Source of the DNA: Mobula hypostoma
Taxonomy: Eukaryota
NCBI RefSeq assembly: GCF_963921235.1
Contig: NC_086097.1
Coordinates: 70,868,001-70,932,000, forward strand
Reading direction: 5' to 3'
Length of the DNA: 64,000 bases
Shown here piece after piece: positions 1-64,000 of this stretch (positions are counted from its first letter, which is position 1; the number at the start of each line of letters is the position of its first letter). Position numbers and translations under genes: made by a program. The notes beneath the pieces were generated by a model. That model was given only the letters and a program-made list of their open reading frames with translations. It did no database searches and had not been told where the DNA came from.

Positions 1-2292
1 ATTCCAAATAAAAAGAGGAAATAAATACACTTCAGAGTTTATTTTTCCCTCAAAGTTTAGAAAAATTGTGCGTATGAACTATGGAGTAATACAATCATGA
101 GCTAATGTAATTGGTACATATGTTCATGTTTTGAAACTTCATATAATAAAATAGCTAAATAAATTTAAATTATAAATTACATAGTTCTGAAAATATTCTT
201 TTGGCTTTTCTTAATTTTGAAGAACAACTAAATAGATTGTGTTACAAGATGAGGATGTAACTTCCAATAAAATATAAGTTAACATGAAAGCTACGAACTT
301 TGTAGGAACTGATCTACAGGGCAGATACCCAGAATGCAGATCAACTTCAGAAAACTAAGCCACCTCATTTGGTAAGAATAGAAAATGTAAAGCAAATATC
401 TTGGGAGATACTTAGGCCACCAAAGAAAATGCCGTTGAAGTTAGTACATGAGGAAAACAATTTTGCTGCTAAAATTTAATTATTGCTTTCAAATTTGTAC
501 TTTGAAAGATAAATTTTTGAACTAAAACATTATTTTGAATGTTTCAATGTTTAGTTATTGAGAAAAATCTTTAAAAGACCATGTAAAAGCAGTAGACAAA
601 AATAGTACCCCAAAACAAGTTACTTATTTTCTCAAAACATTATCTGGTTTGTATATTATTTATAAAATGAAGTGCTGCAGCATGTCTTGGACAATTGAGA
701 TCATAGTTATAAAGAACACTTTCCCTTTGTTATTTGCACCCTGGAACACTGACTGACAAAACCAGAAGAACATAAGATACACAAGTAGAAATTGGCTATT
801 CAGTCCATCATGTCTGCTCTCCTCACAGCTGATTTTATTTTCTCTTTCAAACCCGTTTCAAATCGGAATCGAGAATCAAACCAGAGAAACAGGATGCCAT
901 AAATCTGGAATGATTGCAGTCATGGCATTTCTGATTGGCATGCACAAATAGCATTATCAGACTTTCTGACTTCTTAAGCGTATGTTATTAAGCATTTTAA
1001 ACAGTTGCAGAGTGGTGAGAATCTAGCAACACACACAGAATGCTGGAATCAAGTTTGTAGCAGCATGGTATTACTGTGAGAGCATGGAATGAGCTGATAG
1101 AGGGAAGCTGGATTGTAACTTGAGAGGAATAATCAAGTCCGCTTCTGAATATCACAAACTTAATGCAATAGTGACAGGAAGGAATAAAAACCTAGTTTCT
1201 GTAAAATGAATTTAAACTTTAATCTAATGTATAAATTTTGAGGAACAATGGTAATTTCAGATTTTAAAGATTATATTTTAGCTATAAACTAAATCAGGGT
1301 TCTCAGTTACTTTTATAAGTGCAACATTTTGAATTAGAAATTTATTTTAGACTTCTGCTAATTGCCTTAAAGTAATCTGATATTTACATGTTCTAATGAA
1401 ACTGAGATAACTGTTATGTAATATAATGTCTTGTCCACGTACAATTGCTTTACGTGTTATCCTTGCTCACCTATTTCATGCTTTTATCAAAATAATACCA
1501 GTATGTCAGCATGTAGCATAGAACATCCAATGTAAATATTTATAAAACTAAAAGCCTTCATCAACATTTTATCACATTATTAATGAATCATTGATTTGCT
1601 CAGTAATTTTTGCAAACTTTTCTGCCATCTTTCCTCAATAATTGGTGTGTAATGTACAAAAATGTTAAGCAGAATAACACTATCAACAATGACATAATTC
1701 ACAATGCAGTGATTACATTTATCCATTGAAGTGTCATCCATGTCTTTGAACACTTTTGTTAAAAAAAATTACACAAAGGCCTCAGCCTTTTCCAAAAGCA
1801 TAGGGTTAGACTTCAATTTTTGTCATGCTGTGACTATTGATTAAAATTATATTCTGCTGTTTAAGCATGAACAGTATGTACAATTTTCTGGGATAACATC
1901 TAATTAGCTCCAATGGGTACAATGCCACCATTCAGTCTCTACTAATCATATGTGATGGGTTTTCAAAATTATTTTTTGAAAATAGATGACAGGTTTTAAA
2001 TGCTATATTCAAGTACTTTATATCAAGCATTCCTTTAAAACTGAGAAGCCGTGTTTGTGCCACAGAGAGGAGAACAGCAATATCTGTCAGATTTGACAGA
2101 CTACACTGATTATAGTACAGTTTCAGCTCCTTTGCCTTTGACCTTGAGTAATTTACAAAATTTGGACTATGAACATAGTTTAATAAGGAATTAGTTAAGT
2201 ACTGAAAAGGGATAAACGCATCTAAAAACAATGGAGTTGTTGGGGACTTTAACTCCTGCCTATTCAAGGCCATTAAACCAAATTCCAATTGA

Positions 2293-2520
2293 AATAATAA
2301 CAGAAAATGTTGGAAACACTCAGCAGGTATAGTGGTATCTGTGGAAAATGAAATCAAGTTAATGTGTTGAGTTGAAGACCCTTCATCAGAACTGAGAAAG
2401 AGAGGAAAAATAAGTTTGTTTTGTGTTGCAGAGAAAGTAGAACTAAGTGAATCTCAATGATTGATGAAGCCGGAGGTTCTGTAGAGATAAATTGTAGTTA
2501 AAGAGTTAATGGCAGCAGTT
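2293..2520 (-). mobile_element. Degraded Penelope-like element terminal repeat (pLTR)
   Basis: cagaaaatgttggaaacactcagcagg...gacccttcatcagaact, the same family as the pLTRs at 15.5, 55.1 and 63.0 kb; the hammerhead core is decayed. Confidence 0.65.
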
Positions 2521-2535
2521 AAGTTCATTAAACCT

Positions 2536-3032
2536 CAAGACATAGGAACAAAATTAGTCATTGAGTCTGCTCTGCCATTGCATCACGGCTGATTTATTAT
2601 CCCTCTCGACCTCATTCTCCTTCCTTCTTCCCATTTCCTTTGACACCCTTACTGATCAAGAAGCTATCAACCTCTGCTTTAAATATACCCAATGACTTGG
2701 TTTTCACAGCTGTCTGTGGTGATGACTTCCACAGATTCACCACCCTCTAGCTAAAGAAATTCCTCCTTATCTCTGTTTTAAAGGGACATGCTTCTATTCT
2801 GAGGCTATGCCCTCTGGTCCTAGATTTCTCCACCATGGAAAACATCCTCTCCACATCTTCTCTATCTAGGCCTTTTTAATATTTGATAGGTTTCGATGAG
2901 TTCTTTCCCTCCGATCTTTAAACTCCAGTGAGTACCAGAGGCATCAAATGCTCATCATTTGTTAATCCTTTCATTCCTGTGATCAATCTCGTCGATCTCT
3001 TTGGACCCTCTCCAATGACGACACTTTCTTTT
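2536..3032 (-). mobile_element. CR1 LINE 3' fragment
   Basis: Typical CR1 3' end on the minus strand (ccacagattcaccaccctctagctaaagaaattcctcc); closely similar to 48372-49471. Confidence 0.85.
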
Positions 3033-3035
3033 TTG

Positions 3036-3825
3036 GATTTATTTATTAAATTTACATGTAAATATGCAGTGAAATTTGTCATTTTTGTTAACAACTAACA
3101 CACCTGAGGATGTGATGAGGGCAGCTTGCAGTGTCGTCACACATTCCGGTTCCAACACATCATGCCCACAATGCTTGGCAGAACAACACAGAACACAACA
3201 AGCAACAAAACAACAATACAAAACAAGCCCCTTCCTTCCTACCACCTTCCCAACATACTTACCCACCTTCACAAACAGACAGATCTCCAACTCCAGGACA
3301 AGCCCATTTCTCCAGTCTCCAACCTTCGCTCTCTAGACTTTGGACATTGGATGTCGAATTCTGACATTCTGATTGACCTTTGGGCTTCAAACTTCAGTAT
3401 TGACCCCTGGACTAGCCAATGACAAGACCCTGAGCTCCAGGCTCGAACTCTGGGCTCGCCAACTCACCAGCCCTTGTTCCTCTTCGTGCCTCCTGCTCAC
3501 ATAGGCATCCAATCCTGGGACTCGCAGGCCTGTCACAGCCCAAATTCCACAAATGTTCCTTATCACCTGTCCATATCCTTGGCCTTCAAGCTCAGAGCGA
3601 AGGCCAAGACTCCAGATGTTCTTCGTTCCCATGTCAACATCATTAGACTTTAAACATGGAGTAGGGGCCTCACCTCTAACTCCTCCAAGTCCCTGTCCTT
3701 AAACCCTAATCTGACCCCAACCCCAACCCTAACCAGATGCCTAACTCCACTCTCTGTCCCCAGAACTATTTTTATCAGCTCAGTATGAGCCACAATCACA
3801 ACAGCAACCACGGCTTGGCACCACC
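3036..3825 (-). repeat. Non-coding interspersed repeat, probably a LINE-tail-derived non-autonomous element
   Basis: gggcagcttgcagtgtcgtcacacattccggttccaacac motif of the kind found at fish Rex1/L2 3' ends, followed by CA-rich low-complexity sequence; no credible ORF. Confidence 0.4.
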
Positions 3826-3959
3826 TTGATTGTAATTGACCATTACAGATGATAGTGTAAAGGAATATGCAATGTTGAGAAATGCAGGGATGTTGTGCAT
3901 GTCAAGTGGGCCGGACTGTTTCACAGAAAAAAAAACTTAAAGCAAAAAGGACTACATCT

Positions 3960-4740
3960 GTAACATAAATCAATTTACCTTTATCAATATCAATTTCAGA
4001 AGGCTGTAATGTATCAGTCAAGTGCTGTTCTTCAAACTTGCTTTGGATCTTGTTATAATAGTGCAGGAGGTCATAAGGGGAGGAATCAGATTAGGAATAG
4101 GATGGAGAATTAAAGTTGTCACTTTCATTTCTGTATTGGTTTAAAGATTTTAAAGATCATTGTTTCCTTATTCACAGTTTTTATGGAAAAAATTGAACAG
4201 GTGTTGCTCCATCTGGTTTCATATTTTCCTCCCATTCCTCAACTACTCTAATGTAGTAATCTCCAATAAGATGCTATTGACCAAGCTCTCCCTTTCTTTT
4301 AATAACTCCTGTAACTTCTCCACTTGAATCTTGAATGCTGTACAGCATTTATTCTGGAGGTCCATTCGCTGAAAATTTGACGGTCTCTCAGAGAAGCTAC
4401 CACTGTGTCTTAAAATAGGGGTCCAGGCAAAGAGAATGGTGAGATCGGTTGGAATACTCACTGGCCCTCAAGCTGTACTGTAAAAGTACTGAATTGGTGG
4501 ATCCTGTGGTTTTTGGTCCCTTTAGTTGCTGTTTTCTGAGTTTGGAGTTTAACTTAAACATCGTCACTCCTGACCACCCTCTTGAGAGTGGATTATTCAC
4601 CTGTTTGTGATGGATGGAGACCTGGTAGTAGCCTGGGTGGGCTCGGATAAGTTGTCTCGGTCAGAAGTTTCATCATTTCTGGAATCTCCGTCACTCCACA
4701 CCAATCCAAAAGAGTTAAAATTTCGCCTACCAATCCTCCA
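3960..4740 (-). mobile_element. Old, internally deleted Penelope-like element (N-terminal remnant plus GIY-YIG C-terminal remnant)
   Basis: 3980-4115 resembles the GIY-YIG C-terminal DNA at 63400-63560. 4243-4461 (IPTDLTIL...FQRMDLQNKC...VEKLQELLKE) resembles the PLE N-terminal IPxGLxI...W...NKCS motif. Confidence 0.4.
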
Positions 4741-5049
4741 CCTATTAATTCTGTTCAATACTGATCAGAGGCTGTAATATGTAACATTCACCACGTTTCA
4801 GTTAATGGCAGATAATCAATGTCACATGTACTCTCTACTCTGATCCTCAATATATTAAAATCATATTGTATAATAACCTAGGATCAAATGCCAAGGTGGT
4901 CATGTAGAATGCATTGCTTAAGGTTATGAAGTTCTTTTAAGTATAATTTTACAGGAATTGCACCTCAAAGCCGCTGGAAGATTCTGGTTTTGACTTTGTA
5001 TTAATCATACCAATAATCACTGGAAGTCTGCTTACAGGAATAGTTTTCA

Positions 5050-5585
5050 TTATTTACTTCAGCGGACAGTGAAGTTCTACAATGGGTAGCCAAAACTGCC
5101 AACACATCACTGACACCAGCCCACCTGCCATCAAGGACATATATACAGAAAGGTGGAAGAGGCCAGTAACATCATGAAGGATCCCACTCACCCTGTTTGT
5201 CCCACTCCCATTATGAGGAAGGCTCTGTTGCATCCATGCCAAGACCACCAGACTCTAAACAGTTACTTTCCCCAAGCAGTACGGCTGATCAACACCTCCA
5301 CCCACTAACCCACCCTCCACACCCCCAACCACCACTACTTTATCATTTCCTGTTAGTCATCTTATGTACAGACATTCCTGTGTCTGGTGTCTCTTTATGG
5401 ACATACAATCAATCTATGTATATATCTATCTTATGTATTTCTGTTTATAGTTTTTTATTATTGTTGTATTCTTTATCTTATTGTGTTTTCTTTGTGCTTC
5501 ATCAGAGCCAGAGTAATGATTATTTCGTTCTCCTTTACACTTACGTACTGGAAATACCATTAAACAATTTTGAATCTTAAATCAA
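5050..5585 (+). mobile_element. Rex1/Babar LINE 3' fragment
   Basis: actgcccaacacatcactgacaccagcc...accaccagactctaaacagttactttccccaagc followed by a ttgaatc-type tail. Confidence 0.75.
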
Positions 5586-6089
5586 GCGTGGACTGGTCAC
5601 AAGATAGTCATTTTTCTTATAAATGTGATGGAATTCCTGGAAGTTAAAACAATTTATTGGCAGGAATGCTTTGTAAAGTAATAACTGAGGGCTGTGACCC
5701 AGTTTTAGATATGTTCAGTGACGCGATAAAATAACATTTTATAAAATAGCAATTTTGGTGGTTGTTTTGTCAAGGCTCACTGAAGCTGCTTAAAAGAGGC
5801 AGCCAGTGATGGCATGCATCTGCCTGAAGTACAGGATGTGTAGTGCATGTAAAATCTTTCAGGAGATTTAACCTTTGTTTTAAATGGCATTATCTTCGGA
5901 TAGGTGAACCAATTTGATTTGGAACTGCATTTGCACCCGTAGATTCAGTACGGAATTTGTGCTAGATTACAAACGTTTGTACATATGGAATGGGAATTTT
6001 CCAAACTGTTGTCCTGTTACGATAATTCCATCACTGGCACTCTATAAATGTCTGAAAGTGAGCTAGCCCAGGCAGATGGCATCAGGAAG

Positions 6090-6420
6090 AAATACAAGAG
6101 ACCGCAGATGTTGGAACCTTGACAAATAAATAAACTGCTGTAAGAATTGGTGGGTCAGGCACCATCTGTGGATAACCGATGTTTTGCCAAGACTCTCCCT
6201 CTGGATTGATAGAGGGGAGATGAGATGAGGAGAAGGGGTGGAGCAAGAGTTGGAAGGTGATTCCTTAATCCAGGTGGTAGTTAGGTGAAGGAGGGAAGTG
6301 TAGAAATAGTGACAGAGGCTGGAATGTGATTGCTGAAGGCAACAAAGAGCTGCTGTTGACAGAATCTAATAGAAAAGGAAGATGGAGCATGGAACAAAAT
6401 TAAGGAGATGTAAAAAGAGT
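6090..6420 (-). mobile_element. Degraded Penelope-like pLTR
   Basis: gcagatgttggaacc...ggtcaggcaccatctgtgg followed by the GA-rich tract seen in the other pLTR copies. Confidence 0.55.
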
Positions 6421-6429
6421 CCAGTGCTT

Positions 6430-7340
6430 TCCCAGGATATATGACAAATAAACTTTTCTTGGGTTTCCAGCCGGGTGCAGGTGTCGATTTTAACTGATGT
6501 TTTAATGATAAACTTTGCCATCTTCATCTGGGGTGATACCTAGGCACATCTAGTCTGGGGGTATATACCCCCGATCATCCATCCTTCCTGATTGGTTAGT
6601 CCTCAACCAGTCAGGTTTCTGCAGTCCCACCTTGTTTGCAGTGGAATTTCAGTTCCTACTTAGAGCAAGCAAGACTTTCATTTTTGTTAAAATTCTTATT
6701 CTCTCGTCCTGTTTTAATGGCTTCCTTCACCAGGCAGTCCAAAAGCCATTGGCGCAGCACAGTATATTTGTGCCATCGAAGTCAATCCTATGGCCATTGC
6801 AAATGCCGTATTCTGCTACCGCCGATTATCTCTGGATAAGCCAAATTGATACACTTACTTTGCTCCTTAGGCAGGTTTCCACCATGCGCCCCTCCTGGCC
6901 GATATACGTTGCTCTGCATTCATAGAAACATAGAAAATAGGTGCAGGAGTAGGCCATTCGGCCCTTCGAGCTTGCACTGCCATTCAGTACAATCATGGCT
7001 GATCATCCAACTCAGAACCGTATACCTGCCTTCTCTCCATACCCCCGATCCCTTTAGCCACAAGGGCCTTATCTAACTCCCTCTTAAATATAGCCAATGA
7101 ACTAGCCTCAACTGTTTCCTGTGGCAGAGAATTCCACAGATTCACCACTCTCTGTTTGAAGAAGTTTTTCCTCATCTCCCCTTTATCCTCAAACTGTGAC
7201 CCCTCGTTCTGGACTTCCCCGACATCGGGAACAATCTTCCTGCATCTAAGCCTGTCCAGTCCCTTTAAAATTTTATTCACAGGGAATCCTGTAAATGCCA
7301 GACGTCCTGAGTCCCAGGTCAACTTTGACCTGCATAAGCT
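6430..7340 (-). mobile_element. Penelope/Poseidon-type PLE 3' part (GIY-YIG endonuclease), interrupted by a CR1
   Basis: Joining across the CR1 gives SGIYRIPCE|CRATYIGQ, a literal GIY-YIG motif. A decayed hammerhead-like motif lies at about 6493-6535. Confidence 0.8.
6923..7274 (-). mobile_element. 5'-truncated CR1 inserted in the GIY-YIG motif
   Basis: ORF segment FFKQRVVNLWNSLPQETVEA; (tagaaaca)n tail; flanking direct repeat ATTCA at 6918-6922 and 7275-7279. Confidence 0.88.
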
Positions 7341-7395
7341 GGGAGTTGAGTTTCCTTACAGCTTTGTGGATGGTACTAATCTGGTAGTTCTTCAG

Positions 7396-7746
7396 GATAC
7401 AAGATATTAAGAGGAATAGATAGAGTGGATAGCCAGCGCCTCTTCCCCAGGTCACCACTGCTCAATACAAGAGGACATGGCTTTAAGGTAAGGAGTGGGA
7501 AGTTCAAGGGGGATATTAGAGGAAGGTTTTTTTACTCGGAGAGTGGTTGGTGTGTGGAATGCACTGCCTGAGTCAGTGGTGGAGGCAGATACACTAGTGA
7601 CGTTTAAGAGACTACTAGGCAGGTATATGGAGGAATTTAAGGTGGGGGCTTATATGGGAGGCAGGGTTTGTGGGTCGGCACAACATTGTGGGCTGAAGGG
7701 CCTGTACTGTGCTGTACTATTCTATGTTCTATGTTCTATTTTCTAT
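7396..7746 (+). mobile_element. CR1 3' fragment
   Basis: FFTRRVVGVWNALPESVVEADT, followed by a (ttctatg)n tail. Confidence 0.88.
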
Positions 7747-8574
7747 GATACTGGTGATCCAAAGGAGATAAAGTGGGCAGATGGGAACAATAGGGTGAGG
7801 TCACCCAGTGGGAGCATTATGTGACAAATGGGCAGATGGAATGTGTGGAGGAGGCGAAAGAAAAATGCAGTGGGGGGGGGATCTCCATCTCACCCAACCT
7901 AGTAGGGTTCTCCCACTGCCATTCCCTCTAATGTCCCATCAGATTCTATCATTATCTGGAGCCCTTTTCTGCCTGCACTTTTCACCATCAGAACCATGAG
8001 CAATTTACAGTTGCTCTTCTTAGCTACATCTGCAGACTTCTACAAGATAGCCATCTTCCAGCCTTGGCAATAGTCATGGAAGGAAAATTATCTGGAATGG
8101 CTGTGAAAGACAGGCACTAAGGGTATGCTCCTGGATGATTAGCCAGTGGTTGTGAAGTTTTGCTATTGTTTGCCTGTATAAGAGGGTTTGACATGTTGGG
8201 TTGTTTTCTTCAGGATTGAATTTCAAGTGGGCATTACCAACAGACAAGTGGTAACATAGGAACTCTCTCACTAAGAGGACTTAGCCTTTGTCACTTCACA
8301 TGGAAGTGTGTATTGCTGAAAGCAGATCTGATAACTTGCCACTAATGGTTAGAGGGAGGTGTCTAGATGTCATCCTGCAGAACTTGCGGTGAAAAAAAAC
8401 TCAGCCAAGTGCTGAGGGATGGGCAGCTTCAAAATAGTGTACATGTAAGATGGCGTGTTGTTTTTCAGAGATAGGATCTTGTGTGAATGGGAGTTCATTT
8501 TGTAATTGCTGCCCTTGTACTTTTAAGTGATAGACGCTGAGGAAATCTTGTCATCTATTTTTCTGTCATATCGT

Positions 8575-9290
8575 TTTTGAAAGCTTTTCATACAGGGGAC
8601 CTTGGAATTATCTTTCCTCTTCTCAAATTGTGGCTTACCTTCTACCATAGTAGACAGAACCTTTGACTATATCTTATTTATTGCAGCACTGCCCCCACCA
8701 CCACCTCAGAAGCCTCCAATACAATTGGAGTGCTCTATCCAATTTCAGCTTGCTTCAACAAGATTCCACAGCCAGACACACGTTCCCCTTTACTCCCCTT
8801 TCAATATTACCAAGCAGTTGCTCCTTTCATCACTCTCTCTTCTGTTCTTCCCTCCCACATACTACTTCCCACCTCAGAGCACTTCCCATGTGATCACAAG
8901 AGATGCAACACCAGTCCTTTTCCCTCCATTTTTCTCTCCACCCTTAGATCCAAAAAGCCATTCAAGGCGAAACAGAGATTCACCAGCACTTCCAATCTAA
9001 TGCACTGTATTCTATGTTCACAATGTGATGTTCTCTACCTTAGAGAAACCAATCCCAGATTGGATGATTGTTTTGCAGACCACCTGTATTCAGTCTGCAG
9101 AGATGACCCTAATCTTCTAGTCACTGCCTCTTTCATTCTCTATCCCACTCCCAACTGACCTTTCAGTCTGAGGCTTCTTGCGATGTTACAACAAGGCCCA
9201 GAGAATGCTTCAGGAACTTCTCAGCTTCCATCTGGGCATGTTGTGTCCTTCCAAACTCAATACCAAATTTTGCAATTTAGGTAAATTTCT
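8575..9290 (+). mobile_element. Degraded Neptune-type PLE (GIY-YIG region)
   Basis: ORF 8730-9158: FPCDHKRCNTSP...FTSTSNLMHCILCSQCDVLYLRETNPRLDDCFADHL. Confidence 0.8.
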
Positions 9291-9689
9291 CTTTCGCTTT
9301 CTTTTAGAAATTACTCTTTCTGCCAGTTATCCATCTCTGATTTTGGCTCAGTTTTTCTCTCACCATCAATATAGTCTGACATTCTGGGCTTATGTCATGA
9401 TCCTGCTGTTAGAAACACACAATATAGACAAATAATCATAATGTGCTTTTACCTGTCACATTAATCCATTTGATCTCACACTGTCAGAGGTATTCCCTTT
9501 GTTCTACCCATCTCTCCTTCACCTCTGTTACTACAATCTAAGATCCTCTCTCTTTTTCCAATAAATGTTTTTGTACCTGAATGTTAACTCTTGTTTCTTC
9601 TCCTGTATGACTATCCAGTGTTTTCAGCATTTTAAAATTCTGATATCAGGCCTCCAGCATCCGTATTTCTTTTTTGCATTCTCCGTAAC

Positions 9690-10685
9690 CTCTACTATCT
9701 TCAATGGGATCCTATCCCTAAACATGTATTTCCCACCCTCCACATCCCCGCCCCACTCTTCACTTTCAGCTGGGTTCTCTCTTTACGTAACTCCGTTGTC
9801 CATTTATCTCTTCCCACTGATCTCCAACCTGGCATTTACCACTGCAAGCATGAGAAATGCTACACTTCCTTCTTCACCACCACTCAGGACCCCAGACCGT
9901 CCTTCCAGGTGAGGCAACACTTCACCTGCAAGTATCTTGGGGCCATTTATTGTATCTAGTACTCCCAGTGAGGTCGCCTTTAAATCAGTGAGACCCAATG
10001 TCGATTGGGCATCTTCATTGAGCACCTCGCTTCTGTCTGTCATAACAGGCAGGGTTTCCTGGTGCTCATCTATTTTAATTCTACTTCCCATTCCCATTCC
10101 AACATGTTGGTACTTGACCTCCTCTCCTGTCACAATGAAGCCACTCTCAAGTTACAGAGTAACACCTCATATTCTATCTGAATAGACTCCAACCTGCCGG
10201 CAGGAACATTGATTTATCTAACTTCTGGTAACTTTTCTCCTCCGCCGTCTCTCTTTTTCCAATTCTCAATCTGGCTTCCCTCTCATTCCTTCTCTTCTCC
10301 TCACCTGCCCATCACCTCCCTCTAGTGCTCCTACTCTTTCCCTTTCTCCCACGGTCCACTCTCGTCTCCAATTAGATTCCTTCTTCTTCAGCCCTTACTC
10401 TTTCTACCTATCACCTACCAGCTTCTCACGTCATTCCACTTTCCCCCTCGCATCCACCTTCCCCTTCACCTGGCTTCACCTATCACCTCCAGCTTGTACT
10501 TCTTTGCCTCCCCTCATCTTCTTATTCTGGCTTCTTCCCCTTATCTTTCAAGTTCTGATGAAGAGTTTTGGCCTGAAGCATCAACTATTTATACCCCTCT
10601 ATAGATACTACCTGACTTGAGTTCTTCCAGAATTTTGTAAGTATAGCTCTGTATTCTAGTGTCAGCATAATCCCTTGTTTCTATG
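9690..10685 (+). mobile_element. Degraded Neptune-type PLE 3' part plus pLTR
   Basis: ccttccaggtgaggcaacacttcacctgc homologous to 63700-63735; CT-rich tract; decayed hammerhead motif ctgatgaagagttttggcctgaagc at about 10555-10580. Confidence 0.8.
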
Positions 10686-11959
10686 TTGTACTGTTTTTTT
10701 TTTGATTTTCACATATCTAGAGATGGTGACTATATCACCACCTCCCCCAGCTCTTTGTCACCATCAGTCATTCCTTCTCTTTTCCTCCAGCTCCTGTGAG
10801 GCTATAGTTGTACTGTCAGTCTGGAATAGCAAAGGAAACAGTGCATCACAATAAAACAGTCGAGCCACTGAAGTGTAACTTCGGATTTGCTGGGATTGGT
10901 CTAAGCAACACAAACTTTGAAGGACACCGATTACTTGGTGTGTTTTTTTTCCCATTGTTCTTCTGTGCTGGGCAGGACTTACAGGAGCCCAAACTGGAGG
11001 AGCGAGCTAAAGATTTGAAAGCTGGGCTTTGTCCTATAAGTCTAGTGCAGAACAATTGAAATGTGAAAATATTGGCAAACAGTCTTAAAATGAATGAACC
11101 CTGAAATGATCCCAGCTGTGTTGCTCTAAAGGTACAGATCTTTGGCATTGATCACAGACCTTTTGAACCTTAAGAAAGTGAGAGGCTCTTCTGTTAATGA
11201 TCAGCTTGGAGATGACAGGAGGAGCCCCTAATGTTACAGGGTGCAATCAATCATTTGTTGAATCGTCTGTGAAGAGGTGCATTCACCTCTCCTTGCTCAG
11301 TGGGCCTTATTCACATCTTGAGTAAGACAGTGGACTACGAACTACAGGACATTGCTGATGTATCAGCTCATGCCTGGAATGCTCCCGGCCAATGTGGTCA
11401 AGACCACTGTGACATTTATCTAAAAAGGGAAAAATGTCCAGGCATAGAAACGTAGGTTTATTACTGCCTGCAGAAAGTGACATGTGGGATTGACAACTTG
11501 CCTTCAGAAGCTTGGCCTAAGAATAAGCTGCACACAGCCACACTGTACTTAAAGAAAAATGGGTTTTAGTTCTTTTAGTCAAATCCATTTCCCCTTCTCT
11601 CAACCTCTAACAAGAAAGCTGTGGCTTTAGGCAATGCTTCTTGTGGCCATGGTTATGCTGGAGGTCCATTGGAGGCACCAATAAGGCCCTCAGATTCAGC
11701 AAGAATCTCATGGCCCTCATCTCACTAACAACACAAAGAAAATGTGTAACCCTGGCATTTGCAATGTGCAGGTCAATAGAGTATATTCAGCAAACTTCGG
11801 GGAAAGCTTGCACATTACCAGGGTCTTTTTATATGCTGTAAGTCTGTGGCTTCTAGTAGGTGTTCAGACGTTATTTTTTGTACATCATCTTCACTGTGTG
11901 TTAGCATGTGCACGTTCCATCATGAGGTGACAGGTGTCCAATAAGCATTGCACAATCAG

Positions 11960-14918
11960 ATCTCTCAGTTTGAGAGCATTTTGGAGATAGTGATCATAAT
12001 TCTGTCTCCTTTACAAGAACATTGGAGAGAGATAGGAACAGACAAGTTAGAAAAGCATTTAATTGGAGTTAGGGGAATTATGAGGCTATCAGGCAGGAAA
12101 TTGGAGGCTTAAATTGGAAACAGATGTTCTCAGAGAAAAGTACAGAAGAAATGTGGCAAATATTCAGGGGATATTTGTGTGGAGTTCTGTATCGATATGT
12201 TCCAATGAGACAGGGAAGTTATAGTAGGGTACAGGAACCGTGGTGTACAAAGGCTGTAATAAATCGAGTCAAGAAGAAAAGAAAAGCTTACAAAAGGTTC
12301 AGATTGGTAGGTAATGTCAGAGATCTAGAAGATTATAAGGCTAATAGGAAGGAGCTTAAGCAGGAAATTAGGAGAGCCAGAAGGGACCATGAGAAGGCCT
12401 TGGCAGGCAGGATTAAGGAAAACCCCAGGCATTCTACAAATATGTGAAGAGCAAGACGACAAGACATGAAAGAATAGGACCTATCAAGTGTGACAGTGGA
12501 AAAGTGTGTATGGAACCAGAGGAAACAGCAGAGGTACTTAATGAGTACTTTGCTTCAGTATTCACTATGGAAAAGGATCTTGGTGGTTGTAGTGATGACT
12601 TTCAGCAGACTGAAAAACTTGAGCATGTAGATATTAAGAAAGAGGATGTGCTGGAGCTTTTGGAAAGCATCAAGTTGGATAAGTCGCTGGAACCGGATGA
12701 GATGTACCCCAGGCTGCTGTGGGAGGCGAGGGAAGAGATTGCTGAGCCTCTGGTGATGATCTTTGCACCATCAATGGGGACGGGAGAGGTTCCGGAGGAT
12801 TGGAGGGTTGCGAATGGTGTTCCTTTATTCAAGAAAGGGAGTAGAGATAGCCCAGGAAATTATAGACCAGTGAGTCTTACCTCAGTGGTTGGTAAGTTGA
12901 TGGAGAAGATCCTGAGAGGCAGGATTTATGAACATTTGGAGAGGTATAATATGATTAGGAGTAGTCAGCATGGCTTTGTCAAGGGCAGGTCGTGCCTTAT
13001 GAGGCTGAATGAATTTTTTGAGGATGTGACTAAACACATCGATGAAGGAAGCGCAGTACTTGTAGTGTATATGGATTTCAGCAAGGCATTTGACAAGGTA
13101 CCCCATGCAAGGCTTATTCAGAAAGTGAGAAGGCATGGGATCCAAGGGGACATTGCTTTGTGGATCCAGAACTGGGTTTCCCACAGAAGGCAAGGAGTGG
13201 TTGTAGACGGGTCATATTCTGCATGGAAGTCAGTCACTAGTGGTGTGCCTCAGGGATCTGTTCTGGGACCCCTACTCTTTGTGTGATTTTTATAAATGAC
13301 CTGGATGAGGAAGTGGAGGGATGGGTTAGTAAGTTTGCTGATGACACAAAGATTGGAGGTGTTGTGGATAGTGTGAGGGCTGTCAGAGGTTACAGTGGGA
13401 CATTGATAGGATGCAAAACTGGGCTGAGAAGTGGCAGACGGAGTTCAGCCCAGATAAATATGAAGTGGTTCATTTTGGTAGGTCAAATATGATGGCAGAA
13501 TATAGTATTAATGGTAAGACTCTTGGCAGTGTGGAGGATCAGAGGGATCTTGGGGTCTGAGTCCATAGGACGCTCAAAGCAGTTGCGCAGGTTGACCCTG
13601 TGGTTAAGAAGGCGTACGGTGTATTGGCCGTCATCAATCATGTGTACGGGGGTTTTTTTTGTATGTTAAATTTAAAATGGCTTCTTTGTTATGTTATACT
13701 GGGGAATGCTTCTCTGTTATGTTAAATGCTGAGAAAGTCTCTAACTAGACATTTGCTTGGGTTAATACAGACAGCAGGGTGCTATTAACCAATTGGGATA
13801 GTTGTTATGATTTTGGTGTATCTGGGAGATTTGTATGCGCGGGGTTTTGGGGCAGAAGGCAGGAGAGAGAGAGAGAGAATGGACCAGGTGCTGTGAATCC
13901 GCTAACGGGGTTGGACCCCGAGTGGGGCGTTCGGCAAGGAGGGGAGACGGAGATGGACTCATGTGGAACGTCTGGTTGACCACAGTTGTTGGTCCCAGGC
14001 GGCCGGTCGAGGTGGTCCGAGGGTTCGCAGGGTGAAGAAGAAGGGTCCGGGCTCCAACTGTTTTGTGCACGAAGAGATTGAACTTCGATAAGTGTGGCGC
14101 CTTTTATTTTCCTTTTATATTTTATTCTCTATTAATTATATAGTTCCAGTAATATCTATAAACTGTAAATTATTTAATTGTATCTGGTGTATTGTCTGTT
14201 ATTTGGGCGGGGTAGGGTACATCACACAGCATCCACACAAACTAATTACCCAGTTTGGCGGGGCCGAAGCTGTTTTCCTAGACAACAGCAAGCCGAGCGA
14301 CCCTGAGGGTGGCCGGCGGGGCTACACATCGAATTGAATTTAGGAGCCGAGAGGTAATGTTGCAGCTATATAGGACCCTGGTCAGACCCCACTTGGAGTA
14401 CTGTGCTCAATTCTGGTCGCCTCACTACTGGAAGGATGTGGAAGCCATAGAAAGGGTGTAGAGGAGATTTAGAAGGATGTTGCCTGGATTGGGGAGCATG
14501 CCTTATTAGAATAGGTTGAGTGAACTTGGCCTTTTCTCCTTGGAGCGATGGAAGATGAGAGGTGACCTGATAGAAGTGTATAAGATGATTGCTCGTGTGG
14601 ATAGTCAGAGGCTTTTTCCCAGGGCTGAAATGGTTGCCACAAGAGGACACAGTTTTAAGGTGCTTTGGAGTAGGTACAGAGGAGATGTCAGGGGTAAGTT
14701 TTTTTGCTCAGAGAGTGGTGAGTGTGTGGAATGGGCTGCCGGCAACGGTGGTAGAGGCAGATACGATAGGGTCTTATAAGAGACATTTAGATAGGTACAA
14801 GGAGCTTAGTAAAACAGAGGGCTGTAGGTAAGCCTAGTAATTTCTAGGGTAGGGACATGTTCGGCACAACTTTGTGGGCCGAAGAGCCTGTATTGTGCTG
14901 TAGGTTTTCTATGTTTCT
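11960..14918 (+). mobile_element. CR1 LINE, 5'-truncated, frameshifted ORF2 (RT), interrupted by a solo LTR
   Basis: NYRPVSLTSVVGK, QHGFVKGRSC, YMDFSKAFDKVPH, SGVPQGSVLGPLLF, KFADDTK; CR1 3' tail ttctatgtttcta. Confidence 0.95.
13643..14326 (+). mobile_element. Solo LTR (684 bp) inserted in CR1
   Basis: TGTA...TACA termini; 4-bp flanks CATG (13639-42) and CATC (14327-30); the CR1 sequence rejoins across it. Strand is tentative. Confidence 0.85.
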
Positions 14919-15201
14919 AATAAAAATAAAAACAGAAATTGCTAGAAATGTTCAGCAGGTCAGGGTCAAATATGTGCAAAGAAAAATGGTTAATTTCAGA
15001 TGGCAGACTCTTCATCAGATTGGGAAAGGAGAAAAAAAAATTATAGAATAGAGGGGGTAGGCAAGGGAGTTATTTTCTAACAGGGGAGAGGTAAGGTGAC
15101 CATAAGGATAAGAACTGTAAATATGAGGGAATGGGATCAGTTAGAGAGTGAAAACACAGACTAAGAAACATACAAGTTGCCAAATGCAGAGCGGGGAGAT
15201 G

Positions 15202-15420
15202 TAAGAATATAAAAAATAGGAACAGGAGTCGGCCATATGGTCCATTGAGCCTACTCTGTAATTCCATAAGACCATGTCTGATCTGGTCGTGGATTTGGCT
15301 TCATCCACCTGCCTTGTCCCCAATATCCTTAATTCTCCTACTGTATAGGTATCTATCAAACTGAGTCTATAATATATATATTGAGGTAGCCTTTATGGCA
15401 TCCATGAGCAGAGAATCCCC
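15202..15420 (-). mobile_element. CR1 3' tail fragment
   Basis: taagaatataaaaaataggaacaggagtcggccatatggtccattgagcc, the reverse complement of a CR1 3' end. Confidence 0.7.
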
Positions 15421-15556
15421 TTTCCGAAAGCAGCCCTAATTACAAGATCACTAAAGGTAAGACTCAAGAGATTCTGCTGGAAATCTTGAGCAACACACAC
15501 ACACACAATGCTGGTGGAACTCAAAAGGTTAGGCAGCATACATTGAGTGGAATAAA

Positions 15557-15594
15557 CAGTCGACATTTCAGGTCAAGACCCTTCATCAGGACCC
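15557..15594 (-). ncRNA. Minimal hammerhead-ribozyme motif in a pLTR fragment (about 15462-15594)
   Basis: Minus strand reads GGGTC-CTGATGA-A-GGGT(CTTG)ACCT-GAAAT-GTC-GACTG. Confidence 0.6.
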
Positions 15595-17169
15595 TAAAGT
15601 TAGTCAGGCTTTGCTGGCAGAGTATGTGACGAAATATTCAGTTACAACGGGCATAAATAAGACAAAAAGTGAGAACTTTTTTAACAAAGGTGCATATGAT
15701 CAGAGGGCCTAGGTTGAAGGTAAGGAGTTGGAGATATTGAAGGGATCAGAGGAAGAGGAAGACTTTTTTTTGAGGAATACCCGAAGAATGTTTGAAATGT
15801 CGAATGTCTTCCTTGAGGGAATAGTGGGAACATTGCTGGAAGATGAGTTGAAGGACCCGTTTCTGTGCTCCATGACTCTAATGTCACAAGTCTCACATGG
15901 TGCACAGTTACAGTAAGATTATACATGAGGAACAGAGTTACACACAAAATATGAACTGCAATGTCTGAAAGGGAATGTCTGTTCCATTGTCTTCAGATTG
16001 TCCAATGTCAACGAATCTTATCAAAGCAATGTTGATGCCAAATACGTATAATTAGTCTTTACAGCAAGGAGTACTTATTTGAAAGTACGGTATTATATTA
16101 AGTTCAAAGTACTAATTTTTATAGAAAGGCTTATGAAAAATGAATGTAAATAATACCATAATTTTATAGTGATATTTATAGTAAGAAAGGTGATGTTATT
16201 GCAAGATTATTTTACACCAGCTTGAAGTAACTTTAAATACCAAGAGGTGGAGTACCATCACTTTGCTTTGAAGTGGATGTAGGGAGACTGGAACTAGTTT
16301 TCAGTCAATCTGTTTGTATGTCAGTCATGACAAAATGAGTCCTGTTCTCTTGTTGGTGAAATTCTCAGGACATTTTAGCTGGAACTTGTTATTATCATAT
16401 TTTAGCAATTATGGTATGCATTAGTAAAATGTAATATAGAGAAGGTGATGGGTAGGGATAATGTTTAAAAAAAATGCTTTTAAAAATTTTGAGACCAGAG
16501 CAGTGACCTGAGATGGCCCAATAACAATCTCACCTTTCTTACTTTCTGAAAATGAAAGGAACCAACTCGCTACAAATGTGCTTTACATATCAGCAAAGTA
16601 ATCTGGTTGATTTTCAACCGATTATTAAATCATTGTAAGTGTGTAAAAAGACCTGATAAATGTGCAATATTGTAGAAAATTGATGGAAGTTAGATGATAT
16701 CCTTTGGCTGTCAACAACATAATAATTTCAACAGTATGATATATTGTTGTCTAATAATAAATTAAAAAACACAATAAGGTTAATAATTGTGAACCAATTC
16801 TGAATTTGGGTAAAAAAAAGGTCTCAATATAGCCTGCACTTATGTGAAGCATCAGTAACAAGTAATTTTACCTGTTTTTTCCACACACACGCCAAGAAAT
16901 AATTGTATACTGTATCTGAACACAGAATCAGATAAAAAAAATAGATAGGGAAAGATAGAAATCTTGGTTTCTGCCACTGATGTTGATGTAAACTACAGTA
17001 GCTTCTTCTGCCAGTGCCCGCTACCTTAGTAAGTTCCCCATTAAGTCCAACCAGGCAGCATGATCTTTCACAAGCTTCTCAGCTCCCAGGCTGGGAAATA
17101 TACTATGTGGTTGTGCCGAGTTAAATTGTTTTGAGCCTGCCAGTCCCACTCAATGCATGGGTAATATTG

Positions 17170-17855
17170 AGAGTTCAGGAGGAATGGAGACAGGCTAACC
17201 CCTTTAGACATCAATGGATCTGGGGTTGAGAGGGTGAACAGCTGTAAGTTCCTCTGCATAAACATCACCGAAGATCTCACGTGGCCTGTACATATTGGCT
17301 GTGTGGTGAAAAAGGCACAACAGTGCCTCTTTCACCTCAGACAGTTGAAGTTTGGTATGAGTCCCCAGATTCTAAGAATTTTCCGTAGGGACACGATTGA
17401 GAGCATCCTAACTGGCTGCATTACTGCCTGGTATGGGAACTGTACTTCCCTCAATCACAGGACTCCGTAGAGAGTGGTGCGGACAGTCCAGTGCATCTGT
17501 AGGTGTGAACTTCCCACTATTCAGGACATTTACAAAGACAGGTGTGTAAAAAGGGCCCTAAGGATCATTGGAGGCCCGAGTCACCCCCAACCACAAACTG
17601 TTCCAGCTGCTACCGACCAGGAAATGGTACCGCAGCATAATAGACAGGACCAACAGGCTCCAGGACAGCTTCTTCCACAAGGCCATCAGACTGATTAATT
17701 CATGGTGATGTAACTGTATTTTTATGTTATATTGACTATCCTGTTGTACATAATATTTATTATAAATTACTATAATTGCACATTGCACATTTAGATGGAG
17801 ATGTAAAGATTTTTGCTCACATATATGAAGGATGTAATTAAAAAATCAATTCAAT
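17170..17855 (+). mobile_element. Rex1/Babar LINE 3' fragment
   Basis: KFLCINITEDLTW...KKAQQCLFHLR...TIESILTGCITAWYGNC; (caatt)n tail. Confidence 0.9.
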
Positions 17856-19540
17856 TCATTTCAATAAATGGTATTTTGATCCATTGTTAGTTGCTGGGAG
17901 GCAGGCCTTGCTAGCTGTTGAAGCCATTCTGTGAGTGCAGCTTGCTGACTGTGATGAGATAGTTCTGTGTTGCACTGAACAATATAAAGCGAAACTCCCA
18001 GCGGAAGACATGTTGGAGCACACTCGAGGCAACAGAAGATCTGTCCCATATAGATGATTTTTTTTGAGGCAAAATTGTAAAATTCTCATCCAACTATATG
18101 AAGAACATATTAATAATAATGAGTGCAGGAACTGCAGAGTGTGCTTCGGGATCATCTCAAGGATAACTAGGAATGGGCAATAAATTTGCCCTGCCGGTGA
18201 CACTCATTTCTTAAATACCGAAGGATTAGCATATGATTGTTTACTGGAGTGAAATTTTTGACTAATTTAATTTCTGCATTTTAATTGTAAATAATGATAT
18301 TAATTTTGTATGAATCAGATAAATAAAATGACAGATTAGTTTGCAGAGCTGTCAAAGAAAGGTTTTGCATAGACTAATTCATTTTAACATAACTGCTATA
18401 GTGCAGAAACTGATGATTGTTATCATTCATTAAATTATTGCTGAATTATGTTATTCATAAATATATTCCAGCAAATATTATAATATGAAAATGAGCAGCC
18501 ATTTTGTTATTTTTTGTGAGATGCATGTACATTTAGATAATTTGTATGAAGCTGTAACCGATAACAGAAAAAATATTAGTGCTGGACATACTAGGGTAAA
18601 AATGGGTGTCCTTTTTTAAACTCCCGCGAATTAGCAGTGAAATGGAGCTGTTCCCTGTACCCAAAGCTTAATGACAAAGATGCTTAATAAGGAACAAAAA
18701 AGCCAGATAACTAGTTTTGAATTAATGTTGTGTCTGGATTTTAGTGTCTATGTATCTTGGTCACTTTTCCCAGCCCACTCCCTTCTGTACGCCTATTGTC
18801 TGTCCTTCCATTCATTCAGTAACACTTCTAATGCCAGGACAATAATTCCAAAAACAGGAGAGTTACAATGTCATTTTCTCCTTATTATTTTATTGCTTTC
18901 ATCATTAGCGCATTGGCCTTCCTAAATCCGACTTGGCTTGCCAACTTCCTCTGCACTAGGATCACTTTCTTCTCCATCCTTTTCTCTCAATGCTTTAATC
19001 GATATGCTAGTGAGTGCAACTTTCATGAATGTTATATCATCTTCGGTGACAGACCTGTTTTAGTTACTCAAAAACTCACAATGCATTTCCAGCACTATTT
19101 GAGGAATCCATTTTGAGTTTATGGGCAAAGTCTTTAAGTGACTGCAGTTCAATCTACTTTTCTCAGTTTCAGAAGGCTGATTTGGGTATGCAAAAATGTG
19201 AGGAGAGTGTGAAATCACTGTTATTCTGAGAACACGTAACAGATAAATTGCATTTTTGCCATTGCATCAGTACTAGAATCTCAGGCAAATGTGTGTACTC
19301 TAAATTTCAAACTTGGACTCACCCCCCACCCCCGACCATTCTTGTCTGAGATAATTGCTAACCTATATGGAAAAATAGGAATTCTCATATTTTGGGGATG
19401 ATCATCAGGAATTTCAGTCAGTGCTGCTCATTTTCATAGAATTCAAGAACCAAGATTTTGTGTTTAAAAAAAAGAAGTTTTAAAGAAAGAATAAACCTAT
19501 TTCTATTGCTGAATGCATCTTTGAATTTAATTATTTGCAG

Positions 19541-19701
19541 GATGTGGTCTCAACTATCACAAGAGATGTGCATTCAAAATCCCCAACAATTGTAGTGGTG
19601 TGCGCAAAAGACGCCTTTCCAATGTTTCACTAACAGGATTAGGCACCTCACGGTCCACCTCTAATGATCTGTCGCCGAATACACCAGATGAGATGTCACT
19701 G
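19541..19701 (+). CDS. PRKD1: Internal coding exon of protein kinase D (end of the C1a zinc finger plus linker), most similar to PRKD1
   Basis: Acceptor ttatttgcag| and donor |gtaggt. The 161 nt translate as (G)[53 protein letters not shown]. The [14 protein letters not shown] and RRLSNVSL motifs are diagnostic of PKD, and the SLTG...PDE tail favours PRKD1 over PRKD2/3. I found no neighbouring exon in the window. Confidence 0.92.
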
Positions 19702-20814
19702 GTAGGTTCTCTTAAGGAACTTTACATATCATTAGAATATAAATCTAACACTCTACTTAGCTTTAACTGAAAGGAAGCACAGATATAAAATGTACCATAA
19801 ATCCTATGTAATGCTGTAATCCCATTTATAACAGGAAGCCTACCAAAGGACTGCTGATATAGAATAATCAAAGTCTGTTGATTTAGTTAGCAATGTAATT
19901 TTTAACATTTATTAAATTGCACACTATGATTACACACTGTTGACAATTTATGTTCGTCGTAATGATTTGTTCAAGCATTATCCTCAGCGGCCGATTAATG
20001 TAGAAATAACAGCTGCAACACTGGGGTGTTCTAATCACTTCATCCCTTCCAAAGGGAGAAAAAAATGAGAGAATTAAGTGTTTTAGTGAAGTAAACATCT
20101 GAAATTTAATAAGCAAGAGCTGCCTGTGATGTTTTATTTCATAGAAAGCAATGAATAGCATGGTTGATGTATCTCAATAATTGTGTCAGTTGCTTTTTAT
20201 TTGGATAACTGTTAATTTCAACAAATGTTAATATTCTCAACTAGATACTTAAACATGCTTAATACTTGTGCATGGTGTTCCAAGTATGTAAGATTTTACA
20301 TTTCTCCTGAGGAAACAACCTTTGTATGTAAAGGCTGTTCGAGTATCCAGATGACCAGTGCAAATCTCCTGGTCTACAAAGCAAGAATGACCCCAGCCCT
20401 TTTTTACCTGGAATACATTTAGCATGCATCTCAGACACTGGAAAGGTACCGCTAATGCTGTCTCTGCAAAGTCTGCCAGATTCACATGAAGTATAAGTGA
20501 ATCAAAATTGTTGTCATCTTCCAGGCCAGCGTGCCCTGTATTATATTATCTGCTGGGTAGAACACATCGTTCATATGCTGTAAACAAGATTTCTGAATCA
20601 GAGACTTTTGTGGAAAGAGATTACTAAATGGATAGACGAAAAATGATCAAAGATGGGCTCAAAACCTTTATGACTAAAAAAGAAACATCCTCACAGACTC
20701 TTGAGCCTCTCTTGCCAGTAACTGCTGAAAGTAGAGAAAGAGCATTTGAGATGATGTAGAGAACCTCAGATTTGTACATCAGTAGCACACAGAGATCTTA
20801 GGCAAATGGTGGGA

Positions 20815-21204
20815 ATTTGATCATTTCCAAACTTGTTTTATCTCTCTGTACTGTTGTTGGAGGAGAATGGAGTCGTCGACGCTGAGGTTTTCTTCTTTTC
20901 CATTTTTAAGTTGTTAGTTTTGCCCAAGTCTTTTAGTTTAGTTGATTAATTCTGTTTTTCTTTGGGGATGGGGTTTGTTTTTTTTTTGGTTTTGTTTTTT
21001 TTTCTTTTTCATGATTTTTTTTTCAGTTTTTTTTATTTGTATTATCCGTTGCCAGTTCTACATGATTGGGAGCTTTGTTAACTTACACTATTTGATTTTA
21101 CAATTACTTTTCCTAAGTGTAACAATATTTCTCCTACTATTTGTATTATTGCTATGTTTTGTTTCTATACTTTGCAATTAATAAAAAGATTGAAAAAGAA
21201 AGAA
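20815..21204 (+). mobile_element. L1-type 3' UTR fragment with TSD
   Basis: T-rich body, AATAAA and an A-rich tail; flanking repeats aggcaaatggtggga (20800-20814) and aggtaaatggtggga (21205-21219). Confidence 0.8.
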
Positions 21205-21519
21205 AGGTAAATGGTGGGAGGAGCAGATCAGCAAAACTGCAAACTAGGGACACAAGGAACTGCAGATTCTGGAATTTGGAGCTAAAATCAGATCAATTGA
21301 GGAATAGCAAATGCTGGAGGAAAGGAGTGGGATCCTAATTCATAATCGTAACCTGAAATTTTGACAATCCATCTCTCTCCACAGATGATGGTCAACTCAC
21401 TGAGTTCTGCCAGTAGATTGTTACTTTATTGCAGCTCACAGACTTCCTGCCTATTTGCTGTCATCTTCCACCTGCCCTATCTGTGATGTAGACACCAGTT
21501 CTTACAGTAGTTTCATCTG

Positions 21520-22605
21520 TCGCCACAGGATCCATTAAACTGATGTGGAAGCAAGATATCCTTAATCCCCAGGAACATGTGGTATCCAGGCTGAATTAGT
21601 TAACTAGATATAAAATTGGCTTGGTAGTAAAAGGCAGACGGTGGTCACGGAGAGTTGTCTTTTAGATTGGACGCCTGTGCCCGCAGAGTCTGATGATGGG
21701 TCCCCTGTTTGTCATTTATATGAATGATTTGGATAAGAATGTAGGTGGCATAATTAGTAGTTTGCAGATGACACCAGAAATGTTCATGTGGTGGACCATG
21801 AGGAAGGTTGTCAAGGATACAAAAGGTTATAGATGAACTGGGAAAGTAGACAAGGGATTAGTAGCTGGAAATTAACTTGGATAAGAATTTAGAGATGCTT
21901 TTTGGGAAAGGGCAGGACATGATAAACCAGGGCAGGACAGTCACAGTAAATGGCAAGGCCTTGGAGCATTGTTAAACATTAGGATACAAGTACATAATTT
22001 CCACTACATTGGGTAGACAATGTAGTGAGGAAGATGTAATGGTATAGTTGTCTCCATCAGCCATGATAATGGGTACAAATGATGGGACATCATGTCACAG
22101 TTGTACAAAATGTTGTTTGGGCCACACTTGGAGTATGGTGTGCAGTTTTCTCACTGCACTGTAGATACGACATGATTAAACTAGAGTAAGTGCTGGATCA
22201 ATTCATAAGGATGTTATCTGGATTGGAAGGCTTGAGTTATCAGGAGGGATAACTCTAGAGCTAGGTTTATTTTCCTTGGAGTGAAGAAGATGAAGAGGTG
22301 ACATGATAGAAGTAAAGAAAATTATAAGAAGCACAGATCAGGTAAATGGTCAGTGTCTGTTTCCCATGGCTGGAGTGTCTAAAACCTAGAAGGCATAAGT
22401 TGGTATCTGCCATGAGCTGAGAGAAGGTGGTGGAAGCAGGAAGAGTAACAACATTTAAGAGACATCTCAACAGATGCTTGAATGAGCAGGACCTGGAGGA
22501 ATATGGAATTAATATCGGCAAGTGGGATTAGTTCAGATAGGCATGGGGGTTGGCATAGATACAGTAGGCCGAAAGGACAGTTTCTATTCTGTGCAAATCT
22601 TATAA
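21520..22605 (+). mobile_element. Old degraded CR1 (RT C-terminal part and 3' end)
   Basis: tttgcagatgacacc (FADDT), ggccacacttggagtatggtgtgcag, and a CR1 tail ggccgaaagg...tctattctgtg. Confidence 0.85.
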
Positions 22606-23999
22606 CTGTCTATTCAGAAGTTAGGCAATTCAAAATCCTCTATTTATAGGAATAGGCAGTTTTAACACATCAATAAACTTACAAACATATATTTTCATGA
22701 TTCTCTGATGAGGTTGGTTTCAGAAGGCCAAGTGAGTAGGTTGTCTATAGTCATCTGAGATGTGTCTATAGTCATATAGTCATCTGGTGTCAGCTGCTCC
22801 TGTGCAAGGCAAAAAGCACAATTTATTCTTTATTACCCAAATCTTTATTACTTTGACCCAGGATTGCTGCACTATTTTCAGATGCCCAGCAGCACATAAC
22901 AGATATATTTGCAAACCATCCTTGTGAATCTTTCTCTCTGCTATAGGAATTAGAGACATAGCTCCCAGTTTATTTTCTTACTGCAATTTATTCAGTTTTT
23001 AAGAACCACTGCATAATTTGAGTTCTGCAGTATTAACTAGTGTAGGACTCAATGATGAATAAGTCCTGATATTTAAACAGGAAATAATTCATGATATCTG
23101 TCACTGGTTGGGAAATAGTTCTTGACGACATTTGAATGTTGTTTTCATGAAGAACATATACACAAGTGTTCCTTTTACAATTCATTAAAATGGTGAAAAT
23201 GCTTAAAAGATGAGAAAGCTGAAAACTTGATTAACTCGAGTGAAAATTATTTTAATTTTCCCCATTGAAAGACACAAAATATTTCTTAATATTGATAATG
23301 ATCTGAATTTCACTTTTAGTGAATTATCGTGGATATTCTTTGTGATTGAGGCCTAGTCGTAATCTGTAGCCATAATTCTGAATACCTGATAATGCATTCA
23401 CAGACCCTTGGTTTAGAAATCTCCCTGCTTTATCTCAGCTCATTCTGCCTCTTTTGCTGCAGTTATGATCCCTGGCTTTGTTTTTCTCTTTGTTCTACAT
23501 TTATTGTGTGTATATGGGTGGCTCTGTTATAAAACAAAAGCAAAACACTGCCCCGTTATCTCCTTAGCCATTTATTTTTATCAGTTATCACAGGAAAGAA
23601 ACAAAACCTTAGAACTGTTTGTATCCTTGATCAACACACGGCTCGTTTACATTTTTGTTCAAACTTTCCATCTGTTCCGGCATTCAGTGTGAAGTGAAAT
23701 GTTTCACATTCCAAGACATGAATGGAGGGAAAACATTGGAAGGTTCTCCCCAATAAACAGAAATGGTCAATACTAAAATATAACAGCTATCCAATTTAAA
23801 TTAGCTGATATATTATAAAACCAATGAATTTGAACATAGTACTAAACTTAACACAATGGCTGCCACTATTTCCTGATGCATACCAATGAAATTATATTAA
23901 CTCAATCATTGCCACAGAAATATTGATACCCATTAAATAAATGCCACATCCATAACTCTGTCTGCTCAGCTCCTCTCACTTTATTTATCTGCTGTTAAA

Positions 24000-24765
24000 C
24001 TCCCGGCCTGAATTCCAGTGAGGGAAGGGACATCCCTTGTAGCAACATAAAACAAAGGAATTTTATGACCAGGTACTGAGGGCAGTACAGAAAATATCTC
24101 CTTCTCCATAATTGACAACAGTAAGCACCTCTGCCCTTAGCCTTTGTCAGAACTGGAGACCAACCACACAGCCTCAACCCAGATCACCAGCAGGCTTGCT
24201 CACCACAGCATTTGACTGGCAGCTGAAAGTCAATCTTGGCAAGCAGTTAAAGTTCTCCGACGTCATCACATCATCATCATCACTGAGGGACATGGCCATT
24301 GTGTCAGAAACCTCGAAGCAGGTGGTCATGGTAGAACTGACAGTGCCTTGGGAAGACTGGATTGAGGAGGCGTTTGAATGTTAAGAAAGCTAACTATAAG
24401 GAGGTGGTAGAACTGTGTCAGAGACAGGGGTGGAGGGCGCAGTGTGAGCCTATAGAGGTTGGATGTAGAGGTTCTGCTGGCTGCTCACTCTGTAGAGTCT
24501 ACTCTCTCCTTGGCAATTTGGGGGCTGCAAAGAAAAGAGCCATCAGGACCGTTACAGAGGCTGCTGAGTGAGCCTCCTGCTGGCTGTAGCTTAAGAGGTG
24601 TGACCCATGAATAAATGCTGCTGGGATATAAGTCGGAGCCTGATTGACCCTGGCTGGGTCGCCTGGGCGAAGGTATCTGATATTGAAATACCTGATACTC
24701 TCGATGACCCCAGGTTACAATACTGGTGATATGTCCCAGTGCATCCGAGGATGTATCTCAGCATC
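24000..24765 (+). mobile_element. Hero-type (R2 group) non-LTR retrotransposon 3' fragment with restriction-like endonuclease
   Basis: DWQLKVNLGKQLKF...LRDMAIVSETSKQVVMVELTVPWEDWIEEAFE / KKANY...GWRAQCEPIEVGCRG; frameshifted. Confidence 0.8.
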
Positions 24766-25429
24766 TCCCTCCATGATGAACATTATTTTGATGACACTGA
24801 ACTTGAAATTCCTCAATTGGTCTCAAAGAATTTAATACAAATCTGAGATGTAACCCTCACAAAACATTCACTCCCTCTTGTACAAGCCTGCTCCCTCAAT
24901 CCCCATGCTATTTAGATTCTAATCCGTACTTTCTTTACCTATTTGTAAAATGAACTTAATTCCCTTCTAGCTGATAATCTATTGTGTAGAAGTTTCACAC
25001 TGTGAATGAATGTCCAGAATGTGGCCATTCACAGCCAATCGAATTCAAGTTTCAGCTTGTATATAACCAATACATGAGCTATATTGGAATCAGTGCCTCT
25101 AAGTTACTTAAAAATTTTGAAATAGTCCTATAGCCCTGCCTGCAGATCGCTCCAACACAGACATTGTCAGATTAGTATTCTGTTCCACGCACCCTGGCCC
25201 TGTGCATGTGGCTCATTATGTGTTTACACTCTCACTCATCAACAATGATGCATCTTCAAATGTTACAGGTCCACTCTCCACAACTCCCTCCCACACCTTC
25301 TGTCCTCTTATTTCAATAAGGCTTTTAGTCGGCAGTCCTAATCTATCTTTCTTCTCGTTGTTGCCCTATTCCACCTATAAGTGGCGTAGAAGCTTGTGTA
25401 AAGTTAATGTACAATATCAATGCAAGCTG

Positions 25430-25810
25430 TTATTTCTGAAGTATATATGTCAGCTGGTTAAATGTCACCACACTTCTGTTAGTTTAATGCACAGCACTAA
25501 AGTGCTAACCTTAACTGAAGTTCAACGAAACACGAGCATGCCTTTGTGAATGTCACTGAAAGACCAGCATTAACTGAGGAGAAATCATTGAAACACGTCT
25601 TTTTCACATAAATAGAAACATTACCAAGTCAGTCACTGAAGTGACAAGTGCCATTGAAGCTCCAGTATCTCAGCTGAATGACGTTCAAATATTTTCTTAA
25701 CCCTAGTGAATGTCACAAAATTTCTAATGTTACCGCAATGCATTTTGCTCAAGCACTAATATTAACTCAATGAATAGCATTCAAGTAATAACATCAATTA
25801 AATTGATTTC
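25430..25810. repeat. Degenerate ~32-bp tandem repeat (patch 2)
   Basis: Units such as tgtcactgaaagaccagcattaactgaggaga (25551), tgtcacaaaatttctaatgttaccgcaatgca (25711) and ttttgctcaagcactaatattaactcaatgaa (25743). Confidence 0.6.
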
Positions 25811-25914
25811 ATTGAGATGTACAAGAGTAGAAACACTGCAGGAGCAGGAGTAGGTTATTTGGCTTTTCAGAACTTGCTTTGTCATCCAGTATGATCATAA
25901 TTAATCATTAAGTT

Positions 25915-26045
25915 CTTGGCCCGAAACGTCGACCATTGGACTGTTTACTATTTTCCAGAGATGCTGCCTGGCTTGCTGAGTTCCTCTAGCGTTTTGTGTG
26001 ATTTTGCTTTGGATTTCCAGCATCTGCAGACTTTTTCATGTTTGT
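25915..26045 (+). mobile_element. pLTR fragment starting inside the hammerhead motif
   Basis: tcttggcccgaaacgtcgac...gatgctgcctggcttgctgagttcctc...ttccagcatctgcaga. Confidence 0.8.
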
Positions 26046-26269
26046 GGTTACAAATTCACTACCCCGCTCCCGTTTTCTTACCTTACCACTTGATCGCTCT
26101 AACCCTAAGAAGAACGTTTAACTCATTTTTAATTTATTGAGTGACTAACTCTACATCATCCTGGAGGAGAAGACATTCTCTTCATCTCAGACAGGTATGG
26201 CTTATAGCTTATCCTTTGACTGATTCCTGGTCCTCGACTCTCCTAATTTTTCCACTCCTGTGAGTTTTG

Positions 26270-26460
26270 TCGGCACCACAGTGGCACAGCAGTTAGCGCG
26301 ATGCTGTTACAACTCAGGGAGTCAGAGTTCAGAATTAATTACCGGTCAATAGGTTATTATAAATTGTCTGTGATCAGGCTAGGGTTAAGTTGGGGGTTGC
26401 TTAGTAGTGTGGCTCAAAGGGTTGGAAGGGCCTACTCTGCACTGTATCTCCAAAACAAAA
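26270..26460 (+). mobile_element. tRNA-derived SINE with CR1-like tail (internally deleted)
   Basis: A-box-like gtggcacagcagttagcg, B-box-like gagttc, and tail gaagggcctactctgcactgtatctc. Confidence 0.6.
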
Positions 26461-27109
26461 TCCCTCACAATCATTTCAATTCTAACGATTCCAGTTTAAT
26501 TGGCACTGGTGAATCTCAGTGACTTGTGGCTGGTGGCCAATAAAGCAAGGAAAACAACTAACTTCTTTGTTAATCACACTTTTTCTGGTAAATGATTATG
26601 GCAAATAATAGCCTGCAGCTTCCCTTTGCACTTGGAGGCAATTCGATGTGGCAGAACCGAGGTGAGGCAGGGGGCCCGAAGTTTGATTAAGTTAAGCGCT
26701 GGGCTGACTCGGAAAGGTTGGGTATAGGCTAAGTCGAGGTGGCGGGATCCAGGCCCCAGAGCATATCGAAGGGATGGAACCCAATGTCTGGACACCACTT
26801 TAAGTGCCAGGCCTGATTGAAAAAGTCTGGCACTGGGGCCCAAGGCAAGTGTCGGGCCGGTTCAGGTTGCTGCTCGGCTCTGCACTGAACTAAGGGTCTG
26901 TTGACGGACTCCCATTGTGGACTTCAGTTCAGAATGCTATTTGCTTGCAATTGTTGTTTGCATGATTTATTTTTTTTTCTCTCTGCATAATGGGTGTTGG
27001 CCAGTCTATTTTTTCAATGGATTCTTTTGAGTTTCTTCGTTTTTGTGGCTGCCTTTAAGTTGAATTGTGTCAAAGTGCAACAAATTTCTACAAATTGGTC
27101 TATATTGAT

Positions 27110-27760
27110 TACAAATATAAACCACAAACTGATTGCATAAGTATTCTCCCCCTTCAAGTCAGTATTTAGTAGATGTACATTTGGCAGCAATGACAGCCTT
27201 GAGTCTGTGTGGATATGTCTCTATCAGCTTTATACATCTGCACACTGCAATTTTTCCCCATTCTTCTTTACAAAACTGCTCAAGCTCTGTCAGGTTGCAT
27301 GGGGACCATGAGTGCCTTCCCCAGTGGACCCCTTTTCAAGTCCAGCTACAAATTCTCAAATGGATTGAAGTCTGGACTCTTAACTTGGCCACTACAGGAC
27401 ATTAACTTTTTTGTTTTTAGGCCATTCCAGTGTAGCTTTGATTTTATGTTTGGGGTCATTGTCTTGCTGGAAAACAAATCTGCTGCCAAGTTGCAGTTCC
27501 CTTGCAGATTGCATCAGGTTTTCCTCCAGGATTTCCCTGTATTTTGCTGCATTTATTTTATCATCTACCTTCACAAGACTTCCATGTCTGCTGCAGTGAA
27601 GCATCACCACAATATGATGCAGCCATCACCATGCTTCATGATAGGGATGGTGTGTTTTTGATGATGTGCAGTGCTTGACTTATGCCAATTATAGTGTTTA
27701 GTCTGATGGTCAAAAAGCTCAATTTTGGTTTCATCAGACCATAGAACCTTCTCCTTTTTC
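27110..27760 (-). mobile_element. Tc1 transposon fragment (DDE catalytic region plus one terminal repeat)
   Basis: VLWSDETKIELF, KHGDGCIILW, FVFQQDNDPKH; tgcataagtattctccccc terminal motif. Confidence 0.9.
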
Positions 27761-28339
27761 TGTTGATCAGTTTTTAATATATCCTGTGTCTCTCTCCAGA
27801 GTAAATACAGATACAAGAAATTCATTTAAGGACTCACGCATCTCTTTCTGCTGCATGAATAAATGACCGTGCTGATCTTCAAGTGGACTAATTTTCTCCC
27901 TTGCTACCTTTTCCTTTTAATATATCTATAGAAGTCCTTGGGATTCTCTTTCACCTTGAAGGAGAACAACCTGATGCCCTCCGTTAGCCCTCCTGGTTTC
28001 CCTCTTCTGTTTTCTTGCATATCTTATACTCCTCATGTATAAGAAATACTCCAAGCATAACAGGTACACAATGTGATAGTTCACTGTCCCATATAATTAG
28101 GAATTGTATTTCATTCCCTCATCTAAATAATTAATATATATTGTGAATATCTGGAATCAGTACCTATCTCTGTGTTACCCCACTTGTCACTGTCTGCCAA
28201 GGAGAAAAAAAAACATGTTTTCTCCTACTCTTTGTTTCCTGCATACCTCTCTATCCATATCGGCGTCTGTCCCATGTGTCTCAGCTTTGCATACTAATCT
28301 TTTATATGCGGCCTTTTTGGAAGCCTTCTGAATAAGCTG

Positions 28340-28870
28340 AAAGAATTTTATTGAAATATTATTTCTCTATTAAATTCTGCTGGAGCGCTAATTGTGCAAA
28401 TTTAACTGAAATACAACATTGGCTCAATGTCAGTAAAATCGACACTAACCTTTTTAATGTGGAGTTATCATAGAGCTGTTAATAGCCCACCGTGTCATTA
28501 GCACACAGGGTGCCATAGGGATATAACCATTAGCCCACCAAACTGCTGACATTAACTGAATACGTCTCTTTGAAATATCACCCCAATGGATGTTATTAAG
28601 ATATTTTTATCTCAAAGGTGTTACAGAAATACTAACACCAGCACATTCAGTGTTGCTGAAATACTAGCATTAGCTCCAATGGTTGTCACTAAAGTAATAA
28701 TGATAACTAAATAACGATGACTGAAATATTGATGTTATTCCAATGAGTATCACTGAAGTGCTAGCATCACCCCAGGTATCACTTAAACACTAATATTAGC
28801 CAAGTCTTTGTCACTCAACTGTAAAAATTAATTAAAGCAATGTTGATGAAATAATAATGTTAATTAATAC
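28340..28870. repeat. Degenerate ~32-bp tandem repeat (patch 3, best preserved)
   Basis: About 8 consecutive clear units from 28619, consensus ~TGTCACTGAAATACTAAYATTAMCYCAATGRR, with weaker units upstream. Confidence 0.75.
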
Positions 28871-28964
28871 CGTGATTGCCTCATTTTAACATCAGGTAAG
28901 TAATTGTGTATATATAAATGTCTATCTCAATTTTCTCTATATCTCTATATAACCTATATCTAAA

Positions 28965-29520
28965 CAGTGGATTCTAGTTAATTGGACAATTGGTGAATTG
29001 GGGCAGCCACGTCTTTGGGATAACTCTTAAAGAACAAAAACTAATTGAGAAAATAGCTAGGATTCCCTTTGTTTATCTGGGACACATTGCCCCTTAACTG
29101 TCACATGCACTTGCATAGCCATTAGAACAACGAAGAATTTGAAGGTATCGACAATCATCTTGAATGTTACAATGAGAATACAGATTTGGAAGGTTCCATT
29201 GCCGAAAGCATTGTATGAAGGTATTCCATTATCTGCACTAGGTGTGTGCACTAATTTTTTCATTTACATTCAATCAAAAGAACACGGCAGCATACACTGG
29301 ATGAATTCCTCTGTCAATAACTATTAAGAGCCAATACACAGTTTTATGTTACCATAGTGGTATTTGTAGTGGTCTAATTTGTTTTGTATTTCCTTTAAAT
29401 ACATAATTTATTGCTCAATTGAATGGTAGTTTCTCTTTTTTATATATTTTTAACTATTTCCATGAAACTTCAGCTAATTGGGGCAGATGCTTAATTGGGC
29501 CAAAATGTACTGATCCTGAT
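28965..29520. mobile_element. Tigger/pogo-like non-autonomous DNA element, truncated
   Basis: Begins CAGTGGATTCTAGTTAATTGG; aattggggcag subterminal motif recurs near 29477. Confidence 0.5.
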
Positions 29521-29654
29521 GATATATATAATTAATTTGAACGAAGTATAGAAAATTTGAATAATCCTTTTTGAAGACAGATAAACTCACAGCCATTTTT
29601 CTCAAATCACATTTATCAGATTTTCCATGTTTTGAATTTTATTTTGTTTAAACA

Positions 29655-32600
29655 GCATGTGGTCAGATATATTCTTCAAACGTGGAATGTCAAGAGCTTT
29701 TGAGTATCTTATATATACGTCATACATCACGCCACCACGCCATATATGTGTGCCTTGCTACAAGTAAAAATTAGAGTACATGAGTTATCACCAGCTCCAT
29801 GTTTTTCTGTCAGTTAGTTTTTTTATCTTTTGGAATTACAAAACATAACAGGAGCAACAAGAAAGGTTTAGAACCAAAATCATTGTTCGTTTAAGAGAGC
29901 AGTTTAAACCACTGTGTCAATGGAAACAGCAGACAGATGCAATTGAGTGGCAGTCAGGAATACAAGTGAGTGTGAACAAAATTGTAATGTCTAAACAGAA
30001 GCTAGCCTTGCCGAACAGTTCGTTTTATTGTTGTGGCAGGGTTTCAGATACAACAGGCCAATGGGAATTTAAAGATGAAACTTGCAGAAATTGCAACGAA
30101 GTAGAATACATACTAAGAGCATGTTAGGCAGACAAAAATAAATGAACTGCACAGGGAAGAGAAACCAATAAAAAGTCAAGTTGCAGTTTCAAGAAGAGCA
30201 CTGATCTGCATGCTGTTGATGAAAAGTCTGATAACTTTGGGAGTGACACAGGATTATGCAGCCTTGAAATTTATAATGTGAAAACTAACAACAGACAAGC
30301 AATATGGCTTAAACCAGAAGTGAATGGCAAATTAATTAAAATGGAATTAGACATTCGCTTGGCTATTATGGTTATTCCACAAAATGAATTTGAACTGCAT
30401 TTCAAAGATACTGAATGAAGCCCACAGATACCCAACTAAGAACTTATATTGGAGAAAAGATAACACCCATGGGATTAACATTCATTACAATGAAATACAA
30501 CAACCAACAAGCCTTATTGGGCTTGTGCTTGGTAAAAACAGGAGAGCCAGCATTGAGGGGCTGTCGTTGACTGAGACAACTACAACTTGATAAGGAGATC
30601 CATCTACCATTTGCATGCCACATTCCATGCAATAGAGTCGACTGAAACTGAATTGTGAAAGGCACTGAATTATGCGATAGCGGTGTTGAAGAATAGCATT
30701 AGAAAACTCAATCGCATCGAGGGTAAAATGGTGTTAAAAGAAAATAGCACACCCAAGTTTTACAAAGTCCATCCGATTTCTTATACCATCCTTGATAAAG
30801 TACCCAGTGAGCTGGATCGCACAGAGGCTGAAGGTATTCTTTCCAAGGTTGACTGGAGCCCATGGGCAATGCCAGTTGTCCTAATAGCCTAGAAGAACGG
30901 GTCTGTCAGGATCTGTGGTGATATTAAGGTCACCATCAACCCAGTACTGAAACTAGATCAATATCCTCTGTCTAGGATAAAGGATATCTTTGTGGAGGAA
31001 AACACTTCATCAATGTAGACTTAGCTGAGGCCTACCTACAGGTGGAGATGAAAGAAACGTTCAAAGTGTATTTCACCATAAACACTCACTATAACAGGCT
31101 TATTTTTGGAGTAGCATCTGCACCTGCAGAAGATGGGCCGAATGGCCTACTTCAGCTCCTTTGTCTTGTGATCTTGTGACACCTGCACTCCGGCAGATAA
31201 CTATGGACCAGGTGCTGCCAGGCTGCCCAGGCGCTCAGTGTTACCTGGAAAACATCATTGTTACCAGTAAGGATGGCAAGGAACATCTCCAAAATCTCAA
31301 GACATTGTTAAAGTGTGGAAGATTATGGGCTCAAAGCATGACGCAACAAGTGTGAATTCTTTAAACAAAGCATCACTTACTGTGCTCATACCATTGACTC
31401 ACAAGTATTACACAAGTGTGCTGAGAAAATTCAAGCAGTAATGGAATCCCCAAGGCCGAAGGAGATGTCACAGTTGTGGTCTTTTTTAGAATTTGCCTGT
31501 TATTATAACAACTTCCTGCTAAACCTGGCTACTGTTCTCTATACCTTGAATTCATTACTAGAGAAAGGGGACAAATGGCAATGGACAAAGCAGTGTGAGA
31601 TGGTTGTCAAAAAGGAAAAGGAAATGATGACTTCAGACACTGTATTCACACATTATATTGACATTGGCAGAGCTTACCTTATGGTATAGGTGCAGACCTA
31701 TCACATGTTACGAGTGATGGAAGTGATCACGCTCCCCCCCCCCCGCCATGGGCTTTGCAGCGTGTTCCCTTACCGCTGCAGAGAAAAATACACACAGGTT
31801 GCCAGAGAGGCCTTGAGTCTGGTTTGGGGTGGAAAACATTCCAACCAGTACTTGTATGGGAGAGAGTTCACCCTCTCAACTGACCATCAACTACTAGCGT
31901 CCAGTTTCAATCCACAGAAAGGTGTTCCACTACCAGCAGTAGTACCAATGCAGAGGTGGGCTCTGTTTCTTGGAGGACACAATTACAAGATCGAATTCAA
32001 GATGACGACTGAAAATGGAAATACTGATGGATTATCCTGTTTACCCTTGGAAAGGGAAATACTTTAAAAAAATTAACAAAAAAGACACTCCTTGATGTAT
32101 TCTCCCTAATGAAAATTGAAAGCCTCCTATAATGGCAGAGATGATCCAAGGGGAAAGCAGAGAAGACACCGCATTGTCTCAGGTCTTCATGGCCACCCAA
32201 AATGGCTGGAATTTACAGCTGAAACTCCAGTTCCCTCATTTTTACCAGCACCAGGATGAACTTGCCCTCATTGGAGATTGCCTTATATAGGGATTGTGAG
32301 TTCTTGTACCATCCATGCTGAGAGCTAAAGTGTTGGAGGCGCTAAGTGCCAGTCACCTGGGCGTGGTCTAAATTAAAGTGTTGGCTTGAAGCTTTGTCTA
32401 ATGGTTTGGGATAGATCAGCAGATCAAGCAGCACGCCATGCACTGTTCAGGATGCTAACACATCCAGAAGATGCCAAGAGTAGTGCCTGTACATCCCTGG
32501 GAATGCCCTGCATTGCCCTGGCAAAGGATTCAGGTAGATTTTGCCAGATCGCTCATGAGCACAAACATTTTGGTAGTTGTGGATGCAGCTACAAAGTGGC

Positions 32601-33372
32601 CTCTACTACAGCCTCACACACTGTTGATGGGTTGAGAAGCCTTTTCTCAAGGACCAGTGCTCCAGAACACCTTGTCAGTGATAATTGACCACAGTTTGTT
32701 CCAGAACAGTTTCAGTCTCTCAGGAAAAATGAATGGAATAAGGCACATTACATCGGCATCATCCCAACCAGCTACAAATGGCTTGATGGAAAACTGCATC
32801 CAGAATCTAAAGAACAGACTGCAAGCAATGTCAGCAGAACATACTGCAGTGACTGAATCAGAATCTTGCCAATTTCCTCCTTGCACATCGCAATGCAGCA
32901 CATTCCATCACTAACATCTCACCAGCTATGCCGTTCCTGGGTCAGCCCATGCACTCACGCTTGGATCTCTTCAAACCCAATATCAGGAGGGGTATCTTTA
33001 GGTCTGAATGGGACAATTTAAAATCTACTATGCTGTGTATGTCTATGTACTAGTTGTATTATATGGTATACTGTTGTATTACATAAGTTGAGATAGATTC
33101 TATATTGAATTGGAGTTTATACAAAGCAGAGAGGTGTGTATTTAATATTTCAAGAGTAATCTTGTAAATATATTGTTTGGTTAAACATTCTGTATTGTTT
33201 ACATAATGCGTTACATTATATGTATGAAGTACATGAATAGCTTATGTATGTCACATGCCATCTTACCATCATGTGCGAGCCGCACTAAAAGTAATAAAGA
33301 GTGCACAAGTTATGCCTGGCTCTGTCTTTATCTTTCAATTAGTTTTGTGGTTTGGAGCTGCAAAACGTAACA
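29655..33372 (+). mobile_element. Degraded Ty3/Gypsy LTR retrotransposon (gag knuckle, PR, RT, RH, IN) with two diverged LTRs
   Basis: Zinc-knuckle remnant about 30020-30125, KMELD protease, WAMPVV..KKNGSVRICGD, YLYGREFTLSTDH, PEHLVSDN, PATNGL. The LTRs end aaaacataaca (29850) and aaaacgtaaca (33372); purine tract aagcagagagg before the 3' LTR (about 33137). Confidence 0.9.
31129..31179 (+). mobile_element. 51-bp CR1 tail insertion inside the Gypsy RT
   Basis: gatgggccgaatggcctacttcagctcct...(tcttgtga) tail, flanked by 8-bp TSD CACCTGCA (31121-28, 31180-87). Confidence 0.85.
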
Positions 33373-33574
33373 ATAATGACACGCAGGCATTCTTCTGGAG
33401 ATCATGGCAGAGTCTCCCAGACTCAAAGTACTTCACATTCTTATAACCTTACGATCACTAGTAATATCAGGTAGTTCAGTACAATTTCAATGATTACAAT
33501 GACATAAATTATTTCAATATTTTGAGTCTGACAGTGCTTCCATTAAGTTACATATCTAAAATGAGAGACACCTT

Positions 33575-34160
33575 GGAAAGTTCAGAATCAGGTTTGATAT
33601 CAAAGGCCTATGTCATGAAATGTGTTGTTTTACAGCAGTAGTGCCTTGTAATGCATAATAATAAAACAATATAAATTACAATAATATACTATGTGTGTGT
33701 GTGTGTGTGTGTGTATATAATTTATAAATATATATATTATATATAAATATGTAGTGCAAAGAGAGAGGAGAATGAATAGTGAGGTAGAGCACATGGGTTT
33801 GTTATCCATTCAGAAATCTGATGGTGCAATGGAAGAAGCTGTTCCTGAAATGTTGGGTGTGTGTGTTCAGGATCCTCTACTTCCTCCTTGATGGTAGCAA
33901 ATAGAAGAGGGCATGTCCTTGGTGCTGGGGGTCCTTAATGACGGATGCCGCCTTTTTTGAGCCATCTCCTTTTAAAGATGTCGTGGATGTTGGCTGGGCT
34001 AGTACCCGTGATGGAACCGGCAGAGTTTACAATTTTCCCCAGCTTTTCCCGATCCTGTGCAGTGGTCTTTCCGTACCAGATGGTGATGTAACCAGTTAGA
34101 ATGCTCTCCACGGTACATCTTGTGAGTGCCTTTGGTGGCACACCAATTCTCCTCTAACTC
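33575..34160 (-). mobile_element. Rex1/Babar 3' fragment containing a (GT)n/AT microsatellite
   Basis: CTVESILTGYITIWYG; (gt)n at about 33693-33714. Confidence 0.85.
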
Positions 34161-34559
34161 AAGTAGAGTGGCTTGACTTTTAACATACTAAAACTGTTCA
34201 CTACAGCCTGTCAAGCATTGGCAATTCAAGAGCTAGTGCGGGTGCTGCTTAAATACAATGAGAGCATCTGCCCCCAGATTGTGTTTCAGATTGCAATCCG
34301 CACACCAGCTACCCTATCTACCTATGCTGCCACCTTCACAAACCTTTGCACTTGTAAATTATTGTTCCTCAAAACTCCCTCAGAACCTGCTAAGTCCTAT
34401 CCTTACTGGATCCCCATCCTAAAACATGCATCATCTCATACATATCAGAATTAAATTCCATCTGCCACTGCCCTGCCCAACTTTCCAGCTGACCAGTAAC
34501 ATTCAACAGCCCAAGTGCCCTGCTCACTATTAGCAACACCACTACTTTTCATTAATTTC

Positions 34560-37500
34560 TCAATGTCTGCATTATGTTTACACAAATGCTGGGAGCCCAG
34601 GATAGAGCTGGCTGGGTTTACAACTGCTTGCAGACTTCTCTGATCCTGTGCAGTGCCCCCCCCCATGTCAGATGGTAAGGTAACGTGTCTGAATGCTCTC
34701 AACGGTACATCTGTAGAAATTTGTGAGAGTCTTTGTTGACATACCAAGTTTCTTCAAACTCCTAATGAAATATAGCCGCTGTTGTCTTCGTTGTAATTAC
34801 ATCAATATGTTATGCATCAGATAGATCTTTAGAGATGTCGACACCTAGGGGCTCAAAATTGCTCACCCTTTCCCTGAGGACATGCCGTTCCTGAAGTCCA
34901 TAGTCAGTTCCTTGGTCTTACTGATGTTGAGTACAACCAGCTGATCTTCTCACTCCTGTACACCTCGATGTCACCACCTAAAATTCTGCCAATATTGGTT
35001 GTGCCATTGGTAAATTTATAGAAGGTGCTTGAGCTGTGCCTAACCACACAGTTGTGGGTGCAGAGAGAGTAGAGCAGTGGGCTAAGCACACATCCTTGAG
35101 GTGCACCAGTGTTGATTGTCAATGAGGAGATGTTATTTCCAATCCATACTGACTGTGGTCTCCCAATGAGGAAGTCAAGGATCGAGTTGCAGAGGGAGGT
35201 ACAGAGGTTTTTAGAGCTTGTTGATTGATTGTGTTGAACGCTGAGCTGTAGTGAATAAACAGCAGCCTGACATAGATATTACTATTGTCTAGGTGATCGA
35301 AGGCTGATTGGATAGCCAGTAAGATTACATCCACTGTAGGGGATAACGAGACAGCCTACAGGGACGAGGTCCAGCACCTGGCCGCGTGGTGTGCCGACAA
35401 CAACCTGGCCCTTAACACCCAGGCCCTTAATACGCAGAAGAGTAAGGAGATCACTGTGGACTTCAAGCATGCTAGGAGCCACGCTCACGTCCCCATCTAC
35501 ATCAACGGAGCTGTAGTGGAGCGTGTATCAAGCTTTGGTGTCCACATTTCCGAGGATCTCACCTGGTCCCTGAACTCCTCCATCCTGATCAAAAAGGCAC
35601 AACAGCGCCTTTATTTCCTGCGGAGCATGAAGAAAGCTCACCTCTGTCCCAGGATACTGACAGACTTTTACCACTGTACCATTGAGAGCATATTCACCAA
35701 CTGCATCTCAGTGTGGTATGGCAATTGTCCCGTATCGAACTGCAAAGCACTCCAGCGTGTGGTGAAAACTGCCCAGCGGATTATCGGCACCCAATTGCGC
35801 ACCATAGAGAACATCTACCTGGGCAGGGCGAAAAGCATTATCAAGGATGCATCTCACCCTAACCATGGACTTTTTACTCTTTTCCCATCCAGTAGGTGCT
35901 ACAGGAGCCTCCGCTCCTGCATCAGCAGGCACAGGAAGAGTTTCTTCCCTGAGGCTGTGACCCTGCTGAACCTTACATCACAGCGCTAAGCAGTATTGCA
36001 CCCATATTGTACTGTCTCAGTACTTTTATATTTGTGTGCTGTAGTACTTTTTATTTGCAGTTATTTGTAAATAACACTATTCTTTGCATTTCTGGTTAGA
36101 TGCTAACTTCATTTCATTGGCTTTGTTTCTGTACTCGGCACAATAACAATAAAGTTGAATCTAATCTAATCTATTGTGGCAATAGGCAATTGGCAGAGGA
36201 TCCAGCTCCTTGCTTAGGCAAGTGTTGATTCTGGCCACGACAAACCTCTCAAAGCTCTTCATCAAAGTACTATAGATGTGAATGCAACTAATTGATTATT
36301 TGTTGATGCAAATTTCGCACTGCTCTTCTTGGGCATTGGTATAATTGTCGCCCTTTTGATGCAGACGGGAACCTCTGACTGCAGCAGTGAGAAACTGAAG
36401 ATGTCCATGCATGCTCTCACCAGAGGGTAGGCACAGGTTTTCAGTGCCCTACCAGGTATACCATCAGGCCTTGATGCCTAACAAGGATTCAGTGTCTTGA
36501 AAGATGACCTGGTGTTGACTTCTGAGACAGAGATCATGGAGTAACCAGATGCTGCAGGGATTCACCCTTTCAAAGCATGCATAAAAGGCATTGAGCTCAT
36601 CTGTGAAACATTACAGCCACTCATAATGTTAGGTTTCATCTTGTAGGAAATAAAGGCCTGCAAACCCTGTCAGAGCTGACATGATCTGATTCCATCTCTA
36701 ACTTCAATCAGAATTTTTTTTTTCACTCTTAAAATAGCCTTCCTGTAGGTTGTACCTGGACTTCTTGTATAGCTCTGGATCACCAGTGTTGATGCCACAG
36801 ATCTAACACTCAGCAGACTATGAATCTACTGGTTCATCTGTGGCTTTTGGTTTGGATATGTCCGGTATATTCTCAAAGGCAGACTCTCATTCACACAGGT
36901 CTTGATGAAGTCAGTGACAAATGTGGCGTATTCATTCAGATTCAAAGATGAATCCCTGAATATTGTCCAATCCACTGACTCAACGTAGTCCTGTGAGCAC
37001 TCCTCTGCCTCTCTTGACCATATCTTCTTCATCCTCACCACTGGCGCTATGATCTTTAGTCTCTGCCTTTGGCATGGTAAACATTCTTGATGGTGGTATA
37101 ACAGTGGTCAAGTGTGTTAGGCCCTCTGGTTCCACAGGTGATATGTTGGTGGTAGTTGTTCAGAGACTTCTTCAAGCTGGCCTGGTTAAAATCCCCCAAA
37201 ATAATAGGGAAGGAATCAGTGTGCACTGTTTCGTGACTGCTGATCATGGTGCTCAGTTCCTCCGGTGCCAGGCAATGTTGGCCTGGGGTGCAATGTACAC
37301 CACTACCAGGATGAAGGTGAAAAACTCCAAGTCTGAACCGCCAAGTCTGTGCACCACAATGAGTTAATCATAAAGCATACGCCACCTCCTCTAACTTTAA
37401 AAGAATTACCTGTCCTGTCTTTTTGGTGGATAGTGAAGCCCTCGGGCTGCAGTGCTGCTTTCGATATAGTGGAGGTCAGCCATGTTTCCGAGAAGCAAAG

Positions 37501-37620
37501 TACACAGCAGTCCTCAATGCCCTTCTGATGCTGTAATTTTGCTCAGTGGGCTTCAGTTTTTTTTTCCATGGACTGTACATTCGCCCGCAGAATAGTTGGG
37601 AGCGGGGGAATCTAAGGCCT
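34560..37620 (-). mobile_element. Long degraded Rex1/Babar element (APE endonuclease plus RT), interrupted by a younger Rex1
   Basis: PTILRANVQS start, [38 protein letters not shown]. Confidence 0.85.
35339..36172 (+). mobile_element. Younger 5'-truncated Rex1/Babar insertion
   Basis: Open 177-aa segment (ISEDLTWS..KKAQQRLYFLR..WYGNC); AATAAA followed by an (aatct)n tail. Confidence 0.92.
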
Positions 37621-40619
37621 CTACTTTTCTTTTTCAATATTTTTATTAGTTTCTACATAGAAGAATACAGAGTACAAGAAAGTATATATAAAGGTCGAAA
37701 AAAACAACTACCAATTACATTAAATCTATTCATAATAACAATCTCATTACCCTGTATTCATGTAGGTTAGTCAAAGTTATATTGAAATATACTACTTTAT
37801 TACAAAAAGAAGAATCTAACCCCTACCAAGACCGAAGCTGTTTATTAAGGAAAAAAAAAGGTAAAATACCTTCGCGTATAATAAAAATTAATAATAGCCA
37901 ACATCTGAATTTAAACAATGAATTGAGGTTTTTGAAAGTTTTAAAAATAATTCAGAAAGGGTCCCCACAATGTTTGAAAGTCTTGACAAGATACAGAAAT
38001 TGAACAGCGAATCTTCCCTAAGTCTAAGCATGACATAAACGTCGCATAACCATTGACAATGAGCGAGAGGAGAAACGTTTTTCCATTTAAACAAAGGCGC
38101 CCTCCTAGCTATAAGAGAGCTAAAGGCCAAAATATGTAAATCTGATGTCTTCAACTTGATATCTTGTCCTGCAACAATATATAAATATAAATATAGGGCC
38201 GTCAGAGGATTAGGCTTAAAATTGACTTTGAAAAGTAAAGAAAAAGTATGAAAAACTTCCAATATTTTTCAAGACATGGACAAGTACAAAACATATGAAT
38301 TAATGAAGCTTCTCCATTATTGCATCTGTCACAGTAGGGAGATATATCCGAATAAAATTGAGATAGCTTATCTTTAGTCATACGGACTCTATGTACCACC
38401 TTAAATTGTATGAAGGAATGGCGAGCACATAGTGATAACGTATTAACCAATTTAAAAAAATTTGTTCCACGTTTCCTCAGATACTTATGTCTGTAAGTCT
38501 TGTTCCCAGAGAGTCTTAATTTTGTCTAAAGGAGCATTCCTCGTCTCCAGTAATATACCATAAATATTAGATATTGAAGCATTATAAAAAGGTGTCAAAT
38601 TAAAAATTACATCTAGTAAGATCTTATCTGAGCTTATAAGAAATGTGCATAATTGAGATCTTAGAAAGTCTCTAATTTGTAGATATCTAAGAAAGTGAGT
38701 TTTGGATAGGCCATATTTAGCTGACAATTGTTCAAATGAAAAAAGATTTCCTCCAACAGATCCCAAAAACATTTAATACCCAACCTGTCCCATTCTTTAA
38801 AAACTAAATCAGTCATGGAGGGTTTAAAAAATTAAAACAAATGAGACTAGAAAGGGAAAATCTCAATAAACCAAAATGTTTTCTAAATTGTATCCAAATC
38901 CTCAGGGTATGTTTAACTATTAAATTATCAGTTAGTTTACTTACAAATAAATGAAGTGAGGATCCAAGAAGAGAAATAATAGAAAATTTATTAACAGAAT
39001 TAGCTTCTAAAGAAACCCATACTGGACAGTCTACGCGATTAATATAATATATCCAAAATGTAAGATATCATATATTAATTGCCCAGTAATAAAGCCTAAA
39101 ATTAGGTAAGGCTAATCCTCCAGACTTTTTAGGTTTTTGAAGATGAACTTTATTTACGAGGATGTTTATTTTTCCATATATATGAGGATAAAATAGATTC
39201 AGGAGAGTCAAAAAAGGATTTAGGAATAAAAATGGGTAAAGCCTGAAAAAGATATATAAATTTAGATAGAATATTCATTTTAATAGAATTAATTTGTCCA
39301 ATCAACAATATTGAAAGAGATGACCAATTTAATAATATCTTTTTTACATGATTCAATAAAGTAAGGAAGTTTTCTTTAAACAGGTGTTTATAATTGTTAG
39401 TGATTGTTACACCCAAATAAGTAATTTCATTCCTTACAATTTTAAAAGGAGGATTAGTATTAATTGGTACCAAATTATTTAAAGGAAATAACTCACTCTT
39501 ATGTAGGTTCAATTTATATCCTGAAAACTGGCTAAAACGGGAAAGTAAAGGAAGTACATAAGGTAACAAAATCTCAACATTCGAGATAAAAAGCAGTATA
39601 TCATCAGCGTAAAGTGAGATTTTGTGGATGATATCTCTTCTTAAAATAACACAGGTATCATTAGATTCTCGAAAAGCAGTAGCAAGGGGTTCTAAAGCTA
39701 AATCAAAAAGCAAGGCACTCAACAGACAGCCTTGTCTAGTTCCCTGGTGAAGTTTAAATGGTTTGGAATTTTGAAAATTAGTAAGAACTCGAGCAGAAGG
39801 AGATAAATGAAGTAATTTAATCCATTGAATAAAATCTGGTCCAAAATTAATTTTTTCTAAGGCTTTAAATAAATAATTCCATTCAACCCGATCGAAGGCC
39901 TTCTTAGCATCTAAGGATATTACACATTCCGATATTTCCTGAGAAGGAGAGTAAATAACATTTAATACACGGCGTATATTAAAATGGGAATATCGGTTTT
40001 TAATAAATCCAGTCCGATCATCAGAAATAATAGAAGGTAAAATATTTTCAATCCTATGAGCCAGAACTTTAGAAAGAATTTTAGTATCGACATCAAGTAA
40101 TGAAATTGACCTATATGAAGTGCATTCAGCTGATCCTTGTTCTTTTTTAGGATAAGCAAAATAGAAGCTTCATAAAAAGATTGAGGCAAACTACCCAATT
40201 TGAAAGAATCCAACAGGACTAAGTGTAACTGCGGTATAATTAATGAAGAAAAAGCCTTATAAAATTCTCCAGAAAATCCATCTGGACCCGGAGCCTTCCC
40301 CGAGTGTAATGAACATATTGCCTCGGCAATTTCCTCATAATAAATGGGTTGATCCATCTGTTTGCAATTATCTGCGGAAAGTGCAGGGATATTTAATTGA
40401 TCTAAAAAATTGTTCATTAAAGTATTTTCTGTAGGGGAGTCAGAACTATAAAGTATAGAATAGAATTCTCTAAAGGTATCATTTATTTCAGAGTAATCAT
40501 TTGTTCTATCACCATTAGTTTTGCAAATTTCTTTAATTTGTCGTGTAACTACAGAAGTTTTTAATTGGTTGACCAATACTTAGCCTGATTTATCTCTGTG
40601 AATGTAAAATTGAGTTTTA

Positions 40620-40850
40620 TTAGATTAGATTAGATTATGAGGACCCTTAGTCCTCGTTTATTGTCATTTAGAAAAGCATGCATGCATTAAGAAATGTTAC
40701 AATGTTCCTCCAGAGTGATATCACAGAAAAACAGGACAAACCAAAGACTAACACTGACAGAACCACATAATTATAACATATAGTTACAGCAGTGCAAAGC
40801 AGTACCATAATTTGATAAAGAGCAGACCATGGGCATGGTAAAAAAAAGAA
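40620..40850 (-). mobile_element. Short LINE tail (Rex1/L2-type, (AATCT)n end) inserted in L1 ORF2
   Basis: tagattagattagatt and tttattgtc (minus-strand AATAAA) interrupting the L1 ORF2. Confidence 0.65.
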
Positions 40851-41904
40851 GTTGAATTTCAATTGGATATGTTAACAGAAGATCAACTTTAGTTTTAACT
40901 TCAACACATCTTTTATATAGAACAGGGTCTGGAGCTATAGCATATTTTTGATCTAATTGTTTTAATTGATTGGCTAATTCAATTCTTCCTTTATTACCTT
41001 TGTTCTTAACACTCGCAGTATAAGAAATAATTTGTCCTCTAATATAGGCCTTGAGGGTATCCCATACAATAAGATTAGAAGTCTCTTCCTGTTTATTCTC
41101 CTCAAAAAAAAATAATATGCTTCTCTAGAAATTTTTAAAATTCCTTATCAGATAACAAAGTTGTATTAAGATGCCAGAATCTGTTGGCTTGAAGAAGACC
41201 AGGGAGTTTTAAAGATAAAAATATAGGAGCATGGTCTGAAACAGCAATCTCTTGATATTCACAGGAATGAACTGATGAGATTACTTGACTATCGATAAAA
41301 AAAATCAATCCTGGAATATGTGTGATGAACATGGGAAAAAATGAATATTCCCTATCTAATGGATGTAAGAAACACCAAACATCAACTATACCTCACTTTA
41401 ATAAAAAGGATTGAATAAACAAAGTTGATTTATTAAGAGCCGCTGGTTTAGAAGCTGATTGGTCTAAGATTGGGTCTAGCCAACAGTTAAAATCTCCTTC
41501 CATCACCAAAGAATAAAGATTCAGATCTGGTAAAAATGAAAAAAAGCATTCAAAGAATTTTGGGTCATCTACATTTGGGGCATACACAGTGCCAAATACT
41601 ATTTTATTATCTAGTTTTCCTGAGACTATAACAAAACGTGCATTAGTATCAGACACTACTTTATGTTGGACAAAGGAAAGTGTATTATCTATAAGAATCG
41701 AAACTCCTCTAGATTTGGCCTGAAAAGAAGAGTGAAAACAAAGTCCATTCCAACGGCTAAAAAACCGTAGATTATCACATTAGCGTATGTGAGTTTCTTG
41801 TAAAAAAATAATAGAGACCTTAAATTTCTTAATATAAGCAAAAATCTTATTACGTTAACCCTTTCACGTTAAAACTGAGTAAAGTAGTAGTTTGGTCCAT
41901 TTTT

Positions 41905-43856
41905 TTAATATAATTTTTATTGAGTTTTCAAAGTAAATACAAGAGAAAAAAAATCTACCCTCCCCCCCGATATATACTACTACCTAAAGAGAAAAGAAAA
42001 AAAAAGAAGAACCGCCGGAATATTGGAAGGTTTCCACATGCTCCATGGGATTAAAAATATATTTAATATATATTTGTTACTTTCCCCAAGGAACCAAGAT
42101 CTTTAGCATATCTAAAACATTACTTAGCTTCTCAACTCTCTTAGTTCCCTGGGGAATCTCTTTGAACTTCACCATGTTGCTATGTGTTTCCCTCCCAATC
42201 ATCCAGGCAAAAAGAAAAAAAAATAGATGAGATACAAAAAAAGAAAAAACAAAATACCCCCCCACTAATGTTGTGAATGAAAAGATACACAACACTACCA
42301 TCCTCCATTTTGCAGGTCGTGGCTATTGCTACGTTTGCACACATGAATAATGTAGCGATTCGTTAGTGTTTCTTCCAGCTCCCCGGTAACAAAAAATTGT
42401 ATATATATAAAAAAGAAATTAATGTCATTATTCCCAGCTAGTATTCCTCAAATTTTAACCTTTCTTCCCCTCCCTCATATAATTAATAATATATTTATAT
42501 ATTCATCCACCTAAAAATCCAACAGGCCTATTCTTTGATCCAGTCTTCATCTTCAATCCATCTCACTCCCCTGGGTTTGTTCTTGTATCTGGTGAATATT
42601 CAAAGAATCTCGCACAAACTCCTCTGCTTTCCGGTAATCGTCAAAAAATCTTTTTTCCTCCACCATTCAAAAAAATCTTCAAGGTTGCAGGATAATGCAA
42701 TATAAATTGATAACCGTGATCCCATAGGGCTTTTTGCACTGGATTAAATTTCTTTCTTCTCTTCAAAAGTTCATAACTTATGTCAGGGTAGAAACAAATT
42801 TTCTTCCCTTCTATCATCAGTGGCCCTTTTCTCTTCTTGGCAGCTTGGGCAGCTGCCTGTAGAATCCTTTCTTTGTCTTGAAATCTTAAGAATTTTATTA
42901 AAGTTGATCGTGGATATTGGTCATCTTGTGGTTTTGGTCTTAGAGCTCTATGTACCCGCTCAATTTCAATTGATCGGTCTTCCTCTTTCATTTGCAAGGT
43001 TTTCGGGATCCATCTTTGAAAAAATTCTATTGGATTATCTCCCTCTATACCTTCTTTAAGACCAACAGTTTTAATATTATTACGTCTACTAAAATTTTCC
43101 AACACATCCACTTTCTCCAAGAGTCGATTTCTTTCCGTGTTCCAGACAAGCACATCATTTTCTGTTTTTTCCACTCTATCGTTAATATGCTCCATTGTTC
43201 TTTCCATCTTCTGAAGTTTCTTATCCATTTTATCCTGTCTTTTCATAGCTTTATCATAGCACATCTTCACGTCTCTAAGCTCTGTTCTTAATTTTCTTAG
43301 TTCAGCCATTAATTGTAATAAAGCCTCTCTTATGTCTCCGTCGTCTCCTTTACTTCCAGTCTCTTCCAGTTCTTCTTCCTCTTCTTCATCATCTGTATTC
43401 TCTGCGGAATCCAATTCTGACTCTGAGTCACTTTCAGTTGCAGTGGCCGTCGGTTCTTATAGTTTAAGTTGTGTAGATTTGCGTATGCTTACTTCTTTGC
43501 GCATGCGCATTTCCGGCATCTTCTTCCGAGAGTCCGCTACCGCCGCCATTGCTCCCTGTTCTTCTATGCCAGACATAAAATATGTCTCCTCCGAAGGAGA
43601 TCCAACCTGAATCCGAGGCTCCATCGCTGTAGTAGGTCCTTTTCTTCCCATCTCGCGGCGACTTCACAACAACAGACTTCTTCTGTTGTTTACGTTGCGG
43701 TTTACGAGGCATATCGTAGAGTAGTCTTACGAAGTTTATAAGTAGTTTTCGGAAAGTATTTTTTAACTTTACTTTGTTTAAATGGTACTTTGCTGATTTT
43801 TTACGGAGAGCTGGATTTACACGTCTCAATCCCATGTCATCACGTGACGCCCCCCC
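41905..43856 (-). mobile_element. ORF1-only L1 derivative (HAL1-like) with 14-bp TSD
   Basis: 5' end GGGGGGGCGTCACGTGATG; ORF1 (coiled coil, LENFSRRNNI, IERVHR, FYPDIS); no EN or RT; AATAAA plus short A-tail; TSD tttggtccattttt at 41891-41904 and 43857-43870. Confidence 0.85.
42641..43414 (-). pseudogene. L1 ORF1p-like reading frame (257 aa open segment; original start probably the ATG at 43712)
   Basis: In frame with the upstream segment 43457-43651 across a single stop; a frameshift links to MPRKPQRKQQKK at 43712. Confidence 0.85.
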
Positions 43857-44630
43857 TTTGGTCCATTTTTAATATTGTTTAAAGGAAGGGTTAAAATGTA
43901 AGTTAAAAACCAAACCATAAACCTTGAGAAATGGTAACTAAGCAATAAGTTGGCTAAAAATTCGCTAACAGCTTCTAGGGAATAGACCATAACCCCGCCC
44001 ACCTCCCAAAGAAAGAAAACTGACCAATAGAAAGTCAGCATCTACAAACTACTGACAACTCCCCAAAAACCTGGTAATCATTCCAAATAGTTTCCAGGTT
44101 ATTTATATTCCAACCTAGACTAAACAATACCCAAACAAGAGATTCAGCTCTCGTATATCAAAAATACAGTATTAAAAATACAAAAGGAAATTAGTTACAA
44201 AGGTTTACCTGTCATGGTCCGGATTGGGGTCCCTTTAAATTTGGTTTGTTTATGTTACGATCCGAACCGTTGATTCCCTGTTTTCCCGTGTCCCTCGACT
44301 TTGGTGATTAGAGGCAATTAACACTCGGCTGAACCGGTAGTTTATAGTCTCCGGCTTTCAGCCGTTCAGCGCGGGAGCATCTGCAAAATCTGCAAAGTCA
44401 CGGCGTGCCAATGTCATCTGGCCGGACCAAGCCTTGTCTCCGCCCGAAGCGAGTGCCGGTAATTCGCCTTTCCTCACTGGAGCAACCCTGTCCAGTTACC
44501 TCGCCGAAGCGAGCCTGCAAAGTTTCCTCTTCAAGGTGGGTCCGTCAGTTAACCCGCCGGAGAGAATCATGAGCCGCTGTCTACTGTTCCCGGGCCGAGT
44601 CGAGAGCTGGGCACTACTCAGAGGTTCCAA

Positions 44631-44955
44631 GCACCACGTCCACGTCCTGGCTCCGGCGGCATCCGAGTACCACGTCCACGTCCTGGCTCCAGCGGCATCC
44701 AAGTACCACGTCTAGGTCCTGGCTCTGGCGCCGTCCAAGTACCACGTCCACGTCCTGGCTCCGGCGGCGTCCAAGTATCACGTCCACGTCCTGGCTCCGG
44801 CGGCGTCCAAGTACCATGTCCACGTCCTGGCTCCGGCGGCGTCCAAGTATCACGTCCACATCCTGGCTCCGGCGCTGTCCAAGTCCTGTCCCTGGCAGCA
44901 TTCAAGTACAATGTCCAAGTCCTGGCTCTGGCGGCATTCAAGTACCATGTCAAGT
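44631..44955. repeat. 36-bp minisatellite (~9 units) inside the solo LTR
   Basis: Unit gtaccacgtccacgtcctggctccggcggcgtccaa. Confidence 0.95.
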
Positions 44956-45274
44956 CCTCCAGTTCTGAGTCTAGTCCTGGCCCTGGCGGTCTGTGATTCC
45001 TGTCCTACCCCCTTGACTGAATCCCTTCTCTGCCCCTCTCACCTCTAGCCCTCGTCTGCAACCTCCGCCTGCACTTCGGTCTAGTTCCATCACTGGAGCT
45101 AGCTAGGCACTGTCTGGTGTTCATTCGTGTTGGTCTTGTCTTGTCTTGTCCTCGCCTCCGCGGGGTAGGTCAGGCCGTCTTGCCGTTGCCCCGCAGGGTG
45201 TCATGTTCTGTCTTGTCTTGTCCTAGGTTCCGGGGCGTAAGTCAGGCCGTCTTGCCGTTGCCCCACAGAGGTCA

Positions 45275-45450
45275 TGAGTCCCGGCCCTATGTCCTGTACC
45301 CAAGGAGGGGTTCCAGCTCTCTGTTCTGTGTGTGAGTCCTGGCCCTATGTCCTGTACCCAAGGAGGGGTTCCAGCTCTCTGTTCTGTGTGTGAGTCCCGG
45401 CCCTATGTCCTGTACCCAAGAAGGGGTCCCGACTCTTGTGTTCTGTGTAT
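45275..45450. repeat. 58-bp tandem repeat x3 inside the solo LTR (a ~70-bp duplication precedes it at about 45135-45270)
   Basis: Unit tgagtcccggccctatgtcctgtacccaaggaggggttccagctctctgttctgtgtg. Confidence 0.9.
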
Positions 45451-47709
45451 GTGTCCATGGTTCCATGTACCTGCTCCCGAGACCGAGGCTCTGCGTTCCC
45501 ATGTTCCTCCTCTCCCTAGCCCATGTCATGTCCATGCCTGGTTCTGGGGTCCGAGCCTGAGGCAAGACCCAGGTACTGGGTCCTTGCCCAGTCTCTGGCT
45601 CGGAATCCATACCCTAGTCTCTTCATGTCTCCTCTAGTTCTGGGAGCCGATTCCGAGTCCTAGCCCAGACCCTTGGCCCCAGCCTGGTCGTAGTCCTCAG
45701 TCCTTGTCCACTTCGCTACTCCTGCTCCTGCCTAGCTGTCATGGTATCAAACAATAAACTAAATCTAAGTAACCTCACAAGATGTGTCTTGCATTTGGAT
45801 CCACCCCTTGCTCCCAATGGCCCGCCATTGTGACATTACCAAAAGTAAAAGATATAATTATTCATACAGATAGACATTAAACATTAATCTTATATCTTCA
45901 TGGAAAAACAGACTAAGTAATTAACTTCCAAATTTAAAAAATCTTTGTGCTTCAACATTCAAATGAAGCTATTCGAAGGATCCATCTTTAATGAGATTCT
46001 CAGTCAAACTGGGTAGCCAATGGACGGGTTAAAACCCTTGTTAAAAGAAGTTCCAACAGAGCTTGTTTAAACTTAGCACACTCCTGCATAACCTCAAAGC
46101 GAATAATCTTCGAGAATCTTAATATTCCACCCTATAACCAGACATGTCCCTTCGACGGAGTTTGCAAATTAAAAGTTTCTCATTTAATCTTGTGTCTTCA
46201 TGTAAGGAGAAATTAAACAATTAGCCTTCGGATTTAACCTTCAGATTTTAAAAACTTTTGTGCTTCAATAGTTGAGTGGAACCATTTGAAAGAACCGATT
46301 TTAAGTGTGATTCTGAGTCGGACTGGATAGCGAAGGGAAGGCTTGAAACCCATATTAAAAAGCTTGGACATAACCTCTTTGAATTTAACATGTTTCTGCA
46401 TAACCTCCGGCGAATAATCTTCAACAATTCTAATCTTGCGACCATTATAGTCAATCATGCCTCTTCGATGAGATTCGTGAATTAAGAGTTCCTTTGTTTT
46501 AAGCTCATGAAAGCAGATTATTACTGATCTTGGTTTCTGAGCGTTAGGAGATCTAAATGCAGGAGATCTGTGAACTCGTTCGATCATAGGCATAGACGGC
46601 AAAATCTCTGGAAATAATTTTTGCAAAATGTTTGCAAAAAACTCCATAGGATGGTTACCTTTGATTAATTCTTCGAGACCCAGAACCTATAAGTTGTTAC
46701 TTCTACTTCTATTTTCTAGGTCGATAATCTTCTGTCTTAACTTTTCGCTGGACTTTGATTGCTTTTCACAAAGCTTCTGCAATTCATCCACTTTCGTCTC
46801 CAGAGCCAACAAATTTTCCTCATTATTTTTAATATGTTTATCGTGTTCATTAAGAGTTGGTTGAATAGAGTCCAATTTACCATCTATTTGTTTAAATTCA
46901 GTGCTGAATTGTTGAAACTTCTCAGAGGCTTCTTGTGTATGACTTTGCAGCAATTCCATATTAGAATCCGAAGAGGCAGGAAAATCATCCTTTTTAGTAT
47001 CTCTGGCACTCCTTCCAGCCATAATGAAAGAATATCACACTTAAAAAATAAGTTTCAAGACAGGTTGGAAATAGTAAGATAATTAAAGTTGGAGTAGATT
47101 GCTGTTACTCCATCAGGTTTCCTCATTCTTAAAGGGGAACTGCTTTTGCGTCCTGACAAAGTAATTCGCTGGGACAAAATAGTTACAAGGATGATCTGAT
47201 ATCTTCTCCCAAGCACTGAAAATTAATGTTGTGAATGCTGACTCTTTTGAGTAAACAAATATCTGAACTATTGATACAGCAAATATGCCGTTACCATGCT
47301 AAGTGACAATAATAGTCTGGTCTGAAACCTACCTTGCATTCAATCACACTGGTGCAAAATAATAGCTCATATTGTCTGGGTTGATGCAGGCCAATTAACA
47401 TGATACCATTGTCTTGCATCTTCATGATCACCACTTTGTATACCATATCTCTCGACTAGTGGACAAGTGGCCTGTGTTCAGGCTACTGTTGTGAGCCATT
47501 TGATGAACAGCATTGAGTTACTTCTTGACACCCTATATAACCCCATCCCAATCCACTGGTTACATTGGTTAATATTGCAGTGTGGGGTAAACAAAGTAAT
47601 CCAGCAAGATATATTAGTGAATATGATGTGCTATTTTCCCAATTAAAAGCTATTTGCAAACATATCTGAATGACTGGTGTCTTGTCGCACTCATTTCAAT
47701 AATAAGCAA

Positions 47710-49755
47710 ATGCTTAGGGAGGCTTGTCAAGGACTACAGCTGCAGCATGCTACCACCCAAACTGGACCCCCTTCAATTTGCCTACTGACACAACTGATCG
47801 ACAGATGACGTAATAGCCACAGCTCTGCACACCATCCATACACAACTGGAGAAGGGGGATGCTTATGTGAGAATGCTGTTCTTGGACTACAGTTCAGCAT
47901 TCAACACCATAATTCCCTCCAGGTTCAACAAGAAGCTCAGAAACCTCGGCCTTCACCCTGTCTTGTGCAGCGGGATCCTGGTCTTCCTGTTATATCACCA
48001 GCAGGTGGTAAGAGTGGGCTCCCTCATCTCTGCCCCTCTGACCCTCAACACAGGTGCCCCTCAGGGCTGTGTCTTAAGCCCCCTCTTTTACTATCTGTAT
48101 ACCCGTGAGTATGTTGCCACCCACAGCTTCAATCTGCTAATTAAATTTGCTGACAATACTACATTGATTGGCCTTATCTCAAATAATAACGAGGCAGCTT
48201 ACAGAGAAGAAGTTATCACCCTGCCGCAGTGGTGTCAAGAAAAGAACCTCTACCTCAATGTCACAAAAACAAAGGAGCTGGTTGTGTACTACAGGAGGAA
48301 TGGCGACAGGCTAACCCCTATTGACGTCAATGGATCTGGGGTTGAGAGGATGAACAGCTTTAAGTTCCTTGGCAAACAAATCAATCATGGCTGATTTTTC
48401 TTTTCTATCTCCTCCTCAACCCCAGTTCCTGGCCTTCTCCCCATAACCTTTGATACCATACCCAATCAAGAGCCTATCAATCTCTGACTTTAATACACCC
48501 GACGACCTGGCCTCCACAGCTGCATGTGGCAACAAATTCCACAATTTCACCACCCTTTGGCTAAAGAAATTTCTCTGCATCTCTGTTTTGAAAGGGCGCC
48601 CCTCTATCCTGAGGCTGTGCCCTGTTGACCCAGACTCTCCCACCATGGGAAACATCCTTTCCGCATCTACTCTGTCTAGGCCTTTTAACATCCAGAAGTT
48701 TTCAATGAGATCTCTCCTCATCCTTCTGCATTCCAGCAAGTACAGACCCAGAACCATCAAACATTCCTCGTATGATAACCCTTTCATTCCTGGAATCTCC
48801 TTTTCAACCTCCTCTGGACCCTCTCCAATGCCAGCACATCTTTTCTAAGATGAGGAGCCCAAAGCTGTTCACAATACTCAAGGTGAGACCTCACCAGTGT
48901 CTTATAAAGCCTCAGCATCAGATTCTTGCTCTTGTCTTCTGACCTCTTGAAATGAGTGCTAACATGGCACTTGCCTTCCTCACCACCGACTCTACCTGCA
49001 AGTTAACCTTTAGGGTGTTCTGCACAAGGACTCCTAAGTCACTTTGCGTCTCAGATTTTTGTATTTTCATCCCATTTAGAAAATAGTCCGCACATTTATT
49101 TCTACAAGCAAAGTGCATGAGAATGCAGTTTCCAACATTGTATTTCATTTGCCACTTTCTTGCTATTCTCTTAATCTGTCTAATTCCTTCCGCATTCGAC
49201 CTGTTTCCTCAACACTACCTTCCCCTCCACCAATCTTTGTATCATCTGCAAACTTGGCAACAAAGCCATCTATTCCATCATCTAAACCATTTCTATACAG
49301 CATAAAAAGAAGTCGTCCCAACATCGACCCCTGTGGAACACCACTAGTCACTGAGAGCCAACCAGAAAAGAATCCTTTTATTCCCACTCACTGCCTCCTA
49401 CCAATCAGCCAATGCTCTAGCCATGTTAGTAACTTTCCTGTAATATCATGGGCTCTTAACTTGGTAAGCAGTCTCCCAAACTGTTCCAGCTGCTACCATT
49501 TGGGAAACGATACTGCAGCATTAAAGCCAGGACCAACGGGCTCCGGACAGCTTCTTCCACCAGGCCATCAGACTGATTAATTCATGCTGATACAATCGTA
49601 TTTCTATGTTATATTTATTGCCCTGTTGTACATATTATTTTATACAAATTACTAAAAATTGCACATTGTACATTTAGACGGAGATGTAACGTAAATATTT
49701 TTACTCCTCATTTATGTGAAAGATGTAAGTAATAAGTCAATTCAGTTCAATTCAA
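47710..49755 (+). mobile_element. Rex1/Babar RT fragment split by a CR1
   Basis: [29 protein letters not shown]; the 3' part resumes at about 49472; same subfamily as 17170-17855. Confidence 0.9.
48372..49471 (-). mobile_element. CR1 RT/3' fragment
   Basis: SGVPQGSMLG, KFADDTKIGG, FFSQRVVKLWN. Confidence 0.92.
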
Positions 49756-49900
49756 TAATACATAGCAAATAATGGTGATCTGAGCAAGTACAAACCAACC
49801 AGTTAGCCCAAAAATTAATTCACAACAGCTCACAAACATGAATCAATTCATTGGGAAAAAAATGAGAAATCTGTTGGAAGCAATTGTTAATAGTCTAGAG

Positions 49901-49979
49901 CAGGTGTTCCCAACCTGGGGTCTATAGACCACTTGCTTAATGGTATTGGTCCATGGTTAAAAAAGGTTGGGAACCCCTG
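49901..49979. mobile_element. 79-bp hAT/Charlie-type MITE
   Basis: TIRs CAGGTGTTCCCAACC / GGTTGGGAACCCCTG; 8-bp flanks gtctagag / ccctagag (Charlie-like nTCTAGAn target). Confidence 0.85.
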
Positions 49980-50649
49980 CCCTAGAGTGTTTTACTTATA
50001 TGCAAAGATACTAATTATTTCTCGGCATTTTCCCCCTATTGTGCTCCTGGAATCATGGAAAACATCATGGAAAATTTCTTTTTTTATTACTAATCATACC
50101 AGAACTCTAATGGGCATACTTCCAAAAACATTTTTCTTGAAAAATGAACCTTTTTCTCGAAAAGATTTAACACAATCTGTTTCTTTATTAACCAGTTTTA
50201 TAGGGAAAAATAAAATGCAAATATAACTGCAAAAAATAGTCCAGTTTTTTTTTTCCCAAAAGAAGTTCATTCTGTTCTAACCCACTGTGCCTTGTTGAAT
50301 TTTAATGAAAGCCTGTGTTTGTCTTTGGAAAAATATGGGTAATTGGTAAATGATTTCAAGCTTGAGTCAAAACTTTCAGCGCAGAATTTGCATTGGCTGT
50401 AATGTTGTTTGGGGCCATGGGTTTTCCTGAGATTACCAAAATAACATCCCTGCCATGCACCCATAAATGTGGCATTAGTCATGTTGCATTCTGTATCATT
50501 GAGCAAGTTGGTGTGCATGCAGTGAACATTAGACAGAAATGCCAGTGATGAAATATGTCAGAACGTAATGCTGATTACAAGCATTTGCTGGTAATTTGGG
50601 TCTGGACATACCAACTAGCAACTTCTCCTAATCTTACACAGTACAACAG

Positions 50650-51175
50650 TCAGGGGGTAGTGGTGGAAAGGATGAGGAGTCTTAAGTTCCTGGGTGTCAA
50701 CATCTGAGAGGATCTGTCCTGGACCCAACAAAATAAAGCAATCATGAAAAAGACACACCACTGACTCTAGTTCATTAGCAGCTTACAAATCTCTAAAGAT
50801 GTATGGTGGAATGCATTCTAGGGGATTGCATTGCTTCCTGATACAGACGCTTCCATGCACAGAATTGAAAGAGACTGCAGAGGATCGTAGAGACTCAGCC
50901 CGCTCCATCACAGGCACAACACTCCTCTAAAGGTGGTGCTTCAAGAAGGCAGCATCCATCACGAAGGATGCTCACTCTCTGGGACAGGCCCTCTTTTTGT
51001 TACCACTGTCAGGAGGAGGTCCAGGAGTCTGAAGATCCATAATGATTCAGCTTCCTTCCCTTCATCATGAGATTTCTGAATTGTCCATGGACCATTGAAC
51101 ATGAACTCTCTGGTCCTTTTTTTCCTCATTATATAAGTCAATGATAACAATATTGATTTTGATTTAGATTCCTTC
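50650..51175 (+). mobile_element. Old Rex1/Babar 3' fragment
   Basis: aagttcctgggtgtcaacatctgagaggatctgtcctgg...aagaaggcagcatccatcacgaagga. Confidence 0.75.
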
Positions 51176-51284
51176 ACTGCTTATAAGTAACCTGACCTTT
51201 CTGAATGAAGAAGTAATGTAGTTGCAACAGGTCTTTGGTGACTTGGTGAATGTCATTCAGCTTGGAATCATCATTGGGCAGAAT

Positions 51285-51475
51285 GAGTTCCAAGGGTTTT
51301 TGATGGTATGCTGGTGGCTTTGATGGAGAAGATGGTGGGGAAGAGAATGTTTTGTCAGCAGAGGACCAAGAGGCCCACCATGCCCACACTCAAGAGGCAT
51401 TAAGAAATGACATCTGTGGAGGCCAGTGCCAAGAGTCGAATGCAGAGGATCAGGAAGCAGTATTTCTCCAGCTTA
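51285..51475 (+). mobile_element. Relic of a PIF/Harbinger-associated Myb/SANT-like ORF
   Basis: Conceptual translation VPRVFDGMLVALMEKMVGKR...KRPTMPTLKRH*E...EASAKSRMQRIRKQ resembles the PRFSDxxLEALV...W...VSA.S...R...QC pattern. Confidence 0.4.
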
Positions 51476-52454
51476 TAAGCAAATACATAGTTATGGCCAT
51501 TCCCAAAACCTGAAAATATGCATGATGCCATTGTACTATTTGCCCCTGTAAACCATCTCTCCCTCAATCAACACACAGTCTCTAGATGCTATAAAATGCC
51601 CCTGTCCTGCACTGCATCAATCCAACCTTTGTGCCTTTTTCATTTCAGATAAACAAAGACGGAGTTCTTGTTAAACAGCACACAAAAGGCAAAAAGACTT
51701 TGATAAAGACAAATTGTATCGAATTTCAAGTACAGATGAGCAATTTTATGTTCTGTGGGCGGTACAGGGCCAGGCAGAAAAACAGAACAATCTAGATGTT
51801 TTAAAAAACTGCAGACTGGTCAGAATACTGCAATAAAAATTCTTTCTCCTTCTGTTCATCTTTAATGTTTTTCTCTTTATCCTCTTTGTTGGTCATGCAC
51901 TGTATAGCTGCTAGCTAGAGCTGTCCTCTCCTTATGGTTGTACAGCATGCAGCAGATCACAATGATTTTTGACAATCAATTTACCAAGTACCCTTGGGCT
52001 CCCATGGAATTATGAAACATTTCTTCAGCAAGTCAGTAATTTGCTCTATCACTTTTTATATGGTCAGATGGCTTTCAATGTATGAACATGCATTGGCTTA
52101 TTAACTATTTCATTAATGGATAATAGTTGGCATCATGGTTTACCATGGTGCTTTTATTGAAGCCTGAATAGTTGGTGGTCTCAGAATGGAGACACAGTAT
52201 CTGCAACCAGTTTTGTTCCTATGATTATAGCTGGTAAAACACCTTAATTCTAGTATGGGGTGGAGTTGGACATGTAACACATGCGAAGTGAGCTGCATGA
52301 AGTGAATTGCGTGAGGAAAAGCCTACACTACTTGTTGATCACTGATAAGATGATCATTGACTCATTGAACAGAGAGTAATGATAGCAGCAGGTTAGGTGA
52401 GAGTGAAGGACAAACTCCAAATGTCTCCACATCTTATCTGGCAGGAGGAAATTT

Positions 52455-53450
52455 GCAAGTTCCTCAAGCTCCTAATGAAGTTGACTCAGTAGTGTGTCTT
52501 CTTCATGATTGTTGGGTCCAGGACAGATCGTCTGAGATGGTGACACCCAGGAACTTAAGACTGCTCACGCTTTCCACCGCTACCCCCTCAATGAGAACTG
52601 GTGCTTGTTCTACTGCCTACCCTTTCCTGAAATCCACAATTCCTTGGTCTTCTTGACAATGAGTATAGGGTTGTTATTGGGACACCACTCAATCAGTCAA
52701 TCTATCTCATTCCTATGCACCTGCTTGTTGCTGTCTGAGATAGTAACAACAACAGTGGTGTCATCTGTTAATTTATAAAGGTTATTTGAACTGTGCCTAG
52801 CTGTGCAGTCATGAGTGTAGAAAGAGTAGAGCACTGGGCTAAGCACACATCCTTGAGGTGCCCCTGTGTTGATTGTCAGTGAAGAGGAGATTTTATCAGT
52901 GATCTGTACTGACTGTGGTCTTTTGATACAAGGATCCAATTGTAGTGGAAGGTAAAGAGGCCCAGATTTTGAAGCTTGATGATTAATACCAAGGGGTAAT
53001 TGAATGTTAAGCTGTTGATAAACAGCAAAACGTGCCTGATGATATTATGTTGTTGTCCAGATTCTTGAAAGCAGAAGGGAGAACCAATGAGATTGTGTCT
53101 GCTGTAAATGTGTGCGGTAGTAGGTGCATTGCAGCGCGTCCAGGTCCTTGCTCAGACAGGAGTTAATTCTAGTCATAACCAACCTGTTGAAGTTCTTCTT
53201 TATGGTAGATATGAGTGCTGCCAGTCGATGGTCACTAAGACAGCTCACTCTGCTCCTTGTGCGCATCGGTATGATGGTTGAAGCACATGGAAACCTCGGA
53301 CCATAGCAGTAAAAGGTTGAAGATATCCTTGAACACTCCAGCCAGTTAGCCAGCACCGGTTTTCAGTGATCGGCCTCGGGGCTTGATGCCTTTTTAGCAT
53401 TCACCCTCCTGAAGGATGTTCTGACATCGACCTTTGAAGAGAGATCAGGG
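52455..53450 (-). mobile_element. Rex1/Babar RT fragment
   Basis: [27 protein letters not shown]. Confidence 0.85.
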
Positions 53451-55106
53451 TTTTGAAATTATTGGATTTAGTATTCTTTGTACCTCACTATTTATATTAA
53501 AAGAAAAATGTTGGATGTAAAGAAAGGAACTTTTGAAATTATGTGCTGATGTGAGTATCTAAGGTCAAACGTCAGCCCTCTTAATTACCTATTAATGTTT
53601 AACTAAAGTGTTCTCTATTTTGCAGTATTCTGATAAATGTGCACTAGAGATCAAACTGTCAAATAATCATTGTCTGAACTATTACAGGATTAAAAGAAAC
53701 AGTGCTGCTAAAAATTATTATGAAGAAACTGAATAACAGAATTGATGCTAAGAAGGACAGGTTTACTGACAGTGTTTCAAAGGGTTTCTATAGGAAAGGC
53801 TTAGAACTTATCCAATACCTTTATCAAAGTATATTTCATTCATCTCTTATTCCACTCTCTACTTCATCATTTGGTCCATGTTGTTTCTTCACAATGTCAT
53901 CTGGGACATTTCTGAAGAGGAATAAATGATGTTAACTTAAAACTCATGGCTGGACAGTATAAGGGATACACTTCCTGCATGGCTAATTCATAGCCACACT
54001 AAGATCTCACACTCAGTTGATCTTTGAATTTACACATCAGGTCCTCAGTAAACCTCTTTGTAAACTGCCATCATCATGCTGGTCTGGTATCCAAAGAGAT
54101 TCTTTAGTATCTTAACCTTGAATAACTTTGATATAATATCTTAGTGACACATAAGAAGACAGTATGTCTCCAGTATGTTTAAAATTTAAATAGATAAACA
54201 AATTGATGAAAATGATAACTCACGTTAGATCTACAAACACGAGATCCAGGCACAGTCCTGAGACATGACGCATCATGATACTGGGTGATTCTGTTTTGGA
54301 ATCGTTTGGAGAAGTACTGGTTGTTTTCACAGCATGTCGAGGACATGGGTTCTTCAGGTGTTTTACCAAATACCGGAGCTACAGCTTACCTGCAGCCCTG
54401 TGGATCCATTCATTATCTAATGTGAATAAAAGTAACAGGTGCAGTGTGACATTTTCTGCTTTTAAATCCTTTCACCTTGTAAATGGAAAAAACATGCTTC
54501 TTAGTTCCAATCTGTGAAAGCATAGATTTTGCATCTGTGTGTTTCCATTTACGCTGCAGTGATATTATTAGCTGTTTTTTTTAATTCTCTGAGAAATCAG
54601 ACTTAATCTGAAGTACTGCAGCAAGGAACTTTTAAATGTAGTGTAAGAGCTGCAAACTATTGTGCTACTGTACAATATCAAATGATAATGAGCAAGTGTG
54701 ATCCAGCCACTGAAGAGGTTGTTTTAATACATTGGTGACATTATGATCCTGGTTTTTATATATTATTATTAGGAATTTATAATTAGGATTGAGAATGATT
54801 TACTTCCCCTATAGAATTGTTGGTTCCAAGATGGTTAATGAGGCCAGTGTGGGGCAAGAGGTAGTAGACAGAGCAGATAGTGGGTGGGTAGATTGAGAGG
54901 TGGCCTCCTATTTCTACTGCTTACGTAGGGCTTCTGTGTGCTCTCAGTACTAACCTTGAGGTTCCTGATACAATTTCAAATGCCCTTCTCCACCTCAGGT
55001 CAGTTCTCAGAAGCAAGTGGGGATGCTTCAGTTCTTTGAGGAGCACATTGTGAAACCGATTCCTGTATCTTCGTGGTAATCTCTTTCTGTGACAGAGCAT
55101 GGAATA

Positions 55107-56046
55107 GAGTAACACACACCAAATGCTGAAGGAACTCGGCAGGTCAGGCAGCATCTATGGAAAAGAGTAAACAGTTGATGTCTCGAGCCGAGACTTTTCA
55201 TCAGGACTGGAAAAAAGAGATGAGAAGTCAGAGTAAGAAGGTGGGGGGAGGGGAGGAAGAAACCCAAGTTAGTAGGTGATAGGTGAAATAGGGAGAGGGG
55301 GAGGGGGAATTTAAGAGATGGGAAGTTGATTGGTGAAAGAGGTAAAGGGCTGGAGATGGAGGAATCTGATGGAAGCAGACAGAAGGCTATGGAAGAAAGG
55401 GAAGGGGGAGGAGCACCAGAGGGAGGATATGGGCAGGTAAGGAGATAGGGTGAGAGAGGGAAATAGGAATGGGAAAATACAGAAGGAGGGCAATTATTGG
55501 AAGTCCGAAATATCAATATTTATGCCATCAGTATGGATGCTACCCAGACGAAATATAAGATATGGCTCTTCCAACCTGAGTGAGGCCTCATCACAGCAAT
55601 GGAAGAGGTCATGGACTGACATGACGGAATGGGAATGGGAATGGGAAGTAGAATTGAAATGGGCGGCCACCATGAGATCCCACATTTTCTGATGGATGGA
55701 GCGCAGGTGCTTGGTGAGCAGTCTCCCAATCTATGTCGGGTCTCACCGATATTCTGACATACGGAGTATAGGTGCTCAGGTCTCACTGATGCTTAGCGAA
55801 GCCAGTATCGCCAATACTGGTTCCAGCATTTTGATGTGTGTTTTCCATAGATGCTGCCTGGGCTGCTGAGTTCCTCCAGCATTTGGTGTGTGTGACTTCT
55901 CATCTCTTTTTCCAGCTCTGATGAAGGGTCTTGGCCCGAAACGTTGACTGATAACTCTTTTCTATAGATGCTTTCTGGCCTGCTGAGTTCCTCCAGCATT
56001 TGGTGCATGTTACCTTGATTTCTAGCATCTGCAGATTTTCTCCTGT
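55107..56046 (-). mobile_element. Neptune-type PLE 3' fragment flanked by inverted pLTRs
   Basis: IGETRHRLGD / HFNSTSHSH / LRLEEPYLIFRLGSIHTDGINIDISDF; minus-strand pLTR at about 55110-55230 and plus-strand pLTR at about 55840-56046; flanks atggaata / atggaaca. Confidence 0.88.
55913..55950 (+). ncRNA. Minimal hammerhead-ribozyme motif, sense to the host gene
   Basis: CAGCT-CTGATGA-A-GGGT(CTTG)GCCC-GAAAC-GTT-GACTG; core intact, one mismatch in stem I. Confidence 0.65.
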
Positions 56047-57189
56047 ATGGAACACAATATCTGTTTAAGGAGTCTGATTTCATGGAGTTGGTGTCATAAG
56101 AATGTCAGCAATTGTTTAGCCAAAGGAGCTGGCTGAGTGCTATTACGGCTTCCGTGCTGGAGATGTTGGCCTAGGAAAGGACTTTGATATTGGTTTACCT
56201 ATCTTTCCAGTGCATTCAGTGGATTCTGTAGAGACAGCATTGCTGAGATTGTCCCAGTGCCTTGAGGAGCTTGCTGTAATCAGTCCAGATTTCAGAGCCA
56301 TATAGGAGACTGTGTATCACCACTCCCCTGCAGTCCTTGAGTTCTGTGACAGGTCTTGACATACAATTGACCTTTCCTTCAATCAGCTAAAGGCACTATT
56401 GATATATTGAAGGTAGTGTTGACTTTTATCATTATACTCTTTTGGCAAGAAGTGGTTCCTGAGATTTGAAAAGCTCTCCACGTTATCCAGCATCTTGCTG
56501 TGAACCTTCCTTGTAAGAAATCAGTGTGGTGCAATGGGGGCTGGTTGTAGAGGACTCTTACTTTGTGGGTGTTGAATGCAAGGCCCACCCTCTTGGATGC
56601 TTCAGTGGAAACATCAACATTGCCTTATAGCTCCACTCCCAAGCATACCTCTGCTCCCAACCTGTCTGGGTTGCTAATCGGCTGTGGAATATAGGTTTTC
56701 AAGGTCAAACTGCCTCTCAGTAATTCTGAAGATAATCTTGATTCCCATGGGAAGCTTGTTGGAAATGAGGTGGAGCATTGTAACAAGAAAAATGGAAATA
56801 AATGCCCGGACAGTGATGCAACCTTATTTGACATTTATGCCATTACAAGCTGTTTTGATAATACACATGTAGCCCTGAACAAGCTTACTAAGTTGACTGT
56901 GAATAAAATAATGTGCATAGCTTATGCAGTTTAATGAAATCTTTGAATGCATTTGTAATTTGCACTGAATGTTTAATGTTTCCTATTGAGAAACTCATGG
57001 GATTAGACATAAGAGGTTTGTGTTTACAACAAAATAAAAGCAGCTGTTTAAAAGAACACCTTTAAAAAGCTGTAAAAATGTCTGTGGGATAAATAAATGC
57101 AAAATAACATTGCACAAATATCAGCAGTTGGTGTAGACCTTTTACCTTTTAATCTCGCCATTTGGTTCATAATTATGCTAAGCAGTGGA

Positions 57190-59028
57190 GACATTTCAAT
57201 TTACAATTCATCTTTGCATTAGAATGGTTACCTTTGAGAACAGGTAGTACAAGTTTTTGATGTTCACTGGTAGATTCTGCCTGTTGGGTGTAAATTGCTG
57301 ACATTCTGGAAATGGTGAGTGTTTGCTGCTCAAATATAGGATGCCATGTCCAAGAAGGAGGTTATCTACTAAAACATTCCATACCTTGACTGGCACTCCC
57401 ACATTGTGAAGGGGCTGGATGGAGTAGTTTGTCAAATGTGTTCAGTAAAGTCTCCTTAATGGATATATGGAAGTTGCAACTAGGTAGAGTACAATGCTGG
57501 ATCTCCTATCAGGAAATGAGACAAAGCAGGTGGCAGGGTGTGCACTTTGGATCTGGTGATAATAATTCCATCAGTTTCAAGTTAATTATGGATAAGGATA
57601 GGCCTAGTCCTCAGGTTAAGATTCTAAATTGGAGAACAGCAAATTTTGATGGTATCAAAAAGGATTTAGCAAGTGTGGATTGGGATAGGTGGTTTTTCTG
57701 GCAAAGGTGTGCTTGGTAAGTGGGAGGCCTTCAAAAGTGAAATTTTGAAAGTATTGTATGTTCCTGTCAGAATAAAAGACAAAGGTAAAAGTTTTAGGAA
57801 ACCTTGGTTTTTGAGAGTTATCGAGGTCCTGGTTAGGAAGAAGAAGGAGATGCATATGTAACAGTTCTGGGCAACAAGGAACGAATGAAATACTTGAGAA
57901 GTATAAGAAATGCAAGAGAACATTTAGGAGGGAAATCAGGAAGGCTAAAAGAAGATATGAAGTTGCTCCAGCAGACAACATGAAGGAGAATCCTAAAACT
58001 TCTATATCTATATTAAAAGCAAAATAGCAAGGGACCAAAGAGGTCTTCATTAAGATCAGTGTGGTCATCTATGTATGGAGCTGAAAGAGATGAGCCAAAT
58101 CCTAAGTGGATTTTTTACATCTGCATTTACTCAAAAAATGAACACAGGATCTATAGAAGTGAGACAAAGGAGCAGTGAGGTCATGGAATATATATATGGA
58201 TTACAGAGGAGGAGGTGCTTATTGCCTTGAGGCAAGTTAGGGTGGAAAGGTGTCTTAGGGTCTGAAAAGGTGTACCCTCAGACTTTGTGGGAGGCTAGTG
58301 TAGAAATATTTAAAACATCCATAGTCATGTGTGAGTGCCATTGGATTGGAGGATAACTAATTTTGTTCTGTTGTTTAAGAAAGGCTCTAAGAGTAAGCTG
58401 GGAAAGTAATGGTAATGGGTAAGTTATTGGAAGGTATTCTAAGGGATCAGATATAAAAGTATTTGGACAGACAGGGAACACGAGGAAATCTGCAGATGCT
58501 GGAAGTTCAAGCAACACACACAAAAAATGCTGGTGAATGCAGCAGGCCAGGACGCATCTATATGAAGAGGTACAGTCAACGATAGGGACTGATTTAGGGA
58601 TAGTCAACATGTGCGTGGTAGGTCATGTCTAACCAATCTTACAGAGTTTTTCGTGGAGGTTAGCTGGGAAATTGATGAAAGAAAGACAGTGGATGTGTTC
58701 CATATGGACTTCAGCAAGGCAATTTTACAAAGTCCCACATGGGAAGTTGGATAAGAAGGTTCAATCTCTTGGCATTCAGGATGGGGTAGTAAATTGGATT
58801 CAACATTGGCTTCGTGGGAGAGGCCAGAGAGTGCTAGTAGATGGTTGACTTTGACAAGGGAACTATGACTAGTGGTATGCTGCAGTGATCTGTGCTGGGT
58901 CCATTGATGTTTGCCATCTATGTCGATAATCTGGATGAAAATATGGTAAACTGTATCTGACTGGGGGGTGATTTGATAGAGATATATAAAATTATGAGTG
59001 GTATAGACAGGGTAAATGCAAGCAGGCT
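57190..59028 (+). mobile_element. Degraded CR1 ORF2 with internal deletions
   Basis: LNWRTANF, KWEAFKSEI, atggacttcagcaaggc (MDFSKA), IEIYKIMSGIDRVNAS. Confidence 0.85.
58478..58580 (-). mobile_element. 103-bp pLTR-only insertion in CR1
   Basis: Flanks gacaggga (58470-77) and gataggga (58581-88); homologous to the pLTR at 63000-63070. Confidence 0.8.
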
Positions 59029-61885
59029 TCAAGAGCTTTATACCTCTCTATATCAATTGAAATTTCCTGAAGAGTCTACCATTATGCATGAATTTTTAAG
59101 GAAATTGAACATTCCAAAATTACCAGTTAATGAATGCTTAGAACTAGATGCATGCATTACAGAAGATGATATTAAGAAAGCAATTTTTGCGATGAATACT
59201 AGAAAAGCACCAGGTTTGAATGGATTTACAGTAGAATTTTATAAATCTTTTTCAAATTTACTTTCACCATGGCTATGTAAGGTTTTTAAGGATGCCTTAC
59301 TTGTAGGTAAATTACCACAATCCTTTTATGAAGCATCCATTTCTTTAATTCCTAAAAAAGATAAAGACCTTACTGATTGTGCATCATATAGACCTATATC
59401 TTTGTTGAATGTAGATTCCAAAATTTTTTCTAAAATAATAGCAAATAGATTGGAAAAGGTACTACCACAAATTATTTCTGATGATGAGACAGGATTTATT
59501 AAAAATCGCTTTTTGTATTTCAATGTTAGGAGATTAATGAATATTGTATATACTCCTTCATCTAAAGTTCAAGAATGTGTTATTTCGCTTGATGCCGAGA
59601 AGGCGTTTGACAGAGTTGAAAGGAAATATTTATTTAATGTGCTTGAGAGATTCAACTTTAGCCCAAAATTTATTTCTTAGATTGAATTGATAGATCATTT
59701 ACCTTTGGCTTCCGTAGTCAATAATCAGAGAATCCCCCTTTTTTAGGCTTTTCAGAGGTACTAGACAGGGTTGTCCGTTAAGTCCTTTGTTATTTGATAT
59801 AGCTTTGGAACCCTTGGCAATTGCCTTTCATGATTCACCCAATATATTTGGAATTACTCATGGGAAGGAGATGCATAGAGTATCATTGTATGCAGATGAC
59901 TTGTTACTATATATCTGTAACCCAGAGAAGTCCATCCTGGCAGTTTTATCACTACTAGCTCAGTTTAGTAGTTTTTTTGGTTATAAGCTAAATCTTAATA
60001 AGAGTGAGCTTTTTCCATTAAATATACAAGTTCCAATTTATAGACAATTAACATTTGAATTAATTACTGATTATTTCACTTATTTGGGTGTCAAAATTGC
60101 TAAAAAAAAATTTAAAATTAACTTTCTACCCTTAATTGACCATGTTAAGCAATTGTTTACTAAATGGTCCCCACTGTCCTTATCATTGATTGGTCGAATT
60201 AATGCTATTAAAATGACTGTTTTACCTAAATTTCTGTATTTATTTGAAATGGTACCAATTTTTATCTCTAAATCCTTTTTTGATATTATTGATTCTAAAA
60301 TTTCTTCATATATATGGCAGAATAAAAATCCTAGATTGAGTAAGAAATATCTACAGAAATCAAAAAAGGACGGTGGTTTAGCATTGCCGAACTTTAGATT
60401 TTATTATTGAGCAATTAATATCCGATATTTAATGTTTTGGACGCAAGATTGGGATGAAACTCATTGTCCGCGATGGGTGAACCTGGAGGGTTAATTTGTG
60501 CAGGGGTTCTCATTAGTTTCTATTTTAGGAGCTTCACTCCCCTTTGTATTAACCAACCTGAATAAATAAATAATTAATCCAATAATTAAACATACAATAC
60601 GAATATGGTTTCAATTTTGCAAATTTTTTGGATTGAACGAATTTATTTTATCTAGTCCTATTACATCTAATTTTTTCTTTCAACCTTCTAGAATTGACCA
60701 AGCTTTTTCCTTATGGAAAACGAGGGGAATAGCATGCTTTCATAATTTATCCATGGATAATTGTTTCATGTCGTTTGAACAATTATCTAATAAATATAAG
60801 TTGCCTAGTTCACATTTTTTAGGTATCTGCAGATTAGAAGTTTTTTGAATGGTATTTTACCTAACTTTCCAATGTTTCACCCAACTAATATTACAGAAAA
60901 AATTTAGGTTTAAATCCCTTTCAGAAGTGCTTAATAGCAGTTTTGTATGATTGAGTTAGGAAAATACATCTAGGTACATCTGATAAATTAAAAAATGAAT
61001 GGGAAAGAGAACTTCAGGTATCTTTACCTATAGAGAAATGGGAGTAAATTCTTCAACTAGTTAATACTTCCTCAATGTGTGCTAGACATACACTGATACA
61101 ATTTAAAATAGTCCATAGGGCTCATATGTCTAAGGATAAATTAGCTCGTTTTTACCGACATATAAATCCTGTGTGTGACAGATGTAATTCTGAGGTGGCC
61201 TCTCTGGCACATATGTTTTGGTCTTGCCCTCTTTTAGATAAATATTGGAGAGATATTTTCGATATTATTTCAACAGTTTTGCGTATTAATTTAAAACCTC
61301 ACCCTATTACTGCAATTTCTGAATTACCAGTGACAGATGTTGGTCATTTACCCTTTTCAGCTTGCTGTTTGATTGCATTTTACACTAATAACTAAAAGAT
61401 CCATCTTACTTAACTGGAAAGATTCTGATCCTCCTACTACTTTTCAATGGTTTTCTCAAACTATATTGTTTAAACCTGGAAAAAATTAGGTGTGGTATGG
61501 TTGATTCTTCGGTTAAATTTGAAGAAATCTGGAGACTGTTTATTCAACATTTTCACGTGATGTAAGCTGTCCCTTTCAGAACCATTTTTTAATAATCTTT
61601 TGTTTATCTATGGAGGAGCGGAGTTAATGACAGATAATGTTCTTATCTGAAGGAATAGGACATCCCAGTTTTGTTTTGTTTTGTTTTTTTTTAGTTTAGG
61701 GGTTTCTTTATAGAATTCTTTTTTCATGTTCAATTACTTAGAGATTGGGAGGCTTGAATTATATATTTTACTCTAATTATGCTTGTATATGTTAAACATT
61801 ATTAATATTATACCGATCTCTTTGTATCATTAATATTGTTATATATATATTAATCTGAAACTTAACAAAAAGATTGAAAAAAAAA
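59029..61885 (+). mobile_element. 5'-truncated L1 (disrupted ORF2 RT and CCHC, 3' UTR, A-tail)
   Basis: SYRPISLLNVDSKI, SLDAEKAFDRV, SLYADDLL, GGLALPNF, CDRC..HMFWSCP; A-tail ends at 61885. Confidence 0.95.
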
Positions 61886-61936
61886 CATGGTGAGAATGTG
61901 CCAGCAGAAGGGGTAAATGCAGTTGGATTTCAACAT

Positions 61937-62168
61937 TTCTCTTTCAATATTTTTATTCTTTACTGCATAAAGCAGTACAGAGTACAAGAAGATATATATT
62001 ATAAATCAAAAGAAAAAAATAAAATAGTACCAAATACATTACATTAAAAATACAGTTACAATCACAAAACCCTGTATTCATAAAAAATTAGATTAAATTG
62101 TAATACTGAAATATAATAATTTTGTTATATAGAAAAAAAATCTAAACCCACTACCAAAGTCAGAGCTG
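61937..62168 (-). mobile_element. L1 3' UTR fragment
   Basis: Similar to 37625-37850 (tttcaatatttttatt...tacagagtacaagaa...ccctgtattca). Confidence 0.8.
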
Positions 62169-62169
62169 T

Positions 62170-62995
62170 AACCGTAACCTTTGACACTCTGACTAATCAA
62201 GGGTCTTTCAACCTCTGTTTTAAATGTACTCTATGGCTTGGCCTCCATAACCTTCTGTGACAATGAATTCCATAGATTTACTACCCTTTGGCTAAAGAAA
62301 TTCCTTCTCATCTCTGTTCTAAATGAGGCTGTCCTCTGACACCCCACTATAGGGGTGTAGTCCATCTGATCCAAGTGACTTATCTATTTTCAGACCTCTT
62401 AGCTTCCCAAGCACCTTCTCCTGAGTAAGTGACAACACTCACTTCTGCTCCTGACACTCTTGAATTTCTGGCATATGTCAGTGTCTTCTATAGTAAAGTC
62501 TGACACAAAGTACTTAATAAGTTCATCCGCTATTTCTTTGCCCCCCTCCCGTGATATTACCTCTCCAGTGTCATTTTCCAGTGATTCAATAGCCACTCTC
62601 GCTTATCTTTTACTCTTTATATATTTGAAAAACTTTTGGTATCCTCTTTAATATTATTAGCAAAACTTCATATTTCATCTTTTCTCTCTTTATAGCTTTT
62701 TTAGTTGCCTTCTGTTGGTTTTTAAATGCTTCAGAATTCTCTAACTTCCCACTAATTTTTGCTATATTACGTGCCCTCTCCTTTGCTTATATGCTTACAT
62801 TGACTTCAACCACAGTTGCCTCATCCTCCCTTCTTCACCTTTGGAATATATCAATCATTTGCCTTCCAATTGCCCCCAGCCATTGTTTCGTGATCTGTTA
62901 GCCCTGCTTGTGTCCTCTTCCAATCAACTTTGGTGAGCTCCACTCTCATGCCTCTGTATTTCCCTTTACTCCGCTATAATACTAATACATTTGAC
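62170..62995 (-). mobile_element. CR1 fragments (3' end joined to mid-ORF2)
   Basis: LENDTGEVI...KEIADELIKYFVSDFTIED; ccatagatttactaccctttggctaaagaaattcc. Confidence 0.8.
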
Positions 62996-62999
62996 TCTA

Positions 63000-64000
63000 T
63001 CAACATACATCAAAGTTGCTGGTGAACGCAGCAGGCCAGGCAGCATCTCTAGGAAGAGGTGCAGTCGACGTTTCAGGCCGAGACCCTTCGTCAGGACTAA
63101 CTGAAGGAAGAGTGAGTAAGGGATTTGAAAGCTGGAGGGGGAGGGGGAGATGCAAAATGATAGGAGAAGACAGGAGGGGGAGGGATAGAGCCGAGAGCTG
63201 GACAGGTGATAGGCAAAAGGGGATACGAGAGGATCATGGGACAGGAGGCCCGGGAAGAAAGACAAGGAGGGGAGGGGGGGACCCAGAGGATGGGCAAGAG
63301 GTATATTCAGAGGGACAGAGGGAGAAAAAGGAGAGTGAGAGAAAGAATGTGTGCATAAAAATGAGTAACAGATGGGGTACGAGGGGAAGGTGGGGCCTTA
63401 GCGGAAGTTGGAGAAGTCGATGTTCATGCCATCAGGTTGGAGGCTACCCAGACGGAATATAAGGTGTTGTTCCTCCAACCTGAGTGTGGCTTCATCTTTA
63501 CAGTAGAGGAGGCCGTGGATAGACATGTCAGAATGGGAATGGGATGTGGAATTAAAATGTGTGGCCACTGGGAGATCCTGCTTTCTCTGGTGGACAGAGC
63601 GCAGATGTTCGGCAAAGCAGTCTCCCAGTCTGCGTCGGGTCTCGCCAATATATAAGAGGTCACATCGGGAGCACCGGACGCAGTATATCACCCCAGTAGA
63701 CTCACAGGTGAAGTGTTGCCTCACCTGGAAGGTCTGTTTGATGCCCTGAATGGTGGTAAGGGAGGAAGTGTAAGGGCATGTGTAGCACTTGTTCCACTTA
63801 CAAGGATAAGTGCCAGGAGGGAGATCGGTGGGGAGGGATGGGGGGGACGAATGGGCAAGGGAGTTGCGTAGGGAGCGATCCCTGCGGAATGCAGGGGGGG
63901 GGGAGAAAAGATGTGCTTAGTTGTGGGATCCCGTTGGAGGTGACGGAAGTTACGGAGAATAATATGTTGGACCCGGAGGCTGGTGGGGTGGTAGGTGAGG
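63000..64000 (-). mobile_element. Relatively young Neptune-type PLE 3' end (Cys linker, GIY-YIG, pLTR); runs off the window
   Basis: YPCKWNKCYTCP linker, then GVIYCVRCSRCDLLYIGETRRRLGDCFAEHLRSV...LEEQHLIFRLGSLQPDGMNIDF. Confidence 0.93.
63062..63099 (-). ncRNA. Minimal type I hammerhead-ribozyme motif (best-preserved copy)
   Basis: TAGTC-CTGACGA-A-GGGT(CTCG)GCCT-GAAAC-GTC-GACTG; complete core, stem I closes, palindromic ACGU in place of stem III. Confidence 0.8.

Follow-up and report, generated by a model that had tools for sequence, protein, structure and literature searches.

The HAL1 (half-L1) elements of mammals were reportedly described by Smit in 1999 and by Bao and Jurka in 2010. According to the accessible text of PMC5753468, HAL1 encodes ORF1p alone and has had several origins in mammals. 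The available part of PMC5786205 groups HAL1 with HeT-A and Ag-Sponge as bipartite, ORF1-bearing non-autonomous LINEs that arose by internal deletion. In guinea pig, the coding capacity of HAL1 ORF1 was maintained for about 29–44 million years (PMC3627910, in the sections available), and HAL1 is tied to 3'-truncated ORF1 RNAs in the portion of PMC4859970 consulted. HAL1 outside mammals, whether in sharks, rays or other fish, was not found in the literature searched (excluding Repbase, Dfam and most subscription papers). For L1 of fish, the passages available from PMC5381506 give a 5' UTR of 113–267 bp, inter-ORF spacers of 311–730 bp (mean 536 ± 132 bp) and 3' UTRs of 167–2157 bp; the word 'shark' does not occur in the text of that source.

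The locus reported here is an ORF1-only unit of 1952 bp on the minus strand (43856–41905), flanked by 14-bp duplications, in a window of 64 kb (the whole stretch of DNA that was analysed). The first-pass annotation of the window had described a minus-strand unit of about 1.95 kb with a G-rich 5' end and a 5' UTR, and this description holds: the unit begins with G7, and its 5' UTR of 144 bp (43713–43856, minus) is within the range of fish L1. At the other end, the AATAAA motif and short A-tail of that description are found at 41921–41916 (minus) and as just two A residues outside the target-site duplication (TSD), respectively.

In L1 retrotransposition, the ORF2 protein cuts DNA at TTTT/AA and starts reverse transcription from the A-tail, and a short duplication remains; the insertion site of the unit agrees with this pattern. 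The 5' copy of the 14-mer (43870–43857, minus) is preceded by TT, giving the TT/AAAA site noticed earlier, and the 3' copy lies at 41904–41891 (minus); there is no third place for this 14-mer in the 64-kb window, and a chance match, estimated from the local base composition, has a probability of about 1e-8 per site. Four sequencing runs (X1, X2 and X10, from relatives, and X21) were aligned to positions 40900–44250. In X1, X2 and X10, one contig each connects 41890 to 43857, omitting 1966 letters, with 14 letters (13 in X2) that match both sides. These contigs are copies of the host L1 family without the unit, and the unit is therefore a true insertion. If the A-runs are allowed to vary, five further letters agree ahead of both copies of the 14-mer, and the duplication may then be 19–21 bp long instead of 14 bp; one X10 contig follows the window down to 41901 and then has a different flank, which favours 14 bp. 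An assembly artefact as the source of the unit is ruled out by the empty-site contigs and the high copy number of all parts of the unit.

The unit has landed within another L1 on the minus strand, one that is decayed and nearly full length. ORF1 of this host L1 (46234–47034, minus), with one stop, was assigned by strand and order, its Transposase_22 match (E = 3e-4) being just under the cut-off. The host spacer is present as a downstream part of 344 bp (43871–44214, minus), which the empty-site contigs join directly to the host ORF2, and as another 175 bp at 45746–45920. The decayed host ORF2 (EN, RT and zf-RVT) and the 3' UTR, identified by domain and profile matches, extend over 37620–41900 (minus). 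The first ATG of this ORF2 (41900–41898) falls within the 3' copy of the duplicated 14-mer, the insertion being at the ORF2 start.

There are other rearrangements and L1 fragments in the window. A second partial copy of the 3' end of the host ORF1 (46180–45921, minus) lies in tandem behind this ORF and is 70.7 per cent identical to 46493–46234 over 263 letters. The host spacer carries a GC-rich insert of 1.5 kb (44215–45745) that has tandem repeats inside it and the same 10-letter word at either end. Loose ends at 44210 are found in 62 contigs of X1 and 54 of X2, so this insert is a high-copy repeat, perhaps LTR-like. A short unrelated stretch, recognized by eye at about 40830–40620, interrupts the host ORF2. 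Further along the window lie a third, 5'-truncated L1 (59030–61885, plus), 66 per cent identical to the host RT region, and a small piece from the 3' end of the host L1 family (61930–62157), 72 per cent identical to 37620–37829.

ORF1 of the unit (42553–43712, minus; about 385 codons) was identified by protein matches, a profile and Pfam. The 'few lesions' attributed to it are two frameshifts (near 43647 and 42657) and one stop (43459–43457), to which nine additional in-frame letters near 43685 can be added. Among 10 matches out of 971 candidates, Mobula hypostoma gene models are its nearest named relatives (81 per cent over the whole query, 91 per cent over 57 per cent of the query), followed by proteins of Hemitrygon and Hypanus at about 50 per cent identity. 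A profile built from the ORF1 relatives matches LINE-1 ORF1p in the PDB with an E-value of 4e-16, and two of the relatives (P0001 and P0002) pass Pfam Tnp_22_dsRBD. Judged by its sequence, the predicted product is an L1-type ORF1p, broken in this copy. It was described earlier as clearly unlike the ORF1 of the surrounding L1, and the two are indeed 28 per cent identical over 215 amino acids. No relatives of this ORF1 were found in the metagenome contigs, viral contigs or prokaryote genomes scanned.

Three public gene models (P0001, P0004 and P0012) consist wholly or partly of L1 ORF1p, and are named for host genes (transcriptional adapter 1, tRNA deaminase 1) or have RING and B-box domains. 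They are probably chimeric gene models, or they may represent exonisation of L1 ORF1p.

Changes private to the unit were sought in ORF1. There are 15 ORF1 places among the best 40 of 447; three of these are shared with other copies and were removed, leaving 12 sites, which are few. Nine of the changes are non-synonymous and three synonymous, with 20–26 per cent synonymous changes expected without selection. For this small number of sites, the split suggests a pattern as expected without selection.

Neither EN nor RT was detected in the unit, in agreement with the first-pass annotation. The best match of an ORF2 profile, based on 70 full-length ORF2 proteins out of 120 retrieved, has an E-value of 0.42, against 4e-87 for the host EN and 2e-36 for the host C-terminus as controls. 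An ORF2 with EN and RT after ORF1, by which an autonomous L1 is recognized, is thus lacking in this copy. The 120 ORF2 proteins give three matches on the unit at chance level (E = 0.08–0.1), one of which lies in the 5' UTR in antisense orientation; none matches the non-coding tail, and none of 156 proteins from the ORF1 searches matches the tail at E = 0.05. By eye, the tail faintly resembles an ORF2 C-terminus, but neither tblastx nor the ORF2 profile supported this resemblance.

The tail after ORF1 had been put at about 700 bp. It is non-coding as described, but it measures 648 bp and is composed of two pieces that meet at 42105–42110. The first, of 443 bp (42110–42552, minus), can be read as the inter-ORF spacer of the parent from its length and from a weak resemblance to that of the host (4 of 300 shuffles, in one of 18 comparisons). 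The second, of 201 bp (41905–42105, minus), ends with AATAAA and the two-A tail and would be the 3' UTR of the parent, judging from its length and polyadenylation signal; in comparisons with the 3' UTRs of the host and third L1 it scores no better than shuffles (41 of 300 and 52 of 300). Both lengths are within the fish ranges given above, and because the two halves fit a fish L1 spacer and 3' UTR, the absent part is probably ORF2.

The point where the pieces meet (42105–42110, minus) is a deletion junction at which contigs of relatives depart on both sides, leaving four letters between the breaks. In X1, X2 and X10, these contigs exit the window into other sequence. Among the best-supported 24 of 897 loose ends, those before 42110 come from four contigs of X1 and one of X10 (69 letters), and those behind 42105 from four contigs of X2 and one of X10. 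The same is seen in two of the best 24 of 11 330 aligned pieces: a piece of X2 spans 42110–42298 and has 48 foreign letters at 42110, and one of X10 spans 41957–42109 and is followed by 50 foreign letters. None of these 24 pieces, and none of 15 of the 28 joints, crosses or bridges 42105–42110. The extra sequence that relatives carry here is at least about 50 letters long, with 30 loose letters seen per side. Premature polyadenylation in the spacer is ruled out as the origin of the short form: the end that bears the A-tail is past the break, and the relatives carry their extra sequence before this end.

At 42141, there are 16 contigs in X1, 21 in X2 and one in X10. Their distance to the contig end, which we take to be a maximum, is 32 or less in every run, as a break at 42110 would demand; the median elsewhere is 44–52. 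Equally low values are found at 6, 2 and 8 of 37 other places (X1, X2 and X10, respectively), and at 6, 2 and 7 of 23 places within the unit. The three runs are not independent at the junction, since changes of this copy itself affect all three. Inspection of the loose letters by eye reveals, on the left, an ATG 22 letters beyond the break that would make a spacer of 465 bp and, on the right, a TAA nine letters ahead of the break; each sign is weak alone, and an ATG among so few letters has a near even chance.

Splicing could account for a neat loss of ORF2. In this scenario, ORF2 left the parent transcript as an intron, and retrotransposition then acted on the resulting ORF1 mRNA, much as for the SpIREs of human L1. 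By eye, the loose letters contain a GT four letters beyond the left break and an AG whose end is eight letters short of the right break, and the accessible text of PMC5860796 reports that spliced L1 RNAs retrotranspose in humans. The human cases in that text are spliced within the 5' UTR or into ORF1. Between the breaks, 12 letters would remain after splicing; the window has four, which would call for two further small deletions, and no exact GT–AG junction is seen by eye at 42105–42110. We regard this origin as very improbable.

Parts of the unit are present in 20 of 24 listed runs, from seven studies and four organisms, with a best word share of 0.45 in any run; there is no RNA run containing parts of the unit among those listed. 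Run X21 (raw reads) has low-complexity matches only, in 70 reads, all partial. The summed depth over the unit in X1 and X2 is about 7000 to 98 000, against 10–70 for single long pieces; summed depth does not equal copy number, and the excess is such that every part of the unit must be a high-copy repeat. The ratio of depth at the 3' end to that in the spacer is 1.24 (X1), 1.02 (X2) and 0.58 (X10), with no 3' excess, an argument from even depth that is weakened by the AT-rich and diverged 3' piece, whose alignment depth is lower. Among the pieces listed, the long ones differ from the window by 9–35 letters. This exact locus is thus not seen in any of these runs, and the source species may be absent from them; a family confined to that species would therefore be missed.

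On these data, we estimate a probability of about 0.55 that the unit is a one-off or rare copy of an L1 that lost ORF2. The first-pass annotation had named, as the case opposed to its own proposal, that other copies carry ORF2; the extra sequence in X1, X2 and X10 leans towards that case, short of proof, and the even depth along the unit leaves a family tenable. The unit would be dead and belong to an abundant L1 family of rays; its middle, most likely all of ORF2, would have been deleted, so that the inter-ORF spacer became joined directly to the 3' UTR. An L1 ORF2 protein would have nicked a TT/AAAA site that happened to lie just ahead of where ORF2 begins in an older, unrelated L1, and the RNA would have been copied there by target-primed reverse transcription, producing the 14-bp duplication. 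The deletion may have occurred once or rarely, by a template jump at insertion, in the source copy, or later in the chromosome; the four letters between the breaks suit imprecise repair or a jump. If it came after insertion, the element would have moved as a normal full-length L1 with no help in trans, and if the source copy was already deleted, such help would have been required. Because a deletion after insertion leaves the TSD intact, the TSD cannot prove that the short form moved.

Several observations count against a one-off deletion. A 6-kb family with many 5'-truncated copies would be expected to show an excess of depth at the 3' end, which is not seen, depth being no copy number. A random deletion would seldom have its breaks so near the two presumed ends of ORF2, and a chance meeting with the unit in the small part of the genome scanned would be likelier if it had many sisters. 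The extra sequence at the junction is known only as more than about 50 letters. A weak point on the same side is that no longer, fused ORF1–ORF2 form of P0001 occurs among the 6899 candidates of a weak search.

The same data bear on an amplified HAL1-like, ORF1-only family, which, its two forms taken together, is a serious possibility at somewhat less than an even chance. In the first form, ORF2 was lost once and the 2-kb element spread in trans by means of the ORF2 protein of its parent, and the loose ends at the junction are explained by the full-length parent. A complete 5' end, ORF1, polyadenylation signal and TSD, the almost entire removal of the presumed ORF2, the even depth along the unit and the repeated origin of HAL1 in mammals are all in its favour. 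It is unlikely, in our view, given that none of the contigs listed in three runs crosses the junction and that the only X10 contig at 42141 ends there. There is also no synonymous excess among the 12 private sites, and no second copy of the unit in the 64-kb window; like the departing contigs, both of these points argue for the one-off copy.

In the second form, the tail of the family extends somewhat further and may, for instance, include short scraps of ORF2, and the present copy suffered a small private deletion at 42105–42110. An extra stretch known only as at least about 50 letters and the even depth would accommodate such a tail. The 15 of 28 joints include no short-insert bridge, although contigs of 150–360 letters occur, and both halves are already of normal length for a spacer and a 3' UTR; we consider this form improbable. 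The broader proposal of a ray-specific, amplified ORF1-only L1 family, produced by near-exact loss of ORF2, perhaps through splicing, and constituting an origin of HAL1 independent of that in mammals, is tentative, and we would sooner doubt than accept it. The chondrichthyan HAL1-like family proposed in the first pass retains its HAL1-like anatomy and its setting in cartilaginous fish (the nearest named ORF1 relatives being those of Mobula, Hemitrygon and Hypanus), and a family mobilized in trans is a conjecture drawn from a single copy.

If such a family exists, the HAL1 lifestyle extends from mammals to cartilaginous fishes, and the coexistence of parent and derivative makes the cis requirement of ORF1p testable by comparing selection on their ORF1. 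If it stands alone as a deleted copy, the unit amounts to ordinary L1 debris and carries the caution that a TSD around an ORF1-only unit is no proof of movement in that form.

Compared with full-length fish L1 as given by Boissinot and Sookdeo in the available sections of PMC5381506, the unit has a similarly short 5' UTR, long AT-rich spacer and T-rich 3' UTR with AATAAA and an A-tail. Its ORF1 of 1160 bp exceeds the range of 780–1059 bp given there, and the ORF2 of about 3.8 kb is absent. The SpIREs of human L1 are likewise internally shortened copies; unlike the unit, whose junction is no clean GT–AG join, they arise when the 5' UTR or ORF1 is spliced, as far as the accessible part of PMC5860796 goes. 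HeT-A and Ag-Sponge (PMC5786205) and the R2 SIDEs (PMC3414825) also consist of 5' and 3' LINE parts joined by internal deletion. From what is available of these sources, they belong to other clades (Jockey, CR1 and R2) and have proven propagation, whereas the unit is known from one copy.

The closest likeness is to HAL1. On the available accounts of HAL1, the unit is also derived from L1 and has a 5' end, ORF1 and 3' end without ORF2; it shares the L1-type ORF1p, the lack of EN and RT, a TSD at TT/AAAA, a polyadenylation signal and an A-tail. The route through 3'-truncated ORF1 RNAs, as set out in the part of PMC4859970 consulted, differs from the unit, which retains its 3' end. HAL1 forms amplified families in mammals, as described in the texts at hand, and here there is one broken copy in a ray. 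The unit is built like HAL1, and the evidence of the junction contigs leans against membership of a family of that kind.
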